NCBI GenBank assembly: GCA_977017645.1
Contig: OZ360231.1
Span: 63,240,001 to 63,304,000, forward strand
Origin: Torpedo marmorata
Taxonomy: Eukaryota
Length of the DNA stretch: 64,000 nucleotides
Direction of reading: 5' to 3'
The translations under genes and the position numbers were made by a program. Positions within the stretch are counted from its first letter, which is position 1. Each line of letters opens with the position of its first letter. The notes beneath the pieces are model-generated. The model searched no databases, was not told the origin of the DNA, and saw nothing but the letters and a program-made list of their open reading frames with translations. Below, in pieces: positions 1 to 64,000 of this stretch.

Positions 1-225
1 GATCCTCGGAGATATTGACACCCAGGAATTTGAAGTTCTTGACCCTCTCCACTACTGAGCCCTCGATGAGGACTGGGTCGTGTTCCCCTGACTTCCTCCT
101 GAAGTCCACAATCATCTCCTTGGTTTTACTGACGTTGAGCGCAAGGTTGTTGTCGTTACACCATTCAACGAGCTGATCTATCTCCCTCCTGTATGCTTCC
201 TCATTGCCGTTTGTGATCTGCTGAG
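1..225 (-). mobile_element. Rex1/Babar-like LINE fragment (RT C-terminal region), truncated by window edge
   Basis: Minus strand reads AYRREIDQLVEWCNDNNLALNVSKTKEMIVDFRRK...VERVKNFKFLGVNISED, typical of the Rex1/Babar RT end. Confidence 0.75.
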
Positions 226-739
226 AACTGCCGACAAAAGAGAAAGATCAAGCTAGAAGTGTGACAGTACATTTTACTTAGCAGGGAAGTCAGAATCCCA
301 AAGACTAAAGGTTCTGGAACTCCTGCCTGAAAGAACAGAAGAAACAGAAACTCTTGCCACCTGCATGAAGTACTCAGATCTGCACTGGAAGAGCTGGAAT
401 CAGGCAACTCTTTTTTGATGGCATGGATGTTATGGCCTGAATGGCTGCCTTCTTGTGTTATATGTTTCTGTGATTTTTATGAACAAATATTCACCTGAGG
501 CTCATGCAATTTGTTTGTACATTTGAAAAGCAATTAACATCATCAGTACTTCCATGCAGCACTCAGCATGAACCTGAACCTATAACCCATATGCATGATT
601 AGCCTACATATGGAGGCCACTGGGCTTCTAGCAGTGATCTCAATCACTGACATCAATTGACATCACTCCTACAAAAATAGAACATGTATACAGGCTTGAG
701 AAACTGTGTGGGACTTTGTTATAATTTTCCACTGCTTTC

Positions 740-965
740 AATGCATAGCCCAACCTTTGGATGACTGACGAAAAGGATATTTGAAGGTCATGATCACAAA
801 CTTTGCACAAAACTCACAGTCCACAGGAAGCAATGATCCCTGTGCTGCTACATGCTTCTGAGACCTGGACTATCATGACCAGGCAGCTTAAAACACTGGA
901 AAAATACCATCTCCAAATTCATTTGAAGGAAAAGCAAACCAATGTTCTGAGGCTTACATCCCCAG
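740..965 (+). mobile_element. Degraded RTE-like LINE fragment
   Basis: ORF 803..1003 contains IPVLLHASETWT (RTE LLYGSETWT motif); a related RTE 3' relic lies at about 1440-1660. Confidence 0.55.
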
Positions 966-999
966 TATTGAGGAAAGGGGTTACCCTTGGTCATCTAGG

Positions 1000-1195
1000 T
1001 TGAGACAAGATTTTGAGGATATAGGTTAAGGCTGAAAGGGGAAATGTTTAAATAGAACATTAGGGCGAACCTCTTCACGCAGAGAGTGGTGCGAGTGTGG
1101 AACGAGCTACCATCTTAAGTGGTGAATGCGAGCTCAATTTTGACATTTCAGCACAGACTAGATGGGCTGACAGGCCAGCTGCAGTGTTCTGTGGT
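1000..1195 (+). mobile_element. CR1-like LINE 3' end
   Basis: Contains TTCACGCAGAGAGTGGTGCGAGTGTGGAACGAGCT and GATGGGCTGA, the typical CR1 3' tail. Confidence 0.65.
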
Positions 1196-3074
1196 TCCAT
1201 GTGCAGCCTTACACATGCTGATTCATAATGGTCGTCCATCAAGCAGTGGTTAGCAACTCAAGAAACAATAGAATGTTTATGTGGTAGGTCAGACCCTTAA
1301 ATTGTATTCAGAATGACATCATGTTCCACTGATGAATTGATTCTCTCTTATACCTTGGATATCCTTGAAAATTTATGCTGTAGTGTTCTATGGTTTTATG
1401 GGCTGTTCACATGTCCAACTGTTTATCAGGAGCTTTGTTGTGGGAAGACAATACCAGGCAGTCATAGATTCAAGGGTGTCCTCAAAGTCTTCTTTAAGAA
1501 ATGCGACACCCCTACTGACTCCTGGACATCTCTGGCCTACAACCACTCAAAGTGGGGCAGGAGCATTGTACAGAGAGTCTCCAGGTAATGCATCAGGAAC
1601 ATTTGGAGGCACAGACTGCCTCACTGGCCATCCACTCACCTGCTCTGTTAGCCATCACCTGCTCAACCTGTGGATGACTTTGCAGTTTCTGCATTGGCCT
1701 CATTAGCCACTGCAAAACCGACAAAATGGCATGGAAATGAGTCATCCCAAGAAGTAGACCTTAATGGGAGAATAGAATCAGGCTCAAATACGTTAAAGGG
1801 CCTGTCCCTACATAAGCCAGTGTACGGGAGCTCACCAATGAAATGGCAAAGAACGTTTACAATGGACCTCCAAGCTATAGCCACATTCTTTCTTTCAGGG
1901 AGGTGGTTCACCCTGTGTATCTCCACCACCAAGATTCCATTGAATGAGGCTGCCATTCCAGGTTTGGCCATTCATATGAAGGCTAGCTACATGGACTACC
2001 AGTTGCTAGTCAGAACCTTTGTTATTAGGGACTCTTGCCATATACGTTTGTACCTTGTAAGTAACTCCTCAAAGTGTGCACAGTTCCTGAATATAACCAG
2101 ACTAAAGATTTAGGATCCAGAAGACTTCTGCTCCTCGCACAATGCACGTGCACGAAACAATAATTCTTCATCCACAGTCCTATACGAGAAATAGCAGCCC
2201 AGTTTCATCAAGGGTTTCCAAGCAATATGCAATATCTAGCACACAAGCCCCCCACCACCGAAACCAATTTTTCAGTGGGATTCTGACCGAGGCATTCAGT
2301 AATAATCCTGCCATCAGCAACTTTGCACCATTGGCTCCTCAGCCCAATACATACCCCAAGTGTACGAACCTCCAGGCCTTTTACAATACATTCCATTTTG
2401 AAATTATAGTACATCTTACAAATCATATTAAAGCACAAAGACGTCATTTCTGAAACAACTGTTCACTATTTAACTGACCCGTTTACTGTGCTATTAAGTC
2501 CCCTCTGCTTCCGTTCATTGCAAATAATTTGATAATATTCTTTTCCTAAGAAACATATCCTTGTAATCAATGAAAACATTATTGCATGAAGCTTGATTTG
2601 GTTTTGTGCATGAGCAATCAGCAGGCTTGATTTAGTTCTGGAAATTCTGAGCTCTCTCAAATCCAATGTTACCTCCCCAGTGGTTCAAGGATACCAGTGG
2701 CTGGAATTTGTCCCATTGATATTAGACAGTACGAGTGGTCCCCACAGCCCACCTACCCTCAATTTTTTATTGACTTATTATTTACTGATTAAAATCCCAA
2801 AACTAATTTGAAAAAAAATCTTTATTAATGGTTGCTGTCCTATTTGAGCGTCCTACTACAGTATTGCTGAGACCTATTCATACTGATCATTGTGCATTGT
2901 AATGAGCAGTATGAACAGCCGAGAACACAGAAGTATTTTTACATGAAGTTCACGATCCTTTCTTTATTGTCATGGACACAAGTACATAAAATTTGTTTTC
3001 CTTTGTTTGATCTGTAAAAGCACACAAAGTTGTCACCACGAGTTCAGTCCCCCTATCAAGACAAGAAACAGAAG

Positions 3075-3315
3075 CAAAATAGCGAAACGCTATTACAGCA
3101 CCAGCGACCGAGGTTCGTATCCTTCGCTGTCTGTAAGGAGTTTGTATATTCACCCCGTGTCTGCATGGGTTTCTTCCGTGTGCTCTAGTTTTCTCGCACA
3201 TTCCAAAGATGTACGGGGTCAGTAGGTAATTGGTCACATAGGTGCATTTGGTGGTGCAGGCTCATGGGCCAAAAGAGCCTGTTACTGTGCTGTATCTCTT
3301 AAATTAAAAATAAAA
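3075..3315 (+). mobile_element. tRNA-derived V-SINE (HE1-like)
   Basis: B-box-like GGTTCGTATCC followed by V-domain CTGTCTGTAAGGAGTTTGTATATTCACCCCGTGTCTGCATGGGTTTC and an AT-rich tail. Confidence 0.75.
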
Positions 3316-3584
3316 TCCCTTCATAGAGTGTGTGCGATTTCACCACCATCTCCTCGGGATAGAAAATGGTCATAAAATGGACTCCTTTCCCTTAAAGTGA
3401 TTTATTCAGCTGATGACTTAATGGTGTGTTTGCATCTATCTATTTCAGGGCATTTCTTTCCTGCTGATGTTCTGGTTTGACTCAATGAGAGTACCGAGCA
3501 CTAGGACCAAACCTTCCTGCCCCACTCTTTTGCACCTAGCTACAATTTTGCAGCAGGAGATACAAAAGGACTGTGTGTATTAGC

Positions 3585-3720
3585 CTCCAGAGAGCTGACC
3601 TTCCCAATCTTATTGCAGCTTTAGTCCAAACCTGGAGTAAAGGACTGATTTCCAGAGGTGACAAGAGAATAATTGCCTTTGACACTGAGGCAGCTGCTGG
3701 CAGAGTGACAACAGAAGCCG
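3585..3720 (+). mobile_element. Old CR1/Jockey-group LINE RT relic
   Basis: PNLIAALVQTWSKGLISRGDKRIIAFD resembles RT region APDLITALVQTWTKEL...TALDIKAAFD; a sister relic lies on minus at about 5110-5410 (TALDIKASFDR). Confidence 0.55.
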
Positions 3721-4289
3721 CGATCAAAGTCTGGGAGAAATCCCTCAGTAGTTATGGTGTTGCCCAGCCCAAAATGCTGGGAAGTAATGGAGGGGAGCAG
3801 TGATCACAATGTATTCATTTTTCAGGATCTGGGGGTTTCTGGCAAAAACCAGCAGGTATTGCCCATCACTAACTGCCCTTATAGAGTGCTGGAGAGCCAC
3901 TTCTTGAGCTGCAGGTGAAGGTACTCCCATAGTGGCTCATCTGCACTTCCTCGGATGAAGTAGTCATCTGCAGTGACACATGCCAAAACCTGGACATCAC
4001 CCAGTTTAAATAAAAATTAGCAGCACTGTTGGTTCACCCAATGTAAATGCTCTGTCAGTGGGCGTCACAGGGACTGCACTGGTAGAGTTTGGCCTGAATT
4101 GTCCGTGCAGATCAGCCAGAATGCTTGAGACTTTCTCATTGGAATTTGAAAGGTTAAAGGCTCCCACTCTTAGAAATGTTAGCAGTTCCACAGAGAGCTC
4201 CTGGCAAATTGCAGGAAAATATGCTGACTAGGCAGATGAAAGGGGGCAACTGGAATGATTAAAATGGCCAAGCAGCTTCAGGAGAGGAA

Positions 4290-4480
4290 AGTTAAACAAG
4301 AAAGTCTGCAGATGCAGGGGTTCAGTGCAATATACAAATATGTTGGAGAAACTCAGCAGGTCATTCAGCATCTATAGGAAGTAAACCTTGACGAGGGCTC
4401 AGGCCCGAAACGATGGCTATACTTTTCTTCCAAAAGATGCTGTGATCTGCTGAGTTTCTCCAGCACTTTTGTGTATTCTT
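4290..4480. mobile_element. Penelope-3'-end-derived short element (palindromic, hammerhead-like core)
   Basis: Inverted ends GGAGAAACTCAGCAGG / CTGCTGAGTTTCTCC around CCTTGACGAGGGCTCAGGCCCGAAACG; a further copy at about 4745-4880. Confidence 0.65.
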
Positions 4481-5774
4481 TCAGGAGAGGAGGTGTTGAT
4501 TTGCTCAACTGCAGCACCCACTGGAGGATAGAAACTGCACTTACATGGCAATCCAGTGAAAAACATTAAGCAAAAAAAAACAACCTTGTTTTTGTAACAC
4601 AAGCAGCATAAAATATTCAGCAGTGAAGTGATTATTTTTGCTTCATTTCAGCACAACCCATTGTTATTAAATTGCATTTTCATATTCTCTTTCAAGGACA
4701 CCACCCCTTTCTCCCAATTCCTCCGCCGTATCTATTCCCAGGATCAAAAGGCTCAAGCCCAAAATGTTGGTTATGTATCTTTATCTTTGCTATATAAAAT
4801 ACACAGTTTGACCTGCTGAGTTTCTCCAGCATTGTGTTTTTACTTCAATCACAGTGTCTGCAGACTTTCATGTTTTACTCCTGTTCCCAGGATGAGGCTT
4901 TCCACTCCTGGACATCCAAAATGTCCTCTTCCTTTACTAAACATGGATTCTTCCTTTACTAAACATGGATTCTTCCTTACTGTCATTGATGAAGCCTGTA
5001 CCTTCACCTCCTCCATTTCTCATAGAGTGAGGCTAAACGTAAACATAGTGGCTTCAGACACTGATCTAAGGAGTTGCAGCAGCAATATCCAAGGCTTTAT
5101 TAACGACTTCTGATCACTACAACCAGCTTTTTCTGTGAAGCATGACTGCAGCCATTGGAGCACTTTCCCTTTGCCCGTAAGCTTTGGTTTTACAAGGGTA
5201 CCTTGATGACACTTTCTGTCAAATGATGCCTTGATGTCAAGGGCAGTCATATTCACCTCACCTCTGGAACTCAGCTCTTATCGTTCTTTGAAGCAACACT
5301 ATGATGAGTGGGGTCATCCTGGTGAAATCCATACTCTGTGTCAGCGAGCCAGTTATGTAGAGTGAATGCTGCTTGGTGGCACTGCTGCGTGCATCTTCCA
5401 TCACTGTACAATAATTAGTTAGTAATTGGCCAAACTGGATTTGTAATGAGGCATCAAGTATAAGAGTTGGGACATCATGTTGCAACTGTACAAAATGTGA
5501 GTCAGGCAACACTTCGAATATTGTGGATGGTTCAGGCTGCCACACTACAGGAAAGATGTGGTACATTAGAAAGAATGCAGAACAGGGTCACCAGGATGTT
5601 GCCCAATATGAAGGGCTTAATAGCATCATCCAGATTGTAAAAGGCTGCAGCTACATGGGAGTACATGGGATGTTGCCCAATATGGAGAGCTTAAGGATTC
5701 AATTGGCTTGGTTCTTACTGGAACATGGGAGGGTGATGGGTAACCTTAGGGAAATTTATAAAATGATTAAGTTA

Positions 5775-6032
5775 ATTTATATAAATTTAGACATACAGCA
5801 CGGTAACAGGCCATTTTGGCCCACGAGTCCGTGCCGCCCAATTTACACCCAATTAACCTACACCCCAGGTATGTTTTGAACGGTGGGAGGAAACCAGAGC
5901 CCCCGGGGAAAACCCACGCAGACACGGGGAGAACATACAAACTCCTTACAGACAGCGCAGGATTCTAACCCCGGTCCTGATCACTGGCACTGTAAAGGCA
6001 TTGTTGTAACCGCTACGCCAACCGTGCCGCCC
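5775..6032 (-). mobile_element. tRNA-derived V-SINE (HE1-like)
   Basis: Minus strand starts GGGCGGCACGGTTGGCGTAGCGGTT (A-box), has B-box GGTTAGAATCC, V-domain and TCTAAATTT tail. Confidence 0.85.
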
Positions 6033-6075
6033 ATAAGGGACATAGAGAGTCAGTCTTTTGCTCAGGGTGGGGGAG

Positions 6076-6704
6076 TGTGTTGGTAGGAACAAGTTCAGAG
6101 GGTTCAAGAAGTAACGAGTCGACATGGTTTACTGACAAACAATAATCTTTATTTACACGCGGGGGGAATTTGCAACAGAGAACACACACACCTGACAACT
6201 AAGTCCGATAATCGCTACTCCCAACACATCACTACTAATCGCTAGTCCTGCATGTGGACGCAAATATTTAAACTAACAGTATCCACCAACCCCTGATCAC
6301 TAGCAGGCATGGCACCCTGATTCACTAGAAGGCATATCTAACTGTAAACAATGAGTATGATGCGACAGTCTTGCTCGGGTATGCGCCACAATCGCCCTCT
6401 ACCGGCTCACACCTTACAACTAGTTCTCCAGTGTCGCCCACGGCTCACACATGGAGTGGAGCGAGGGTTCATTCCCAGCGGGAAAAAAAAAGAGTTCCTC
6501 CATGTGATGGGCTTTACACTGCATATGGCTGGGGGGGGGGTGGGAGAAGGGGGCGGCTCAGGTGTGCTCACATGATCCAAGGTATCAAGGAGACCCAATT
6601 GCAAGGTGTGGCCTCGCCTGTGGGTGGATCTGACCTTGATTGGCAGGTGAGGTGACTTCCAACCAGGTTCCTGCCGCAGAGGTCAGGTGACCCTCCGTAT
6701 AATA
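6076..6704 (-). mobile_element. Probable solo LTR inserted in CR1 fragment
   Basis: About 630 bp, starts TGT, ends ATA, flanked by GGGAG direct repeats (6071-6075, 6705-6709); AATAAA on the minus strand near 6150. Confidence 0.5.
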
Positions 6705-6996
6705 GGGAGTCTCACATTGAGACAGGAAGCATTGTTTTGAGGTGAAAAGAGACAACTTTAATAGCGATCAGAGGGACAAGTTATTCACACAGAGGATAGA
6801 GGTCACATGGATCAAGCTTCCAGAGGAGATGGTAGAAGCACATGCGATGTTTAAAAGACATTTGGAAAGGTACTTGGATAGGAAGGGAGTAGAGACATAT
6901 CTGGGATTGTTAGATGTTGTATTAAGGGATAAGAAGAAAGGACAGATATCAGGCATAATTTCAATGGATGGTAGAACAGAGTTGAGGAACTAAATG

Positions 6997-7468
6997 ACCT
7001 ATTCCATCTGAGCTGCTGAGTTTTTGTAGCAAGGCAGATTGGAGGAAAAACTTGGCAAGCTGACCTTATAGTACAGCCTCCGCAGGATGGACAGAGATCT
7101 GGCTGGTTTCCATCTGCCAACTCCGAGGATTAACAACCCCAACAGAAGACCATCTGTTTCACTCATCAGAAGTATGGCAACCTTTTGGTTGATCCCGTCA
7201 CAACAATTTTTGTTTTGGGTCAAACTCTGGTCTCAATTAATTGAACTGATCATACCAGTTGCGACAGCAAGATTAAAAACAGGTGGCATTGCACTGTGGG
7301 ATTTCTGGAGAGCCAGATGCAATACAATTACTGCTTACACCACACTGCTGAGCTCTATCTCGCAAACAGGTGGCAATCCCGAGCAGAACCAGCTTGTACT
7401 GAAAGTTATATTACAAGGATTTTGAGTTGTTTTGGCAGGCCCTTGCAGGCACTGAAATTCGAGACATG
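6997..7468 (-). pseudogene. Possible decayed EWI-family Ig-V exon
   Basis: Minus frame IELSSVV*AVIVLHLALQKS...MISSIN*DQSLTQNKNCCDGINQKVAILLMSETDGLLLGLL matches the spacing of PTGFRN domain 4 (IAKMDQDWTLKLSDQYNERAEKGEVTFMKTKRHSFSFQM); it contains stops. Confidence 0.35.
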
Positions 7469-8342
7469 CAGGAAAAAATAAGCAAAATATACACGTGATC
7501 ATGATATGCCAATTCTGATGTTGCTGATCAAATTCCATTCACAACTTAAACATTCGCCACCTTAGTCACTTGCACTATAGAACAACCCTTTGGTACTACC
7601 AACAAGGTACAGTACCTCTCAAATTCACATCCTGGATCATTCGGATTGCAAAAGGCTTCAGGTACATGGGAGCAGCACAATATCTTGACCTGGAAACGTA
7701 TCATCATACCATCTTCGACGCTCGATCTAAATACTGAAACTCCCTGCTGAACAGGACTTCAACGGAAAGCAGGCAGGGCTCAAAAGGATGATTAGGGATG
7801 AGCAATGAATGCCAGCCTTGTCTGCATTTCCAACATTATGAATGAAAAATGAGGATAAATTCCCCCGGCAGAACTAAGTTCAAATGATATCAAAAGTTAA
7901 AATACTAAGTCTACTTTTTTTTTATGATGGATGTGGAGGTAAAATAAATCACTTAATTTATGAGCCAGAGATTATATTATTCAACACTAACTTTACTTTT
8001 GCATTGTGGAGATCTCAGTAGATAAATGTTTACTGCTGAGCTCCTGTGACCTGCTGTCCAAGAGGCAGTGAACCAGTAAACAGTGCAGCCCTTCTGAAAG
8101 TTGCTACTCTGTGCTATCAGAACCATTACTCATATCAACAAGTTAATGGAGGTGCTGAAACAATCTGAAATAACTTCTAAAATTGAAATTCACCACAAGG
8201 GACTTTTGGCTTGTTAGCTTTCTCATTATCTGGGTATGTTTTGCTTGCTAGCTATTGCACATTTTTGTATTTTCAAAACCGGCTCATAAACTGGAGAAGT
8301 GTTCTCATGTTACTTCTTCTCGTGCTTTATATGAATATGTCC

Positions 8343-8963
8343 TGTAAGAGCCGTAGGCTCGTTTACTTACCGTTGTTGCGGCGCTCCGATGTCTTGTCGG
8401 GCCTTGGAGCGCCGCGTAGTTGTTGTGGATGTTGCTGGGCCGTCCTCGGCCCGTTCGGAGCGCTCGCGTTGTCTGCGGGCCGCTATCAGCCCGTTCTTTG
8501 ATATGCGCATGCGCGGGAGTGCCGACGGGCACATGCGCAGTATGGAGCGACGTCATTGTGCGCGTGGGAGGCTGGGAGTTGTAGTATGCGCGGGGTAGGA
8601 TGCGCAGAGCCATTAAAGAGAGAGAGAACAAGAAAGGAAAAGATGTATGGAGGGTGAGTCTGGTCTCCACATCTTTATTGACCGTTTTATATCGAGTTAT
8701 AATGTTTTTATAACTTCAACATCATCTACAGTGTTTCATATCGTTTTGGAATTGTTTAAGGAATAATTTAAAGGAACTCATCATACATCGTTTACAAGAA
8801 CTGTTTATATTAAAGTCATTGAAGATTACTGCAAGTCATGTGTGAAAATAAAGGTTTTGAACATATTGGACTTTGTTAGTAAATTAATTAAAACGCGTCA
8901 AAAGCAAGGACCACACTTAGCCTCCAGGTGACTATTGGTGGAGCGAAGTCACCGTTACTTATA
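8343..8963 (+). repeat. 5' LTR of BEL/Pao element
   Basis: TGTAAG...CTTATA; direct repeat of 13552-14172 with two visible substitutions (8531/13740, 8591/13800). Confidence 0.95.
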
Positions 8964-9408
8964 GTCAATAAAGGGCTGGCTGTTTGGAACAGAAGTTTGA
9001 AGGAAAGAAGATAGAAAAAACTCTCTGTGCTTTGGACTGATATAAATGGTGGCCATTTTGGAGATGCCTCCAGTTGGGGGCAGTTTGTAATCCACTTCCA
9101 TCTGCCATGAATAACAGCCAGAGAGGGATTTAAAGCTTCAAATCTTATAATAAAGTGTCCTATAAATACGTTGGAGAAACTATTTTTGGAAAATCAGTGA
9201 TATTAGTGACGGATGTTGTGGTTGAAACTCGTTTGTGGATTGCAGCACATTACAGTCATTTGAAGTGGTAGGCATAAGTCTGTGGACTCCTTCTGTGTAT
9301 CTTTAGCAAGTAAGAACACAGATTGGAATTGCTGCCGCTGGTCCATTGGGGACTGTTGTTTGACTAGTGTTGTGTATGCTTGAAGGAAAGAGGAACAAGA
9401 CGAGTAAA

Positions 9409-11790
9409 ATGGCCGCAGCAGCCACTGATACAGCAGCTACTGATATATCAGCAGCTGACGCAGCAACCGCTGATGTTGCTGTTGAGGACCAACGTATTGA
9501 AGACATGAAGGTTTCAGATATTAAAGAAGAATTGAAGCGACTGAATAAGGACATAAGTGGAAATAAAAAGGTTCTTATTGAAAGATTGAAGCAGGCAAAG
9601 GATGAAGAGGCAGCTTTATTAGTGGAACAAGAAGATAACTTGGAAATGGCTGAAATTGTATCAACAAATGATGAACAATTTGAATTGGATAAAGAGGTAA
9701 GTATGAAGACAACATATGAACTGCAGGACGAAATACAAGCAAGTGACAGTGTCTCAAATGCTGAAAGCAGGAGAAGCAAAAGAAGTTCTGGTTCAAGCTC
9801 CAGAGTTTCTCGTACTTCAAGTTCTGCATCGTCACGTACAAAGGTTGATGTTAAATTGGCTGCTCTTCTTGCACAACAAAAAACTCTTAAGGATAAATTT
9901 ATTTTAGAACAAGAGGAGGAGCGGAAAAGACAAGAGGAGGAGCAGATAAGACAAAATGAGAATCAGCTAAAGGAGCGGCTAAGACAAGAAAAGGAGCAGC
10001 TAAGACAAGAGAAGGAGCAGCTAAGACAGAGAAAAGAACAGCAGGAGCTGGAAGCAAACATTGCTATTGCCAAGGCAGAAAAGAAAGCAATAGAAGGTTC
10101 AATGGTATCTGGTGTTAGCAGTAAATCATCTAAATTGTCTAATAATAAAAGGTCATATTTAAAAAAGGAGTCACAGGAAAAGAAACCAACCAAAAGGATA
10201 GATATTTTAGAACCAAGGATACAAAACTTACATATACAAGGACAAACCTTTCACGAGCATATTGGTATCGAGTCACATGTACCATTAGTAACATCTGAAA
10301 GCAAAGCTGCGGATTGGGTACGGCCGAACGAAGCAGCTTCTTTGTTATATGAGTCAAGCATCAGAAATATGGAAGAAACTACACCAGTAAGGTTTCCAGA
10401 TACATTGCATACAACACGAGACAGTGAACAGAGTAATGTATTGAAATCCAAGGAAAGACAAAATGAAATTGCTGCATCATTGTTTCAGTTACAGTCTCTC
10501 TCTTCTTTACCCAAGAAAGAGATACAAACTTTTGATGGTGATCCACTTCAATATCAATCGTTTATGAGATCTTTCAAACGCAATATTGAAGATAAATGCC
10601 AAGATCGAGATGAATGTCTTTATTATTTGGAAATGTTCACAAAGGGACATCCAAAAGAACTGGTAAAAAGTTGTAACCAAATGTCTTCAGGAAGAGGATT
10701 AGACAAAGCTAAGGCTTTATTGGAACAATATTTTGGCAACAAACATCGAATTGCTTTAGCTTATATGGATAAAGCTCTTAAATGGACATCAATAAAACAA
10801 AATGATGTAAAGGCTTTGCAAGAGTTTACTCTGTTTTTAAGAGGATGTTGTAATGCTATGGAAGAAATCGATGGTATTCGTGAGCTTGATGTGCATAGTA
10901 ATATGCGAATCATTTTAGAAAAATTACCTTACAAGGTATGGGATAGATGGAGAAATTTGGCTTGTGATTTACAAGTAAATTACGGTCGAAAAATTACTTT
11001 AAAGGATTTGGTAAATTTTCTTGAACGACAAGTGTATGTTGAAACAGATCCACTATATGGAAATACCAGAGATAATTCAATGAGCAAAGATGTAAGGAAG
11101 TCTAATTCACAGTCTAGTCCGAAAATGAAAAGGAGTACGTTTGCTACTAATGTGTCAGTTATAAATAAGGAAAAGGAAAGTTCTGATAAAAAGAGTTGTT
11201 TGTTCTGTAAAGGTGGACATACTTTAGAAATGTGTTTACGATTGGAAAAGAAGGAACATAAGGAAAAGATCGCTTTCTTAAAGGAAAATGGGATATGTTT
11301 TAGCTGTTTGTGTAAAGGGCACATCAGTAAAAACTGCGAGAAGCGAATTAATTGTAACATATGCAATTTGAAACATCCTAGAATTTTGCATATCCATAAC
11401 AGAAACAAGGAATTGGAAAAGGAGCAAACAGAAACAAAGGAAACAACAGAAAATAATGTTATAACCTCGGTTCAGACAAGTGGTCTTACTGGGGCCGGGG
11501 TGAATAACTGCAAACTTTCAATAGTACCTGTACAAGTCAAAGCCAAGAAAGGGGATGCAATAGTAAAAACATATGCATTTCTAGACCCAGGCAGCACTGC
11601 ATCTTTTTGCACGGAAGGACTAATGAATAAACTTAATATTCAAGGAAAAAGATCAAGAATTATGTTAAAAACCATGGGTCAAGAAAAGGTTGTTGAAACT
11701 AACATTGTTTCTGGCTTAGAGGTTGCTGGATTGGATGACAAAAATTTTGTGATCTTCCAAGTGTATATACTCAGAAGACTATGCCTGTGA
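9409..11790 (+). CDS. BEL/Pao Gag-protease polyprotein: N-terminal SAP-like domain, coiled coil, DUF1759-type capsid, zinc knuckles, aspartic protease
   Basis: IEDMKVSDIKEELKRLNKDISGNKKVLIERLK (SAP pattern); LPKKEIQTFDGDPLQYQSF; CLFCKGGHTLEMC, CFSCLCKGHISKNC, CNICNLKHPRILH; YAFLDPGSTASF. Start taken at the ATG at 9409 (ORF opens 9367). Confidence 0.9.
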   Translation: MAAAATDTAATDISAADAATADVAVEDQRIEDMKVSDIKEELKRLNKDISGNKKVLIERLKQAKDEEAALLVEQEDNLEMAEIVSTNDEQFELDKEVSMKTTYELQDEIQASDSVSNAESRRSKRSSGSSSRVSRTSSSASSRTKVDVKLAALLAQQKTLKDKFILEQEEERKRQEEEQIRQNENQLKERLRQEKEQLRQEKEQLRQRKEQQELEANIAIAKAEKKAIEGSMVSGVSSKSSKLSNNKRSYLKKESQEKKPTKRIDILEPRIQNLHIQGQTFHEHIGIESHVPLVTSESKAADWVRPNEAASLLYESSIRNMEETTPVRFPDTLHTTRDSEQSNVLKSKERQNEIAASLFQLQSLSSLPKKEIQTFDGDPLQYQSFMRSFKRNIEDKCQDRDECLYYLEMFTKGHPKELVKSCNQMSSGRGLDKAKALLEQYFGNKHRIALAYMDKALKWTSIKQNDVKALQEFTLFLRGCCNAMEEIDGIRELDVHSNMRIILEKLPYKVWDRWRNLACDLQVNYGRKITLKDLVNFLERQVYVETDPLYGNTRDNSMSKDVRKSNSQSSPKMKRSTFATNVSVINKEKESSDKKSCLFCKGGHTLEMCLRLEKKEHKEKIAFLKENGICFSCLCKGHISKNCEKRINCNICNLKHPRILHIHNRNKELEKEQTETKETTENNVITSVQTSGLTGAGVNNCKLSIVPVQVKAKKGDAIVKTYAFLDPGSTASFCTEGLMNKLNIQGKRSRIMLKTMGQEKVVETNIVSGLEVAGLDDKNFVIFQVYILRRLCL

Positions 11791-13130
11791 ACGAAGGAAA
11801 TATTCCTCATCAAAGTGATATTCATCATTTAGCTTATCTGTGGAAGGTTTATTTACCTGAAATTAATTCTGAGATAGAAATGCTGATTGGTTCAGATGTG
11901 CCAAAGGTTTTGGTACCAAAAGAAGTAATAGAAAGTAAAAGGAATGGACCTTACGCTATTAGAACCATACTTGGTTGGGCAATCAATGGACCAATGGAAA
12001 GAAATAATGATATTGCTCAGGAACAGGTAGCGATAAATGTTAATAAAATTTCAGTTGAGAAATTTGAAGAGTTAAGAGAAGAGCAAAAAACCGTGAATAA
12101 GAAAATCACTTATGAAGAAAAGAAAACAGATCAATGTGAAAATAAATCAGTGGTATTTAAAACAACATTAAAGAAATTAATTTCGTCAGAAATGGATGAA
12201 AGTGAAGTATTAGAAGATGTTGCAAATAATACTGTTGATCATTCATGTGTAATTGAATCAAATACAGGAATAAAACAAGTGACTGAAAACAAATCTGAAT
12301 GTAGATTTTGTATTTCAGAGATTACAATTGACAAAACTAATGAAGAATTATTGCAATGTGATGTAAAAATGGAGAACATAGAAAATTGTGCTGATGGAAT
12401 AAAGAATAATGATTCAGAGAACAAAATGTTGAAAGGAGAATTGAAAATATTAGATAATCAAGAAAACAGTAAACAAAAAGATTTAATTGTAAGTAAAACT
12501 CGCAAAGTCAGAAAGCGGAAGAAAAGAATAACTGCTGAAGAAATGAATACAGTTATTGAGGAAAGAGATTCAGCATTATCAAAATGTAAAAGGTTGGAGG
12601 AAGAGATTAATGTTTTAAAAGAGAACAAGTTATTGGTTAATAACACAAAACAGTTGACTTTAAAAATCAATCAAGAATGTAAATTGAATGTTCAACAATT
12701 AACAATGCAGAAAGAATGTGATATTGCATTGCAGATATGTAACAAACAAGATGAAGAAATTAAAAAATTTCAAGTTTGTCGCGACAGGATTGACAATGGA
12801 AATATCAATGTACCATATGATATTTTGACTTCAGATCAAATTATTAATTTCTCGGAAGGAGCTGAGACTGAATTGAAAGTTGCAAAATTGGATTTAGAAT
12901 TGCAGGAAAGAGCCATAGAAACCAGAGTGGTTAAACAGACCTGTTTAAAATCGAAAGAATCAGATAAATATTCAAATTCTAATTCTAAGAGTTTAAATTC
13001 TTCACATGAGAAGTGGAATACTGAAGAAAGGAATAAAGTGAAACGACGTGCTGAAGAAGTGCCTCATGTTAAATTCAAAAGGAAAACTGTATCTATTTTG
13101 TCTGAAGAAGATTTGAGGTTTACTGATTGA
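11748..13130 (+). CDS. -1 frame continuation: end of BEL protease region fused to a coiled-coil segment resembling MIPOL1
   Basis: CDLPSVYTQKTMPV...MLIGSDVP...GPYAIRTILGWAINGP is canonical BEL; later RITAEEMNTVIEERDSALSKCKRLEEEI matches recalled MIPOL1; no YxDD, RNase H or integrase DDE. Confidence 0.75.
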   Translation, partial: CDLPSVYTQKTMPVNEGNIPHQSDIHHLAYLWKVYLPEINSEIEMLIGSDVPKVLVPKEVIESKRNGPYAIRTILGWAINGPMERNNDIAQEQVAINVNKISVEKFEELREEQKTVNKKITYEEKKTDQCENKSVVFKTTLKKLISSEMDESEVLEDVANNTVDHSCVIESNTGIKQVTENKSECRFCISEITIDKTNEELLQCDVKMENIENCADGIKNNDSENKMLKGELKILDNQENSKQKDLIVSKTRKVRKRKKRITAEEMNTVIEERDSALSKCKRLEEEINVLKENKLLVNNTKQLTLKINQECKLNVQQLTMQKECDIALQICNKQDEEIKKFQVCRDRIDNGNINVPYDILTSDQIINFSEGAETELKVAKLDLELQERAIETRVVKQTCLKSKESDKYSNSNSKSLNSSHEKWNTEERNKVKRRAEEVPHVKFKRKTVSILSEEDLRFTD

Positions 13131-13149
13131 CATTTTAACTCAGATTTGA

Positions 13150-13349
13150 AGATAAAAGAACTTTAAAGAGACATTGTGATTGTTATGGATGGTTCAACTT
13201 CAAGAAATTCCTGGTTACTTGGAAAAGATTATTGAGACTTTTCAAGACAAAGAGGACTTGTGCGTCAAGTGCGAATTAAAACTAAGACTGGTTTTCTAAA
13301 CAGACCTATTAATAAGGTCTGCCTTTTGTTGGAGACAGAGGAACTTTGA
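13150..13349 (+). pseudogene. BEL/Pao integrase C-terminal remnant (DUF5641-like), frameshifted
   Basis: DIVIVMDGSTSRNSWLLGK / GLVRQVRIKTKTGFLNRPINKVCLLLE* is the characteristic BEL pol end. Confidence 0.85.
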
Positions 13350-13551
13350 TAAATGTGAACTGACTTTATTTGTTGTTGTACATTTCACAGGTTACAGACT
13401 TTTGTTTAATCAGAGTTATGGTAAACTCTAGATCTATGAAGAAGGAAGAAAGAAGATTTGTATTGTTTTGAATTATGGTTATTGTTATTTATAATTTATA
13501 GTGTAATTATTATTCAAGACATTACGTCTAATTATAATAATTAGGGGCCGG

Positions 13552-14172
13552 TGTAAGAGCCGTAGGCTCGTTTACTTACCGTTGTTGCGGCGCTCCGATG
13601 TCTTGTCGGGCCTTGGAGCGCCGCGTAGTTGTTGTGGATGTTGCTGGGCCGTCCTCGGCCCGTTCGGAGCGCTCGCGTTGTCTGCGGGCCGCTATCAGCC
13701 CGTTCTTTGATATGCGCATGCGCGGGAGTGCCGACGGGCGCATGCGCAGTATGGAGCGACGTCATTGTGCGCGTGGGAGGCTGGGAGTTGTAGTATGCGT
13801 GGGGTAGGATGCGCAGAGCCATTAAAGAGAGAGAGAACAAGAAAGGAAAAGATGTATGGAGGGTGAGTCTGGTCTCCACATCTTTATTGACCGTTTTATA
13901 TCGAGTTATAATGTTTTTATAACTTCAACATCATCTACAGTGTTTCATATCGTTTTGGAATTGTTTAAGGAATAATTTAAAGGAACTCATCATACATCGT
14001 TTACAAGAACTGTTTATATTAAAGTCATTGAAGATTACTGCAAGTCATGTGTGAAAATAAAGGTTTTGAACATATTGGACTTTGTTAGTAAATTAATTAA
14101 AACGCGTCAAAAGCAAGGACCACACTTAGCCTCCAGGTGACTATTGGTGGAGCGAAGTCACCGTTACTTATA
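13552..14172 (+). repeat. 3' LTR of BEL/Pao element
   Basis: Near-identical to 8343-8963, preceded by a polypurine tract and followed by TSD TGTCC. Confidence 0.95.
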
Positions 14173-14989
14173 TGTCCTAAAGTTTGTCATCTGTTACAAA
14201 TTCATACAAGTTCCTTGATGTCCGTTGCTGCTTGAAGTAGCCTGAATATCTTACTTTTAATGGGAGTTTCACCATACTGCTGCTGCCTGATACTCGAAAT
14301 CACCTTCTCTTGCCAAATGGAGCTGCACCTACTGTGATGGGTTTGGGCACATTAACCATGTCACCTCGGTAACATAACCAATTCCAGCGTAGCCAAGCAC
14401 AGTTCAGCAATCATGCCCATGCCTGCACTTTGAAAGACCAGGTTCCCATTTCCCTGCTTCTCCCCCCGACCACCCCCCACCCCACCCCCACACCAATTCC
14501 TTGAAATTTTCTTCTTTACCTAATTTATTTTTAAACATTACAAAATAATTAGTTCACACTTCCCTTTCAGTCTTGGCCATCTAGACCACAAAGTTTCAAA
14601 CAACTTTAAAAAAAAAAATTGAAATCTCCCCTGGCTTTTTTTTGCCAATCACTACAACTTTTATGGAAGGAAACCACAAACGCCTGCAGTAATCTGGTGC
14701 AGTGATTAGGTACGAATGGTCAGTTATTGTTATTCTTAACATTTTCCCCACCCTTGAGAACAGGCACTGGGGGACTCCAAAAACTGGGACCTCCTCCAAA
14801 TTGTCAATATCATATCAGTAGTACAGTAGAGCCAACTTAACTGCCCATGTGGATACATTCACAACAGTCCAACCTTGCTGGGAGTTGTCCAAAAGAGGTA
14901 AAAAAAAGTTGAAAAATATAACCTTTAGGTGATCCTCAAGGGGCAGGAGTAAGAGGACACACAAGCTTCACTGACTTTGTAAAGCTCTT

Positions 14990-15785
14990 ACACAAGAGTT
15001 GCACTGCAATGAATTTGATTGGAATACTGATTATTCACTACAGCTCTGATTTCTGTGATGCAGACTAAAAGGAGCTGTGTTGCTCAGCCTTGCCTGATGT
15101 ATTTTTATTTTATAATAAGTGATATTCCTCATGGCATTTTTGAAATGTACATCAGCATAAATTCCTTCCCATCTTTAATCACTTCCAGTGACATTAGCTA
15201 AGCCATGAACTGTCATTGTAGTGATGATTACAAAGTTGAATGTTGTTTTGAGATCATTCTCAGTCCTGAACCTGTGACTAGAACCGTTCGGGCGCCTGCC
15301 TTCATTTTGCTCATACCTTGATGAGGGGCTCAAGCCCAAAACGTTGATTAAGTATCTTTATATTTGCTATATAAAGTGCACTGTTTGACCTGCTGAGTTT
15401 CCCCAGCATTGTGCTTTTACTTCAATCATGGTGTCTGCAGACTTTCGTATTTTACACAAGAGCTTTACTGACTTTGATGTCTAGTCACAGGTTCAGGACT
15501 GAGAATAACCTCAAAACAACATTCAACTTTGTAATCATCATTACAATGACAGTTCATAGCTTGGCTAATGTCAAGCCTGGTCCTTGAAGTGATTAAAGAC
15601 AGGAAGGAATTTATGCTGATGTACATTTCAAAAATACCACGATGAATATCACTGTTATTATAAAATAAAAATACATCAGGCAAGGCTGAGCAACACGGCT
15701 CCTTTTAGTCTGCATTACAGAAAATAGAGCTGTACCGAATAATCAGGATTCCAATTAAATTAGTTGCAGTGCAATTCTTTTGCAA
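14990..15785. repeat. About 290-bp inverted repeat pair flanking a Penelope 3'-end fragment
   Basis: 14990-15283 is the reverse complement of about 15479-15782 (e.g. CAGTCCTGAACCTGTGACTAGA / TCTAGTCACAGGTTCAGGACTG); PLE tail at 15285-15455. Confidence 0.85.
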
Positions 15786-16719
15786 CTTAGGACAATTGTA
15801 CAAATTTAAAAGAGTCCAAACAGACAACAACGAGGATCCTATAGATTTTTAGATCTTTGAAGAATGAATAGCACATAGATTGTTAAAGTGATTTCAACTA
15901 AAAGGAATGTAGCAAGGACTCTACCATGCCTCTTAAGATCATTTACTGAGTTTCCCAATTTGCCAAGATGGGATCAAACACAAAATAGTGGCAATTTCAT
16001 TTTGACCTGCACATTAAATTATAGGTTGGTGTCTTTTGGCTGCCTCTGGTAGAGAGAGGAGTTTCTGTGATAACATGCTAGGCACGAAGAGCAGCTCTAC
16101 AAGCATTTACAGAATGAGAACTGCTGATGCTCCAAATGATTTGTCATGAAGAAACAGCTGAGTCTGAATTTTTGAATTATTGTGGAAATGTTCTTTAAAT
16201 CTTATGATAATGTTGAAAACAGTAATGTCATCGTTTCATTAAAAGTGACACCAATAAACCATTTCACACTGCAGTCAAGATTTATTGTCATGTAAATTCC
16301 ATGAAATAAATCTTCATTTATGTTACTGGTGATGCAGAGAATCACCATTGATCAGCACTGGTCAGATTTGAAGCAGAGTTACAGTACTTAAGTGTAGGAC
16401 CAATATGATTCAATTCGTGGTTTGCTTGACTTTCAGTAACATCAAAGGAAATGTTAGAATAAGGATCTACTCCAAAATTCACATTTTTCATCCCATTTCC
16501 ACCCTATACTACTTGCCTTGTCCACAGAAAAGAGTTCTATGGAAGCTTCATTTGCCAAAGTCTCAGTAAAAGTCAATTACTATTCCAGTTTAAGCATAAT
16601 ATGTATTCCTTAACATTGTCAATTATTGGGAAGCCAATCCCATCCATATCACAAGAATCTAACTAGAAATCAAAGATAGATGCAAAACCAATAGTTTAGT
16701 CACAAAGAGTTGCTCCACT

Positions 16720-16918
16720 GTTTTTCTTTTTTCCCTGATTTATAAAAAAATAGAATAGTGGGGATATAGGGGTTAGGGAGGGGAGGGTGGGAAGGGGGGA
16801 GAAAATGTAGATCACATGTATTTTTGAAATATATGCAAAATTATTTTATGTATTTTGTGATTTAAAAATTTAAATAAAATTTTAAAAAAATAAATAAATA
16901 AAAATAATTTTAAAAAAA
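16720..16918 (+). mobile_element. L1 3' UTR fragment with A-rich tail
   Basis: G-rich tract, then TTTTATGTATTTTGTGATTTAAAAATTTAAATAAAAT, as at the L1 end at 29150-29289. Confidence 0.7.
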
Positions 16919-18029
16919 GAGCATGGTACATGAGATTGAAGAGTATAAACAAATCACCAGAGAACTGAAAATCAGACAGTGGGTCAGACAGAATTTAAAC
17001 AAGCACATCAGCCCACATCCATGCCAACCATTATGCTTCATTTATACCAGTCCCATTTAAAATCCTGCATCCTCATCAACTTCTCTCATTCTGACACCTC
17101 CCCCACGCAACATCAACCACTGAATCTCCTACCACCCACCTACAGAAGGGATGATTTACAACAGGCAAGGAACCTACTAACCAACACATTTGGCATGTAG
17201 GAGCAACCAGAGGACCCCAAATTGTCACAAGGAGGTGGTGCAAACTCTGCACACACACACCCCCACAGGTCACGATCAAACTCGAATCTCTGGAGTTATG
17301 ATGCAGCAATGTGCAGCCCACAGGTCATGTTAAATAAATTTAAGACTGATTAAATTTGGTCTGGCTACATAGTTCTGGTCTTACTATTAAAAAGGGTATA
17401 GAGACATCTGAGAAAAGGTGGTGGGAAGATTTATAGGGTGAAACCAGGCCAGAATTTACAACAATCAGGAAGAATTGAATGAAATTGGATTAGGGTCTTT
17501 TCTAAGTTTTAATAGTGATCTTTCAAAACCCAAAGGGCTTAGATGGAGAAGATATTTCTATTTATTCGAAGGCTGTCATGAACAACTGATGGTCACCAGT
17601 GACTAAAATGCAAAACTCACTACTACAAAATGAAGCAACTTAAACCAATATCATAGATGTGTGCAAGAAGATTCTAATTAAGTACGAGGGAGAGAGGCGT
17701 CAAGGGGTGTTGTGACTAAACTCATTGAAACAGTGTGGATGGATCACCACAAAGGCCAGTTTGGCCAAATGACTCTGTGTGCACAAATTCTATGGCATCA
17801 AACCAGTTAGTCCTTCCCTGGGTGGAGTTTATGGTTCTCCAAAAGGTAGTAATGAACCTGTAATTACTCAGAAAAAGAAAATAAATCTGGCCTGCCTTGA
17901 ATAATTATTGACTCTTGTTGCTAGCAGCACTTCACAAACTGGTTGATCAAGCTTTAAATACTCACCCGAGAGCACAAAGTGAGAGCATAATAAAAGTTAG
18001 TGTATTTTGTCATACAAGTCCGAACACAT

Positions 18030-18425
18030 GCCATTTATCACTATTTTTGTGGCTCTTCAGTAAGAGAAGTGCACCAGATAATTAATGTCTCGTCCAGGAG
18101 ATGGAAGATGTTCCATTTCTCCTCTCAATGGTTTTGCAAATAAGGAAATGTGTAGCATTGCCAATTGCATGGTATGGATTTGCAGTACCATGATAGGACA
18201 ATCATCTATATTTATTCTTGCCTGATGGCCACTATTCCTCTGTTCAGAGATCGATGCACATATGTAGTTACTCAATATGCCTCCCAACATCTTGGATCAA
18301 TTTTTACAGTCCCAAGCAATCTCGAAAATTCAGGACATTTGTAATACGGTGCATCCAAACCTTAAGGGACGTCTATCATGGAAGACTACAGAATACCATG
18401 TTCTGATACAGATGACCATGCAGCT
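18030..18425 (-). pseudogene. Possible decayed EWI-family first Ig-V exon
   Basis: After acceptor TTGCAG, the minus frame gives VFHDRRPLRFGCTVLQMS*IFEIAW...VLQIHTMQL...SY*RATKIVIN (Ig B-strand Cys, C-strand Trp, E strand) with stops and frameshifts. Confidence 0.4.
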
Positions 18426-19411
18426 CTGCAATGTTGTGAACTGGCTTCTCATAACCATGAAAAAGAATATAACTCAGATTTATTAGAGAGAACTGACTGA
18501 AGAAAACCAATATTCATTGTATAGGAGCATTACTGCAGCTCATTGATCACTAATGTTCTAGATTCTACACAACTCAAACAAGATTTGGTGATGACATTAA
18601 CTTGAATACACTAGTTATAGACCAAGGATAGTTTGTGTGCCTCGTAGAAATGCACAACTCACAATGAAATTATATTGGCACTGGTGTAGATTGGTTAAGC
18701 TGTTAAATATGGTTCCTGTTTATGACACGCAATATTTCACTATTTATTCCCAAATTGTGTACTTGGACTACCGTGCAGCGGAACCTTGATTTACAAATTT
18801 CAGAACCTACTGTCCCTTTCATGACTATGGTCTGGACAACAAAGCCAATTGAGGTGATTTGTTTGGGCCTAGGAAGATATGAAATGAAACTTGAAGGCTT
18901 AATGCGAATTTTATATTGGAGATTTAAGTGGCCAGAGTTGAATTCTTCTCTTTGACAATTGAATATAGGCTGTAATAAAAATTACAAGAAACAATGGAGA
19001 ATTTAATTCCCCTAATGAATCTTAATAGCACTGACAAATTAAAAATGAATTTAATGTAACCAAAATGAACCCAATGCTCTTTTATTTTGCTCTCTTAAAT
19101 CCAGAGTTAAATCATATATTGCTTGGAAAGTTTTCATGAGGTTTAGGAGCCACACAAAATCTGCTGGAGGAACTCAGCGGGTCAAAAGTCCCCCAGCATC
19201 TGCAGTCTCTCATGTGTCTTCATGAGTTTTCAGACTAAGTTTTAGCTACAAATTTAAGGGTAGTTCTTCAGAACTGCTGTATATATACCGTATATTTCGG
19301 CGTATAAGTCGAGTCTTGAAACCCTCAAAAATCTCTCAAAAAACTGGGGTCGACTTATACGCCGGGTATACCTTTGAGACCTTAAAATCAGCTCAAAAAC
19401 TACTCCACGCT

Positions 19412-19632
19412 GATTCGGCGTATAAGTCGACCCTTGAAAACACGATTCGGCATATAAGTCGACCCTTGAAAACACGATTCGGCGTATAAGTCGACCCTTG
19501 AAAACCCGATTCGGCATATAAGTCGACCCTTGAAAACCCGATTCGGTCTATAAGTCGACCCTTGGAAACCCGATTCGGCGTATAACTCGACCCTTGAAAA
19601 CCCGATTCGGCGTATAAGTCGACCCTTGAAAA
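19412..19632. repeat. Subterminal tandem array, 7 x 32 bp, containing the TIR core
   Basis: Unit GATTCGGCGTATAAGTCGACCCTTGAAAAC(A/C)C starting at 19412, 19444, 19476, 19508, 19540, 19572, 19604. Confidence 0.95.
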
Positions 19633-19695
19633 ACCAAAAAAAAACCCGACTGCAACAAATTTTCATTGACATTTTTATTGAAAACAACAAGACAT

Positions 19696-21010
19696 TTAGA
19701 ACCCTTCAAAATCACTTTCGCTATCATCGTCTGAGGCAAAGATCTCGGCAAGCACATCCAGGGTCTCACTGTTTAAACAGTCATCGTACGGGTCCCAGTC
19801 TGTATCTGATGAGGTGGCTTCAGCTTCGTCGTCAGTGTCCCACAATAAATCATCTTCCGTACCATCAATTGCACAAGAGATACTGCACTTTTTAAACGAT
19901 TTTATTACAGTCTCTACTTTCACTTTGTCCTATGCCTTGAGCACGAAGTCACACAGCACATCAAGTGATGCAGCACGCATTGCCCCGCCTTTTGTAAATG
20001 ATTTTTCTGCACTCGACATCCATGTATTCCACTCTTCACGCACATGGTCTTTGAATGGCTTGTTCAAGCAGACAATGAGAGGTTGCAATATAGACGTCAA
20101 ACCACCCGGGATAACCGCCATGTAAGTATTATGTTGTGCTAATCTACTTTTAGTCTTCTCAGTTAAGTGGCTACGAAACATATCCCACACCAGCAAACTC
20201 CGTTCCTTGCATAAACCACCTGGCCGCCTGTTCCACACATTGTCCATCCATAGTTTTACACCTTTTTCATCCATCCATCTTCATGAAAATGTACAAAAAT
20301 ACCCGCAGGGAATTTTATTTTAGGTTTAAATTTACGTTTGAAGATTACCATGGGTCTTAACTTTGTCCCGTCGGCCATGCACGATAACACCACAGTAAAC
20401 CTGGTCCTTTCATGGCCTGTACTCCTGGTTTGCACAGTTTTCACACCTTTCCATTCCACTGTTCTATTGCCTATCATGTCAAAATTCATGGGGGTTTCGT
20501 CCATGTTTCCAATATTTGCCAATGCAAACTTGTGCTTCTGCCGGTTACGTAAAATAAACTGGTGAAAACTTACAACTTTATGATCAAGATTTTTTGGTAG
20601 TTTCTGAGCAATTTTTGTCATAATACCAGATTTTTCCTGTTCATGAAACGGTTGCACCAGCCTACTGTAGCTTCAAAATCATTACTGAATTCTGGGTGCA
20701 ACTTTGCCCACTTCAGTGCAAATGTTCTTATTTTATTTCGGGTGACTATGTAGCAATCTTGCCTCTGTTCACGTACCCATGCTGCTACATGATTTTCCAA
20801 CTCTGGCCAATGAGTGATTCCCCTTCTCATCGAACATTGCCTTTTTGGTATTTTTCTTAAAGTATCTTCTTTCTTCCTCCAATCTCTTACCAACTTCTCA
20901 TATATATCAAATTTTCTTGCAGCAGCACAGTTGTTGGTTTTCTTGGCCATCTCTATCACTTTTAATTTAAAACTCGCCTCATACTTTCGTCGTTTCAATT
21001 GAGCCTCCAT
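19696..21010 (-). pseudogene. Pogo transposase (Brinker-type DBD, CENP-B/Tc5 HTH, DDE_1), disrupted
   Basis: RRKYEASFKLKVI, WPELENHVAAWV, GWCNRFM, NMDETPMNFDM, WDMFRSH, IPGGLTSILQPLIV (QPLD Asp lost); split over four ORFs by two frameshifts and a stop. Confidence 0.9.
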
Positions 21011-21029
21011 GATAACAATCACCTCCAGC

Positions 21030-21190
21030 CAACGCCCAGCACCTCAATCATCGCGATTTTTGGGCGTCGACCTATACGCCGGTCAACGCCCAGCAGCTCA
21101 ATCATCGCGATTTTTTGGGGTCGACTTATACGCCGGTCGACGCTCAGCATCTCAGGCATCGCGATTTTTGGGGGTCGACTTATATGCCGG
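21030..21190. repeat. Subterminal tandem array, 3 x about 54 bp, containing the inverted TIR core
   Basis: Unit CAACGCCCAGCAGCTCAATCATCGCGATTTTTTGGGGTCGACTTATACGCCGGT. Confidence 0.9.
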
Positions 21191-21384
21191 ATATACAATA
21201 AAACCATTAAAATGAGGCTGAAAAAGGGGGGTCGACTTATCCGCGAGTCGACTTATACGCCAAAATATACGGTATATTTAAATTCACAAAATCATATTTT
21301 TCTGCAATAGCAGAAAAATCAGTTTAAAACATTCCCATTTTATTCACCAACACAAAACAGGTATCTAATTTTAAAATTTATTTA

Positions 21385-21632
21385 AAAATAAAATTTAGAC
21401 ATACAGCACAGTAACAGGCCCTTTCGGCCCACGAGCTCGTGCCATCTAATTATACCCAGTTGACCTATACCCCCAGCACATTATGAACGGTGGAGGAAAC
21501 TGGAGCACCTGGAGGAAACCCACGCAGACAAGGGGAGAATGTACAAACTCCTTACAGATATCCCCGGATTTGAACCCCAGTCCCGGTCGCTGGCGCTGTA
21601 ACAGCATTGTGCTAACCGCTACGCTAACTGTT
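21385..21632 (-). mobile_element. tRNA-derived V-SINE (HE1-like)
   Basis: Same family as 5775-6032; B-box GGTTCAAATCC on minus. Confidence 0.85.
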
Positions 21633-24600
21633 GCAGCAAAATATTTAACGAGCTAGTCACTTTTATCAATAGTTTATGCCCATCTAGATGTACCCAGTAC
21701 AGTACCAGAATGGGGTATGTGTACCTAAGTCCGCAACGTGTTTAAAACTCTACCATCACATTTCCTGGGGCACTCTTCAAGGGCGGTGAAGTTTACAGGG
21801 TCGAGATTGGAACAAACAGGTACATAGCTGGGGAGCAGAAGACTTGGTGGTGAACTCAGGGGGACTTGGCAATTAAAATGCAACATGTTGCAGAAACTCA
21901 CCTGCCCCCAGCCCTTCTGTTTACCACCACTGGTAGGAGGAAGAACAGATGGTGACAAACCAAAAATGTCTCAGAGACAGGCCAGAGGCAAGATGCTGAT
22001 TGGTCTTTTGTTGTCAGGGGGATTTGATCATTGTGTGTTATTTTGTACCTTATATAGACAAGTCAGCATGATTACATTACAATGTTATGAATGTAATGAC
22101 ATGGTTATTAGATATTTATTTTCAGAAAATCAAAGATTTAGTGCAGACAGGTCAATCATGACTCATTTTGGTGAATAATTTTGCTTATCCACTCTCTCTC
22201 TTGAACCCCATGAGCTTTTCCTTTTAAATATGAATTTAAGTCTCCTCTGGATCATTACTTTTGATGTGCTTGCTCAAATCCTTCAGGCAATGCATTCCAA
22301 ATCAGCACCGCTCCCTTTGACGTGGTATCTTCTTATTTACTCCATTAAAAGCAATTTCTAGAACACCATGATGAAAGCTTCTCTTTGCATACATGGTTCT
22401 GAATCTCTTCAGTCCCTGTGAAACTGTGGTTTGTTATCTATTGTACTATTCCAGAAAATAATTTTCCCGGACTCAGAATTATGGTAGTCCATCTGATACT
22501 TAATCGTAAAAAATACTGCCTTGTAATACTTTGCATATTGCTGAAACCTGTGCCTCTCAAAACTAAGGTCTCACACCAATTCTTAACATGCTCTTCAACC
22601 TGTCCAGACACCTTTAAAGGTTAACCTGTGTCCCCTTTTCCCTTTACTCCTGGAGCTCTACATTTATGCATCTTTTCATTTCTTTCACCAAAATGCACTC
22701 ACACTTCACACAAGGTAAAATTTATTTCCCATATGCTTGCCCAATCCCCTGCAGTCTGTCCTTTACTACCTCAAAACCTAATGCATTTCTGTATGTTGTA
22801 GCATCTGCAAACCACGTCGGCATATTGCACAAGTTCAAGTCAAGATACAAATCAAAATGGACAGTGGTCCTCATAATCCAGAACACGACTATAAATATTG
22901 ACCATTCGTTTTCTCCGTCTGATGCTGCTCACCCTGTTGAGTTCCCCCAGCAGATTTTGTTGCTGAGTCCACTAATTTTCTGCTCTCTGTGCCTTGGCCA
23001 ATTTTGCATCAATGTTGTCACTCTCCAATTAGAGAATGACCTTCGATTTCCCCAGCCTGCATTATGCAGCACAGGAGGGACACAGGAGACTGCAGATGCT
23101 GGAATCTGAAGCCAAACACAATCTGCTGGAGGAACTCAGCAGGTCGAGCAGCATCAGCGAGAGAAAAATGGTCTACGATTCAGGCCAAAACTCTTCATCA
23201 GTAATAATGAAAAGTTTTGATTCAAAACACTGACTTACAGGAAACACATCATTTTTAATTTTTGAGATGGAAAGAGATTCCTTATTATTTATAATTGTAT
23301 GAAAGCCAGATCCAAATTATATTTGACTTTCACCCACTTTTACTTCCCTCAAAATGGAAACCCAGGAAGGTGCTGCCGCTAACTCTTACCTAACCTCCTG
23401 CTGTACCTTTTTTTGGTGACACAAGCTCTGAGATGATTTGTCAGTGGCAAATCTGCCCAAATGACAGATGATTCACTCTGCTTAATTTCTGTGGAACAAT
23501 TTTAAGCATTTAGCAAAAGAGAAAGAAAACTGTTAAACAATTGAACAATTATAAGTTTTCTTGGGGAATTCTATGCTGGGAAACATGCTGATATTATATT
23601 AAACAGTCCTTGCTTAAGACATTCACAACAGAGACTGAAGCAAAGCAATGCTTTCAAGCTGCCGAGAAGTTAGCAGCTGGTTTGCCTATGAAACACCAGT
23701 AGGATTTAATACAAAAACAGATGAAACATTAGAAAGCACCAACACTTTCATGCTTTGTTGTATTTGGCTGTGTCCAGTTTTAGACAAACACTTGTAACAA
23801 ACTGATATTAATTGTTGTCCAAAGTAGATTGCATACGTCATATGTTAACTGTACCTTTCACCAGACAATCAATATCAGTGCAAAAGGTGAGAATAACTTT
23901 GCCAGACAATATCCGGCATTGCTGGGCATATGGAACATCTGGATAGGTTATACAAGAGAATTAACAGCCAAGTTTCAAAAGTATCCTTGTTTAATAGATA
24001 TTCTATACAAGCAATAGAGGTCTTAATAACTACACTGTCTAGGCAAATGTTCAGCAATAGTCAACACTGCCATATTGTATTACATGAAAGTCTTTACGAA
24101 TTGAATCTTGTGCAACTTATTTCTTGGCACAAAGAGGGAGCTCAGATTAACAACTGTAAACTTTGTGTTGGAATGGCCACAATCATTCCAAATGTGTTAA
24201 AGCCCAATTTTTTTTTTTTTTTTTTTTTTACATGATTTCAACAAGATGACCTTGAATATTTGAGGCATCATGATCATCGAGAATTCTATGTTGGAGTGCA
24301 TCAAAAAATGACTTTCATAACATACAATAATGATAAAAATATCTTTGTAATGCAAATATATGCCCCATCTTCAGACAAGAGTAAAAGATGAAAGCCTTGA
24401 GGGTAGCTATCAGATAATTACAGGTTCAATGATGTATATTCTAATATGCGACAAATATGTTTATAAAAGTGCACATCATTTGTGTATTACTGAAATGGTG
24501 TTCATTCTATCAATTCTCATTTAACTTACCCTGCCATTAATCTATTCATATCAGCTGGGGAGGAAAAAAGTCATGGTTAAAGTGATAAGCATCACATTGA

Positions 24601-24669
24601 TTTGGAATTACATTGCTCAATTTCTCTGCATGCTCCTATTTAAGAAAGTATTTTCATAATTACCAACTA

Positions 24670-24888
24670 CTCAATTTAGTATATACAAGGCCAATCTAAA
24701 AATGTTTTCACTCAATCACCGAGACAAACTGAACGCAGCACATTAAAAAAGGTTAACATCAACCTCTAAGCTAATTTCTTGGTTGACAGCAGTGCTATTA
24801 TGTTCAAGTAATTCTTATTACCAGATATTACTAAGGAAATGTATTCTGTTTGTGGCAGATGCATGCTGCCAACATTCAGAGTTTACAT
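24670..24888 (+). repeat. Local duplication, copy A left part (continues 29661-30080)
   Basis: Similar to 31757-31975; copy B at 31757-32360 is uninterrupted. Confidence 0.85.
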
Positions 24889-25772
24889 AAAAAACACAAA
24901 TGCTGGAGAAACTCAGCAGGTCAAACAGTAGCAAAGGTAGAAATACATAACCGACATTTCGGGCTTGAGCCCTTCATCAAAGTATGAGAAAATGCCGGCA
25001 GGCGTCTGAACAAAAGAGTGAGGGGGGAAGGGGGGTGGCAAAAGCAGGAGATGATAGGTGGAGAAAGGAGGGAGGGGACATCAGCAAAGAGGAGGAGGAG
25101 GGATGGCTGGGTGGGTGGAAAAACTGGAAGGACAGGACAGAGGGGAGGGGAAGGAAAAGGTGAGCAGGTTTAGTGGAAAGCAGTAAAGTCAATGTTAATG
25201 CCATCAGGCTGGAGAGTGCCCAGACAGAAAATAAGATGTTGTTCCTCCAATTTGGGGGTGGTCTGGGTGGGATAGTACATAAGGCCATGGACAGACGTGA
25301 GTGTGGGAGTGTGACTCCGAATTGAAATGGTTGGCTACTGGAAGGTCGCTGTTGTTGCGGAGGGAAAGGAGGTGCTCAGCGAAGCGATCTCCCAATCTAC
25401 GACCGGTCTCTCCGATGTAGAGAATGCCACAAAGGGAGCACCGGATGCAGTAAATAAGTTCTCTGGATGTACAAGTGAAGTGTTGCTTGACTTGAAAGGC
25501 CTATTTGGGGCCCCGGACTGTGGTGAGGGAGGAGGTGTGGGAGCAAGTGTTGCACCTCTTGCGGGCACAGGGGAAGGTTGCCGGGGTGCGATGGGTGGGG
25601 AGGGATGAGTGCACGAGGGAATCGCGGAGGGAGCTGTCCCTGCGGAAGGCCGAGAGGGGAGGAGAAAGAAAAATGTGTCTGGTGGTGGGATCCTGTAGTA
25701 AGTGCCGGAAATTCTGGCGGATAATGTGTTGGATGCGGAGGCTGGTGGAGTGGTAGGTGAGGATGAGGGGAT
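24889..25772 (-). mobile_element. Penelope-like element 3' part (GIY-YIG end plus 3' UTR), inverted arm
   Basis: LTYHSTSLRIQHII...CARKRCNTCSH...FTCTSRELIYCIRCSLCGILYIGETGRRLGDRFAEHL on minus. Confidence 0.9.
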
Positions 25773-25779
25773 ACCAAGA

Positions 25780-28700
25780 TACAACCCAAGATACACAAAC
25801 CCAACCATCTGGGCAGACCCATTGTTTCTGCCTGCTCCTGCCGCACTGAACTAGTTTAATCTTACCTTGACTCTCTTTTCTCCCCTGGTCCAATCCCTCC
25901 CCACCTACATCCGCAACACCTCACATGCCCTCCATCTCCTCAATGACTTCAGATTCCCTGAACCGGACTGCATCATCTTCACAATGGATGGCCAATCCCT
26001 TTATACCTCTATTCCCCAGACAGAAGGTCTGAAAGCACTTCGCTTCTTCCAGGACCAAAGACCCGACCAGTCACCCTCTACCACCACCCTCCTCCACCTG
26101 GCAGAAATTGTCCTCACTCTAAATAACTTCTCCTTTAACTCATCCCACTTCCTCCAAATCAAAGGAGTAGCCATGGGTACCCGCATGGGTCACAGCTACG
26201 CCTGCCTATTTGTGGGCTTTGTGAAGCAATCCATGCTGCACGCCAACACAGGCAAGACCCCTTAAGCTCTTCCTCTGGTATATCGACGACTACATCGGGG
26301 CTGCCTCATGCATCCGCGATGAGCTTGTCAACTTCATCCACTTCGTGTCCAACTTCCACCCTTCCTGGATCTCTCTGTCTCCATCTCGGGAGACAAGCTT
26401 TCCACCGACATATACTACAAACTCTCCAACTCCCACAACTATTTGGACGACACTTCCTCACACCCTGTCCCCTGCAAGGATTCCATCCCCTTCTCTCAAT
26501 TTCTCCATCTCCGCCACATCTGTTCCCAAGATGAGGTCTTCCAGTCCAGATCTTCTGAAATGTCTGCCTTCTTCCACAAACGTGGCTTCCCCTCCACCAC
26601 CATCAACTCAGCCCTCACCCGCATCTCCTCCATTTCCCGCTCATCTGCCCTGGCCCCCTCTGCCCCCAGACGCAACAAACATAGAATCCCCCTCATCCTC
26701 ACCTACCACCCCACCAGCCTCCGCATCCAACACATTATCCGCCGGAATTTCCGGCACTTACTACAGGATCCCACCACCAGACACATTTTTCTTTCTCCTC
26801 CCCTCTCGGCCTTCCGCAGGGACAGCTCCCTCCGCGATTCCCTCGTGCACTCATCCCTCCCAACCCATCGCACCCCCGGCACCTTCCCGTGCCCGCAGGA
26901 GGTGCAACACTTGCGCCCACACCTCCTCCCTCACCACGGTCCGGGGCACCAAACAGGCCTTTCAAGTCAAGCAACACTTCACTTGTACATCCAGAGAACT
27001 TATTTACTGCATCCGGTGCTCCCTTTGTGGCATTCTCTACATCGGAGAGACTGGTCGCAGATTGGGAGATCGCTTTGCTGACCACCTCCTCTCCGTCCGC
27101 AACAACAGCGACCTCCCAGTAGCCAACCATTTCAATTCCGAGTCACACTTCCACACTCAGATGTCTGTCCATGGCCTTATGTACTATCCCACCCAGACCA
27201 CCCGCAAATTGGAGGAACAACGTCTTATTTTCCGTCTGTGCACTCTCCAGCCAGATGGCATTAACATTGACTGTTCTAGTTAGAAGAGACCCTAAGATAG
27301 TGGGTATTAAAGTTGGTATGGAAGAACATAAGATTAGTTTGTTTGCAGATGATGTATTGATATATATGACAAAATCTATTATATCACTTCAACAACTATC
27401 TATCATATTAAGAGAATATGGTGAAATATCTGGATATAAAATTAATTCTGATAAAAGTGAAATAATGGCTTTATCTCAAGGTGATTATACTAGATGTAAA
27501 GAAATTACACAATTTAAATGGGCTAAAGAAGGAATTAAATATTTGGGAGTTAAGGTTGATACAAAATTGGAAAATTTATATAAATTAAATTATCTACCAT
27601 TATTTGTGAAAATAAAGAAAGATTTAGAGAATTGAAAAGATTTACCCATAACTTTAATGGGAAGAGTAAATTGTATTAAAATGAATATTTTTCCAAGAAT
27701 TCAGTATCTTTTTCAATCAATTCCTTTTGGAATTCATCAAAAATTTTTAAAGATTTAAATTTTATTATTAGGAAATTTTTATGGAAAGGAAAGTTAGCAA
27801 GAGTAAGTATGGAAAAGTTAACTTGGAATTATGAGATGGGTGGATTGCAACTTCCTAATTTTCAAAATTATTATAAAGCAGCTCAATTAAAATTTGTTAA
27901 TGAATTTTTTGACTCAACTAAATCTTCTGCTTGGATTAAAATAGAATTAAATAATATAGGAGAAGATCTTAAAGAAGAAATTATTTATAAATGGGATTCT
28001 AAATTAATATCAATAAAAAAGAAAAATTCACCAATTATTAAACATTTGTTAGAAATATGGGGTAAGACGGATAAAGAAATAGGTGGAAAAGGACTGATTT
28101 CTTCAAATACGCCATTATATCAAAATGGACTTATATCATTTACTGTTAATAATCAGTTACTTAAAATTTGGTTTCAAAAAGGTATTAAGAAGATTAGTGA
28201 TTGTTTTGAAGCTGGAAAATGTATTACGTTTCAAAGAATGAAAGATAAATTTAATATACCAGATAATACATTTTTAGCTTATTATCAAGTTAAAGCTTTT
28301 TTGATTGAGAAATTAGGTTATGCTTTGATTTTACCGAGACAAAATGAGTTAGAATTATTAGTTACTAATGGAGATGTCAATAAATTTATTTCTCAAATGT
28401 ATAAATTGTTTCAGAGGAAAATGCCTAAAATAGGATTGCATAAATCAAGATTAAAATGGGAATTAGATTTAAATGTAAATATAGACGAAAATCATTGGAT
28501 TTATGTAAATTAAGTATGACGAAGATTATCAATGTTAGATATAGACTAGTACAATATAATTTTTTTCATCAATTATATTTAGCACATAAAAAATTAAAGA
28601 AATTTAATCCGACATTATCAGGCTTATGTTTTAGATGTAATAGAGAGGAAGGTTCTTTTGTTCATTCTACATGATTTTGTCCAAAAATTCAAGATTTTTG

Positions 28701-29646
28701 GTTGAAAGTTAAAAAAATTTCAGATAAAGTATTTAAGATTACATTTCCAATGGATCCTATGTTATTTTTATTTGGAGATATTAAAAAAATTAATATTAAG
28801 AAGAAATTAAATATGTTTCAAGTAGAATTTTTGGGAATTGCTTTAGCTGTTTCAAAAAAATGCATTGCTATTACTTGGAAATCTGATTTAGATTTAGGAT
28901 TAGAAAGATGGCATGCAGAACTTCGTTCGTGTATACCACTTGAAAAAATTACTTATAATTTACGTAATAAATATCATTTTTTCTTGAAAATTTGGAGCCC
29001 ATATATGAGAGCCGTGGGTTTAAGGATTTGAAGATCTCTGGATATCAGATCTGCTGGCATATTTGACCTCCATAATAGAATTAGTTTAGAAGGTATTCCA
29101 CTTATTCTATTCTTTTCTTTCTTTCTTTTTTCTATTTTACTTTTTTATTAGATATGGGGGGTTGGGAGGGTTGGGGAGAGGAGGGAGGGAGGGGGGGGGG
29201 CGAAAATGTATCACAAATAATTTGATAATTTTATATTCTATTTTATGTATTTTGTGATTTAAAAAATTTAAATAAAATATTTTTAAAAAAACATTGACTT
29301 ATCTGCTTTCCACTAAACCTGCTTGACTTTTCCTTCCCCTCCCCCCTGTCCTGTCCTTCCAGTTTTTCCACTCACCCAGCCATCCCTTCTCCACCTCTTT
29401 GCTGCTGTCCCCTCCCTCCTTTCTCCACCTATCATCTCCTGCCTTTGCCACCCCCTCCCCCCCCTCACTCTTTTGTTCAGACACCTGCCTCCATTTTCTC
29501 ATACTTTGATGAAGGGCTCAAGCCCGAAATGTCGGTTATGTATTTCTACCTTTGCTACATAAAAGACACTCTTTGACCTGCTGAGTTTCTCCAGCATTTG
29601 TGTTTTTTTACTTCAACCACGGTGTCCACAGATTTTCTTGATTTAC
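25780..29646 (+). mobile_element. Penelope-like element (RT plus GIY-YIG), disrupted and split by an L1
   Basis: FTMDGQSLYTSIP, FLQIKGVAMGTRMG, YIDD, TDIYYK, LIYCIRCSLCGILYIGETG; 3' UTR resumes at 29300; TSD TTCAGAGTTTACAT at 24875-24888 and 29647-29660 bounds both arms. Confidence 0.92.
27273..29289 (+). mobile_element. 5'-truncated L1-clade LINE (ORF2 RT end, zinc finger, 3' UTR)
   Basis: ISLFADDVLIY, SGYKINSDKSE, IKYLG, GGLQLPNFQNYYKAAQL, CFRC...H...C; TSD AACATTGACT (27263-27272, 29290-29299) at a TT/AA site. Confidence 0.92.
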
Positions 29647-31756
29647 TTCAGAGTTTACATGTTAACCAGATACTACTAAACTCAGTCTTGAACAGCAAAA
29701 CATTCCCATCTACAGTAAGGCACAATACTGGTTCGAACTCCCACTGACTGCCACACTTATCAGCCCTGTGTTGGCGATATTATTGCAAGAGGAGGCAGTA
29801 CTTGGGCCTACCTTAGTTTTCAAGGAACTACTTACTGAGAGTCAGAACCACACATTCAACAAAAATGCATATTGTATATCAAAAGGGTGAAGAGCCACTC
29901 TTTTTCAGTGATGAAGATGGTTTTGTTTGTTGAACTGCAAAAAATGGATCCCAGTTATTCAAGATGGTCTATGAGACAGTAGCAAATTAAAAAAAGATAC
30001 TTTCAGACATTATAGTTTTTTTGTTGATTGATCTGATTCTGTGAAATACAGCTCTTAAACCAAATAGTAGTTCCACAGCGTTGGTGGCCTACATAGGCAT
30101 AGAATCTCTTCCATAGAAAATACACTGATTCATCAACATTATTCAATACATATCTGATAAGATAATGAACAAATGTAAACAATGTGAATTTAAAATCAGA
30201 GTTTATATGCAAAAAAAGCTGCTGGAGAAACTGAACAGGTCAGGCAGATTCTGTGGAGGCAAAGAGATGGTGGTAATGTTTCAGGTTGAGACTATCAGGA
30301 CTGAGAGTGCAGAGGGGAGATAGCTAGTGAGGGGAAGTGTTGAGTCAGGAGCTGGCAAGCAATAGGTGGACCCAGGAGAGGAGGGGTTGATGAGCAGATG
30401 GAGACAAGCAGGGGAAGGAAAGGTGGAGGTGACAAGTAGAGGCACCTTGCAAATTTGTAGATTTAAAAAAAGCTAACATCTGACCAACAGCTATTAAATG
30501 CAAGATCACGCTCCTCAAATACTTAACTTGCTTCATGCCAGCCAGTTTCCCTTCACCCACACTGCTGTCAGTTAGCTCATTGGTTATGTGGCTCACAGCT
30601 TAAATCGCATTATACAATTCTTACAAATAGAAAAATTAGGAGCTTTCAAGAAAAATTAAACATTATTCAGGGACTTCAGAAGATGTGCATCTTAGTCCTG
30701 AGTTTAACTACTGTCACCATTCCTTGAGTGATCCAATGCTACCTTATATCTTTTAAAGGAGATGCTCAAGTATCATAAAACAATTTTAAAATATTTATAT
30801 AATGAAGTATCATCATGCATGCATTTATTTGGAGTCTGGCATGTTTGTTAAGCAGTAACTTTGACTTGTTATATTATTAAAAACTAAGACTTCACATAAC
30901 TGAGCACATGAAGGTTTTACTAGTGAAATTACTTGTAAATACCTAACCTCAATTCAAGCCATTTCAGCTTGATAGCAAAAGATAGCATGGCCTCAAACAG
31001 GCTGTGAATTGCACAGAGCAATCATGGCAATAAGCAGTCCTACCATTACTGCATGATTCAGCCAATATACTGTGAAATATGGCACATGCTACGCTGAGTG
31101 TCTCCAGGATTTCATTTTTATTTCAGATTTCTATCATCCATGTATTTTTATTGTTTCACTGTAACACGTCGTTATTTGATATCTGGGTGGTGCTCTGATT
31201 CCAGATGCTCTGCAACCAGAATCATAATCCCTTTTGTTTGGAACAGAGGCTTGCATGGTTGTTTAATTTTGCTGTAACAAAGGGGTTACAGTAACATTCT
31301 GAAGTACAAAAAGGCTTTTATGGAATCCACTTTTTGCTGCAGCTATGCCTAATCCCAACAAATTAGCTGTTACGGTTTGCTATTATGTGCCACCATGCAA
31401 GTTAGAGTTTAATTGCTTGCGGGAGAGATTCTTGGTTGTATACACGTGTGCAAGATGAATGAAGGTGTGGTGGAATATCAGGCACCAATGATTCCTATAA
31501 CATGGAAGGGGGAGGCAAGGGCAAAGGCAATATAACCAGGGTAAGGGACTCACTGATGTGAGTAACAAGGTGGGAATGAAACACTAAAGTCTGCTGTGAT
31601 TGTAGTAAAAACAGAAAAATGCTGGAGGAACTCAGCAGGTCTCGCAGTGTCCACGAGGTAAAGATATATCACCATTTTAATTGTAGATCCCCGTTGGAGA
31701 TCGCAAAGGCTGCAGTCTCCAGGGAGGCAAGCTTTCGATCCTTAATACCTTGAAGA

Positions 31757-32360
31757 TACTCAATTTAGTATATATGAGGCCAATCTAAAAAAATGTTTTC
31801 ATTCAATTACTGAGACAAATTGAATGCAGCAGATTTAAAAAGTTAACAATCTTTAAGACAATTTCTTCGTTGACAGTAGTGCCATCAAGTTCAAGTAATT
31901 CTGATTACCAGATATTTAATTAGGGAATGGATTCTGTTTGTGGCTGATACATGCTGCCAACATTTGAGTTTACATTTTAACCAGATGCTACTAGACTCAG
32001 TCTTGAACAACAAAACATTCCCACCTACAGTAAGGCACAATACTGGTTGGAACCCTCACTGTCTGCTACACTTACCAGCCCAGTGTTGGTGGGTATTATT
32101 GCAAGAAGAGGCAGTACTTGGGCGTAGCTCGGTTTTCCAGGAACTACTGGGAGTCAGAACCACATATTCATCAAACATGCATACATCAAAAGAGGGAAGA
32201 GCCACTTTCTTTCAGTGATGAAGATTGTTTTGCTTGTGGGTTTGCAAAAAACTGATCCTAGTTATTCAAGGTGGTTCATGGGTCAGGAGTAAATTAAAGA
32301 TACTTTCAGACAAGTTTAGTTTTTTTGTTCATTGATCTGATTCTGTGAAATCCAGCCCTG
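31757..32360 (+). repeat. Local duplication, copy B (uninterrupted paralogue of 24670-24888 plus 29661-30080)
   Basis: Shared strings such as CTCAATTTAGTATATA, GAGTTTACAT, AAGGCACAATACTGGTT, AGTCAGAACCACA. Confidence 0.85.
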
Positions 32361-32899
32361 ACACAAAGAGAGTAGCTTCCCTGGTATTGCTGCCCAAAAC
32401 AGATACCTTAAGAAGGGCACAGGCCCAAAACATTGGTCCTACATCTTTACCTCCCCTGGATGCTGCGAGACCTGCTGAGTTCATCCAGCATTTTTGATAT
32501 TTTACTGATTTACAAGGACTTTGACTTTCCGGTGGCATTACACACAGGTCCTCCACTTTGATTTCAGCCACTTCAGTTAGTTTTTTTCAAAAAAACATAC
32601 CTGGATGGATTCATGCACATGCAGAGAGAGGGCAGGATTCTTCTATTCTACAGTGACTCCTAGCGTATCATCTCTTAAACAGCAAGAGGCCAGTCTTTCG
32701 ATCAAAATCAAAATCATTTCCACTGGCTGGTGAAGCTACAGTGATTACATGAGATGCAGCCTGGCTGTAAGCAGTATTCACTCTTGAATTGGCCACACAA
32801 GTAGATTGGGTGTTAAAGAGGGTAAAGGCATGGTTGCCTTCAACATGCAGGGCATTGTGTACAAGAATAAGTTATGCATCTCTGACTCTGCCTTTAACA

Positions 32900-33142
32900 C
32901 GCCAACGAAAACAACAAGTTTGTCCAAACTCTCCCCATAGATCAAATCCTCCAAACCAGGCAACATTCTGTTAAACAACTTCTGTACCCTTTCCAAAGTC
33001 TCCACATCATTCCCATAATGGGGTGACCAGAATTGCACAAATTACTCCAAGTGCAGCCGAACGAAAATTTTACATAGCTGCAGTATGACTTCCTTACTCT
33101 TATACTCAATGTCCCAACAATGAAGGCCAGCATCCCATAAAC
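32900..33142 (-). mobile_element. CR1-like LINE fragment, left part (resumes 37566-37840)
   Basis: Minus MQFWSPHYGNDVETLERVQKLFNRMLPGLE; host sequence continues CTTCTTTACCAC after 37565. Confidence 0.8.
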
Positions 33143-33149
33143 CAGGAGT

Positions 33150-36100
33150 AAATCATGAAGTAAACACGAAAATCTGTAGACACCGTAATAATGTAGTAAA
33201 AAACACAAAAGCTGGAGAACTCAGCTTTTGTGTTTTTTAGTAAATCATGAAAATCTGTAGTCACCATGGTTGAAGTAAAAACACAAAATGCTGGAGCTCA
33301 GCAGGTCAAACAGTGTCCTTTTTGTAGCAAAAATAAAGACACATAACCGATGTTTCGGGCTTGAGCCCTTCAAAGTATGAGAAAATGCCGGCTGGCATTC
33401 GAACAAAAGATGGGGTGGGGGGGGAGAAGGGGTGGCAAAGGCAGGAGATGATGTGGAGAAAGGAGGTAGGGGACAGCAGCAACGAGAGGGGAGGAGGGAT
33501 GGCTGGGTGGGTGGAAGAACTGGAAAGGCAGGACAGGGGGGAGGGGAAAGAAAAGGCTAGCAGGTTTAGTGGAAAGTAGTAAAGTCAATGTTCATGCCAT
33601 CTGGCTGACGAGTGCCCAGACAAAAAATAAGGTGTTGTTACTCCAATTTGCGGGTGGTCTGGGTGGGATAGTACACAAGGCCATGGATGGACATGTGAGC
33701 GTGGAAGTGTGACTCGGAATTGAAATAGTTGGCCACTGGGAGGTCGCTGTTGTTGCAAACGGAGCGAAGGTGCTGAGCGAAGCGATCTCCCATCGGTCTC
33801 TCCGATGTAGAGAAAGCCACAAAGAGAGCACCAGATGCAGTAAATTCCTCTGGAAGTACAAGTGAAATGTTGCTTCACTTGAAAGGCCTGTTTGGTGCCC
33901 CAGACCTTGGTGAGGGAGGAGGTGTGGGCGGAAGTGTTGCACCTCCTGCGGGCACAGGGGACGGTGCTAGGGGTGCGATAGGTGGGGAGGGATGAGTTTA
34001 CGAGGGAATCGTGGAGGGAGCGGTCCCTGCGGAAGGCTAAGAGGGGAGGAGAAGGAAAAATGTGTCTGCTGGTGGGATCCTGTAGTCGGTGCTGGAAATT
34101 CCGGCGGATAATGTGTTGGATGCAGAGGCTGGTGGGGTGGTAGGTGAGGATGGGGATTCTATGTTTGTTGCGTCTGGGGGCAGAGGGGGCCAGGGCAGAT
34201 GAGCGGGAAATGGAGGAGATGCGGGTGAGGGTGGAGATGATGGTGGTGGAGGGGAAGCCACGTTTGTGGAAGGCGGCAGACATTTCGGAAGATCTGGACT
34301 GGAAGACCTCATCTTGGGAACAGATACGGCAGAGACGGAGAAATTGAGAGAAAGGGATGGAATCCTTGCAGGGGACAGGGTGTGAGGAAGTGTTGTCCAG
34401 GTAGTTGTGGGAGTTGGAGGGTTTGTAGTATATGTCAGTGGAAAGGTTGTCTCCCGAAATGGAGACAGAGATCCAGGAAGGGGAGAGTGTTATCGGAGAT
34501 GGACCAGGTGAGTTTGAGATCGGGGTGGAAGTTGGACATGAAGTGGATGAAGTTGACGAGCTCATTCCGGGTGCATGAGTCAGCTCCGATGTAGTCGTCG
34601 ATATACCAGAGGAAGAGTTGAGGGGTTTTGCCTGTGTAGGCTTGCAGCATGGATTGCTCCACAAAGCCCACAAACAGGCAGGCGTAGCTGGGACCCATGG
34701 ATACTCCTTTGATTTGGAGGAAGTGGAATGAGTTAGAGAAGTTATTTAGAGTGAGGACAAATTCTGCCAGGCAGTGGAGGGTGGTGGTAGAGGGTGGCTG
34801 TTTGGGTCTTTGGTCCAGGAAGAAGCGGAAGTGCTTTCAGACCTGTGTGGGGGATAGAGGTATAAAGGGATTGGACATCCATCGTGAAGATGAGGCGGAG
34901 AATCTGAAGTCATTGAGGAGATGGAGGGCATGTGAGGTGTTGCGGATGTAGGTGGGGAGGGATTGGACCAGGGGAGAAAAGAGAGTCAAGGTAAGATGAA
35001 ACTAGTTCGGTGGGGCAGGAGCAGGCAGAAACAATGGGTCTGCCCGGATGGTTGAGTTTGTGTATCTTGGGTAGAAGGTAGAAACAGGCAGTGCAGGGGT
35101 GGGAGAGAATGAGGTTGGTGGCCGTGGAGGAGAGGTGATGAGGTTGGAGATGGTGTTCGAGACAGTGGCTTGATGTGTAGTGGTGGGGTCCTGTGGGAGG
35201 GGTCGGTAGGAGGAGGTGTCTGAGAGCTGTCGACTTGCCTCGGCAAGGTAGAGGTGAGTGCGCCAGACCACAACTGCACCGCCCTTGTCTGCAGGTTGGA
35301 TGGTGAGGTTGGGATTGTTGCTGAGAGAGTGGAGGGCAGAGCGCTCTGAGGAGTTGAGGTTGGAATACGAGAGGGGGTGGTAAAGTTGAGATGGTTGATG
35401 TCTCGGCGGCAGTTGGTCCAGAGTGGGCAGCTAGCCAGGATGAGGTGTCCAGGAAGAGGAAGAAGGCTTGAAGCGGGAGAAAGGGTCTTGGGTGCGGGGG
35501 TGGAGAGTCACGGTCATGGAAGCGAGCCCGGAGGCTGAGGCGATGGAAGAAAAGTTCAGTATCGCGGCGTGTGCGGAACTCGTTGAGGTGTTGGCGGAGG
35601 GGGACGAAGGTGAGGCCTCTACTGAGGACCGAGTGCTCTGTCTCAGAGAGGGGAAGGTCAAAGGGGACAGTAAAAATCAAGCAGGGGTTAGAGTGGGGAT
35701 CGGTGTTGTGGAGGGTGTTGGTGGGAGGGTGAGGGTTGGGGAGGTCCGAGGGTGGAGATGGAAGGTGGGGGTTGTAGGGAGGAGGAGGGGGGTTGGTGGG
35801 GGGAGGTCGAAGGGTGGGAGAGGAAGGTAGCCAGAGAGGGGGTGGGGGGAGATGAGGCCTGAGGGTTGGGGAGAAGGGGGGGCAGATGGGGGTGGAGTAG
35901 GGAGAGGTGTAGGATAGGGAAGGAGTAGTGAGGGGGATAAGTAAGTGGGATCCAGTAGCGAGATCAGGACTCCAGTGGCAGTCTACGTCAGGAGACAAGT
36001 GGTGCGAGTCAGCGAGGGAGGCTCCAGTGTCTTCTCCTGCAGGTAGCAGTCTGTGTCAGGAGTCGGCAGTGGAGGCGTCAGGAGCTCTGGTGAGTAGGGG

Positions 36101-36225
36101 CTCGGTGCCCGGGATGAAGTGGGCGGCCGTGGCGTCAGGAGTACCATAGTGTCGGCGGCCAGGGCAGAAGTGGGCGGCCATGGTGTCAGGAGTACCATCG
36201 TGTCGGTGGCTGGGGCCTGGGGTGT
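33150..36225 (-). mobile_element. Near full-length Penelope-like element, frameshifted
   Basis: SVLSRGLTFVP, FYLLPKIHK, PGRPIVSACSCPTE, MGPSYACLFVG, WYIDDYIG, TDIYYKP, GIY-YIG end and 3' UTR; AGGAGT repeated at 33144-33149 and 36226-36231. Confidence 0.9.
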
Positions 36226-36248
36226 AGGAGTTTGGCCACCCCATAAAA

Positions 36249-37557
36249 CAGGGGTGGCCAAACTGCGGCTTGCGAGCCACATGCGGCTCTTTGACATATT
36301 ATGTGCAGCTCGTGGAAATACGTCGGCTGAGAAAGGAATCGCATGAGCTGGTGCTCTCGCCTAGGCCCCGGCCGCCCACCCATCCAAGCTCCAGACGCCC
36401 CGGCTGCGCTCCCAGCCAAGATCCTGAATCCTGGCCGCCCACCCATTCGAGCTCCCGATGCCCCGAATGCTGACTTATCACCTGGTCCCGGCCGGCTGCC
36501 CGTCCACCCGAGCTCCTGACATCCCGAACGACGCAGGTACTTACCACGGTCAAAAGTACTATGCGTCACTGGCATCACTAGTGGGGTGCAGGGGTGCAGA
36601 CCGCACCCGGTGACACCATCAGAGGGGGTGACACCAAAATGACTGTCTATAAAATTTTTGTGCAGTGTTTAGCAGAAATTTATTTATTTTTATAAAAATA
36701 TCCCTGTAGTTAGTTATAACAACAAAAACATTTTTCGTAAGCTCAGTTTACATGTATCAATATACCTACAAGGCTAAAACTCTATGCTAATTTACTTTTT
36801 GAACCTTCTAATGCGCTCCTACCCAATTACAATGACGCTTCGAATCACGTTGTTTTGTCTGCACTCGCTACAAGCACGCGCTGTTGTTTTTGTTGCTGCT
36901 GGTGTTTGTATAGTCGCTGCTTTTGTCAAAATTTCTGCTGTTTTAGCTACAATATTGTGGTAATTAGAATTTGTGAAACTATATCAATAACTTTGAGAAT
37001 GAAGTAGTAATTAAAGGAAAAGAAGGAGAAAAATCAAAAAAGGCTTCCGCTCAGTTACTAATAATGTTGTAACTAATAATGTAAATATATTTAGGCTGTG
37101 CATATGATATTGTAATTTAAAGGTGTAATTTTAATTTTGCTAGTTGTTTATCTCACTACTATTGCCATTACATTCAGTGATATACGGGGATTACGATTTA
37201 CAAGTAACATTAGTACAAAAAACATTACTAAGGATTCTGTATGGTCTGGTACAGGAGGAGGTCCATAGGGGTGGGGGGTGGGGGGTGACACCAACCCTAG
37301 TGATATGCCACTGCTATGCGTGTAATATTACCCTAAAAATTGATTATTGAAACTAATAGAAATTAGCAGTTTAAAAACTACATACATGAATAAATATTAT
37401 TACGTACATGTATTTCTTAATACTTAAATAAAATATTTGTAACGAAATGTGCATGTAAGAGTAAAAACATGTAATATTTTTTTCATGTCTTGTGGCTCTC
37501 AAACACCTGAAGTTTATTGTATGTGGTTCTTGCATTAAGCAAGTTTAGCCACCCCTG
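36249..37557. mobile_element. Non-autonomous hAT (Charlie-like) element
   Basis: TIRs CAGGGGTGGCCAAACT / AGTTTAGCCACCCCTG; 8-bp flanks CCATAAA(A/C); subterminal GC-rich repeats 36365-36525. Confidence 0.8.
36567..37313. mobile_element. Second non-autonomous hAT-type element nested in the first
   Basis: Ends CACTGGCATCACTAG / CTAGTGATATGCCACTG with perfect 8-bp TSD CTATGCGT (36559-36566, 37314-37321). Confidence 0.8.
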
Positions 37558-38789
37558 CCATAAACCTTCTTTACCACTTGCATGGCCATTTCCAAGGAGC
37601 TAAGGACCTGGACCCAGATGCTTCTGCACATCAATGCTATTAAAATTCCTGTCATTAACTGCATTATTTCTCCTTACATCTGTCCTTCCAAAGTGCAATA
37701 CCTCAGTTGACAGGATTAAACTTCATCTGCCATTTCTCTGCCCATATCTGTAACAGATCCATACTCTTCTGTATTCTTTGATAGCCCTCTGTACTGTTCA
37801 CACCTCCACCAATCTTAGTGTAATCGGCAAACTTACTAAGTTTATGAGGAATGTCATTACTAGAGCAGGACAAAGATTTAGGGTCTTGTTCTTAAGCATG
37901 AAGTTCCCCACCTTCTTCAAAATCTCAGACCTGCAAGTGAGAACAGCAATTACCCAAGTGATGCCAGTAATTAAGAGTACAAGACAGCTCCAACCTGATC
38001 AGTTATTCTGCTGCTTTGATTCACTGAAGCACAAGTAAGAAGTGGAAACTTGAAAGGAAGATGCAAGGTTTTTTAGATGGTATGAAACTAAATGAAGCAA
38101 GATATAAGCAAATGAAGATTGCAAAAATGAGACCAGGGAGACATTTACAAGGGATCTGGGAAAATAAAATTGAATTGTTCTCGAGTTTGCATTTTAAATC
38201 AAATGTTGATTTTACACTATGTGGCATCCAAATGCATCTTCCAACAGCTGGCAAAATCTCTGAGCAAATTTAAAGGACAAAAGTACTTTCCGTAAATCAA
38301 TACATTGAAAGAAATACCTTGGACACTGAGGAACATAAATATCTTTAGAAATGATAGAGAGAGAGTAGCATGGAGTATTTCAGTAGCACAAAATTAAACC
38401 CCCTCAGTGCAAAATTCTGTAACCACTATTTGAAATAAACAAACATAGACTTGGTTCAGGCCAGATTAACAAGTCCTGTTACAAAACTCTACATATATTA
38501 TATTTTCATCAACTCAACAACAGAATCATACCACTTCAGATTCTTTCTTTAGCAATCTATTTCATAGATTGATTATAATTTATGTCTCAAATAAAAGACA
38601 AAACATCACATTTTTAAAGAGCCATCAGGGCAGCCACTGATACATTGCAAAACAAATTGGGTGGGCATGAGGGGAGGGGGCAGAATGTGTACATCAATGC
38701 AGCACCTGTCCTACAATCAAACTCGAGTGTTACAATATTCTAAGAGAAGCCACATCAGGTGCATCATCCTGATAGTGACATCATCAACC

Positions 38790-40786
38790 AGGTTGGCTTG
38801 CCATTTATTTAAATAATTGATTTAACATAAAATACAAAATAGCACTTTGTGAACCTGAACAAGAGATGCATGAAAATACAAAAAAGGCCAACAATCAAGG
38901 TTGGCAGACACTTCTGCAAGTCCGCCAGAAAAGAGTTACAATTCCCTTGGTGAAAATTAAATTTTATTAAATGAACAACTAGAACCGTGTCAGTGGTTTT
39001 GATTTGAGCTATTAAATTTGTATATTGCAAGTGCCAGCAGATAAAGTCACAAGATTACAATTCTAAACGAACCATCTAAGTATGTTTCTTTTGATTTAAT
39101 AACATTGTTATGTTTTGAAATATTCCAACAATACACTGTTGGTATTTGTCACGTTCACTCAGTTGTACAAAACAAACTAACATACACACACATACTGCAG
39201 AGAAAGAAATATTGAGCCTTTCCAGATGTGTGCCACAGGACTGTTGGTTTAACTTCTTGAGATTATCAGTTCTGAAAGTGGAAAGACAGCAGCAGTTGTG
39301 GGCATTGTACTACTCTGAATAAACATTCAAATCTGGGCTCTTTTCCAAAACAGGCTCACTGCCCGAGTGTTTGAAGACCATTCCATTTTAACAGGATGGA
39401 GTGCAAGATTCCTGTGAGCAAAAAAGGAGCCTACTATTCAGTGATGCGGAAGTCACCAAAAGGAAACAGGATTTTTTTTCTATGAAACAATTTCACTCTA
39501 TGACCCCCCCCCCCCTCGCTCCAAATATAGAACTTGTACTCGTGCCCGGGTGGCCCTTTAGGTCAATAGTTGTGGTAGAAGTCAGGAACACTGCGTGACC
39601 TTCCTTCCTACCTTCACTAATATGGAACAGTGAACAGGGCAGCCGGCTGCTCCCCTTGTGAGGATGAAATGAAAATCCATGGGGGTGCAGGTAAAGACCA
39701 ACAAGATGTCAAAACCTCTGCACCAAATTTATCCATTCAACTACTGCACCACCTCATTTAGAAAGGAAATAAGAGACAATGATCTCATTCTCCAACTGTT
39801 CCCTTTGTATGCAAAATGGTATGAAAGGGCAAGTCAACAAGTTGCTTTATTCTTTTCATGTCTTGAGTATAACCATTACCATAGCCAAGAATAATGATGA
39901 TCTTTTATATGCAGTACAAGTTCAGTGGAAGGTGTATTACTTTTCTAGCAAATAATACCTAATTACTCATGAACTTTCTCTGCACCTGAACTTTTAAAGA
40001 AAGCCAAAATTATAATCCTACAAGGGCAGAGTGTACTCCAACAGAAGATTGTGCCAATAGTCCTTGAGCCAATGTGTCTACATCAATACAAGCCCAAGAA
40101 AATGCCTAATAATTTACTCTGCATTTTGTTTTGCCTAGAAATGCATCTAATTTAAATAACAATCTGCATTGACAAAAAGATAGCTGAGAACCTTTTGGTG
40201 CCTGGCAAATCAAACTCTGCACTTTTGGGGCAGCGTTTTGTCAAAATGAGAAAGAGCTCAAGGATAGTGCTGAACATAGTGTATTCCACTGGCCTCAGCC
40301 TTTTTAAAATCCAAATTTGTCGCTTTGCCAAAATTTACCTTAATAATATTGCAAAATGATTTTGAACTTGCTTTGGCAGAACCAATATTTATCCTTGTCA
40401 TCACCCTAGGGTAATGCTTATTGTGTACCCCACCACTGTTAATTTGAGAGCACAATAATATGGTGACTTTCAAACAATGAGGAAATGTGATTGGGTCCAG
40501 CTTTTCTTGAGAGAAATGGACACATGGAGTAGAAACTCGCAGCATTTCCAAAGCACTACTTAATGTAGTGAAAAAAATAATTTGCAAGAAAAATGCATGG
40601 ACATTCCCAAAATATCATTACTCCACTCAAGAAACTGAACATGGCTTCCTTTTTCTTAAAATTACAAATCATTTCATGTGGTTAATTTCCAAAAGACCTG
40701 ACATCATCTTTGTCCTCCCCAAATGTCAGCATACAGGTAGTTTCAGTAGTTCATCCAACGGTCACTCCCGAACACTGCAAGAGATC
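38790..40786 (-). other. PTGFRN: Probable PTGFRN 3' UTR with poly(A) signal
   Basis: About 2 kb without recognisable repeats after the stop; AATAAA on minus at 38804-38809. Confidence 0.5.
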
Positions 40787-40950
40787 TCAGCTAATGCATT
40801 TCTGGAGTAACCCATGTCGCTCATTCATCGATGGAGCTCTCCCTCTGGAACGGTTTGGAAAAGCACAATATCCGATTGCACATGCGAGAATTGCAATTAT
40901 TAAGGCACTGCCAACCCCATACAACAAAGGCATCTTAAAGGAGTCCAGAA
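40787..40950 (-). CDS. PTGFRN: PTGFRN last coding exon (transmembrane plus cytoplasmic tail)
   Basis: VLDSFKMPLLYGVGSALIIAILACAIGYC matches recalled PTGFRN VLNAFKYPLLIGVGLSTVIGLLSCLIGYC; AG acceptor, phase 1. Confidence 0.88.
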
Positions 40951-41977
40951 CTAGAGGGAAGGGAAAAAAAGACAAAAGCAGAAGCAAAAACAGTTAGTAC
41001 GTTTGTATGCTGCTCCTCACTGCCGTAAGCCACTTCATTTCTATTCTAGTACCATATTGTTGGTCTTTCTGAAATGTACTTTAAGTTTCTTTTATTCAAT
41101 CAGCTGGCTGATTAAACACTCATTCCCTTTGTTCTTAATAATACCGTTATAATTATTTTATCTCTAAATTTCAATATTTTAACATTTTTTTTTAAATCAG
41201 CTGTTGCTCTCATTTTCATAGACTTTGGCCCACAGGAAATTCTCACCTTGAATGAACCAACCACAAATTCTCTATGCCGCCCAGAATCAAGTCACAGCCA
41301 ATAAATGCACGATGCTCAATTTTTTGGTAAATATCTTAACTTTTAATTGGGATTCCTGCTTTTTAAAAAGATAATTATGTTTCAATTGATATTACAAAGC
41401 ATCTTTGCTTACTCTGATAGCAAAGACCATGTAACTAGGTCAAGGATCAATATATTTTCCTAATGGGGTGGCAACTGCGAAGTGAATCTTGAGTTTTCCC
41501 AATCACACAATATTGGGTTTATTATTAATTGGCAATGTCTGGTTTGAATCTTGGCCTACATAATATTAGTTACTTTCAGCTAGGAATTCATTGAATGCTG
41601 TGATGATTCTCAGTAGCCTCAAGCCAGGAAGAAGACAAAAGAATATCGACTGCACCAAATTTAGAAAAAAAAAATCAAGATATAATAATTATCCAACTTG
41701 ACAGGATGCACAATTTCAATTGAGAATCTCTTTTTCCTTTACCTATGTCAGTTTGAATATTGACCAATAATTATATGGAAATAGTCTATCTTACTTCCTG
41801 CCAATGAACAAGATAAAAAAGATTTAAATGGCCAATACAACATTTACATCCTTTGCACAAACCAAAGATTTAAAAGTTCAATGTAAACAGAAAAATAATT
41901 AGTGCTGGAAAGAATCCCATGCCATGCAATTGAGTTTTGATCTCTGACATCTCCTTTATGAGCAAATCAAAACTAAC

Positions 41978-42277
41978 CTGAAATATCAATGCGAACTGAA
42001 AGTACAGCAGATTCCTGTGGTGGTATTCTCTGCCATATTCCAGCCTCTGATATTATCCAAGGGGTAACTTTGCAAAAATAATCTCCAGCAAAAGCACTGT
42101 CCGAACAATGTACTTGCAGACTGAATTCGTGCATGCCAACTCGTTCAACACAGATGCCGTTGGTACCCAAGTCTTTCAGGTACGTAACCACTGATTTCCG
42201 ATCCATCAATACCAATGGACTCATGCTGGCATTAAAAGGAAGTCGCTGGAAGAACCATTCCACCTCATATAAAGCAT
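41978..42277 (-). CDS. PTGFRN: PTGFRN exon, Ig-V6 second part
   Basis: YEVEWF...MDRKSVV...FSLQVHCSDSAFAGDYFCKVTPW; AG/GT, 300 bp. Confidence 0.88.
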
Positions 42278-43448
42278 CTAAGAGAAAAAAAATAGATAAA
42301 ACATTTGGACTATGACCAGTCCACAACAATGGGCACATCTAAATTCAATTCAATCCTATTCATACCCACAATATTCAAAGCACAATTTTAAAACTATACA
42401 AACACAGGATTTGAGAAACCTCGCACAACCGAGAAAATAACACTTCAACTGAGGTAAGAATTTTAATCCAAAAGGAATTAGAACAATCCTCAATGACCAT
42501 CAAAATGAATGGATTAAATCAGTAGAGTTAGGGATTAGTTACTAGCAATAGATTCTCTTAGAGGAAAAAGTGAGAGGAGAGAGCATCAAAAACATTGGTC
42601 TAAGACTCTAAAGCAAGGAGCTAAACCAGGGAGACACTCAAATCTCATTAGTCCAAAATTTATATTAAATTAATCGTGGTCCTGGAAGTCCAGAGCCATC
42701 TCATAGTTGCTCTCAAATGCACTATTAAACTGGTCTTGTTTGATTCAACAGCACAGGGCACACGTCCTGCAGATCCCCAGCAGAAATTTGTCACATGAAC
42801 TCATTCATTTCAATGAAGAGGAACATCCAGCAGGCAGGTTTCAGGTAATTACATTTTAAGAGATCAGTTATTTTGAAATTTTAAATTATTTTGCATTTGT
42901 TTACAGACTCTTCAATGTTTGATCCAGTTTCCTTAAAAATGCAATAATTTACAAATTAATTTCAATTTTTAATAGTCATGGACATTGATTGACATGCATT
43001 TTATCTTGGGGACAGAGCTCACTCATTGTGCAAGCATATGGCATGGTGGTGGATCTGAACTGTGGAAGCTACCACCAGGGGATCCACTCAAGCTAAGAGT
43101 GAGTTTGTCAGCAACTCATCACTGAGGAAATTCTAGGCCTGATTTTGGCACTCAGGATGGGGAGAATTTCAGTTGAAGAATGAAGTGCATTTTTCCTCCA
43201 GTGATTCTGCACATCCTGCAACTGCATCCCTAACAAATGCCACATTCCCCAAGATATACAAACTTTGTGGGATGAGTAGTGGAACTGCACGAAGTGAAGC
43301 CAGAACACAACGCTAAATGGCAGCAGCTGTCATAAAATACCACTGTCGCTGGCTGAAGATGCAAATCTGCTGAATGTCAATCAACCCAGCGAAGCTATTC
43401 TGGTAGCGCACGCCACAATAGATAGAGGGCCGTGATTTCTCAAATTAC

Positions 43449-43556
43449 CTGAAGCATTGGGTATCTCCAGCAGGTCAACAGTGCAGTTCATTTGCAAAGT
43501 CTCTCCTTGGTACACATGAGGTCTCTCTGACTCCAAAGTTACATTAAACAGAGGAG
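43449..43556 (-). CDS. PTGFRN: PTGFRN exon, Ig-V6 first part
   Basis: PLFNVTLESERPHVYQGETLQMNCTV; AG/GT, 108 bp. Confidence 0.85.
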
Positions 43557-45041
43557 CTGAAGAGCAAAATGAGACATTAATAGGCGAGCATTGCTTTGTT
43601 TTACAATGCTCAACATTAAATGCAAGTGTATTTTTCAACTCAAAGTACATTCTGTAGAAGGAAGTTAAAGAAGAAGATGGTTTTACACAACTTAAGGTTT
43701 ATAACTAGAATGACCAAGAAAACTCTCATGTTCTGAGGCTGGGCAGTACTGAGGCCGGGAAATTAATTTAAAAGATTTGCCATTTTCGTCCCATCCCACC
43801 CTTGTTGGTAAACAGTTCTGTTGGCATTGGCTGTTCTTCCACATTTCTTTCAGCAGCACCTTTTCCTCATTGAGAATTATAGTTGACAATTGTCAGACAG
43901 CTGTTCAAGCATGATGCACATTAGCACATAAATCTAATTGTGATCAACTTGGAAATTGTCTTAAAAGGAACATGCAATGTTCCTGCATACAAAACTTGGG
44001 AGTTTTAGGTGGCGACATCATCCACCATGTCATTGAAATACTTTAATTCTTTATTTTAAAATCGATCTGACATTAAAAGCTCCTCTTACTGAAAATGGGA
44101 GTACCCTTATTTGGGTCAATCCAAACTTTAAAGCACTATATTAATTTACACCAACTCTAAGTACATAAATGTGCTTATTGAATTATGGCTGCTTAAAGTA
44201 ATTTAATTTTTATTTGGAAGAATGGCTCAACATTAATGTTCATTCCCATTCAGCAGTCATGCACTTTACAGGAGAAGCTATTTTGAAAACGAATCCTGAC
44301 ATGTTTTGGGCCTTCAAACTAACCAGTGTATATATACAGTGACTTTACACCATTAGGAATTTGAAATTTTAGTTGCCTAGTACATTTAAGTAGGAGTTGA
44401 TAGTTTATTGGACATCAAATAAATCAAGGATTAAGGGTACTGGAAAAGAAAGCACTGCAAGTTTAAATAATGAAGCAACAAGGGGGCCATGTGACCTTCA
44501 ATTACTGCATTTCCAATTCAGTTAAAGCACATCAAATCCTCCCAAAAGGTAGAAAAATTCATCTTCCATTCAATTGCATCTATCATGCATTTCCCTGAGC
44601 AGAACTTTCATCCCTGAAACTACATGAATTGATCAGAATGCTCCAAAACAAACAGCTGAGGTATCAGAAACAACAGAGCATGCATAGGTTTATAGAGATA
44701 GACCTTCAGCCCAATTTGTCCAAAATAACCAAGTTATCGATCTAAGGGAGTCCCAATTGGCCCTTTACCCACTAAACCCCTTCTATACTTGAACCGTCTG
44801 TGCTGGCAAGTGCAGACCCAGAGAGGAATTGAGGGGAAGGTGGAAAAATAAAATGGAATTAGTGTCAACGGATGTTTCATGATCAGCAGGGTCTTGGTGG
44901 GCCAAAAGGCCTACTTCTGTGCTGCATGACTAGAACTGTACAGCACAAGTAGAATGAACAGCAATTTCTTCCCTAAAGCCTGCTCCACTATTTAATCAGT
45001 TAATCTATTAAGTGCCACTTCCCTGTACTAACCCCGTATCG

Positions 45042-45416
45042 CAGTGGTTTTCAAACTGCCCCCCTAAACTCACATTCCACCTTAACCAATCCCTATGCCA
45101 TTAGTGCTCTGTGATTGGTAAGGGATCACTTAAGGTGGTATGTGAGTGGGAAGGGAAGGTTGAGAACCACTGCTCTAGACCCAATTGTTACTGAAATATT
45201 TTGCTTGAAAAAAATTGTCATTGCCCATTTCCTTTGGAGTTATGAAACCGTGCACATAACGAGTCAATTAGGTACGATTAAAACAGTGGTTTTCAAACCT
45301 TTTTATTTCCACTCACATACCACCTTAAGCAATCCCTTACTAATCACAGAGCATTTATGGCATAGGGATTGCTTAAGGTGGAATGTGAGTTTAGGGGGGC
45401 AGTTTGAAAACCACTG
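45042..45416. mobile_element. Fold-back hAT-type MITE
   Basis: About 130-bp inverted arms (45042-45171 vs 45283-45416), each bounded by CAGTGGTT...AACCACTG. Confidence 0.8.
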
Positions 45417-45577
45417 TCATATCCTATAGATAGCATTCAATTTTTTCTACCAATATGAAGACTAAACACTTTCCCACACTATTTACTGATTTTATGTACT
45501 CGCCTACTAAACCTGACTATTTTGCCTTAAAATTTGTATTCTCTTAACCTATGCCACCATCTAGATTATCAACATCA

Positions 45578-46067
45578 GCACGCAGCAGTATGGAGACGAC
45601 CCTACACGGAAGGTGACCACTGCAGCAGACCAGCGAGGGGCTCAGCAGCTGAAGGTCCTACAAAGGCTGCGGCTGTTGGCGACTTAGGGTGGAAGGACCC
45701 ACACAAGCCGCGGGCTGCTGGAGACTGGCTCATGGGAACCAGGTATCAGAACTGGGATTCAAGAGGGTGCTGAAGGCAAGAAGGCCTCCCAAAGGGCCTC
45801 AGGCACTGAACGCATCCTGATCATATTGAAGGTTTGGATCTGGAGCTTGGGTTGCCAATGGTTTGAACAGGAGCTGTGAGGCTGCGGGAGTGCTGGAGGC
45901 AAATCCACGGGCACTCAGCGTCTCTGAAGGGACCTTCTTTTGCTTCTCTTTCTCCTATTCTTAGGGGGGGGGCTGGGCTATGCTCATGGTGATTCAAGGT
46001 TCCTTTTAGTGTCACATAATAATACATAAAAATGTAATATTACACGACACTAAAAGGAACCTTGAAT
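45578..46067 (+). mobile_element. GC-rich non-autonomous retroelement related to 47600-48372
   Basis: Shared blocks GGGCTGCTGGAGACTG, ACCAGGTATC, GGATCTGGAGCT, TTTTGCTTCTCTTTCTC. Confidence 0.6.
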
Positions 46068-47123
46068 ATAGATATATTGAATCCAGGTCATTGACACAAA
46101 TTATTAACAGCTCGAGGCCCAGCACTGATCCCTGTGACACCGCATGAGCTACAACAACCCCAACCTAAAAATGACCAGTTTATTCTTCCGTTTCTGTCCA
46201 TTAACCCATCTTCAATCCCCATGCCCAATATCACTCCATTCAGAAAAAACAAAACACCCAACAGATTTGGTAAACACCAGTTTGCTTTCATAAATCCTTG
46301 ATGGTTCTGCCCCATCCTGTTGACAGACCAACAGGTGACTATTTTCCCTTTTTTTTTTTATTATTAGTTCACACACACAAAGTTGCTGATCTGGTTTGGC
46401 ATTCATAGCATGGAGATTGGAGGCAAAAGATCCATGGCTTCCTTCAAAGAACAGAAAAGGGCTTCTTCCAGTGTTTTCATCATTTATTTTGTTCATGCCA
46501 TCTTTTCGACAGATTGCCAACAATGTCATCTGATATTAAAATAGTAACTTCATATCAAAGTTTAATTTTAGCCATGAATCACTTTTGGATGTCATGATCT
46601 GACCAAAATGCTGGGAGAAATTATTTTTGCGCCATTTCACACAAGAAAATGGTGATGGGATTGTCAATTTGATCTGAAATGATTCCTCATTTCTTACAGG
46701 AAGGTACCAGGTTATTTTTGTTGTGCAAGCTTCTGCAATATTTTTTGCAAAATATTTAGGATGCTCAATTCTGGAGCAATGTGGAAGTGATTGGCTTTTC
46801 AAGTGTACTGATTTGTTGAGGCACCGTGTAGTTGACCTTGGAACTGTTAATTGACTTGCATTTATGGACGTCTTGGTTTATGGACAAATGGATAGGGTAT
46901 TGAGTACAGGAGCTGGGACGTTGTACGACAAATGAACACAATGTTGGTGAGACTACACTTGGTATTGGGCACAGTTTTGGTCGCTTAGTAGTGGAAAATG
47001 GTGCAGGAAGAGCCCCAAAAATGTTACCAGGCTCAAGTTCTAAGGATAGGCTGAATAGACTGGAACATGGGAGGACCATTTAATTTGTTACAATATTCAG
47101 TGAGAGTTAAACTCAGAACTTAC

Positions 47124-47537
47124 CTGCTGTTTTAAAGGCGACAGCAATGGCATTTGAGTAATTAGAAATGGCCTCAGACCACCCTCCATTTGCATCCGGA
47201 ACCCATGCTTGGACCAGACAGTAATATGATCCTTCATCAGAAAATTGAGTCTTGTACAGTCGGAAACGGAATTCCTTGTCACTGACTTTCTCTAAAACAA
47301 CATCTTCTGGTCGATCCTTAACGTCCCACTGCTCCAGTTTCACCACCGAGTCCCGAGTCAATGAGATAAGCTTTTTACTGCCCTTTGCATCAGTAAAGGC
47401 TGGTTCATTCATTGTTATAATCACTGAATAATGAGGTACTTCAACATGCTCTGCAGAAATGCTACATGTCATTTCAAAAGTGTTACCTCTTGTAGCTACT
47501 GGCTTCTCCTCTGCTGCTGTAATGCTTAGGCCTGGGT
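47124..47537 (-). CDS. PTGFRN: PTGFRN exon, Ig-V5
   Basis: RGNTFEMTCSIS...LISLTRDSVVKLEQWD...VVLEKVSDKEFRFRLYKTQFSDEGSYYCLVQAW; AG/GT, 414 bp. Confidence 0.92.
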
Positions 47538-47599
47538 CTGAGTGGAAGGAACACTAGTATTAAATGTTGGCTGAGACACACATGTCAAAAATCAATGAA

Positions 47600-48372
47600 T
47601 GGCGGTGCTGCCGCTGCCGCTGGTGCGGACCCGCCCAGTCGACTGCCGTCTGTTCCGCATGGGCTTTGAACGGCCCGTTAAAGGAGCCGACGGTGGTTTT
47701 ATTTAAGATCCCGCGACCGCGGGGTCTGCGCCCAAGATGGCAGCGCCTTTTAACCGGCAGCAGCCACGAGGGGTTGCAGATTCCAGGGAAGCGGAGGACT
47801 GGAGCAGGGCACCAGAGGACGGGAAGATCACCCCCGTCTGAGAAGGAGAAGCGGAGGAGACAACCCACGGGACGGTGACCACGGCGGCGGACCTGTGAGG
47901 GGATCTGAGGCTGAAGGACCAGTGCATGCGGCGGGCTGCTGGCGACTCGAGGCGAGGAACCCGCGGAGGCCGTGGGCTGCTGGAGACTGCTGTCGGGGAA
48001 CTCACGCCGGGCTGCGGACTGCTGGAGGCTGGCTCGAACTGGCTGGAGGAGTACCAGGTATCGGAACCGGGATGCGAGGGGGTGCCGAGGGCGACCTGAC
48101 CGTGTTGGAGGTTCGGATCTGGAGCTCGGGATGCCGATGGTTTGGACTGGACTCTGTGTGGCTGCGGAGGCTGCGGAAGCGCTGGAGGCGAATCTATGGA
48201 CACGGTGACTCTGGGGGGACTCTCTTTTGCTTCTCTTTCTCTGACTGTAAGGAATGTTAGAGGCGCTTAGGCAATTTCTGCCGGTGGCGAATCTGTCTGC
48301 CTTGCAGCAGGCAAAAAGAAATTTCATGGAATATGACACTCTCTTATTACTATGACAATAAATTGAATCTTG
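47600..48372 (+). mobile_element. CpG-rich non-autonomous retroelement with LINE-type tail
   Basis: High CpG, YY1-like CAAGATGGC, 3' end ...TCTGTCTGCCTT...AATTTCATG...TGACAATAAATTGAATCTTGAA. Confidence 0.6.
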
Positions 48373-48910
48373 AAAATCCTAAAATAGTGACTCCTGCATT
48401 CCAAGACATCATATACTCAAGACAAAAACCTCAGTAATGCATTGTTCTTCCAGAGAGAGTTGGACATGGTGCACGATGAAAACTAGAATAAAGGTCGGTT
48501 TACCTTTCCTTCCTCTCTGTCACTTGCTCATTGAGAATTTTTAAAGGCCAGGTACATCTTTAAGACTGATAACATGAAACATTAGGAAAATAAAGCAAGC
48601 CCATGCTCGCCAGTATTCCCCCCCACCCCCCATCACATTAGTGTCAAGAAAGAGTCCCAATCCAAAACACTGACTGTTCATTTCTCTTCATGGATGCTGT
48701 CTGGCCAGTGACCCTGCAGCTTCTCTTTGCTCTAACCTACATTAAAGTCACTTTAATAATATCAGAGTGCAACATTTTTAAATAGCATAATTTGTCTTAA
48801 ATAATATTTACAAATACTAACCAAGAATTACAAATCTGCTCCTCATTTTAAAACAGCATAATAGTTGGTCTGAAGAACAAAGTCTCACTAAAAGTTTAGG
48901 AATACTTTAC

Positions 48911-49333
48911 CTTCAGTTTTCCAGAACATATCAAGAGCAAAGGATGATAATTCCTGTTTTTGCAACCACGTATTTCCTCGTTGTTTAATCCATGCGGAAA
49001 CATTACAAAAATATTCCCCTCGGTCAGAGACCAATGCATGATACATCTGAAAACTGAAAGAATGACGCTTGGTCTTCATAAAAGTAACCTCTCCCTTTTC
49101 GGCTCGCTCATTATACTGATCACTGAGTTTTAGTGTCCAATCTTGATCCATCTTTGCTATTGGGACACTCATTTTGGCAACTCCATCCATCCCTTTTGGT
49201 TTGTAATACCACGCGACAGTCAGCCTTGCGTCATCTGCATTTTGTGCATCTAACACCAGGCACTCAAGCTCTGCTGGCTCTCCTGAAGAACTAGGCATCC
49301 TAATGGAGCGTAATGTAACTGTGTATGTCGGAT
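48911..49333 (-). CDS. PTGFRN: PTGFRN exon, Ig-V4
   Basis: EPAELECLV...RLTVAWYY...MDQDWTL...SDRGEYFCNVSAW; AG/GT, 423 bp. Confidence 0.92.
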
Positions 49334-50409
49334 CTGTGAACATGATTAGAGCAAAGGTTACCTTTAACTCGCCCACTAAACAAATAAATATTAACGCATC
49401 TCATTTTATAGGTGATACTACAGATAATAATTTCACAGACTCATGTGGATTTGTCAATAAGCAGACCATGACATTCTGTGAACAATATTTCAGTTGGAAT
49501 AATATTTTTATACCATGATGCATTCACAAGACGACTTAAATTGGCCAGGAGTTAAATCAGTTGCAGGAATTTCAAAAGATCTAAAGGGGAGTAATATAGT
49601 AAGTTATTTAAACATTGGTTAATCCAGCCAAGCAAAAAGGCAAATGATAAAGTGCATCACAAATTTAAAAAAACCCTACCCTAGTTCATGAAAGAATATG
49701 TTAATGATAGAGCTATGGATAAGGTTAACTGACATTGCAGCTAGATTCTAGCATGAATCTGGAATTAGTGTTTCATAGGACAACAATGATGGAGCAAAAA
49801 AAAATCCAAGCTTTAGTTTAGTTAATTTAGGCCTTGATATTTCTGGCAAAATAAAATTATGATCTTGATAGAGAAGAGAATTTCCTGTCCATTTCAATTC
49901 TCCAGGCCCATGGGTACGCGTGATGAAATTGTGGCATGGCATTTGATCGTAGTCCAGCTTGCAGGGAAAGAGATGCAGGTTTTTTTTTCTCGTTCCTCTT
50001 TGCCCAACAAGGCAAACAAAAAAAGCCAAGATAGTTGGAATCTGAATGGCATAAAAACCTTGTATAAAAGAGTTGTGTCAGTCAAGGTACAGTATTGTGA
50101 CCCTATTCCAAAGGGTACCTACCGTTCAGAAAAATGCTCGAATGAACTTTTCTCCATATTGGCTTTGGTAAATCAGAAAGTGTAAATTGGAAAACATGCT
50201 TCCAACTGTTATTCTTTACAATGACAACCATGAATTTATCTATATATAATTAACCCCATTAGATTCCATCCTATTTCAGTAGTGTACAATGTAAATGACG
50301 CTACTTGCTCTGCAATGGAAACAATACATTCCATGGTCTCTAATTTCATGTGATGTTGCTAATTATATCCAATTGCTCAAGCAGGTAAAACAATGAAGAA
50401 TGAAATTAC

Positions 50410-50793
50410 CTAGAAGTGCCACAGTGACATTGAGAAGATTGGAGATCTTCTCTGCTGCTTTGTGTCTCAACTCATTGGTATATGGGATCCAAACAGAGGC
50501 TGCACAGTAATAATATCCACCATCTGTTTCATCGACTTGTTGCACTCTTAGTCTGTAGTCACTGCCACTAATTTTGCTCAACGAGACAAAATCTGAACCA
50601 TTAACTATTGCTGCAAGGTTCATGTGCACCAGGAGTTTCCCGCTTTGAGGATTGATTGCTGGAGAAGAGCTGAAATACCAGCCGACTTCAACGGCGAAGT
50701 CTTCAACACCTGTTACACTGCAGACAAGATCAATCGTATCCCCTTTGTTCAGGGCGTGCATCTTTCCACTTGCAGAGACTTCTAGATTCTGCG
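50410..50793 (-). CDS. PTGFRN: PTGFRN exon, Ig-V3
   Basis: IDLVCSV...EVGWYFS...SLSKISGSDYRLRVQQVDETDGGYYYCAASVW; AG/GT, 384 bp. Confidence 0.92.
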
Positions 50794-51367
50794 CTGAAAT
50801 ATAAAAATTATATTCTTAAGTAAAATTTCCTCCAATGAGTATGCCAAAAGCAATTGTCCTATTGTGTCCCAAAAATGTTGTGGTAGAAAATTAAAAACAC
50901 ACATCAGGTGACTTAATATGTAACCGATCAAATATTAAAAAAAATAGAAGCTAGTTCCCAACAAACTCTATTTACAAATGAGCAGGAATAAGAGACATTG
51001 GTCTTGTATACCCATCTGCTTCATCCAACTTTTGAACTGGTGATGAATTATCTTGGAGCAACCTGTAGGAATCCCCGGATTGCTGCATCAATCACCAATT
51101 TAAAAGGTGCCTTCCACCGTTTCAATTCTGCTGAAAGAGTCTTCCTCCTCTGACTTGCTCTTTTTATGTATAATCTTGCAATCATGTTTTCCCATTTCAA
51201 TTGTGATGTTGGTGAGATAGAACAAAATTTTGCAAGTATTTCTGAAATAATTCTTTCCTAGATTTCAGCAGCTGTCAGAGTCAATCTTGCTTTTAAAGCC
51301 TGTACTATCAACTCCATCCAAGCTTCTGGTCTACCCAGCAAAATGGGCAATGGAAATCCATTTTCTT

Positions 51368-51595
51368 TTTTAAATTTAGACATACAGCACGGGAATAGGC
51401 ACTTTCAGCCCACAAGCCCGTGCCATCTAATTGACCTACAACGTTTTGAAGGGTGGGAGGAAACTGGAGCACCCGGTGGAAACCCACATAGACATGGGGA
51501 GAATGTACAAACTCCTTACAGACAGCGCCGGATTTGAACCCAGGTCGCTGGCGCTGTAACAGCGTTGCGCTAACCGCTGTGCTAACTGTGCTGCC
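51368..51595 (-). mobile_element. tRNA-derived V-SINE (HE1-like)
   Basis: Same family as 5775-6032 and 21385-21632. Confidence 0.85.
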
Positions 51596-51637
51596 TGAAG
51601 GTAAATTACAGGATGATTTATTACAGGTGTGATGTAC

Positions 51638-52060
51638 CTAAAGACTGAACTTCAATCGTTGCAATGCTGGTACTTTTTTCTTGGATTTTTTTCCAGTTGG
51701 AGCCATCTTCTTTGACCCACTCTGCTGCTGTACAAGAGTAAACACCACTGTCCTCAAGCTGCAAGGGATCAATAAACAATTTGAAGACACCATTTTTTTC
51801 CATGCGCATTCTAATATCGCCACGCTGGTACCTATCTGCATATAAACGACTGGGCAAAAACTGATCCTTTTCAGTGAATGACAGAATGTCCTCTGTCACA
51901 CCTCCATTTTTTGTTAACTGCCATGTGACAGAAAGGTGGGTGGAAACGGGTGACACCGTTGATGCAACACACTGAAGTTCCAGTGGCTTTCCTTCTGTGT
52001 AGTTTACATTCATCACACTTCTGGACTTTGCAGGTGACACAGTCAGTTTATCTGCAATCA
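51638..52060 (-). CDS. PTGFRN: PTGFRN exon, Ig-V2
   Basis: EGKPLELQCVAS...THLSVTW...YADRYQRGDIR...EDSGVYSCTAAEW...WKKIQEKS (EWI-type motif); AG/GT, 423 bp. Confidence 0.93.
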
Positions 52061-52394
52061 CTGATAAAAGAATAATTCAAAATTAACAAAAGACCAGAAA
52101 GTTTAAAGCAGTATTTATACAAGAACTAAACCTCTACTGCATGTCTAAGTAACACCCTTCATTTCAAATCCTTGATAATCAACTGTAAAATTTTAAGTTT
52201 CTGTTCAAATAAAAGTCATTTAAGATGTGGGAACAATTAAAGAAATACTCTTTACAATGATTAAAGTTTTAGTAACCAGTACGCTTTGCTACAAGGTGAC
52301 CAGCAAAAGGACTCGTGATGAAAGGAAATATGTCATTATTCAACAAGAGGATTTGGATTGCTTCATAGAGTGCTGGATAGACACCTGTGTAAAA

Positions 52395-53050
52395 GCAGCT
52401 CACAAGGAGAGACTGGAGAGGTCAGGTCTGTTTTCCCTGGTGAAAAGGGGGCCGAGAGGTGACGTGATGGAGGTATACAAAATTATGTGAGGCGTTGATA
52501 GGAAATGGAGACTGGGTACCTACCCTAAGATAGGGGTGTCCAAAATTACAGGGCATATGTTTAAAAAGAGAAGGCAGTGTCTTAAAGAAGATCTGAACGG
52601 TACATTTTTCACGAAGAGTAATTGGTATCAGAAATGAACTGTGAGAAGTGGCGGTGGCTGCAGGAATGATAGCGACATTTAAGCAGAACCTTGACAAGCA
52701 CTTAAATGAGCAAGGCATCGAGGGATATGGAAATAATGAAGGCAAGTGGGAATAGTAAAGGTAAAGGTTCCATTATTGTCACATACTACATTTAGAATGT
52801 AACATACATGAAATTCTTTAATTTTTATCTACCGTAAGGCAGACAGAGGGTCGCTACTTTGTCCAGCGCCCCTTACAGAAACCTACAGCATCTGGTGTTC
52901 ATTGGCGGTCTCCCCTCCAAGTACTGACCAGTCCTGTGCCTGCTTAGCTTCCGAGATCAAACAATCCCAGTCGTATTCAGGCTATTGCTGTGGATAAGCA
53001 TGATGTCAACAAGGACACAATGGGCCTGTTTCCAAGCTGTACAACTCTAT
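52395..53050 (+). mobile_element. CR1-like LINE 3' end (host of the 5S-derived SINE)
   Basis: ERLERSGLFSLVKRGPRGDVMEVYKIM and CR1 3' UTR motifs on both sides of the SINE. Confidence 0.75.
52755..52985 (-). mobile_element. 5S rRNA-derived SINE (SINE3-type)
   Basis: Minus strand GATCTCGGAAGCTAAGCAGG...CTGGTCAGTACTTGGAGGGGAGACCGCC...TGCTGTAGGTTT (5S A and C boxes, diverged), then about 120 bp of non-5S tail ending in CCTTTA repeats. Confidence 0.8.
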
Positions 53051-53612
53051 AGAACTATACAAATATTTGATGGAGAAAATATTGCAGTAAGATGGCGAAC
53101 CAAGCATTGGGACTACCTGGAAAGAGCTGGCCCAGTCTCCAATAAATCAATGGCTTATTTTGTTGTTCTGTTCTATGGTTCGAAAACAAATCTATTGTTT
53201 CTGGCAAAGCATTCCATGGTCTGTCAACCAAATACTCAGCCACTTTCCCTTCTTTTTAAAAAGCTATCTTCTTGTCATCTGATTATCAATTTACTGACCA
53301 GAATACCCAAATTATCTTCCTTACATACCTCAAACTTCATTAACAAACTTGCCTTCTTGACCCAAGTCTCTTTCAATATGTATTTCTTGTGGAAGGGAAA
53401 CCAAAAGAGAAAATGCAAACAAACAATAGTGGTTTCAAATAGTTTCAAACTTGAAAGCAAAATTAGGCAAGCCAAAAATAAAGAACTGCAAAGAATGAAA
53501 GGAAAAGTTAACATCGTTTGAGATTGATACTTTAAATTCACCTGGACACAGTTAGTTCAAAACTGTACAATGGGAATTGAGGCATCAGTTTTGGCTTGGG
53601 AATAGCATTGTC

Positions 53613-55829
53613 AATGGAGTCAGGAGGTTGTGGGTTCATAATGGAGTCAGGAGGTTGTGGGTTCATAATGGAGTCAGGAGGTTGTGGGTTCATAATGGAG
53701 TCAGGAGGTTGTGGGTTCATAATGGAGTCAGTAGGTTGTGGGTTCATAATGGAGTCAGGAGGTTGTGGGTTCATAATGGAGTCAGGAGGTTGTGGGTTCA
53801 TAATGGAGTCAGGAGGTTGTGGGTTCATAATGGAGTCAGGAGGTTGTGGGTTCATAATGGAGTCAGGAGGTTTGAGTTCATAATGGAGTCAGGAGGTTGT
53901 GGGTTCATAATGGAGTCAGGAGGTTGTGGGTTCATAATGGAGTCAGGAGGTTTGGGTTCATAATGGAGTCAGGAGGTTGTGGGTTCATAATGGAGTCAGG
54001 AGGTTGTGGGTTCATAATGGAGTCAGGAGGTTGTGGGTTCATAATGGAGTCAGGAGGTTTGAGTTCATAATGGAGTCAGGAGGTTGTGGGTTCATAATGG
54101 AGTCAGGAGGTTGTGGGTTCATAATGGAGTCAGGAGGTTGTGGGTTCATAATGGAGTCAGGAGGTTTGAGTTCATAATGGAGTCAGGAGGTTGTGGGTTC
54201 ATAATGGAGTCAGGAGGTTGTGGGTTCATAATGGAGTCAGGAGGTTTGAGTTCATAATGGAGTCAGGAGGTTGTGGGTTCATAATGGAGTCAGGAGGTTT
54301 GAGTTCATAATGGAGTCAGGAGGTTGTGGGTTCATAATGGAGTCAGGAGGTTGTGGGTTCATAATGGAGTCAGGAGGTTGTGGGTTCATAATGGAGTCAA
54401 GAGGTTTGGGTTCATAATGGAATCAAGAGGTTTGGGTTCATAATGGAGTCAGGAGGTTGTGGGTTCATAATGGAGTCAGGAGGTTTGAGTTCATAATGGA
54501 GTCAGGAGGTTTGAGTTCATAATGGAGTCAGGAGGTTGTGGGTTCATAATGGAGTCAGGAGGTTTGAGTTCATAATGGAGTCAGGAGGTTTGAGTTCATA
54601 ATGGAGTCAGGAGGTTGTGGGTTCATAATGGAGTCAGGAGGTTGTGGGTTCATAATGGAGTCAGGAGGTTGTGGGTTCATAATGGAGTCAGGAGGTTGTG
54701 GGTTCATAATGGAGTCAGGAGGTTGTGGGTTCATAATGGAGTCAGGAGGTTTGAGTTCATAATGGAGTCAGGAGGTTGTGGGTTCATAATGGAGTCAGGA
54801 GGTTGTGGGTTCATAATGGAGTCAGGAGGTTGTGGGTTCATAATGGAGTCAGGAGGTTTGAGTTCATAATGGAGTCAGGAGGTTGTGGGTTCATAATGGA
54901 GTCAGGAGGTTGTGGGTTCATAATGGAGTCAGGAGGTTGTGGGTTCATAATGGAGTCAGGAGGTTTGAGTTCATAATGGAGTCAGGAGGTTGTGGGTTCA
55001 TAATGGAGTCAGGAGGTTTGAGTTCATAATGGAGTCAGGAGGTTGTGGGTTCATAATGGAGTCAGGAGGTTGTGGGTTCATAATGGAGTCAGGAGGTTGT
55101 GGGTTCATAATGGAGTCAGGAGGTTTGAGTTCATAATGGAGTCAGGAGGTTTGAGTTCATAATGGAGTCAGGAGGTTGTGGGTTCATAATGGAGTCAGGA
55201 GGTTGTGGGTTCATAATGGAGTCAGGAGGTTGTGGGTTCATAATGGAGTCAAGAGGTTTGGGTTCATAATGGAATCAAGAGGTTTGGGTTCATAATGGAG
55301 TCAGGAGGTTGTGGGTTCATAATGGAGTCAGGAGGTTGTGGGTTCATAATGGAGTCAGGAGGTTTGAGTTCATAATGGAGTCAGGAGGTTGTGGGTTCAT
55401 AATGGAGTCAGGAGGTTGTGGGTTCATAATGGAGTCAGGAGGTTGTGGGTTCATAATGGAGTCAGGAGGTTGTGGGTTCATAATGGAGTCAGGAGGTTGT
55501 GGGTTCATAATGGAGTCAGGAGGTTGTGGGTTCATAATGGAGTCAGGAGGTTGTGGGTTCATAATGGAGTCAGGAGGTTGTGGGTTCATAATGGAGTCAG
55601 GAGGTTGTGGGTTCATAATGGAGTCAGGAGGTTGTGGGTTCATAATGGAGTCAGGAGGTTGTGGGTTCATAATGGAGTCAGGAGGTTGTGGGTTCATAAT
55701 GGAGTCAGGAGGTTGTGGGTTCATAATGGAGTCAGGAGGTTGTGGGTTCATAATGGAGTCAGGAGGTTGTGGGTTCATAATGGAGTCAGGAGGTTGTGGG
55801 TTCATAATGGAGTCAGGAGGTTGTGGGTT
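53613..55829. repeat. Intronic minisatellite, 27-bp unit (about 80 copies) with 26-bp variants
   Basis: CATAATGGAGTCAGGAGGTTGTGGGTT, variant ...GAGGTTTGAGTT. Confidence 0.97.
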
Positions 55830-57234
55830 TAAAACTATTCCAGGATAGATGAACTGAATGTATACTTCAGTGCAGTACAGAAGTATGACATTGTTGAAAG
55901 TTCATGATAAACTGAAACTCCTTGCCTCCTCCATGACTGTATCCAGAGCTCTTCTGCCACTCCAGTCATTTGTAATGCAACTTTTTTTGCATCTTAACAT
56001 GCACAATGTTGATGCAGCTCCATAGCAATACCAACTAAAGCAGCTTCACTTGTAGCAACCTTGCCTCCTGTTCAGACACGACTCAGGGTTCAGTGAAACA
56101 AAACTGAAAATCAGGAGGCTTACAGTAGGGTGGGTGCATATAGAGCAGTGAACATGATGAGGAATCAGCTGCCTTTGAATTAAATGCTGACAAAACAATA
56201 GAGTTAAAAGCCCTGAGGGGTTCAGCTCAGGTGCTGAACATTCATATGGAAAATGAATAGGGAACGCAAGTAAAAAAATAAAAATTAAAAAAAATCCACT
56301 TTCCACATCAGGTACAGGATGAAGTAAATTTGTACAGCAACAAAGCCCACCTGGCTAAGTGAACAGAAATGGACAAATGAACAAGCCCTCACAGGGAAGA
56401 CAAAACCAGTTTTTATTTCCACAATGAAAGCGACGAACAGATTCTCTTCCAAATCTGCCCAAATTTAACTGGTATTAATCCAGCACTCTCCAATTGAAGA
56501 TTGCACCAGCAAAGCCGGTGGTGAATACCAGTGAACAATAAGGCAATGAAGACCCACCCTGTTGAATGAAGGCCTTGAGAAACAATAATTCCAAATCTAA
56601 CTAAATCACAAAACAAATAACTCAAAAGAATTAAGAGTCAGAAACAGAAAAGGCTGGAAACACCAACATTTATAGAAAGAGAAACAAAGCTAACATTTCA
56701 GGTTAGTATGGCCAAGAGTATGTCTTTAATAAACTATGGTCCAGGTTGCCATGGGGATATGTTATAAACAAGATCATTCAGGCATCAGGTTAATGTGGGA
56801 AATGGAACAAAGAAACGAGGGCAGTTAGAGTGTGAGACTACAAAGAAGGGAGTAAAAAAAATTGTGAAATGCAGAGCTATATGACATGTCCAATACATCA
56901 GACAGTGGAATAGTGAGAAATAAACAGTCACTAGCACAGATGCACTTTCCAGTTCTGAAATGTACCGAAACAAGAAAGTGAATTAACTAAAATTTTAGAA
57001 TTCAAGAGAGTCTGGAAGCGTGCAACATTACACAGATGTCAAGGTGCTATTCCTCAGGTTTACCTTGCGCCTCTTTACAACAGTGCAGAAAGCCACAGAC
57101 AGGTAGGTTGGGGGGAGGGGGTGACAAATCAAAATGGCAGGCCGTAGGAATTAAGACAAATGTTCCAACAATAGCTACCCGATCTACATTTGCTTCGTCC
57201 AATGTACAGGAGACAATATTACAAACACTGAGTA

Positions 57235-57800
57235 TCCCTGTGTGGCCTTCGCTACATCGGAGAGACCGGTCGCAAATTGGGAGAGCACTTCGCTGAGCAC
57301 CTCCGCTCCGTCCGCTGCAGTAACAGAGACCTCCCAGTAGCCAACCATTTCAATTCTGAGTCACACTCCCATACTCACATGTCTGTCCATGGCCTTATTG
57401 CACTATCCCACTCAGACCACCCGCAAATTGGAGGAACAATACCTGATTTTCCGTCTGGGCACTCTCCAGCCAGATGGCATTAACATCGACTTTTCTGGTT
57501 TCTGCTAACCTGGTCTCCTCTTCCCCCTCCCTCCTTTCCAGTTCTCCTCCCTCCCTTCCCCCTCCATTCACCCCCCCTCCCCTTGATCGCTGCTGTCCCC
57601 TCCCTCCCTTCTCCACCTATCACCTCCTGCCTTTGCCCCTCCCCTTTTGCTCGGACACCTGCCGACATTCTTCCATACCTTGATGAAGGGCTCAAGCCCG
57701 AAACGCTGGTTATGTATTTTTACCTTTGCTATATAAAGGACACTGTTTGACCTGCTGAGTTTCTCCAGCATTGTGTGTTTTTATTACAAACACAATGCAG
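57235..57800 (+). mobile_element. Penelope-like element 3' fragment inside older Penelope relics (about 56640-58200)
   Basis: YIGETGR...FAEHLRSVR...LPVANHFNSESHSH and the same 3' UTR as 29300-29646. Confidence 0.85.
57675..57716 (+). ncRNA. Minimal hammerhead-ribozyme-like motif in Penelope 3' UTR
   Basis: TTGATGA-A-GGGC-TCAA-GCCC-GAAAC-GCTG-GTT; minimal hammerheads are established in Penelope pLTRs; core starts with U instead of C. Confidence 0.5.
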
Positions 57801-58213
57801 ATTGGAAGTGCAAGGGACAGTTTCCTTCATGACTCCCTCATCCACTCTTGCATCTTCACCAACCACTCCCATTCTTGCAGCATTTCTCATACAACCTTTT
57901 CCCTTTCCACCTTTCTGGACCCAAATAAACCTTCTAGTGATTCACTTCCTTTCTTCAGCCCCCTTGTGTTGTCCATGGTGTTCATATTATGGTTTCCTGT
58001 GTGTTGCAGAAACCAAACAGTGTGTTCAGTCCACAGGAGTGACCTTACACTTCCAGTAACTGACACTTCAGTTTTCTTTTCCACTCTGAACTACCTGTCT
58101 GTGGCCTCCTGAACTGTTGTAATGTGGCCCAATTGGGAGCTTGAGGAACAGCAACTCATCGTATGTCTGGGCATTGTTGTAGCCTTCCAGTCAGAATATA
58201 GAATTCTTCCATT

Positions 58214-58467
58214 GGGCAGCATGGTTAGTGTAGCAGTTAGCACAACGCTGTTACAGCGCCAGCGATCGGGACCGGGGATCAAATCCTGTGCTGACTGTAA
58301 GGAGTTTGTACATTCTCCCCGTGTCTGCGTGGGTTTCCTCCGGGTGCTCCGGTTTCCTCCCACCGTTCAAAACGTACCGGGGGTTGTAGGTCAATTGGTG
58401 TAAATGGGCGGCACCGGCTCGTGGGCAGAAAGGCCCGTTACCGTGCTGTATGTCTAAATTTAAATTT
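58214..58467 (+). mobile_element. tRNA-derived V-SINE (HE1-like)
   Basis: GGGCAGCATGGTTAGTGTAGCAGTT, V-domain, tail TCTAAATTTAAATTT. Confidence 0.85.
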
Positions 58468-59090
58468 CATATTTAAATAAACTTAGGTAATTCACTTCAT
58501 TATGTATCAGAACCAGCCAGGTCATCTATCAGTGATTTTAGCTCTCTTATTTTCTCTTGGCACAACTTCACTAACTGGCCATGTCCTGCAGCTCTTCATT
58601 TTGCATATGTTCTACTTCGTAGTTGGTGATCTAACTTTGAACTGCCTGGTTTTATAGCTTTCACCTTCCTTTGTTCAGGTTTACTCTCCCTAACTGCCAT
58701 TAGCCAAAATGACCTTATTGGCAACTGATCCCCATGAAATCCCAGGCCACAGAGTGTCAGAGATATTCCCTTTATCCTATCCATTTCTTCCCCACCTTCT
58801 CTGCAACTTAGAACCAGCTGGTCCCACTTTTTTCCTCGTTCTGAAGGGCCTTCAACCTGAAATATAATCTGTTTGTATTTCCACAGCTGCTTTCTGAGCT
58901 GTTGAGTGTTTATTTCAGAATTCCACCTTCTGCACTTTTGTTTGATTTTCAAAGAAATGTTATGTTTGAACTAAATGTCAGAAATATACCATATTCAGTT
59001 TCTGAAACTTGCTAATTCAATTGCTTTCATACAGGAGAGTAGCAGGGGTACTATAATTGACACAATACACCTAGATGGATAAGGACACAC

Positions 59091-60149
59091 AGGTGTTGGC
59101 ATCATGTGGCCCCAGTGTCAACTGTCATCTTTAGGGGAAGGTGTTGGTATCATGTGGCCCCAGTGTCAACTGTCATCTTTAGGGGAAGGTGTTGGTATCA
59201 TGTGACCCCAGTGTCAACTGTCATCTTTAGGGGAAGGTGTTGGTATCATGTGACCCCAGTGTCAACTGTCATCTTTAGGGGAAGGTGTTGGTATCATGTG
59301 ACCCCAGTGTCAACTGTCATCTTTAGGGGAAGGTGTTGGTATCATGTGACCCCAGTGTCAACTGTCATCTTTAGGGGAAGGTGTTGGTATCATGTGACCC
59401 CAGTGTCAACTGTCATCTTTAGGGGAAGGTGTTGGTATCATGTGACCCCAGTGTCAACTGTCACCTTTAGGGGAAGGTGTTGGTATCATGTGACCCCAGT
59501 GTCAACTGTCACCTTTAGGGGAAGGTGTTGGTATCATGTGACCCCAGTGTCAACTGTCACCTTTAGGGGAAGGTGTTGGTATCATGTGACCCCAGTGTCA
59601 ACTGTCACCTTTAGGGGAAGGTGTTGGTATCATGTGACCCCAGTGTCAACTGTCATCTTTAGGGGAAGGTGTTGGTATCATGTGACCCCAGTGTCAACTG
59701 TCACCTTTAGGGGAAGGTGTTGGTATCATGTGGCCCCAGTGTCAACTGTCATCTTTAGGGGAAGGTGTTGGTATCATGTGACCCCAGTGTCAACTGTCAT
59801 CTTTAGGGGAAGGTGTTGGTATCATGTGACCCCAGTGTCAACTGTCACCTTTAGGGGAAGGTGTTGGTATCATGTGACCCCAGTGTCAACTGTCACCTTT
59901 AGGGGAAGGTGTTGGTATCATGTGACCCCAGTGTCAACTGTCACCTTTAGGGGAAGGTGTTGGTATCATGTGACCCCAGTGTCAACTGTCACCTTTAGGG
60001 GAAGGTGTTGGTATCATGTGACCCCAGTGTCAACTGTCACCTTTAGGGGAAGGTGTTGGTATCATGTGGCCCCAGTGTCAACTGTCACCTTTAGGGGAAG
60101 GTGTTGGTATCATGTGACCCCAGTGTCAACTGTCATCTTTAGGGGAAGA
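59091..60149. repeat. Intronic minisatellite, 48-bp unit (about 22 copies)
   Basis: AGGTGTTGGTATCATGTG(A/G)CCCCAGTGTCAACTGTCA(T/C)CTTTAGGGGA. Confidence 0.97.
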
Positions 60150-60257
60150 AAACAACACAATTTGTTTTAAATTATTTGCATAGAATAATTAAAAAGATTC
60201 ATTTGCAAAGATACATTCAGAAACAACAGAATTTAATGCATACTTGGCAAAACGTAC

Positions 60258-60623
60258 CCTTTAAATTCACAGTAGCTTCATAATTTCCACGACTATCTTT
60301 ATCCGTACTAGGTGTTTGGCATTGATATTCCCCTTCATCTCCAAATTGGGCACTTTTGAAGTGCAGCTCAACAGAGTTGTCACTGAGCCTCTGCACCCAA
60401 ATCTCATTTTTTAGTACTTTCTCCAAGTATTCAGGATCTGAAAATTCAGGTTCCAATGTGCTGATGATCTTTAACCGACGGTGGTTGTGAGACACAAACC
60501 AATCAAAATTTTGTTCCGATGGTCCTTGATAATCACTGACATTGCAGGAAATGCTCACTGGAGTTTTCACCACACGATACAGAGGACCAATCGGGACTTT
60601 GACAATGCGTCCCAAGGTGAGTC
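60258..60623 (-). CDS. PTGFRN: PTGFRN exon, Ig-V1 (first coding exon seen in window)
   Basis: RIVKVPIGPLYRVVKTPVSISCNVSDYQGPSEQNFDWF...DEGEYQCQTPSTD...GNYEATVNLK matches recalled PTGFRN CNVSDYDGPSEQNFDW...CSTPSTD...GNYEDTV; AG/GT, 366 bp. Confidence 0.93.
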
Positions 60624-63600
60624 CTGCAAGCAGAAAAATTAGCTGAAATGAACAGTCTCCAAATGAGATGCAAATTATTTGGCAAGATGACAATTCACTT
60701 TATCAATGCTAACATGAATTCTACAAGTGACTGCAAATGGGAAACAACATAATGGACTAAATTACTGCAATTTAACTGCTAGATTTAATTTGTGGCGTAT
60801 CTGGCACATAACCAGACACATGCGAAGTATGTTTTTAAAAGCATTTACTGGGACTACAGTTACTATTGCTAGCACATCCCTAATTTCAAAAGGTACAACT
60901 TCCCATCAGGATCAACATCATGTGTTTCTTCAGAGACAACTCTGGTTACAAGTGAATGCAGTGAATTTATCATTAAATTAGCCACCTGCCTCACATGGTT
61001 ATCTAAAATTCTGATGTGACTAATTGTCTTTCTGATTTGTAACAGGCTCCATTATTCAGGATGTTATCTCCGCACTTAAAAGCTATACCCTGGTTTTCTT
61101 TATTCTTCAAGTTATGCAAAGCTGAGGCAATGCACATTAATCATTTGAATAAGATAGGAATCATAGCAAAAACAACGTACTGTAATGGGCCATATTTTAC
61201 TACAATGGGTCAATTAATAAGGTTTTCCATATGGGTTTAAAATATTGCACTGGAAATTGCTGAAAGTACAAGCTGATAATGTAACTGAGGAAAACCAGGA
61301 CTGAGTGAGCAGATCAAGTAGCTGTGCATATCCTTAAACAATCAAATTAAAGGACTGCAACATTTAAAATGCAAGGACTGCCATGTCAAATCAGTACAGG
61401 ATACGTATGATAGGGAGGGAGGAGCTGCACAGAAAATGCTTATCTTACATTTTACATTTATAAAATTTGCAGTTATTGAAATCCATAGTTATTAGAATAG
61501 AGTCATAATGTTTTTCAGTTTTCAATGTCACACAAGATTTTTGACAGCAAATACGATTCATTACATGGGTACTTGGGTAGAAGCTGACAAGATTTAACAG
61601 TGTCAAATTTAATTTCCGTCTACCATACACCAACTTCATTACACTGAATTGGACTGCTGAAACAAACAATAAGATGCCATTTAACAGAACTTCTAGATTT
61701 TCCACACTTCATTCTCCATTTCCCCTTGCCTGAAGCTGCTGGAACATTTACTCAAAGAGTCATTCGTCTCCCTGATATTTAAAAAAAATGGAACAAGAAC
61801 TTCAGAACAGACGAGATAAAAATACAGTGCCTGTTTAGACTCTTGAATAAACACCATCAACTCACACGCAGTTCAACAGAATTAAATTTTACAAGTCTAT
61901 TGTCATCCATAAAATTTCACCATTTGATAGTTTTCAGATGTTATAATTATTAAAAATCCACACAGGCGAAAATGGGAGACTTGACTGCACTTCATAGCAA
62001 AGTACATCAGAATATAAACTAAAGTTGGTAATCATTTATCCTCACCACTAAAATGAAGGCTTCTGTTGAGCTTATAAAGACCACCTCAAGATTTGTGCCT
62101 TTGACCACATTATTCTGTCTGTCCCCACTCTGAGCTTCAAATCTCTTCATTTCCTGAACAACTGACTCAATAATAAACACCACCTTTTAAATGATCCATT
62201 GTAACCTCAAGTTTTGATTTTTCCACTTGAATAAGATAACATGCCATCAGCAACACAAGAGTGAGGGCACTCAGACTAAAAAAGTCTACTGCTGAAAGAA
62301 TGCACATGAAAGGATAGGTGAGCTTTCTTGCCTCCCAATCAAGACAAAGCAGCAATAAAAAAAAGTATTTGATGAACCGTGGACAGTATTCCGTGTCAAA
62401 TTTTATTGCACATTAATAATTAGTGTCCCAGGTTACCAAATTATATAAGATTAAAACTTTTTGTAGTATTGCATACCACAAAAGAAAATCAAACACAGAA
62501 CTCAGCTCAGCAGGAGACTGAGCAGTCACTTCACAAGATGCCCAACTCCTGTGGATAAGGAAATCTTGTAGATTGCTTTAGCTTTTATAAAAAAATGTAT
62601 TACGATGAAATTACTATGTTATCTTTTTTTTGTGGCTTGGTTCTTTTTATATCTATTGGTATTATAATACTAAATTGTAAAGAAAAAAAATTGATATATA
62701 TCTGTAATGTAATGTATGGGTGGATAATGGAACATGTGGCAATGCTTTTCTTTGCTTTTTCTCTGTGAACGTATATAGTGAATGAACTGTTATATCCATG
62801 ATTTTATGGAATTAATAAAGAGATTTTAAAAAGAAAAGGAAATCTTGTACATCCTTGCTGCAACACCATTTTCATGGCAAATATTTATACACCAATATTT
62901 AAATATCAGTCTGCAAAATATACCTCAAAAAAAAAAATCACTCATGTAATTCATATGCAAGAGAGACCACTGAATTGAATCGTCACATGTACCGGAACAC
63001 AGTGAAAAACCGTTTTGGCCTCTATCCAGGCAAGTCAACCTATGTCCGAATAAAACATGTAGTGCAAAATGGAACAAAAGTTCAGAGTATACCATTCCAG
63101 AGAAAAAAGTTCAGTTAAACAGTGCAAGGGCAGCGCAATTTTACAAATGACAAAATTGGCCTTCTCTACTTTTTACTCTTACTATGTATCTATTAATCAA
63201 TGATTATTTACTATGTATCCATTGAACAATTTACTATGTAACAATTTACTGTGTATCATGAGTGGATGTGTACGGAGGGATGGTTTACTCTGAATAATTG
63301 TGTGAAGGATTCTGTATAACAAGGGGTTAATGGCTTTTGTAGAGAGCAAAGCTGCTTTTGGTTTGACTATGATTTAGGTAGAAATCCTTACTTATCACAT
63401 ATTTGAAACCTTATTAATTAGTATTTTAATATGGCATATTTGCGGTAAGCATTACTTCATTTAATTAGCATTTTAATATAACTTATCTGTAGTAAGCATT
63501 TGTGACCTTCACTAGAGGCTGGTACTTCCTGAGACATAGATACACAGGGTGGCCTTGGATGTGGTTGCCGCAAACAGGAATGTAGTTGCCTTAGCAACCA

Positions 63601-63714
63601 ACACATCCTTAAAACAAGTTAATTAAATTTCTTCGAGCAACCTTGGAACAAGATAACTCAAACAAACTAGCACAGAGTGTTATCACAATCTCCCCAATAC
63701 TGCTGAGATATCAA

Positions 63715-64000
63715 AGAAGTCACAGGATTTAAATGGGCTAAAGAAGGAATTAAATATTTGGGAGTTAAAGTAGTTACAAAATTGGAAAATTTATATAAAT
63801 TAAATTATATACCTTTATTTCAGAAAATAAAGAATGATTTGGAGAATTGGAAAGATTTACCTATAACTTTAATGGGAAGAGTGAATTGTATTAAAATGAA
63901 TATTTTTCCAAGAGTTCAATACCTTTTTCAATCTATTCCTTTTGGAATTCCTCAAAAATTTTGTAAAGATTTAAAAATTATTATTAGGAAATTTTTATGG
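63715..64000 (+). mobile_element. L1-clade LINE ORF2 fragment, same family as 27273-29289, runs off window
   Basis: TTTAAATGGGCTAAAGAAGGAATTAAATATTTGGGAGTTAA and following sequence closely match 27513-27785. Confidence 0.88.

Follow-up and report, generated by a model that had tools for sequence, protein, structure and literature searches.

The 64,000-nucleotide stretch of Torpedo marmorata DNA analysed here (the window) contains an open reading frame that begins in a retrotransposon protease and continues where pol would be expected. What occupies the place of pol, from what template was it copied, and why has it stayed open? On sequence comparisons, we give a probability of roughly 0.78 to an account in which spliced RNAs of three host genes were captured by a BEL/Pao LTR element, the MIPOL1 piece among them was derived from a circular RNA, and the resulting non-autonomous element was copied by a helper.

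Structure of the element and sources of its cargo

Positions 8343-14172 of the window form a young BEL/Pao LTR element, flanked by direct repeats of TGTCC as a 5-bp target-site duplication (8338-8342, repeated at 14173-14177). The 5′ LTR (8343-8963, plus strand; 621 bp, TGTA...TATA) shares mostly 90-95% of its letters with LTR stretches in the pol-bearing partner described below, and it matches the 3′ LTR (13552-14172, plus strand) at 619 of 621 sites, i.e. with two mismatches. ORF1 (9409-11790, plus strand, in an 808-aa open frame at 9364-11790) encodes a SAP domain (9496-9597), the BEL Gag domain DUF1759 (10531-10953), a zinc knuckle and the first part of an aspartic protease. ORF2 (11739-13130, plus strand; 463 aa in the ORF list) holds the remaining protease region and then the entire host cargo in one frame. 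The two overlap at 11739-11790, where a frameshift in the protease region ends ORF1; Gag and the ORF2 region form one continuous frame in 11 of 14 full-length copies fetched. The in-frame chimera described in the initial annotation of this DNA is thus confirmed for the cargo and the protease part of ORF2, but the window copy as a whole is split into 808 aa and 463 aa.

A Pfam scan of the window copy detected SAP, DUF1759 above cut-off, and a weak aspartyl protease and a DUF5641 match below it. As first noted from the letters alone, RT, RNase H (Peptidase_A17) and the integrase core (rve) were not found in this copy, nor in another one scanned (L069); their place is taken by some 1.08 kb of host sequence that stays in the reading frame of Gag and protease. 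An integrase C-terminal remnant (DUF5641; E = 1.6e-4, just below cut-off) and a 3′ UTR with a short purine tract follow at 13168-13551 (plus strand), 95-96% alike to the partner and untranslated, with stops in all three frames. Likeness to the partner resumes at 13168 and not at 13150, where the integrase tail had been placed. The replaced segment, thought at first to be as AT-rich as the remaining element, is AT-richer (GC 0.28 vs 0.35), and it is also AT-richer than its host source. The LTRs, 5-bp duplication and DUF1759 of the element are those of BEL/Pao elements, and the family has a single gag-pol ORF with Peptidase_A17 and DUF5641. Unlike usual BEL/Pao elements, the window copy lacks the RT, RNase H and integrase core, its LTR ends in TATA, and no TGG-type primer site lies at 8964-8990 after the 5′ LTR. 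Since this stretch starts with GTCAATAAAG, as it does in the partner (L059/L060), the priming of both may be unusual; no tRNA genes were found in the 64-kb window. The window element is a non-autonomous derivative of a BEL/Pao LTR retrotransposon.

Two features of gag were seen in passing. A 219-aa antisense frame (9303-9962, minus strand) lies over its 5′ end, measures 300-417 aa in many young copies and partners and always has the same ending; it may be a mere mirror of the repeat-rich sense frame. Short tandem repeats of QLRQEKE-like units at 9900-10050 differ in unit number among copies, which likely accounts for ORF lengths of 1270-1370 aa.

The middle of the cargo comes from MIPOL1. The MIPOL1-like peptide on which the initial annotation was built is real and lies at 12483-12779. 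When ORF2 residues 235-400 were searched against 5.8 billion proteins, 3 of 293 candidate proteins matched, all of them MIPOL1, the best being that of the ray Narcine bancroftii (67% over 102 aa, E = 2.5e-32). At the DNA level the segment matches three separate exons of the host MIPOL1 gene at 80-86%, which excludes coiled-coil composition bias, an artefact considered from the start, as the source of the match. Host MIPOL1 is a single gene on contig C40, of which 360 kb was read; its exons, labelled A-G in gene order, share 86-96% identity with Narcine MIPOL1 where the gene is conserved. The 3′ part of exon D2 and exons E and F stand in normal splice order at 12479-12784 (plus strand), and the match crosses their junctions, from which introns of 29 kb and 78 kb in the host gene are missing, in agreement with the proposed capture of a spliced cellular mRNA by a BEL/Pao element. 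Although MIPOL1 was correctly named as a captured gene, the match runs beyond the segment first assigned to it, and other host genes flank it.

Upstream, a BRCA1 fragment occupies 12082-12486 (plus strand) and comprises one short exon and the start of the large central exon. The host exons, on contig C61, match 12082-12195 and 12213-12486 at 72-86% DNA identity and the 8.7-kb intron between them is missing; at the protein level the piece matches residues 204-358 of skate BRCA1 (51% over 157 aa, E = 1.1e-22). BRCA1 was found via the cargo of a middle-aged copy, which gave 44 matches among 1.84 billion representatives, one of them to the 5′ part. This match replaced an earlier reading of the 5′ cargo as decayed MIPOL1 exons C-D, which had rested on weak protein likeness. 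The RING and BRCT domains are neither within the fragment nor were they ever captured. Three BRCA1 codons present in skate and missing from the host gene are retained in the cargo.

Downstream, an Elongin A fragment (12929-13142, plus strand) draws on two exons, separated by an in-frame deletion of 111 nt, and contains the ORF stop at 13130. The exons, from the host gene on contig C41, match 12929-13090 at 79% and 13087-13142 at 84% identity. In the oldest copies, the cargo matches five Elongin A exons on C41 at 89-98%, and PF06881 (Elongin A) scored above cut-off, with 136 of 150 scored places matched; this conserved domain has been lost from the younger classes. An Elongin A paralogue on contig C25 was rejected as donor (68-78% against 89-98% for C41 in old copies). 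Exon skipping was likewise rejected for the gap, which measures 111 nt against 115 nt for the exon, and copy L116 retains exon sequence. The Elongin A-like gene on C25, at G000:C25:175318134-175337565, has introns of its own and resembles the donor gene at about 75%. In the ESM Atlas, the 3′ piece gave only matches of 0.85 or less. No chimeric protein was found among the 44 representatives (five looked up by name), among the 120 listed of 668 matches, where query coverage was at most 26%, or among longer proteins in a weak search that also missed BRCA1.

Matches on three contigs thus account for the whole replaced segment as host cargo. All three pieces are in sense orientation with intronless exon joins and without a poly(A) tail. 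The frame is kept at three of the four capture joins; the fourth, back to the integrase tail, terminates the ORF. Short imperfect likeness was seen by eye at all four, and the BEL-BRCA1 and MIPOL1-Elongin A joins contain about 10-20 nt without a matching source. That the cargo is a capture of three spliced host RNAs is practically certain. The founding capture would have been a single one, by one or several rounds of template switching inside a particle.

The copies could instead be ordinary LINE-made processed pseudogenes that lodged in LTR elements by chance. A preprint survey of retrocopies (10.64898/2026.06.26.734816), in the part drawn on here, places MIPOL1 in the top five for retrocopy number in cartilaginous fishes and links retrocopy numbers to non-LTR elements. 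However, the cargo takes the place of pol rather than interrupting it and carries no poly(A), its joins are identical across the copies examined, and 13 of 14 full-length fetches lie between paired LTRs. Pol replacement, shared joins and paired LTRs refute this origin for the Torpedo marmorata genome, and we consider it next to impossible.

Capture by template switching has precedents. Bs1 of maize is an LTR element of low copy number. It carries fragments of three unlinked host genes in a chimeric ORF (PMC13317346, PMC5131818, sections drawn on here), and the ray element resembles it in this fusion; unlike Bs1, it is an animal BEL/Pao element with one exon-scrambled piece, no fewer than 17,552 copies that fall into three age classes, and an identified co-active helper. 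Tan et al. 2016 (PMC5131818), in the sections drawn on here, describe LTR-mediated capture of host mRNA by template switching, including multi-gene chimeras and a mosquito BEL case, in which host mRNA replaces part of an internal ORF at microsimilar joins and the chimeras can remobilise. The ray cargo is likewise intronless host mRNA in place of part of an internal ORF and has no poly(A). The cases in those sections are mostly young and at one or few sites, whereas the ray chimera is the dominant form of its family and makes up about 1.6% of the genome or more. A search of the article for the string 'circ' gave no occurrence. We found no description of the element itself in the literature covered, which excludes repeat databases and subscription journals, and no precedent there for the combination of three genes with a circRNA-type piece or for its scale.

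The scrambled MIPOL1 piece and its template

After exon F, the MIPOL1 cargo continues with exons A and B (12785-12938, plus strand, with an 81-nt in-frame deletion across their junction), which lie upstream of D2-E-F in the host gene. The exon order is therefore scrambled: at a back-splice-type junction (12784-12788, plus strand) the donor of exon F joins exactly to the acceptor of exon A, 206 kb upstream, at the first AG of a TAG-CAG tandem acceptor. The reading frame is kept across this join because donor and acceptor are both of phase 2. None of 19 young and none of 30 middle-aged copies has a gap across the junction. Among 15 loci of the oldest class, the junction predicted from the host gene is exact over 19 nt in seven and one base off in three; four others do not span it, and at the last the best match is a nested younger copy. 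The host-predicted 22-mer occurs 178 times in the genome and its reversed control not at all. The exact 22-mers belong to old copies that preserve the host-predicted back-splice unaltered; the 178 copies would be genomic fossils of an ancient back-splice.

The MIPOL1 cargo (D2-E-F-A-B-start of C) lies wholly within exons A-F, which would make up a 780-nt circle. In the oldest class exons A and B are complete in it and the beginning of C is present too before Elongin A follows, and the BRCA1 piece there is longer, with four exons. Nothing from the big exon or exon G was found in the MIPOL1 cargo, and no rolling-circle repeat was seen in a cargo that spans under one turn of the circle. The introns flanking the presumed circle share a single weak inverted repeat within 10 kb (69%, 188 nt). 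The element thus has a reversed exon join at true splice sites and exons of the circle only, which are the sequence criteria for circRNA retrocopies. The simplest reading is that the MIPOL1 piece was probably reverse-transcribed from a back-spliced circular RNA.

The same letters could arise from a linear template, if reverse transcriptase jumped while copying linear mRNA or if the template was a linear transcript made by trans-splicing or with repeated exons. Read on linear mRNA, the F-to-A junction shows a 3-nt microhomology (AGC), where a template switch would yield identical letters, and switching has been frequent in this lineage (four capture joins, many deletions). Dong et al. 2016 (PMC4897178) also caution that non-colinear joins can have other origins. 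A jump must however strike donor and acceptor together, as do only 12 of 16,039 backward jumps with at least 3 nt of microhomology in the captured exons (7.5e-4), and of the two AGs in the tandem acceptor it must also have hit the upstream one. In the host genes, all six capture ends lie inside exons, and no MIPOL1 cargo comes from beyond exons A-F. Trans-splicing and a circle are indistinguishable by DNA alone. Taken together, we regard a linear template as improbable. Ordinary forward splicing of a former tandem duplication of MIPOL1 exons A-F in the host also predicts an identical junction, but exons C and G match once each in the assembly, exons A-G are single and in order over the 360 kb read, and a 206-kb duplication would have to be gained and then cleanly lost; this origin is very hard to credit.

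A circular template remains our preferred reading. Dong et al. reported 33 high-confidence mouse circRFWD2 pseudogenes with LTRs 'enriched in the flanking regions' and left the mechanism open. The ray element shares with them a reversed exon-exon junction, the lack of poly(A) and LTR sequence nearby; unlike in circRFWD2, the junction forms part of a complete LTR element, shares the frame of gag and was amplified along with the element. If the reading is correct, it shows one definite way for circular RNA to get into a genome, namely as cargo of an LTR element. No paper on circMIPOL1 was found in the literature covered. The host MIPOL1 introns (contig C40, L023-L042) themselves contain four cargo-bearing copies of the element of different ages, three of them in gene sense and one broken by a 10-kb insert.

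Copies, age classes and the pol-bearing partner

The MIPOL1 peptide gave 32,327 first-look candidates in the 6.2-Gb assembly, which is not a copy number. A 22-mer across the protease-BRCA1 junction, with four variants allowed, occurs 17,552 times, so that there are at least 17,552 cargo copies; at 5.8 kb each, with every copy taken as a full element, these would amount to about 100 Mb or about 1.6% of the assembly. Four cargo copies were met in the 456 kb fetched for host genes, in line with tens of thousands. About 87 of the best-matching 150 of the 32,327 candidates have a single frame of at least 1250 aa by hand count. Among the 14 full-length young copies, the 11 with a single ORF encode 1271-1332 aa, and 13 have LTR pairs that are 99.35-100% identical; their intactness is inflated because they are the top of a protein-query list, a sample biased towards intact frames. 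One young copy (L072) carries an inverted rearrangement that joins two element halves. Head-to-tail arrays of elements with about 5-5.5 kb spacing were observed at G000:C1:1497827-1517704, at C31:58888108-58899324 and at L013/L014.

Pol-bearing partners were located by a Peptidase_A17 search as frames near 2050 aa. All six that were fetched have one ORF of 2043-2134 aa and LTR pairs 97-100% identical; they share the LTR, gag-protease and 3′ end with the window element and differ from it only at 12087-13167. The window gag-protease is about 95% alike to that of the partner. In the single partner scanned (L060), Peptidase_A17, an integrase zinc finger and DUF5641 scored above cut-off, and RVT_1 and rve below it. 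The partner sequence at the equivalent of the protease-BRCA1 junction occurs 95 times; the resulting ratio of about 185 to 1 is approximate, since the partner was counted with one variant only. Mobilisation in trans, as initially suggested, is strongly supported by this young partner with common LTRs, gag and 3′ end, and the element is likely copied by the enzymes of such rare pol-bearing genomes. An old pol-bearing BEL family was dismissed as the present helper, being only about 70-73% alike; it gave 7,936 first-look candidates, with no frame above 853 aa among the best 150. An old and broken pol-bearing BEL element, from a family with thousands of decayed copies, was met at G000:C40:64517363-64523151 (L042-L043), and downstream of it is a Gypsy-type element that by eye has integrase-like sequence ahead of its RT.

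The chimeras fall into three age classes, young, middle-aged and oldest, the last recognised from 12 sequences fetched among 137 weaker matches of the genome search that gave host BRCA1. Copies of the oldest class resemble the window at about 67-78% in their backbone; their cargo is 92-96% identical to the host pieces. Single older copies have LTR-pair identities of 99.7, 97.1, 94.6 and 90.5%, which shows long activity of the family. In a tree of 39 zinc-knuckle-protease sequences (two short rows dropped, only one old pol-bearing copy included), the young chimeras have the six young pol elements as their sister group, and these pol elements fall within the older chimeras (100/99). Gag-protease dS is 0.066 between young pol elements and the young chimera, and 0.50 between the oldest and the young chimera. 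Because the cargo was captured once and young pol elements nest among chimeras, the backbone must have been exchanged; we infer that the gag and LTR sequences were repeatedly swapped by recombination with co-packaged pol-bearing genomes.

Replication-defective acutely transforming retroviruses carry gag-onc fusions that replace pol, depend on helpers and recombine with them. The ray element likewise has host sequence in the gag frame in place of pol, a helper and recombination with it; unlike these retroviruses, it is a BEL/Pao element without env and with no sign of selection for the cellular activity of its cargo. We think it likely that the gag-BRCA1-circMIPOL1-ElonginA chimera came to dominate its family, that its copies number in the tens of thousands and make up as much as about 3% of the 6.2-Gb genome, and that it was sustained across three waves through recombination with a helper about 200 times rarer. 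Gene capture by an animal LTR element can then found the most successful branch of a family rather than a dead end.

At polarisable residues, the oldest cargo has the Narcine-specific state at none of nine, the host-specific state at two and an older state at four. These few sites suggest that the capture took place on the host branch after its split from Narcine bancroftii. Contigs of four public runs (three organism labels, three studies; none on record as RNA) cover the element, and single contigs among them span its protease-BRCA1-MIPOL1 (X3), BRCA1-MIPOL1 (X4) and back-splice (X2) joins; the organism labels do not fix the number of species. No paper on an LTR expansion in rays or Torpedo, or on BRCA1 retrocopies in cartilaginous fishes, was found in the literature covered.

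Selection on the frame of the cargo

The initial annotation had also taken the stop-free segment as a hint of selection. This is correct for the open frame, which is protected, but a test for amino-acid constraint on the MIPOL1 part gave no sign of it (dN/dS against the host 0.72-1.07). In the young cargo dN/dS against the host is 0.78 for BRCA1, 0.79 and 1.02 for MIPOL1 and 0.74 for Elongin A. Private changes of middle-aged copies give 0.81-1.36, not clearly different from the values of the young cargo. For gag-protease it is 0.24-0.30 between the oldest and younger classes, over a span similar to that of the cargo. Most pieces are slightly below 1, BRCA1 reaches 0.49-0.50 in the two older classes, and Elongin A has 0.31 in the oldest class, where changes are few and host changes are included; such values leave room for a weak protein constraint, which may act on the cargo. 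A low singleton pN/pS in young copies (0.06-0.27, MIPOL1) was discarded for ascertainment bias. Substitutions in the young class are AT-biased (150 GC-to-AT vs 61 AT-to-GC), with no such bias in the oldest class. After capture the cargo would have undergone AT-biased drift, and in-frame deletions that shortened it.

All ten lineage-wide deletions (285, 24, 120, 81, 195, 3 and 111 nt plus 3, 3 and 24 nt) are multiples of three (1.7e-5 at one in three), as are four deletions common to 3-5 oldest copies, against 8 of 31 private indels in frame. These counts come from pairwise alignments of natural copies and three internal rows of an automated census; the census itself (20 of 34 shared indels in frame) was set aside for alignment overrun beyond piece ends. 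Alongside about 203 fixed amino-acid changes, the young class has a single fixed stop, which lies 16 codons ahead of the older end; of the old private changes, 22 in 279 are stops (P ~1e-6). Within three small clusters of middle-aged copies, frameshifts are shared (-2 in two copies, -5 in two, and -2 near the end in five), suggesting that frame-broken copies were occasionally copied or duplicated. With high confidence, selection acts on the open frame of the cargo. Near-neutral amino-acid drift (about 0.75-1.0) together with a protected frame indicates that its target is likely read-through and not MIPOL1 function, and the cargo is likely without BRCA1, MIPOL1 or Elongin activity.

With an early stop, much of the RNA would go untranslated as a long tail, and such tails are known to trigger nonsense-mediated decay. 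Selection would keep ribosomes moving through the cargo nearly to the 3′ end, and the cargo would serve as translatable filler that spares the RNA such a tail. Survival of the RNA by avoiding decay is the most likely reason for the kept frame, at about even odds. Its main rival is a structural role of the coiled-coil tail: the BRCA1-MIPOL1-Elongin A product could work as a protein, by aiding Gag co-assembly, by favouring its own RNA or by interfering with host repair or transcription. This would fit the three in-frame joins of sense pieces, the frame kept through about 20% divergence, the D2-E-F block that lost 3 nt only (81-285 nt in its neighbours), and an excess of the chimera over its partner by two orders of magnitude. 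The dN/dS of young cargo against the host (0.74-1.02, against 0.24-0.30 for gag-protease), the loss of the Elongin_A domain and the lack of RING and BRCT argue against it, and we consider a protein role unlikely. The lineage would be a natural experiment that parts selection for translation from selection for protein sequence, and its thousands of dated copies permit testing why a parasite holds a meaningless frame open.

The cargo copies will mislead annotation and read mapping in ray genomes, and one may speculate that sense fragments of BRCA1, MIPOL1 and Elongin A present by the thousands could steer piRNA silencing to their parent genes. They may also explain the high retrocopy rank of MIPOL1 in cartilaginous fishes, which the preprint survey (10.64898/2026.06.26.734816) interprets, in the portion drawn on here, as selective filtering of regulator genes; BEL, BRCA1 and ELOA go unmentioned in that portion of its main text. 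Other top retrocopied genes outside mammals, given in its section 6, are candidates for similar element-borne cargo, namely SUDS3, SDF2L1, SLU7 and ZNF276 in cartilaginous fishes and PIWIL2 and DND1 in amphibians. Elsewhere in the window, tandem arrays were observed at 53478-55800 (unit of about 27 bp), 58947-60254 (about 48 bp) and 19380-19667 (about 32 bp).
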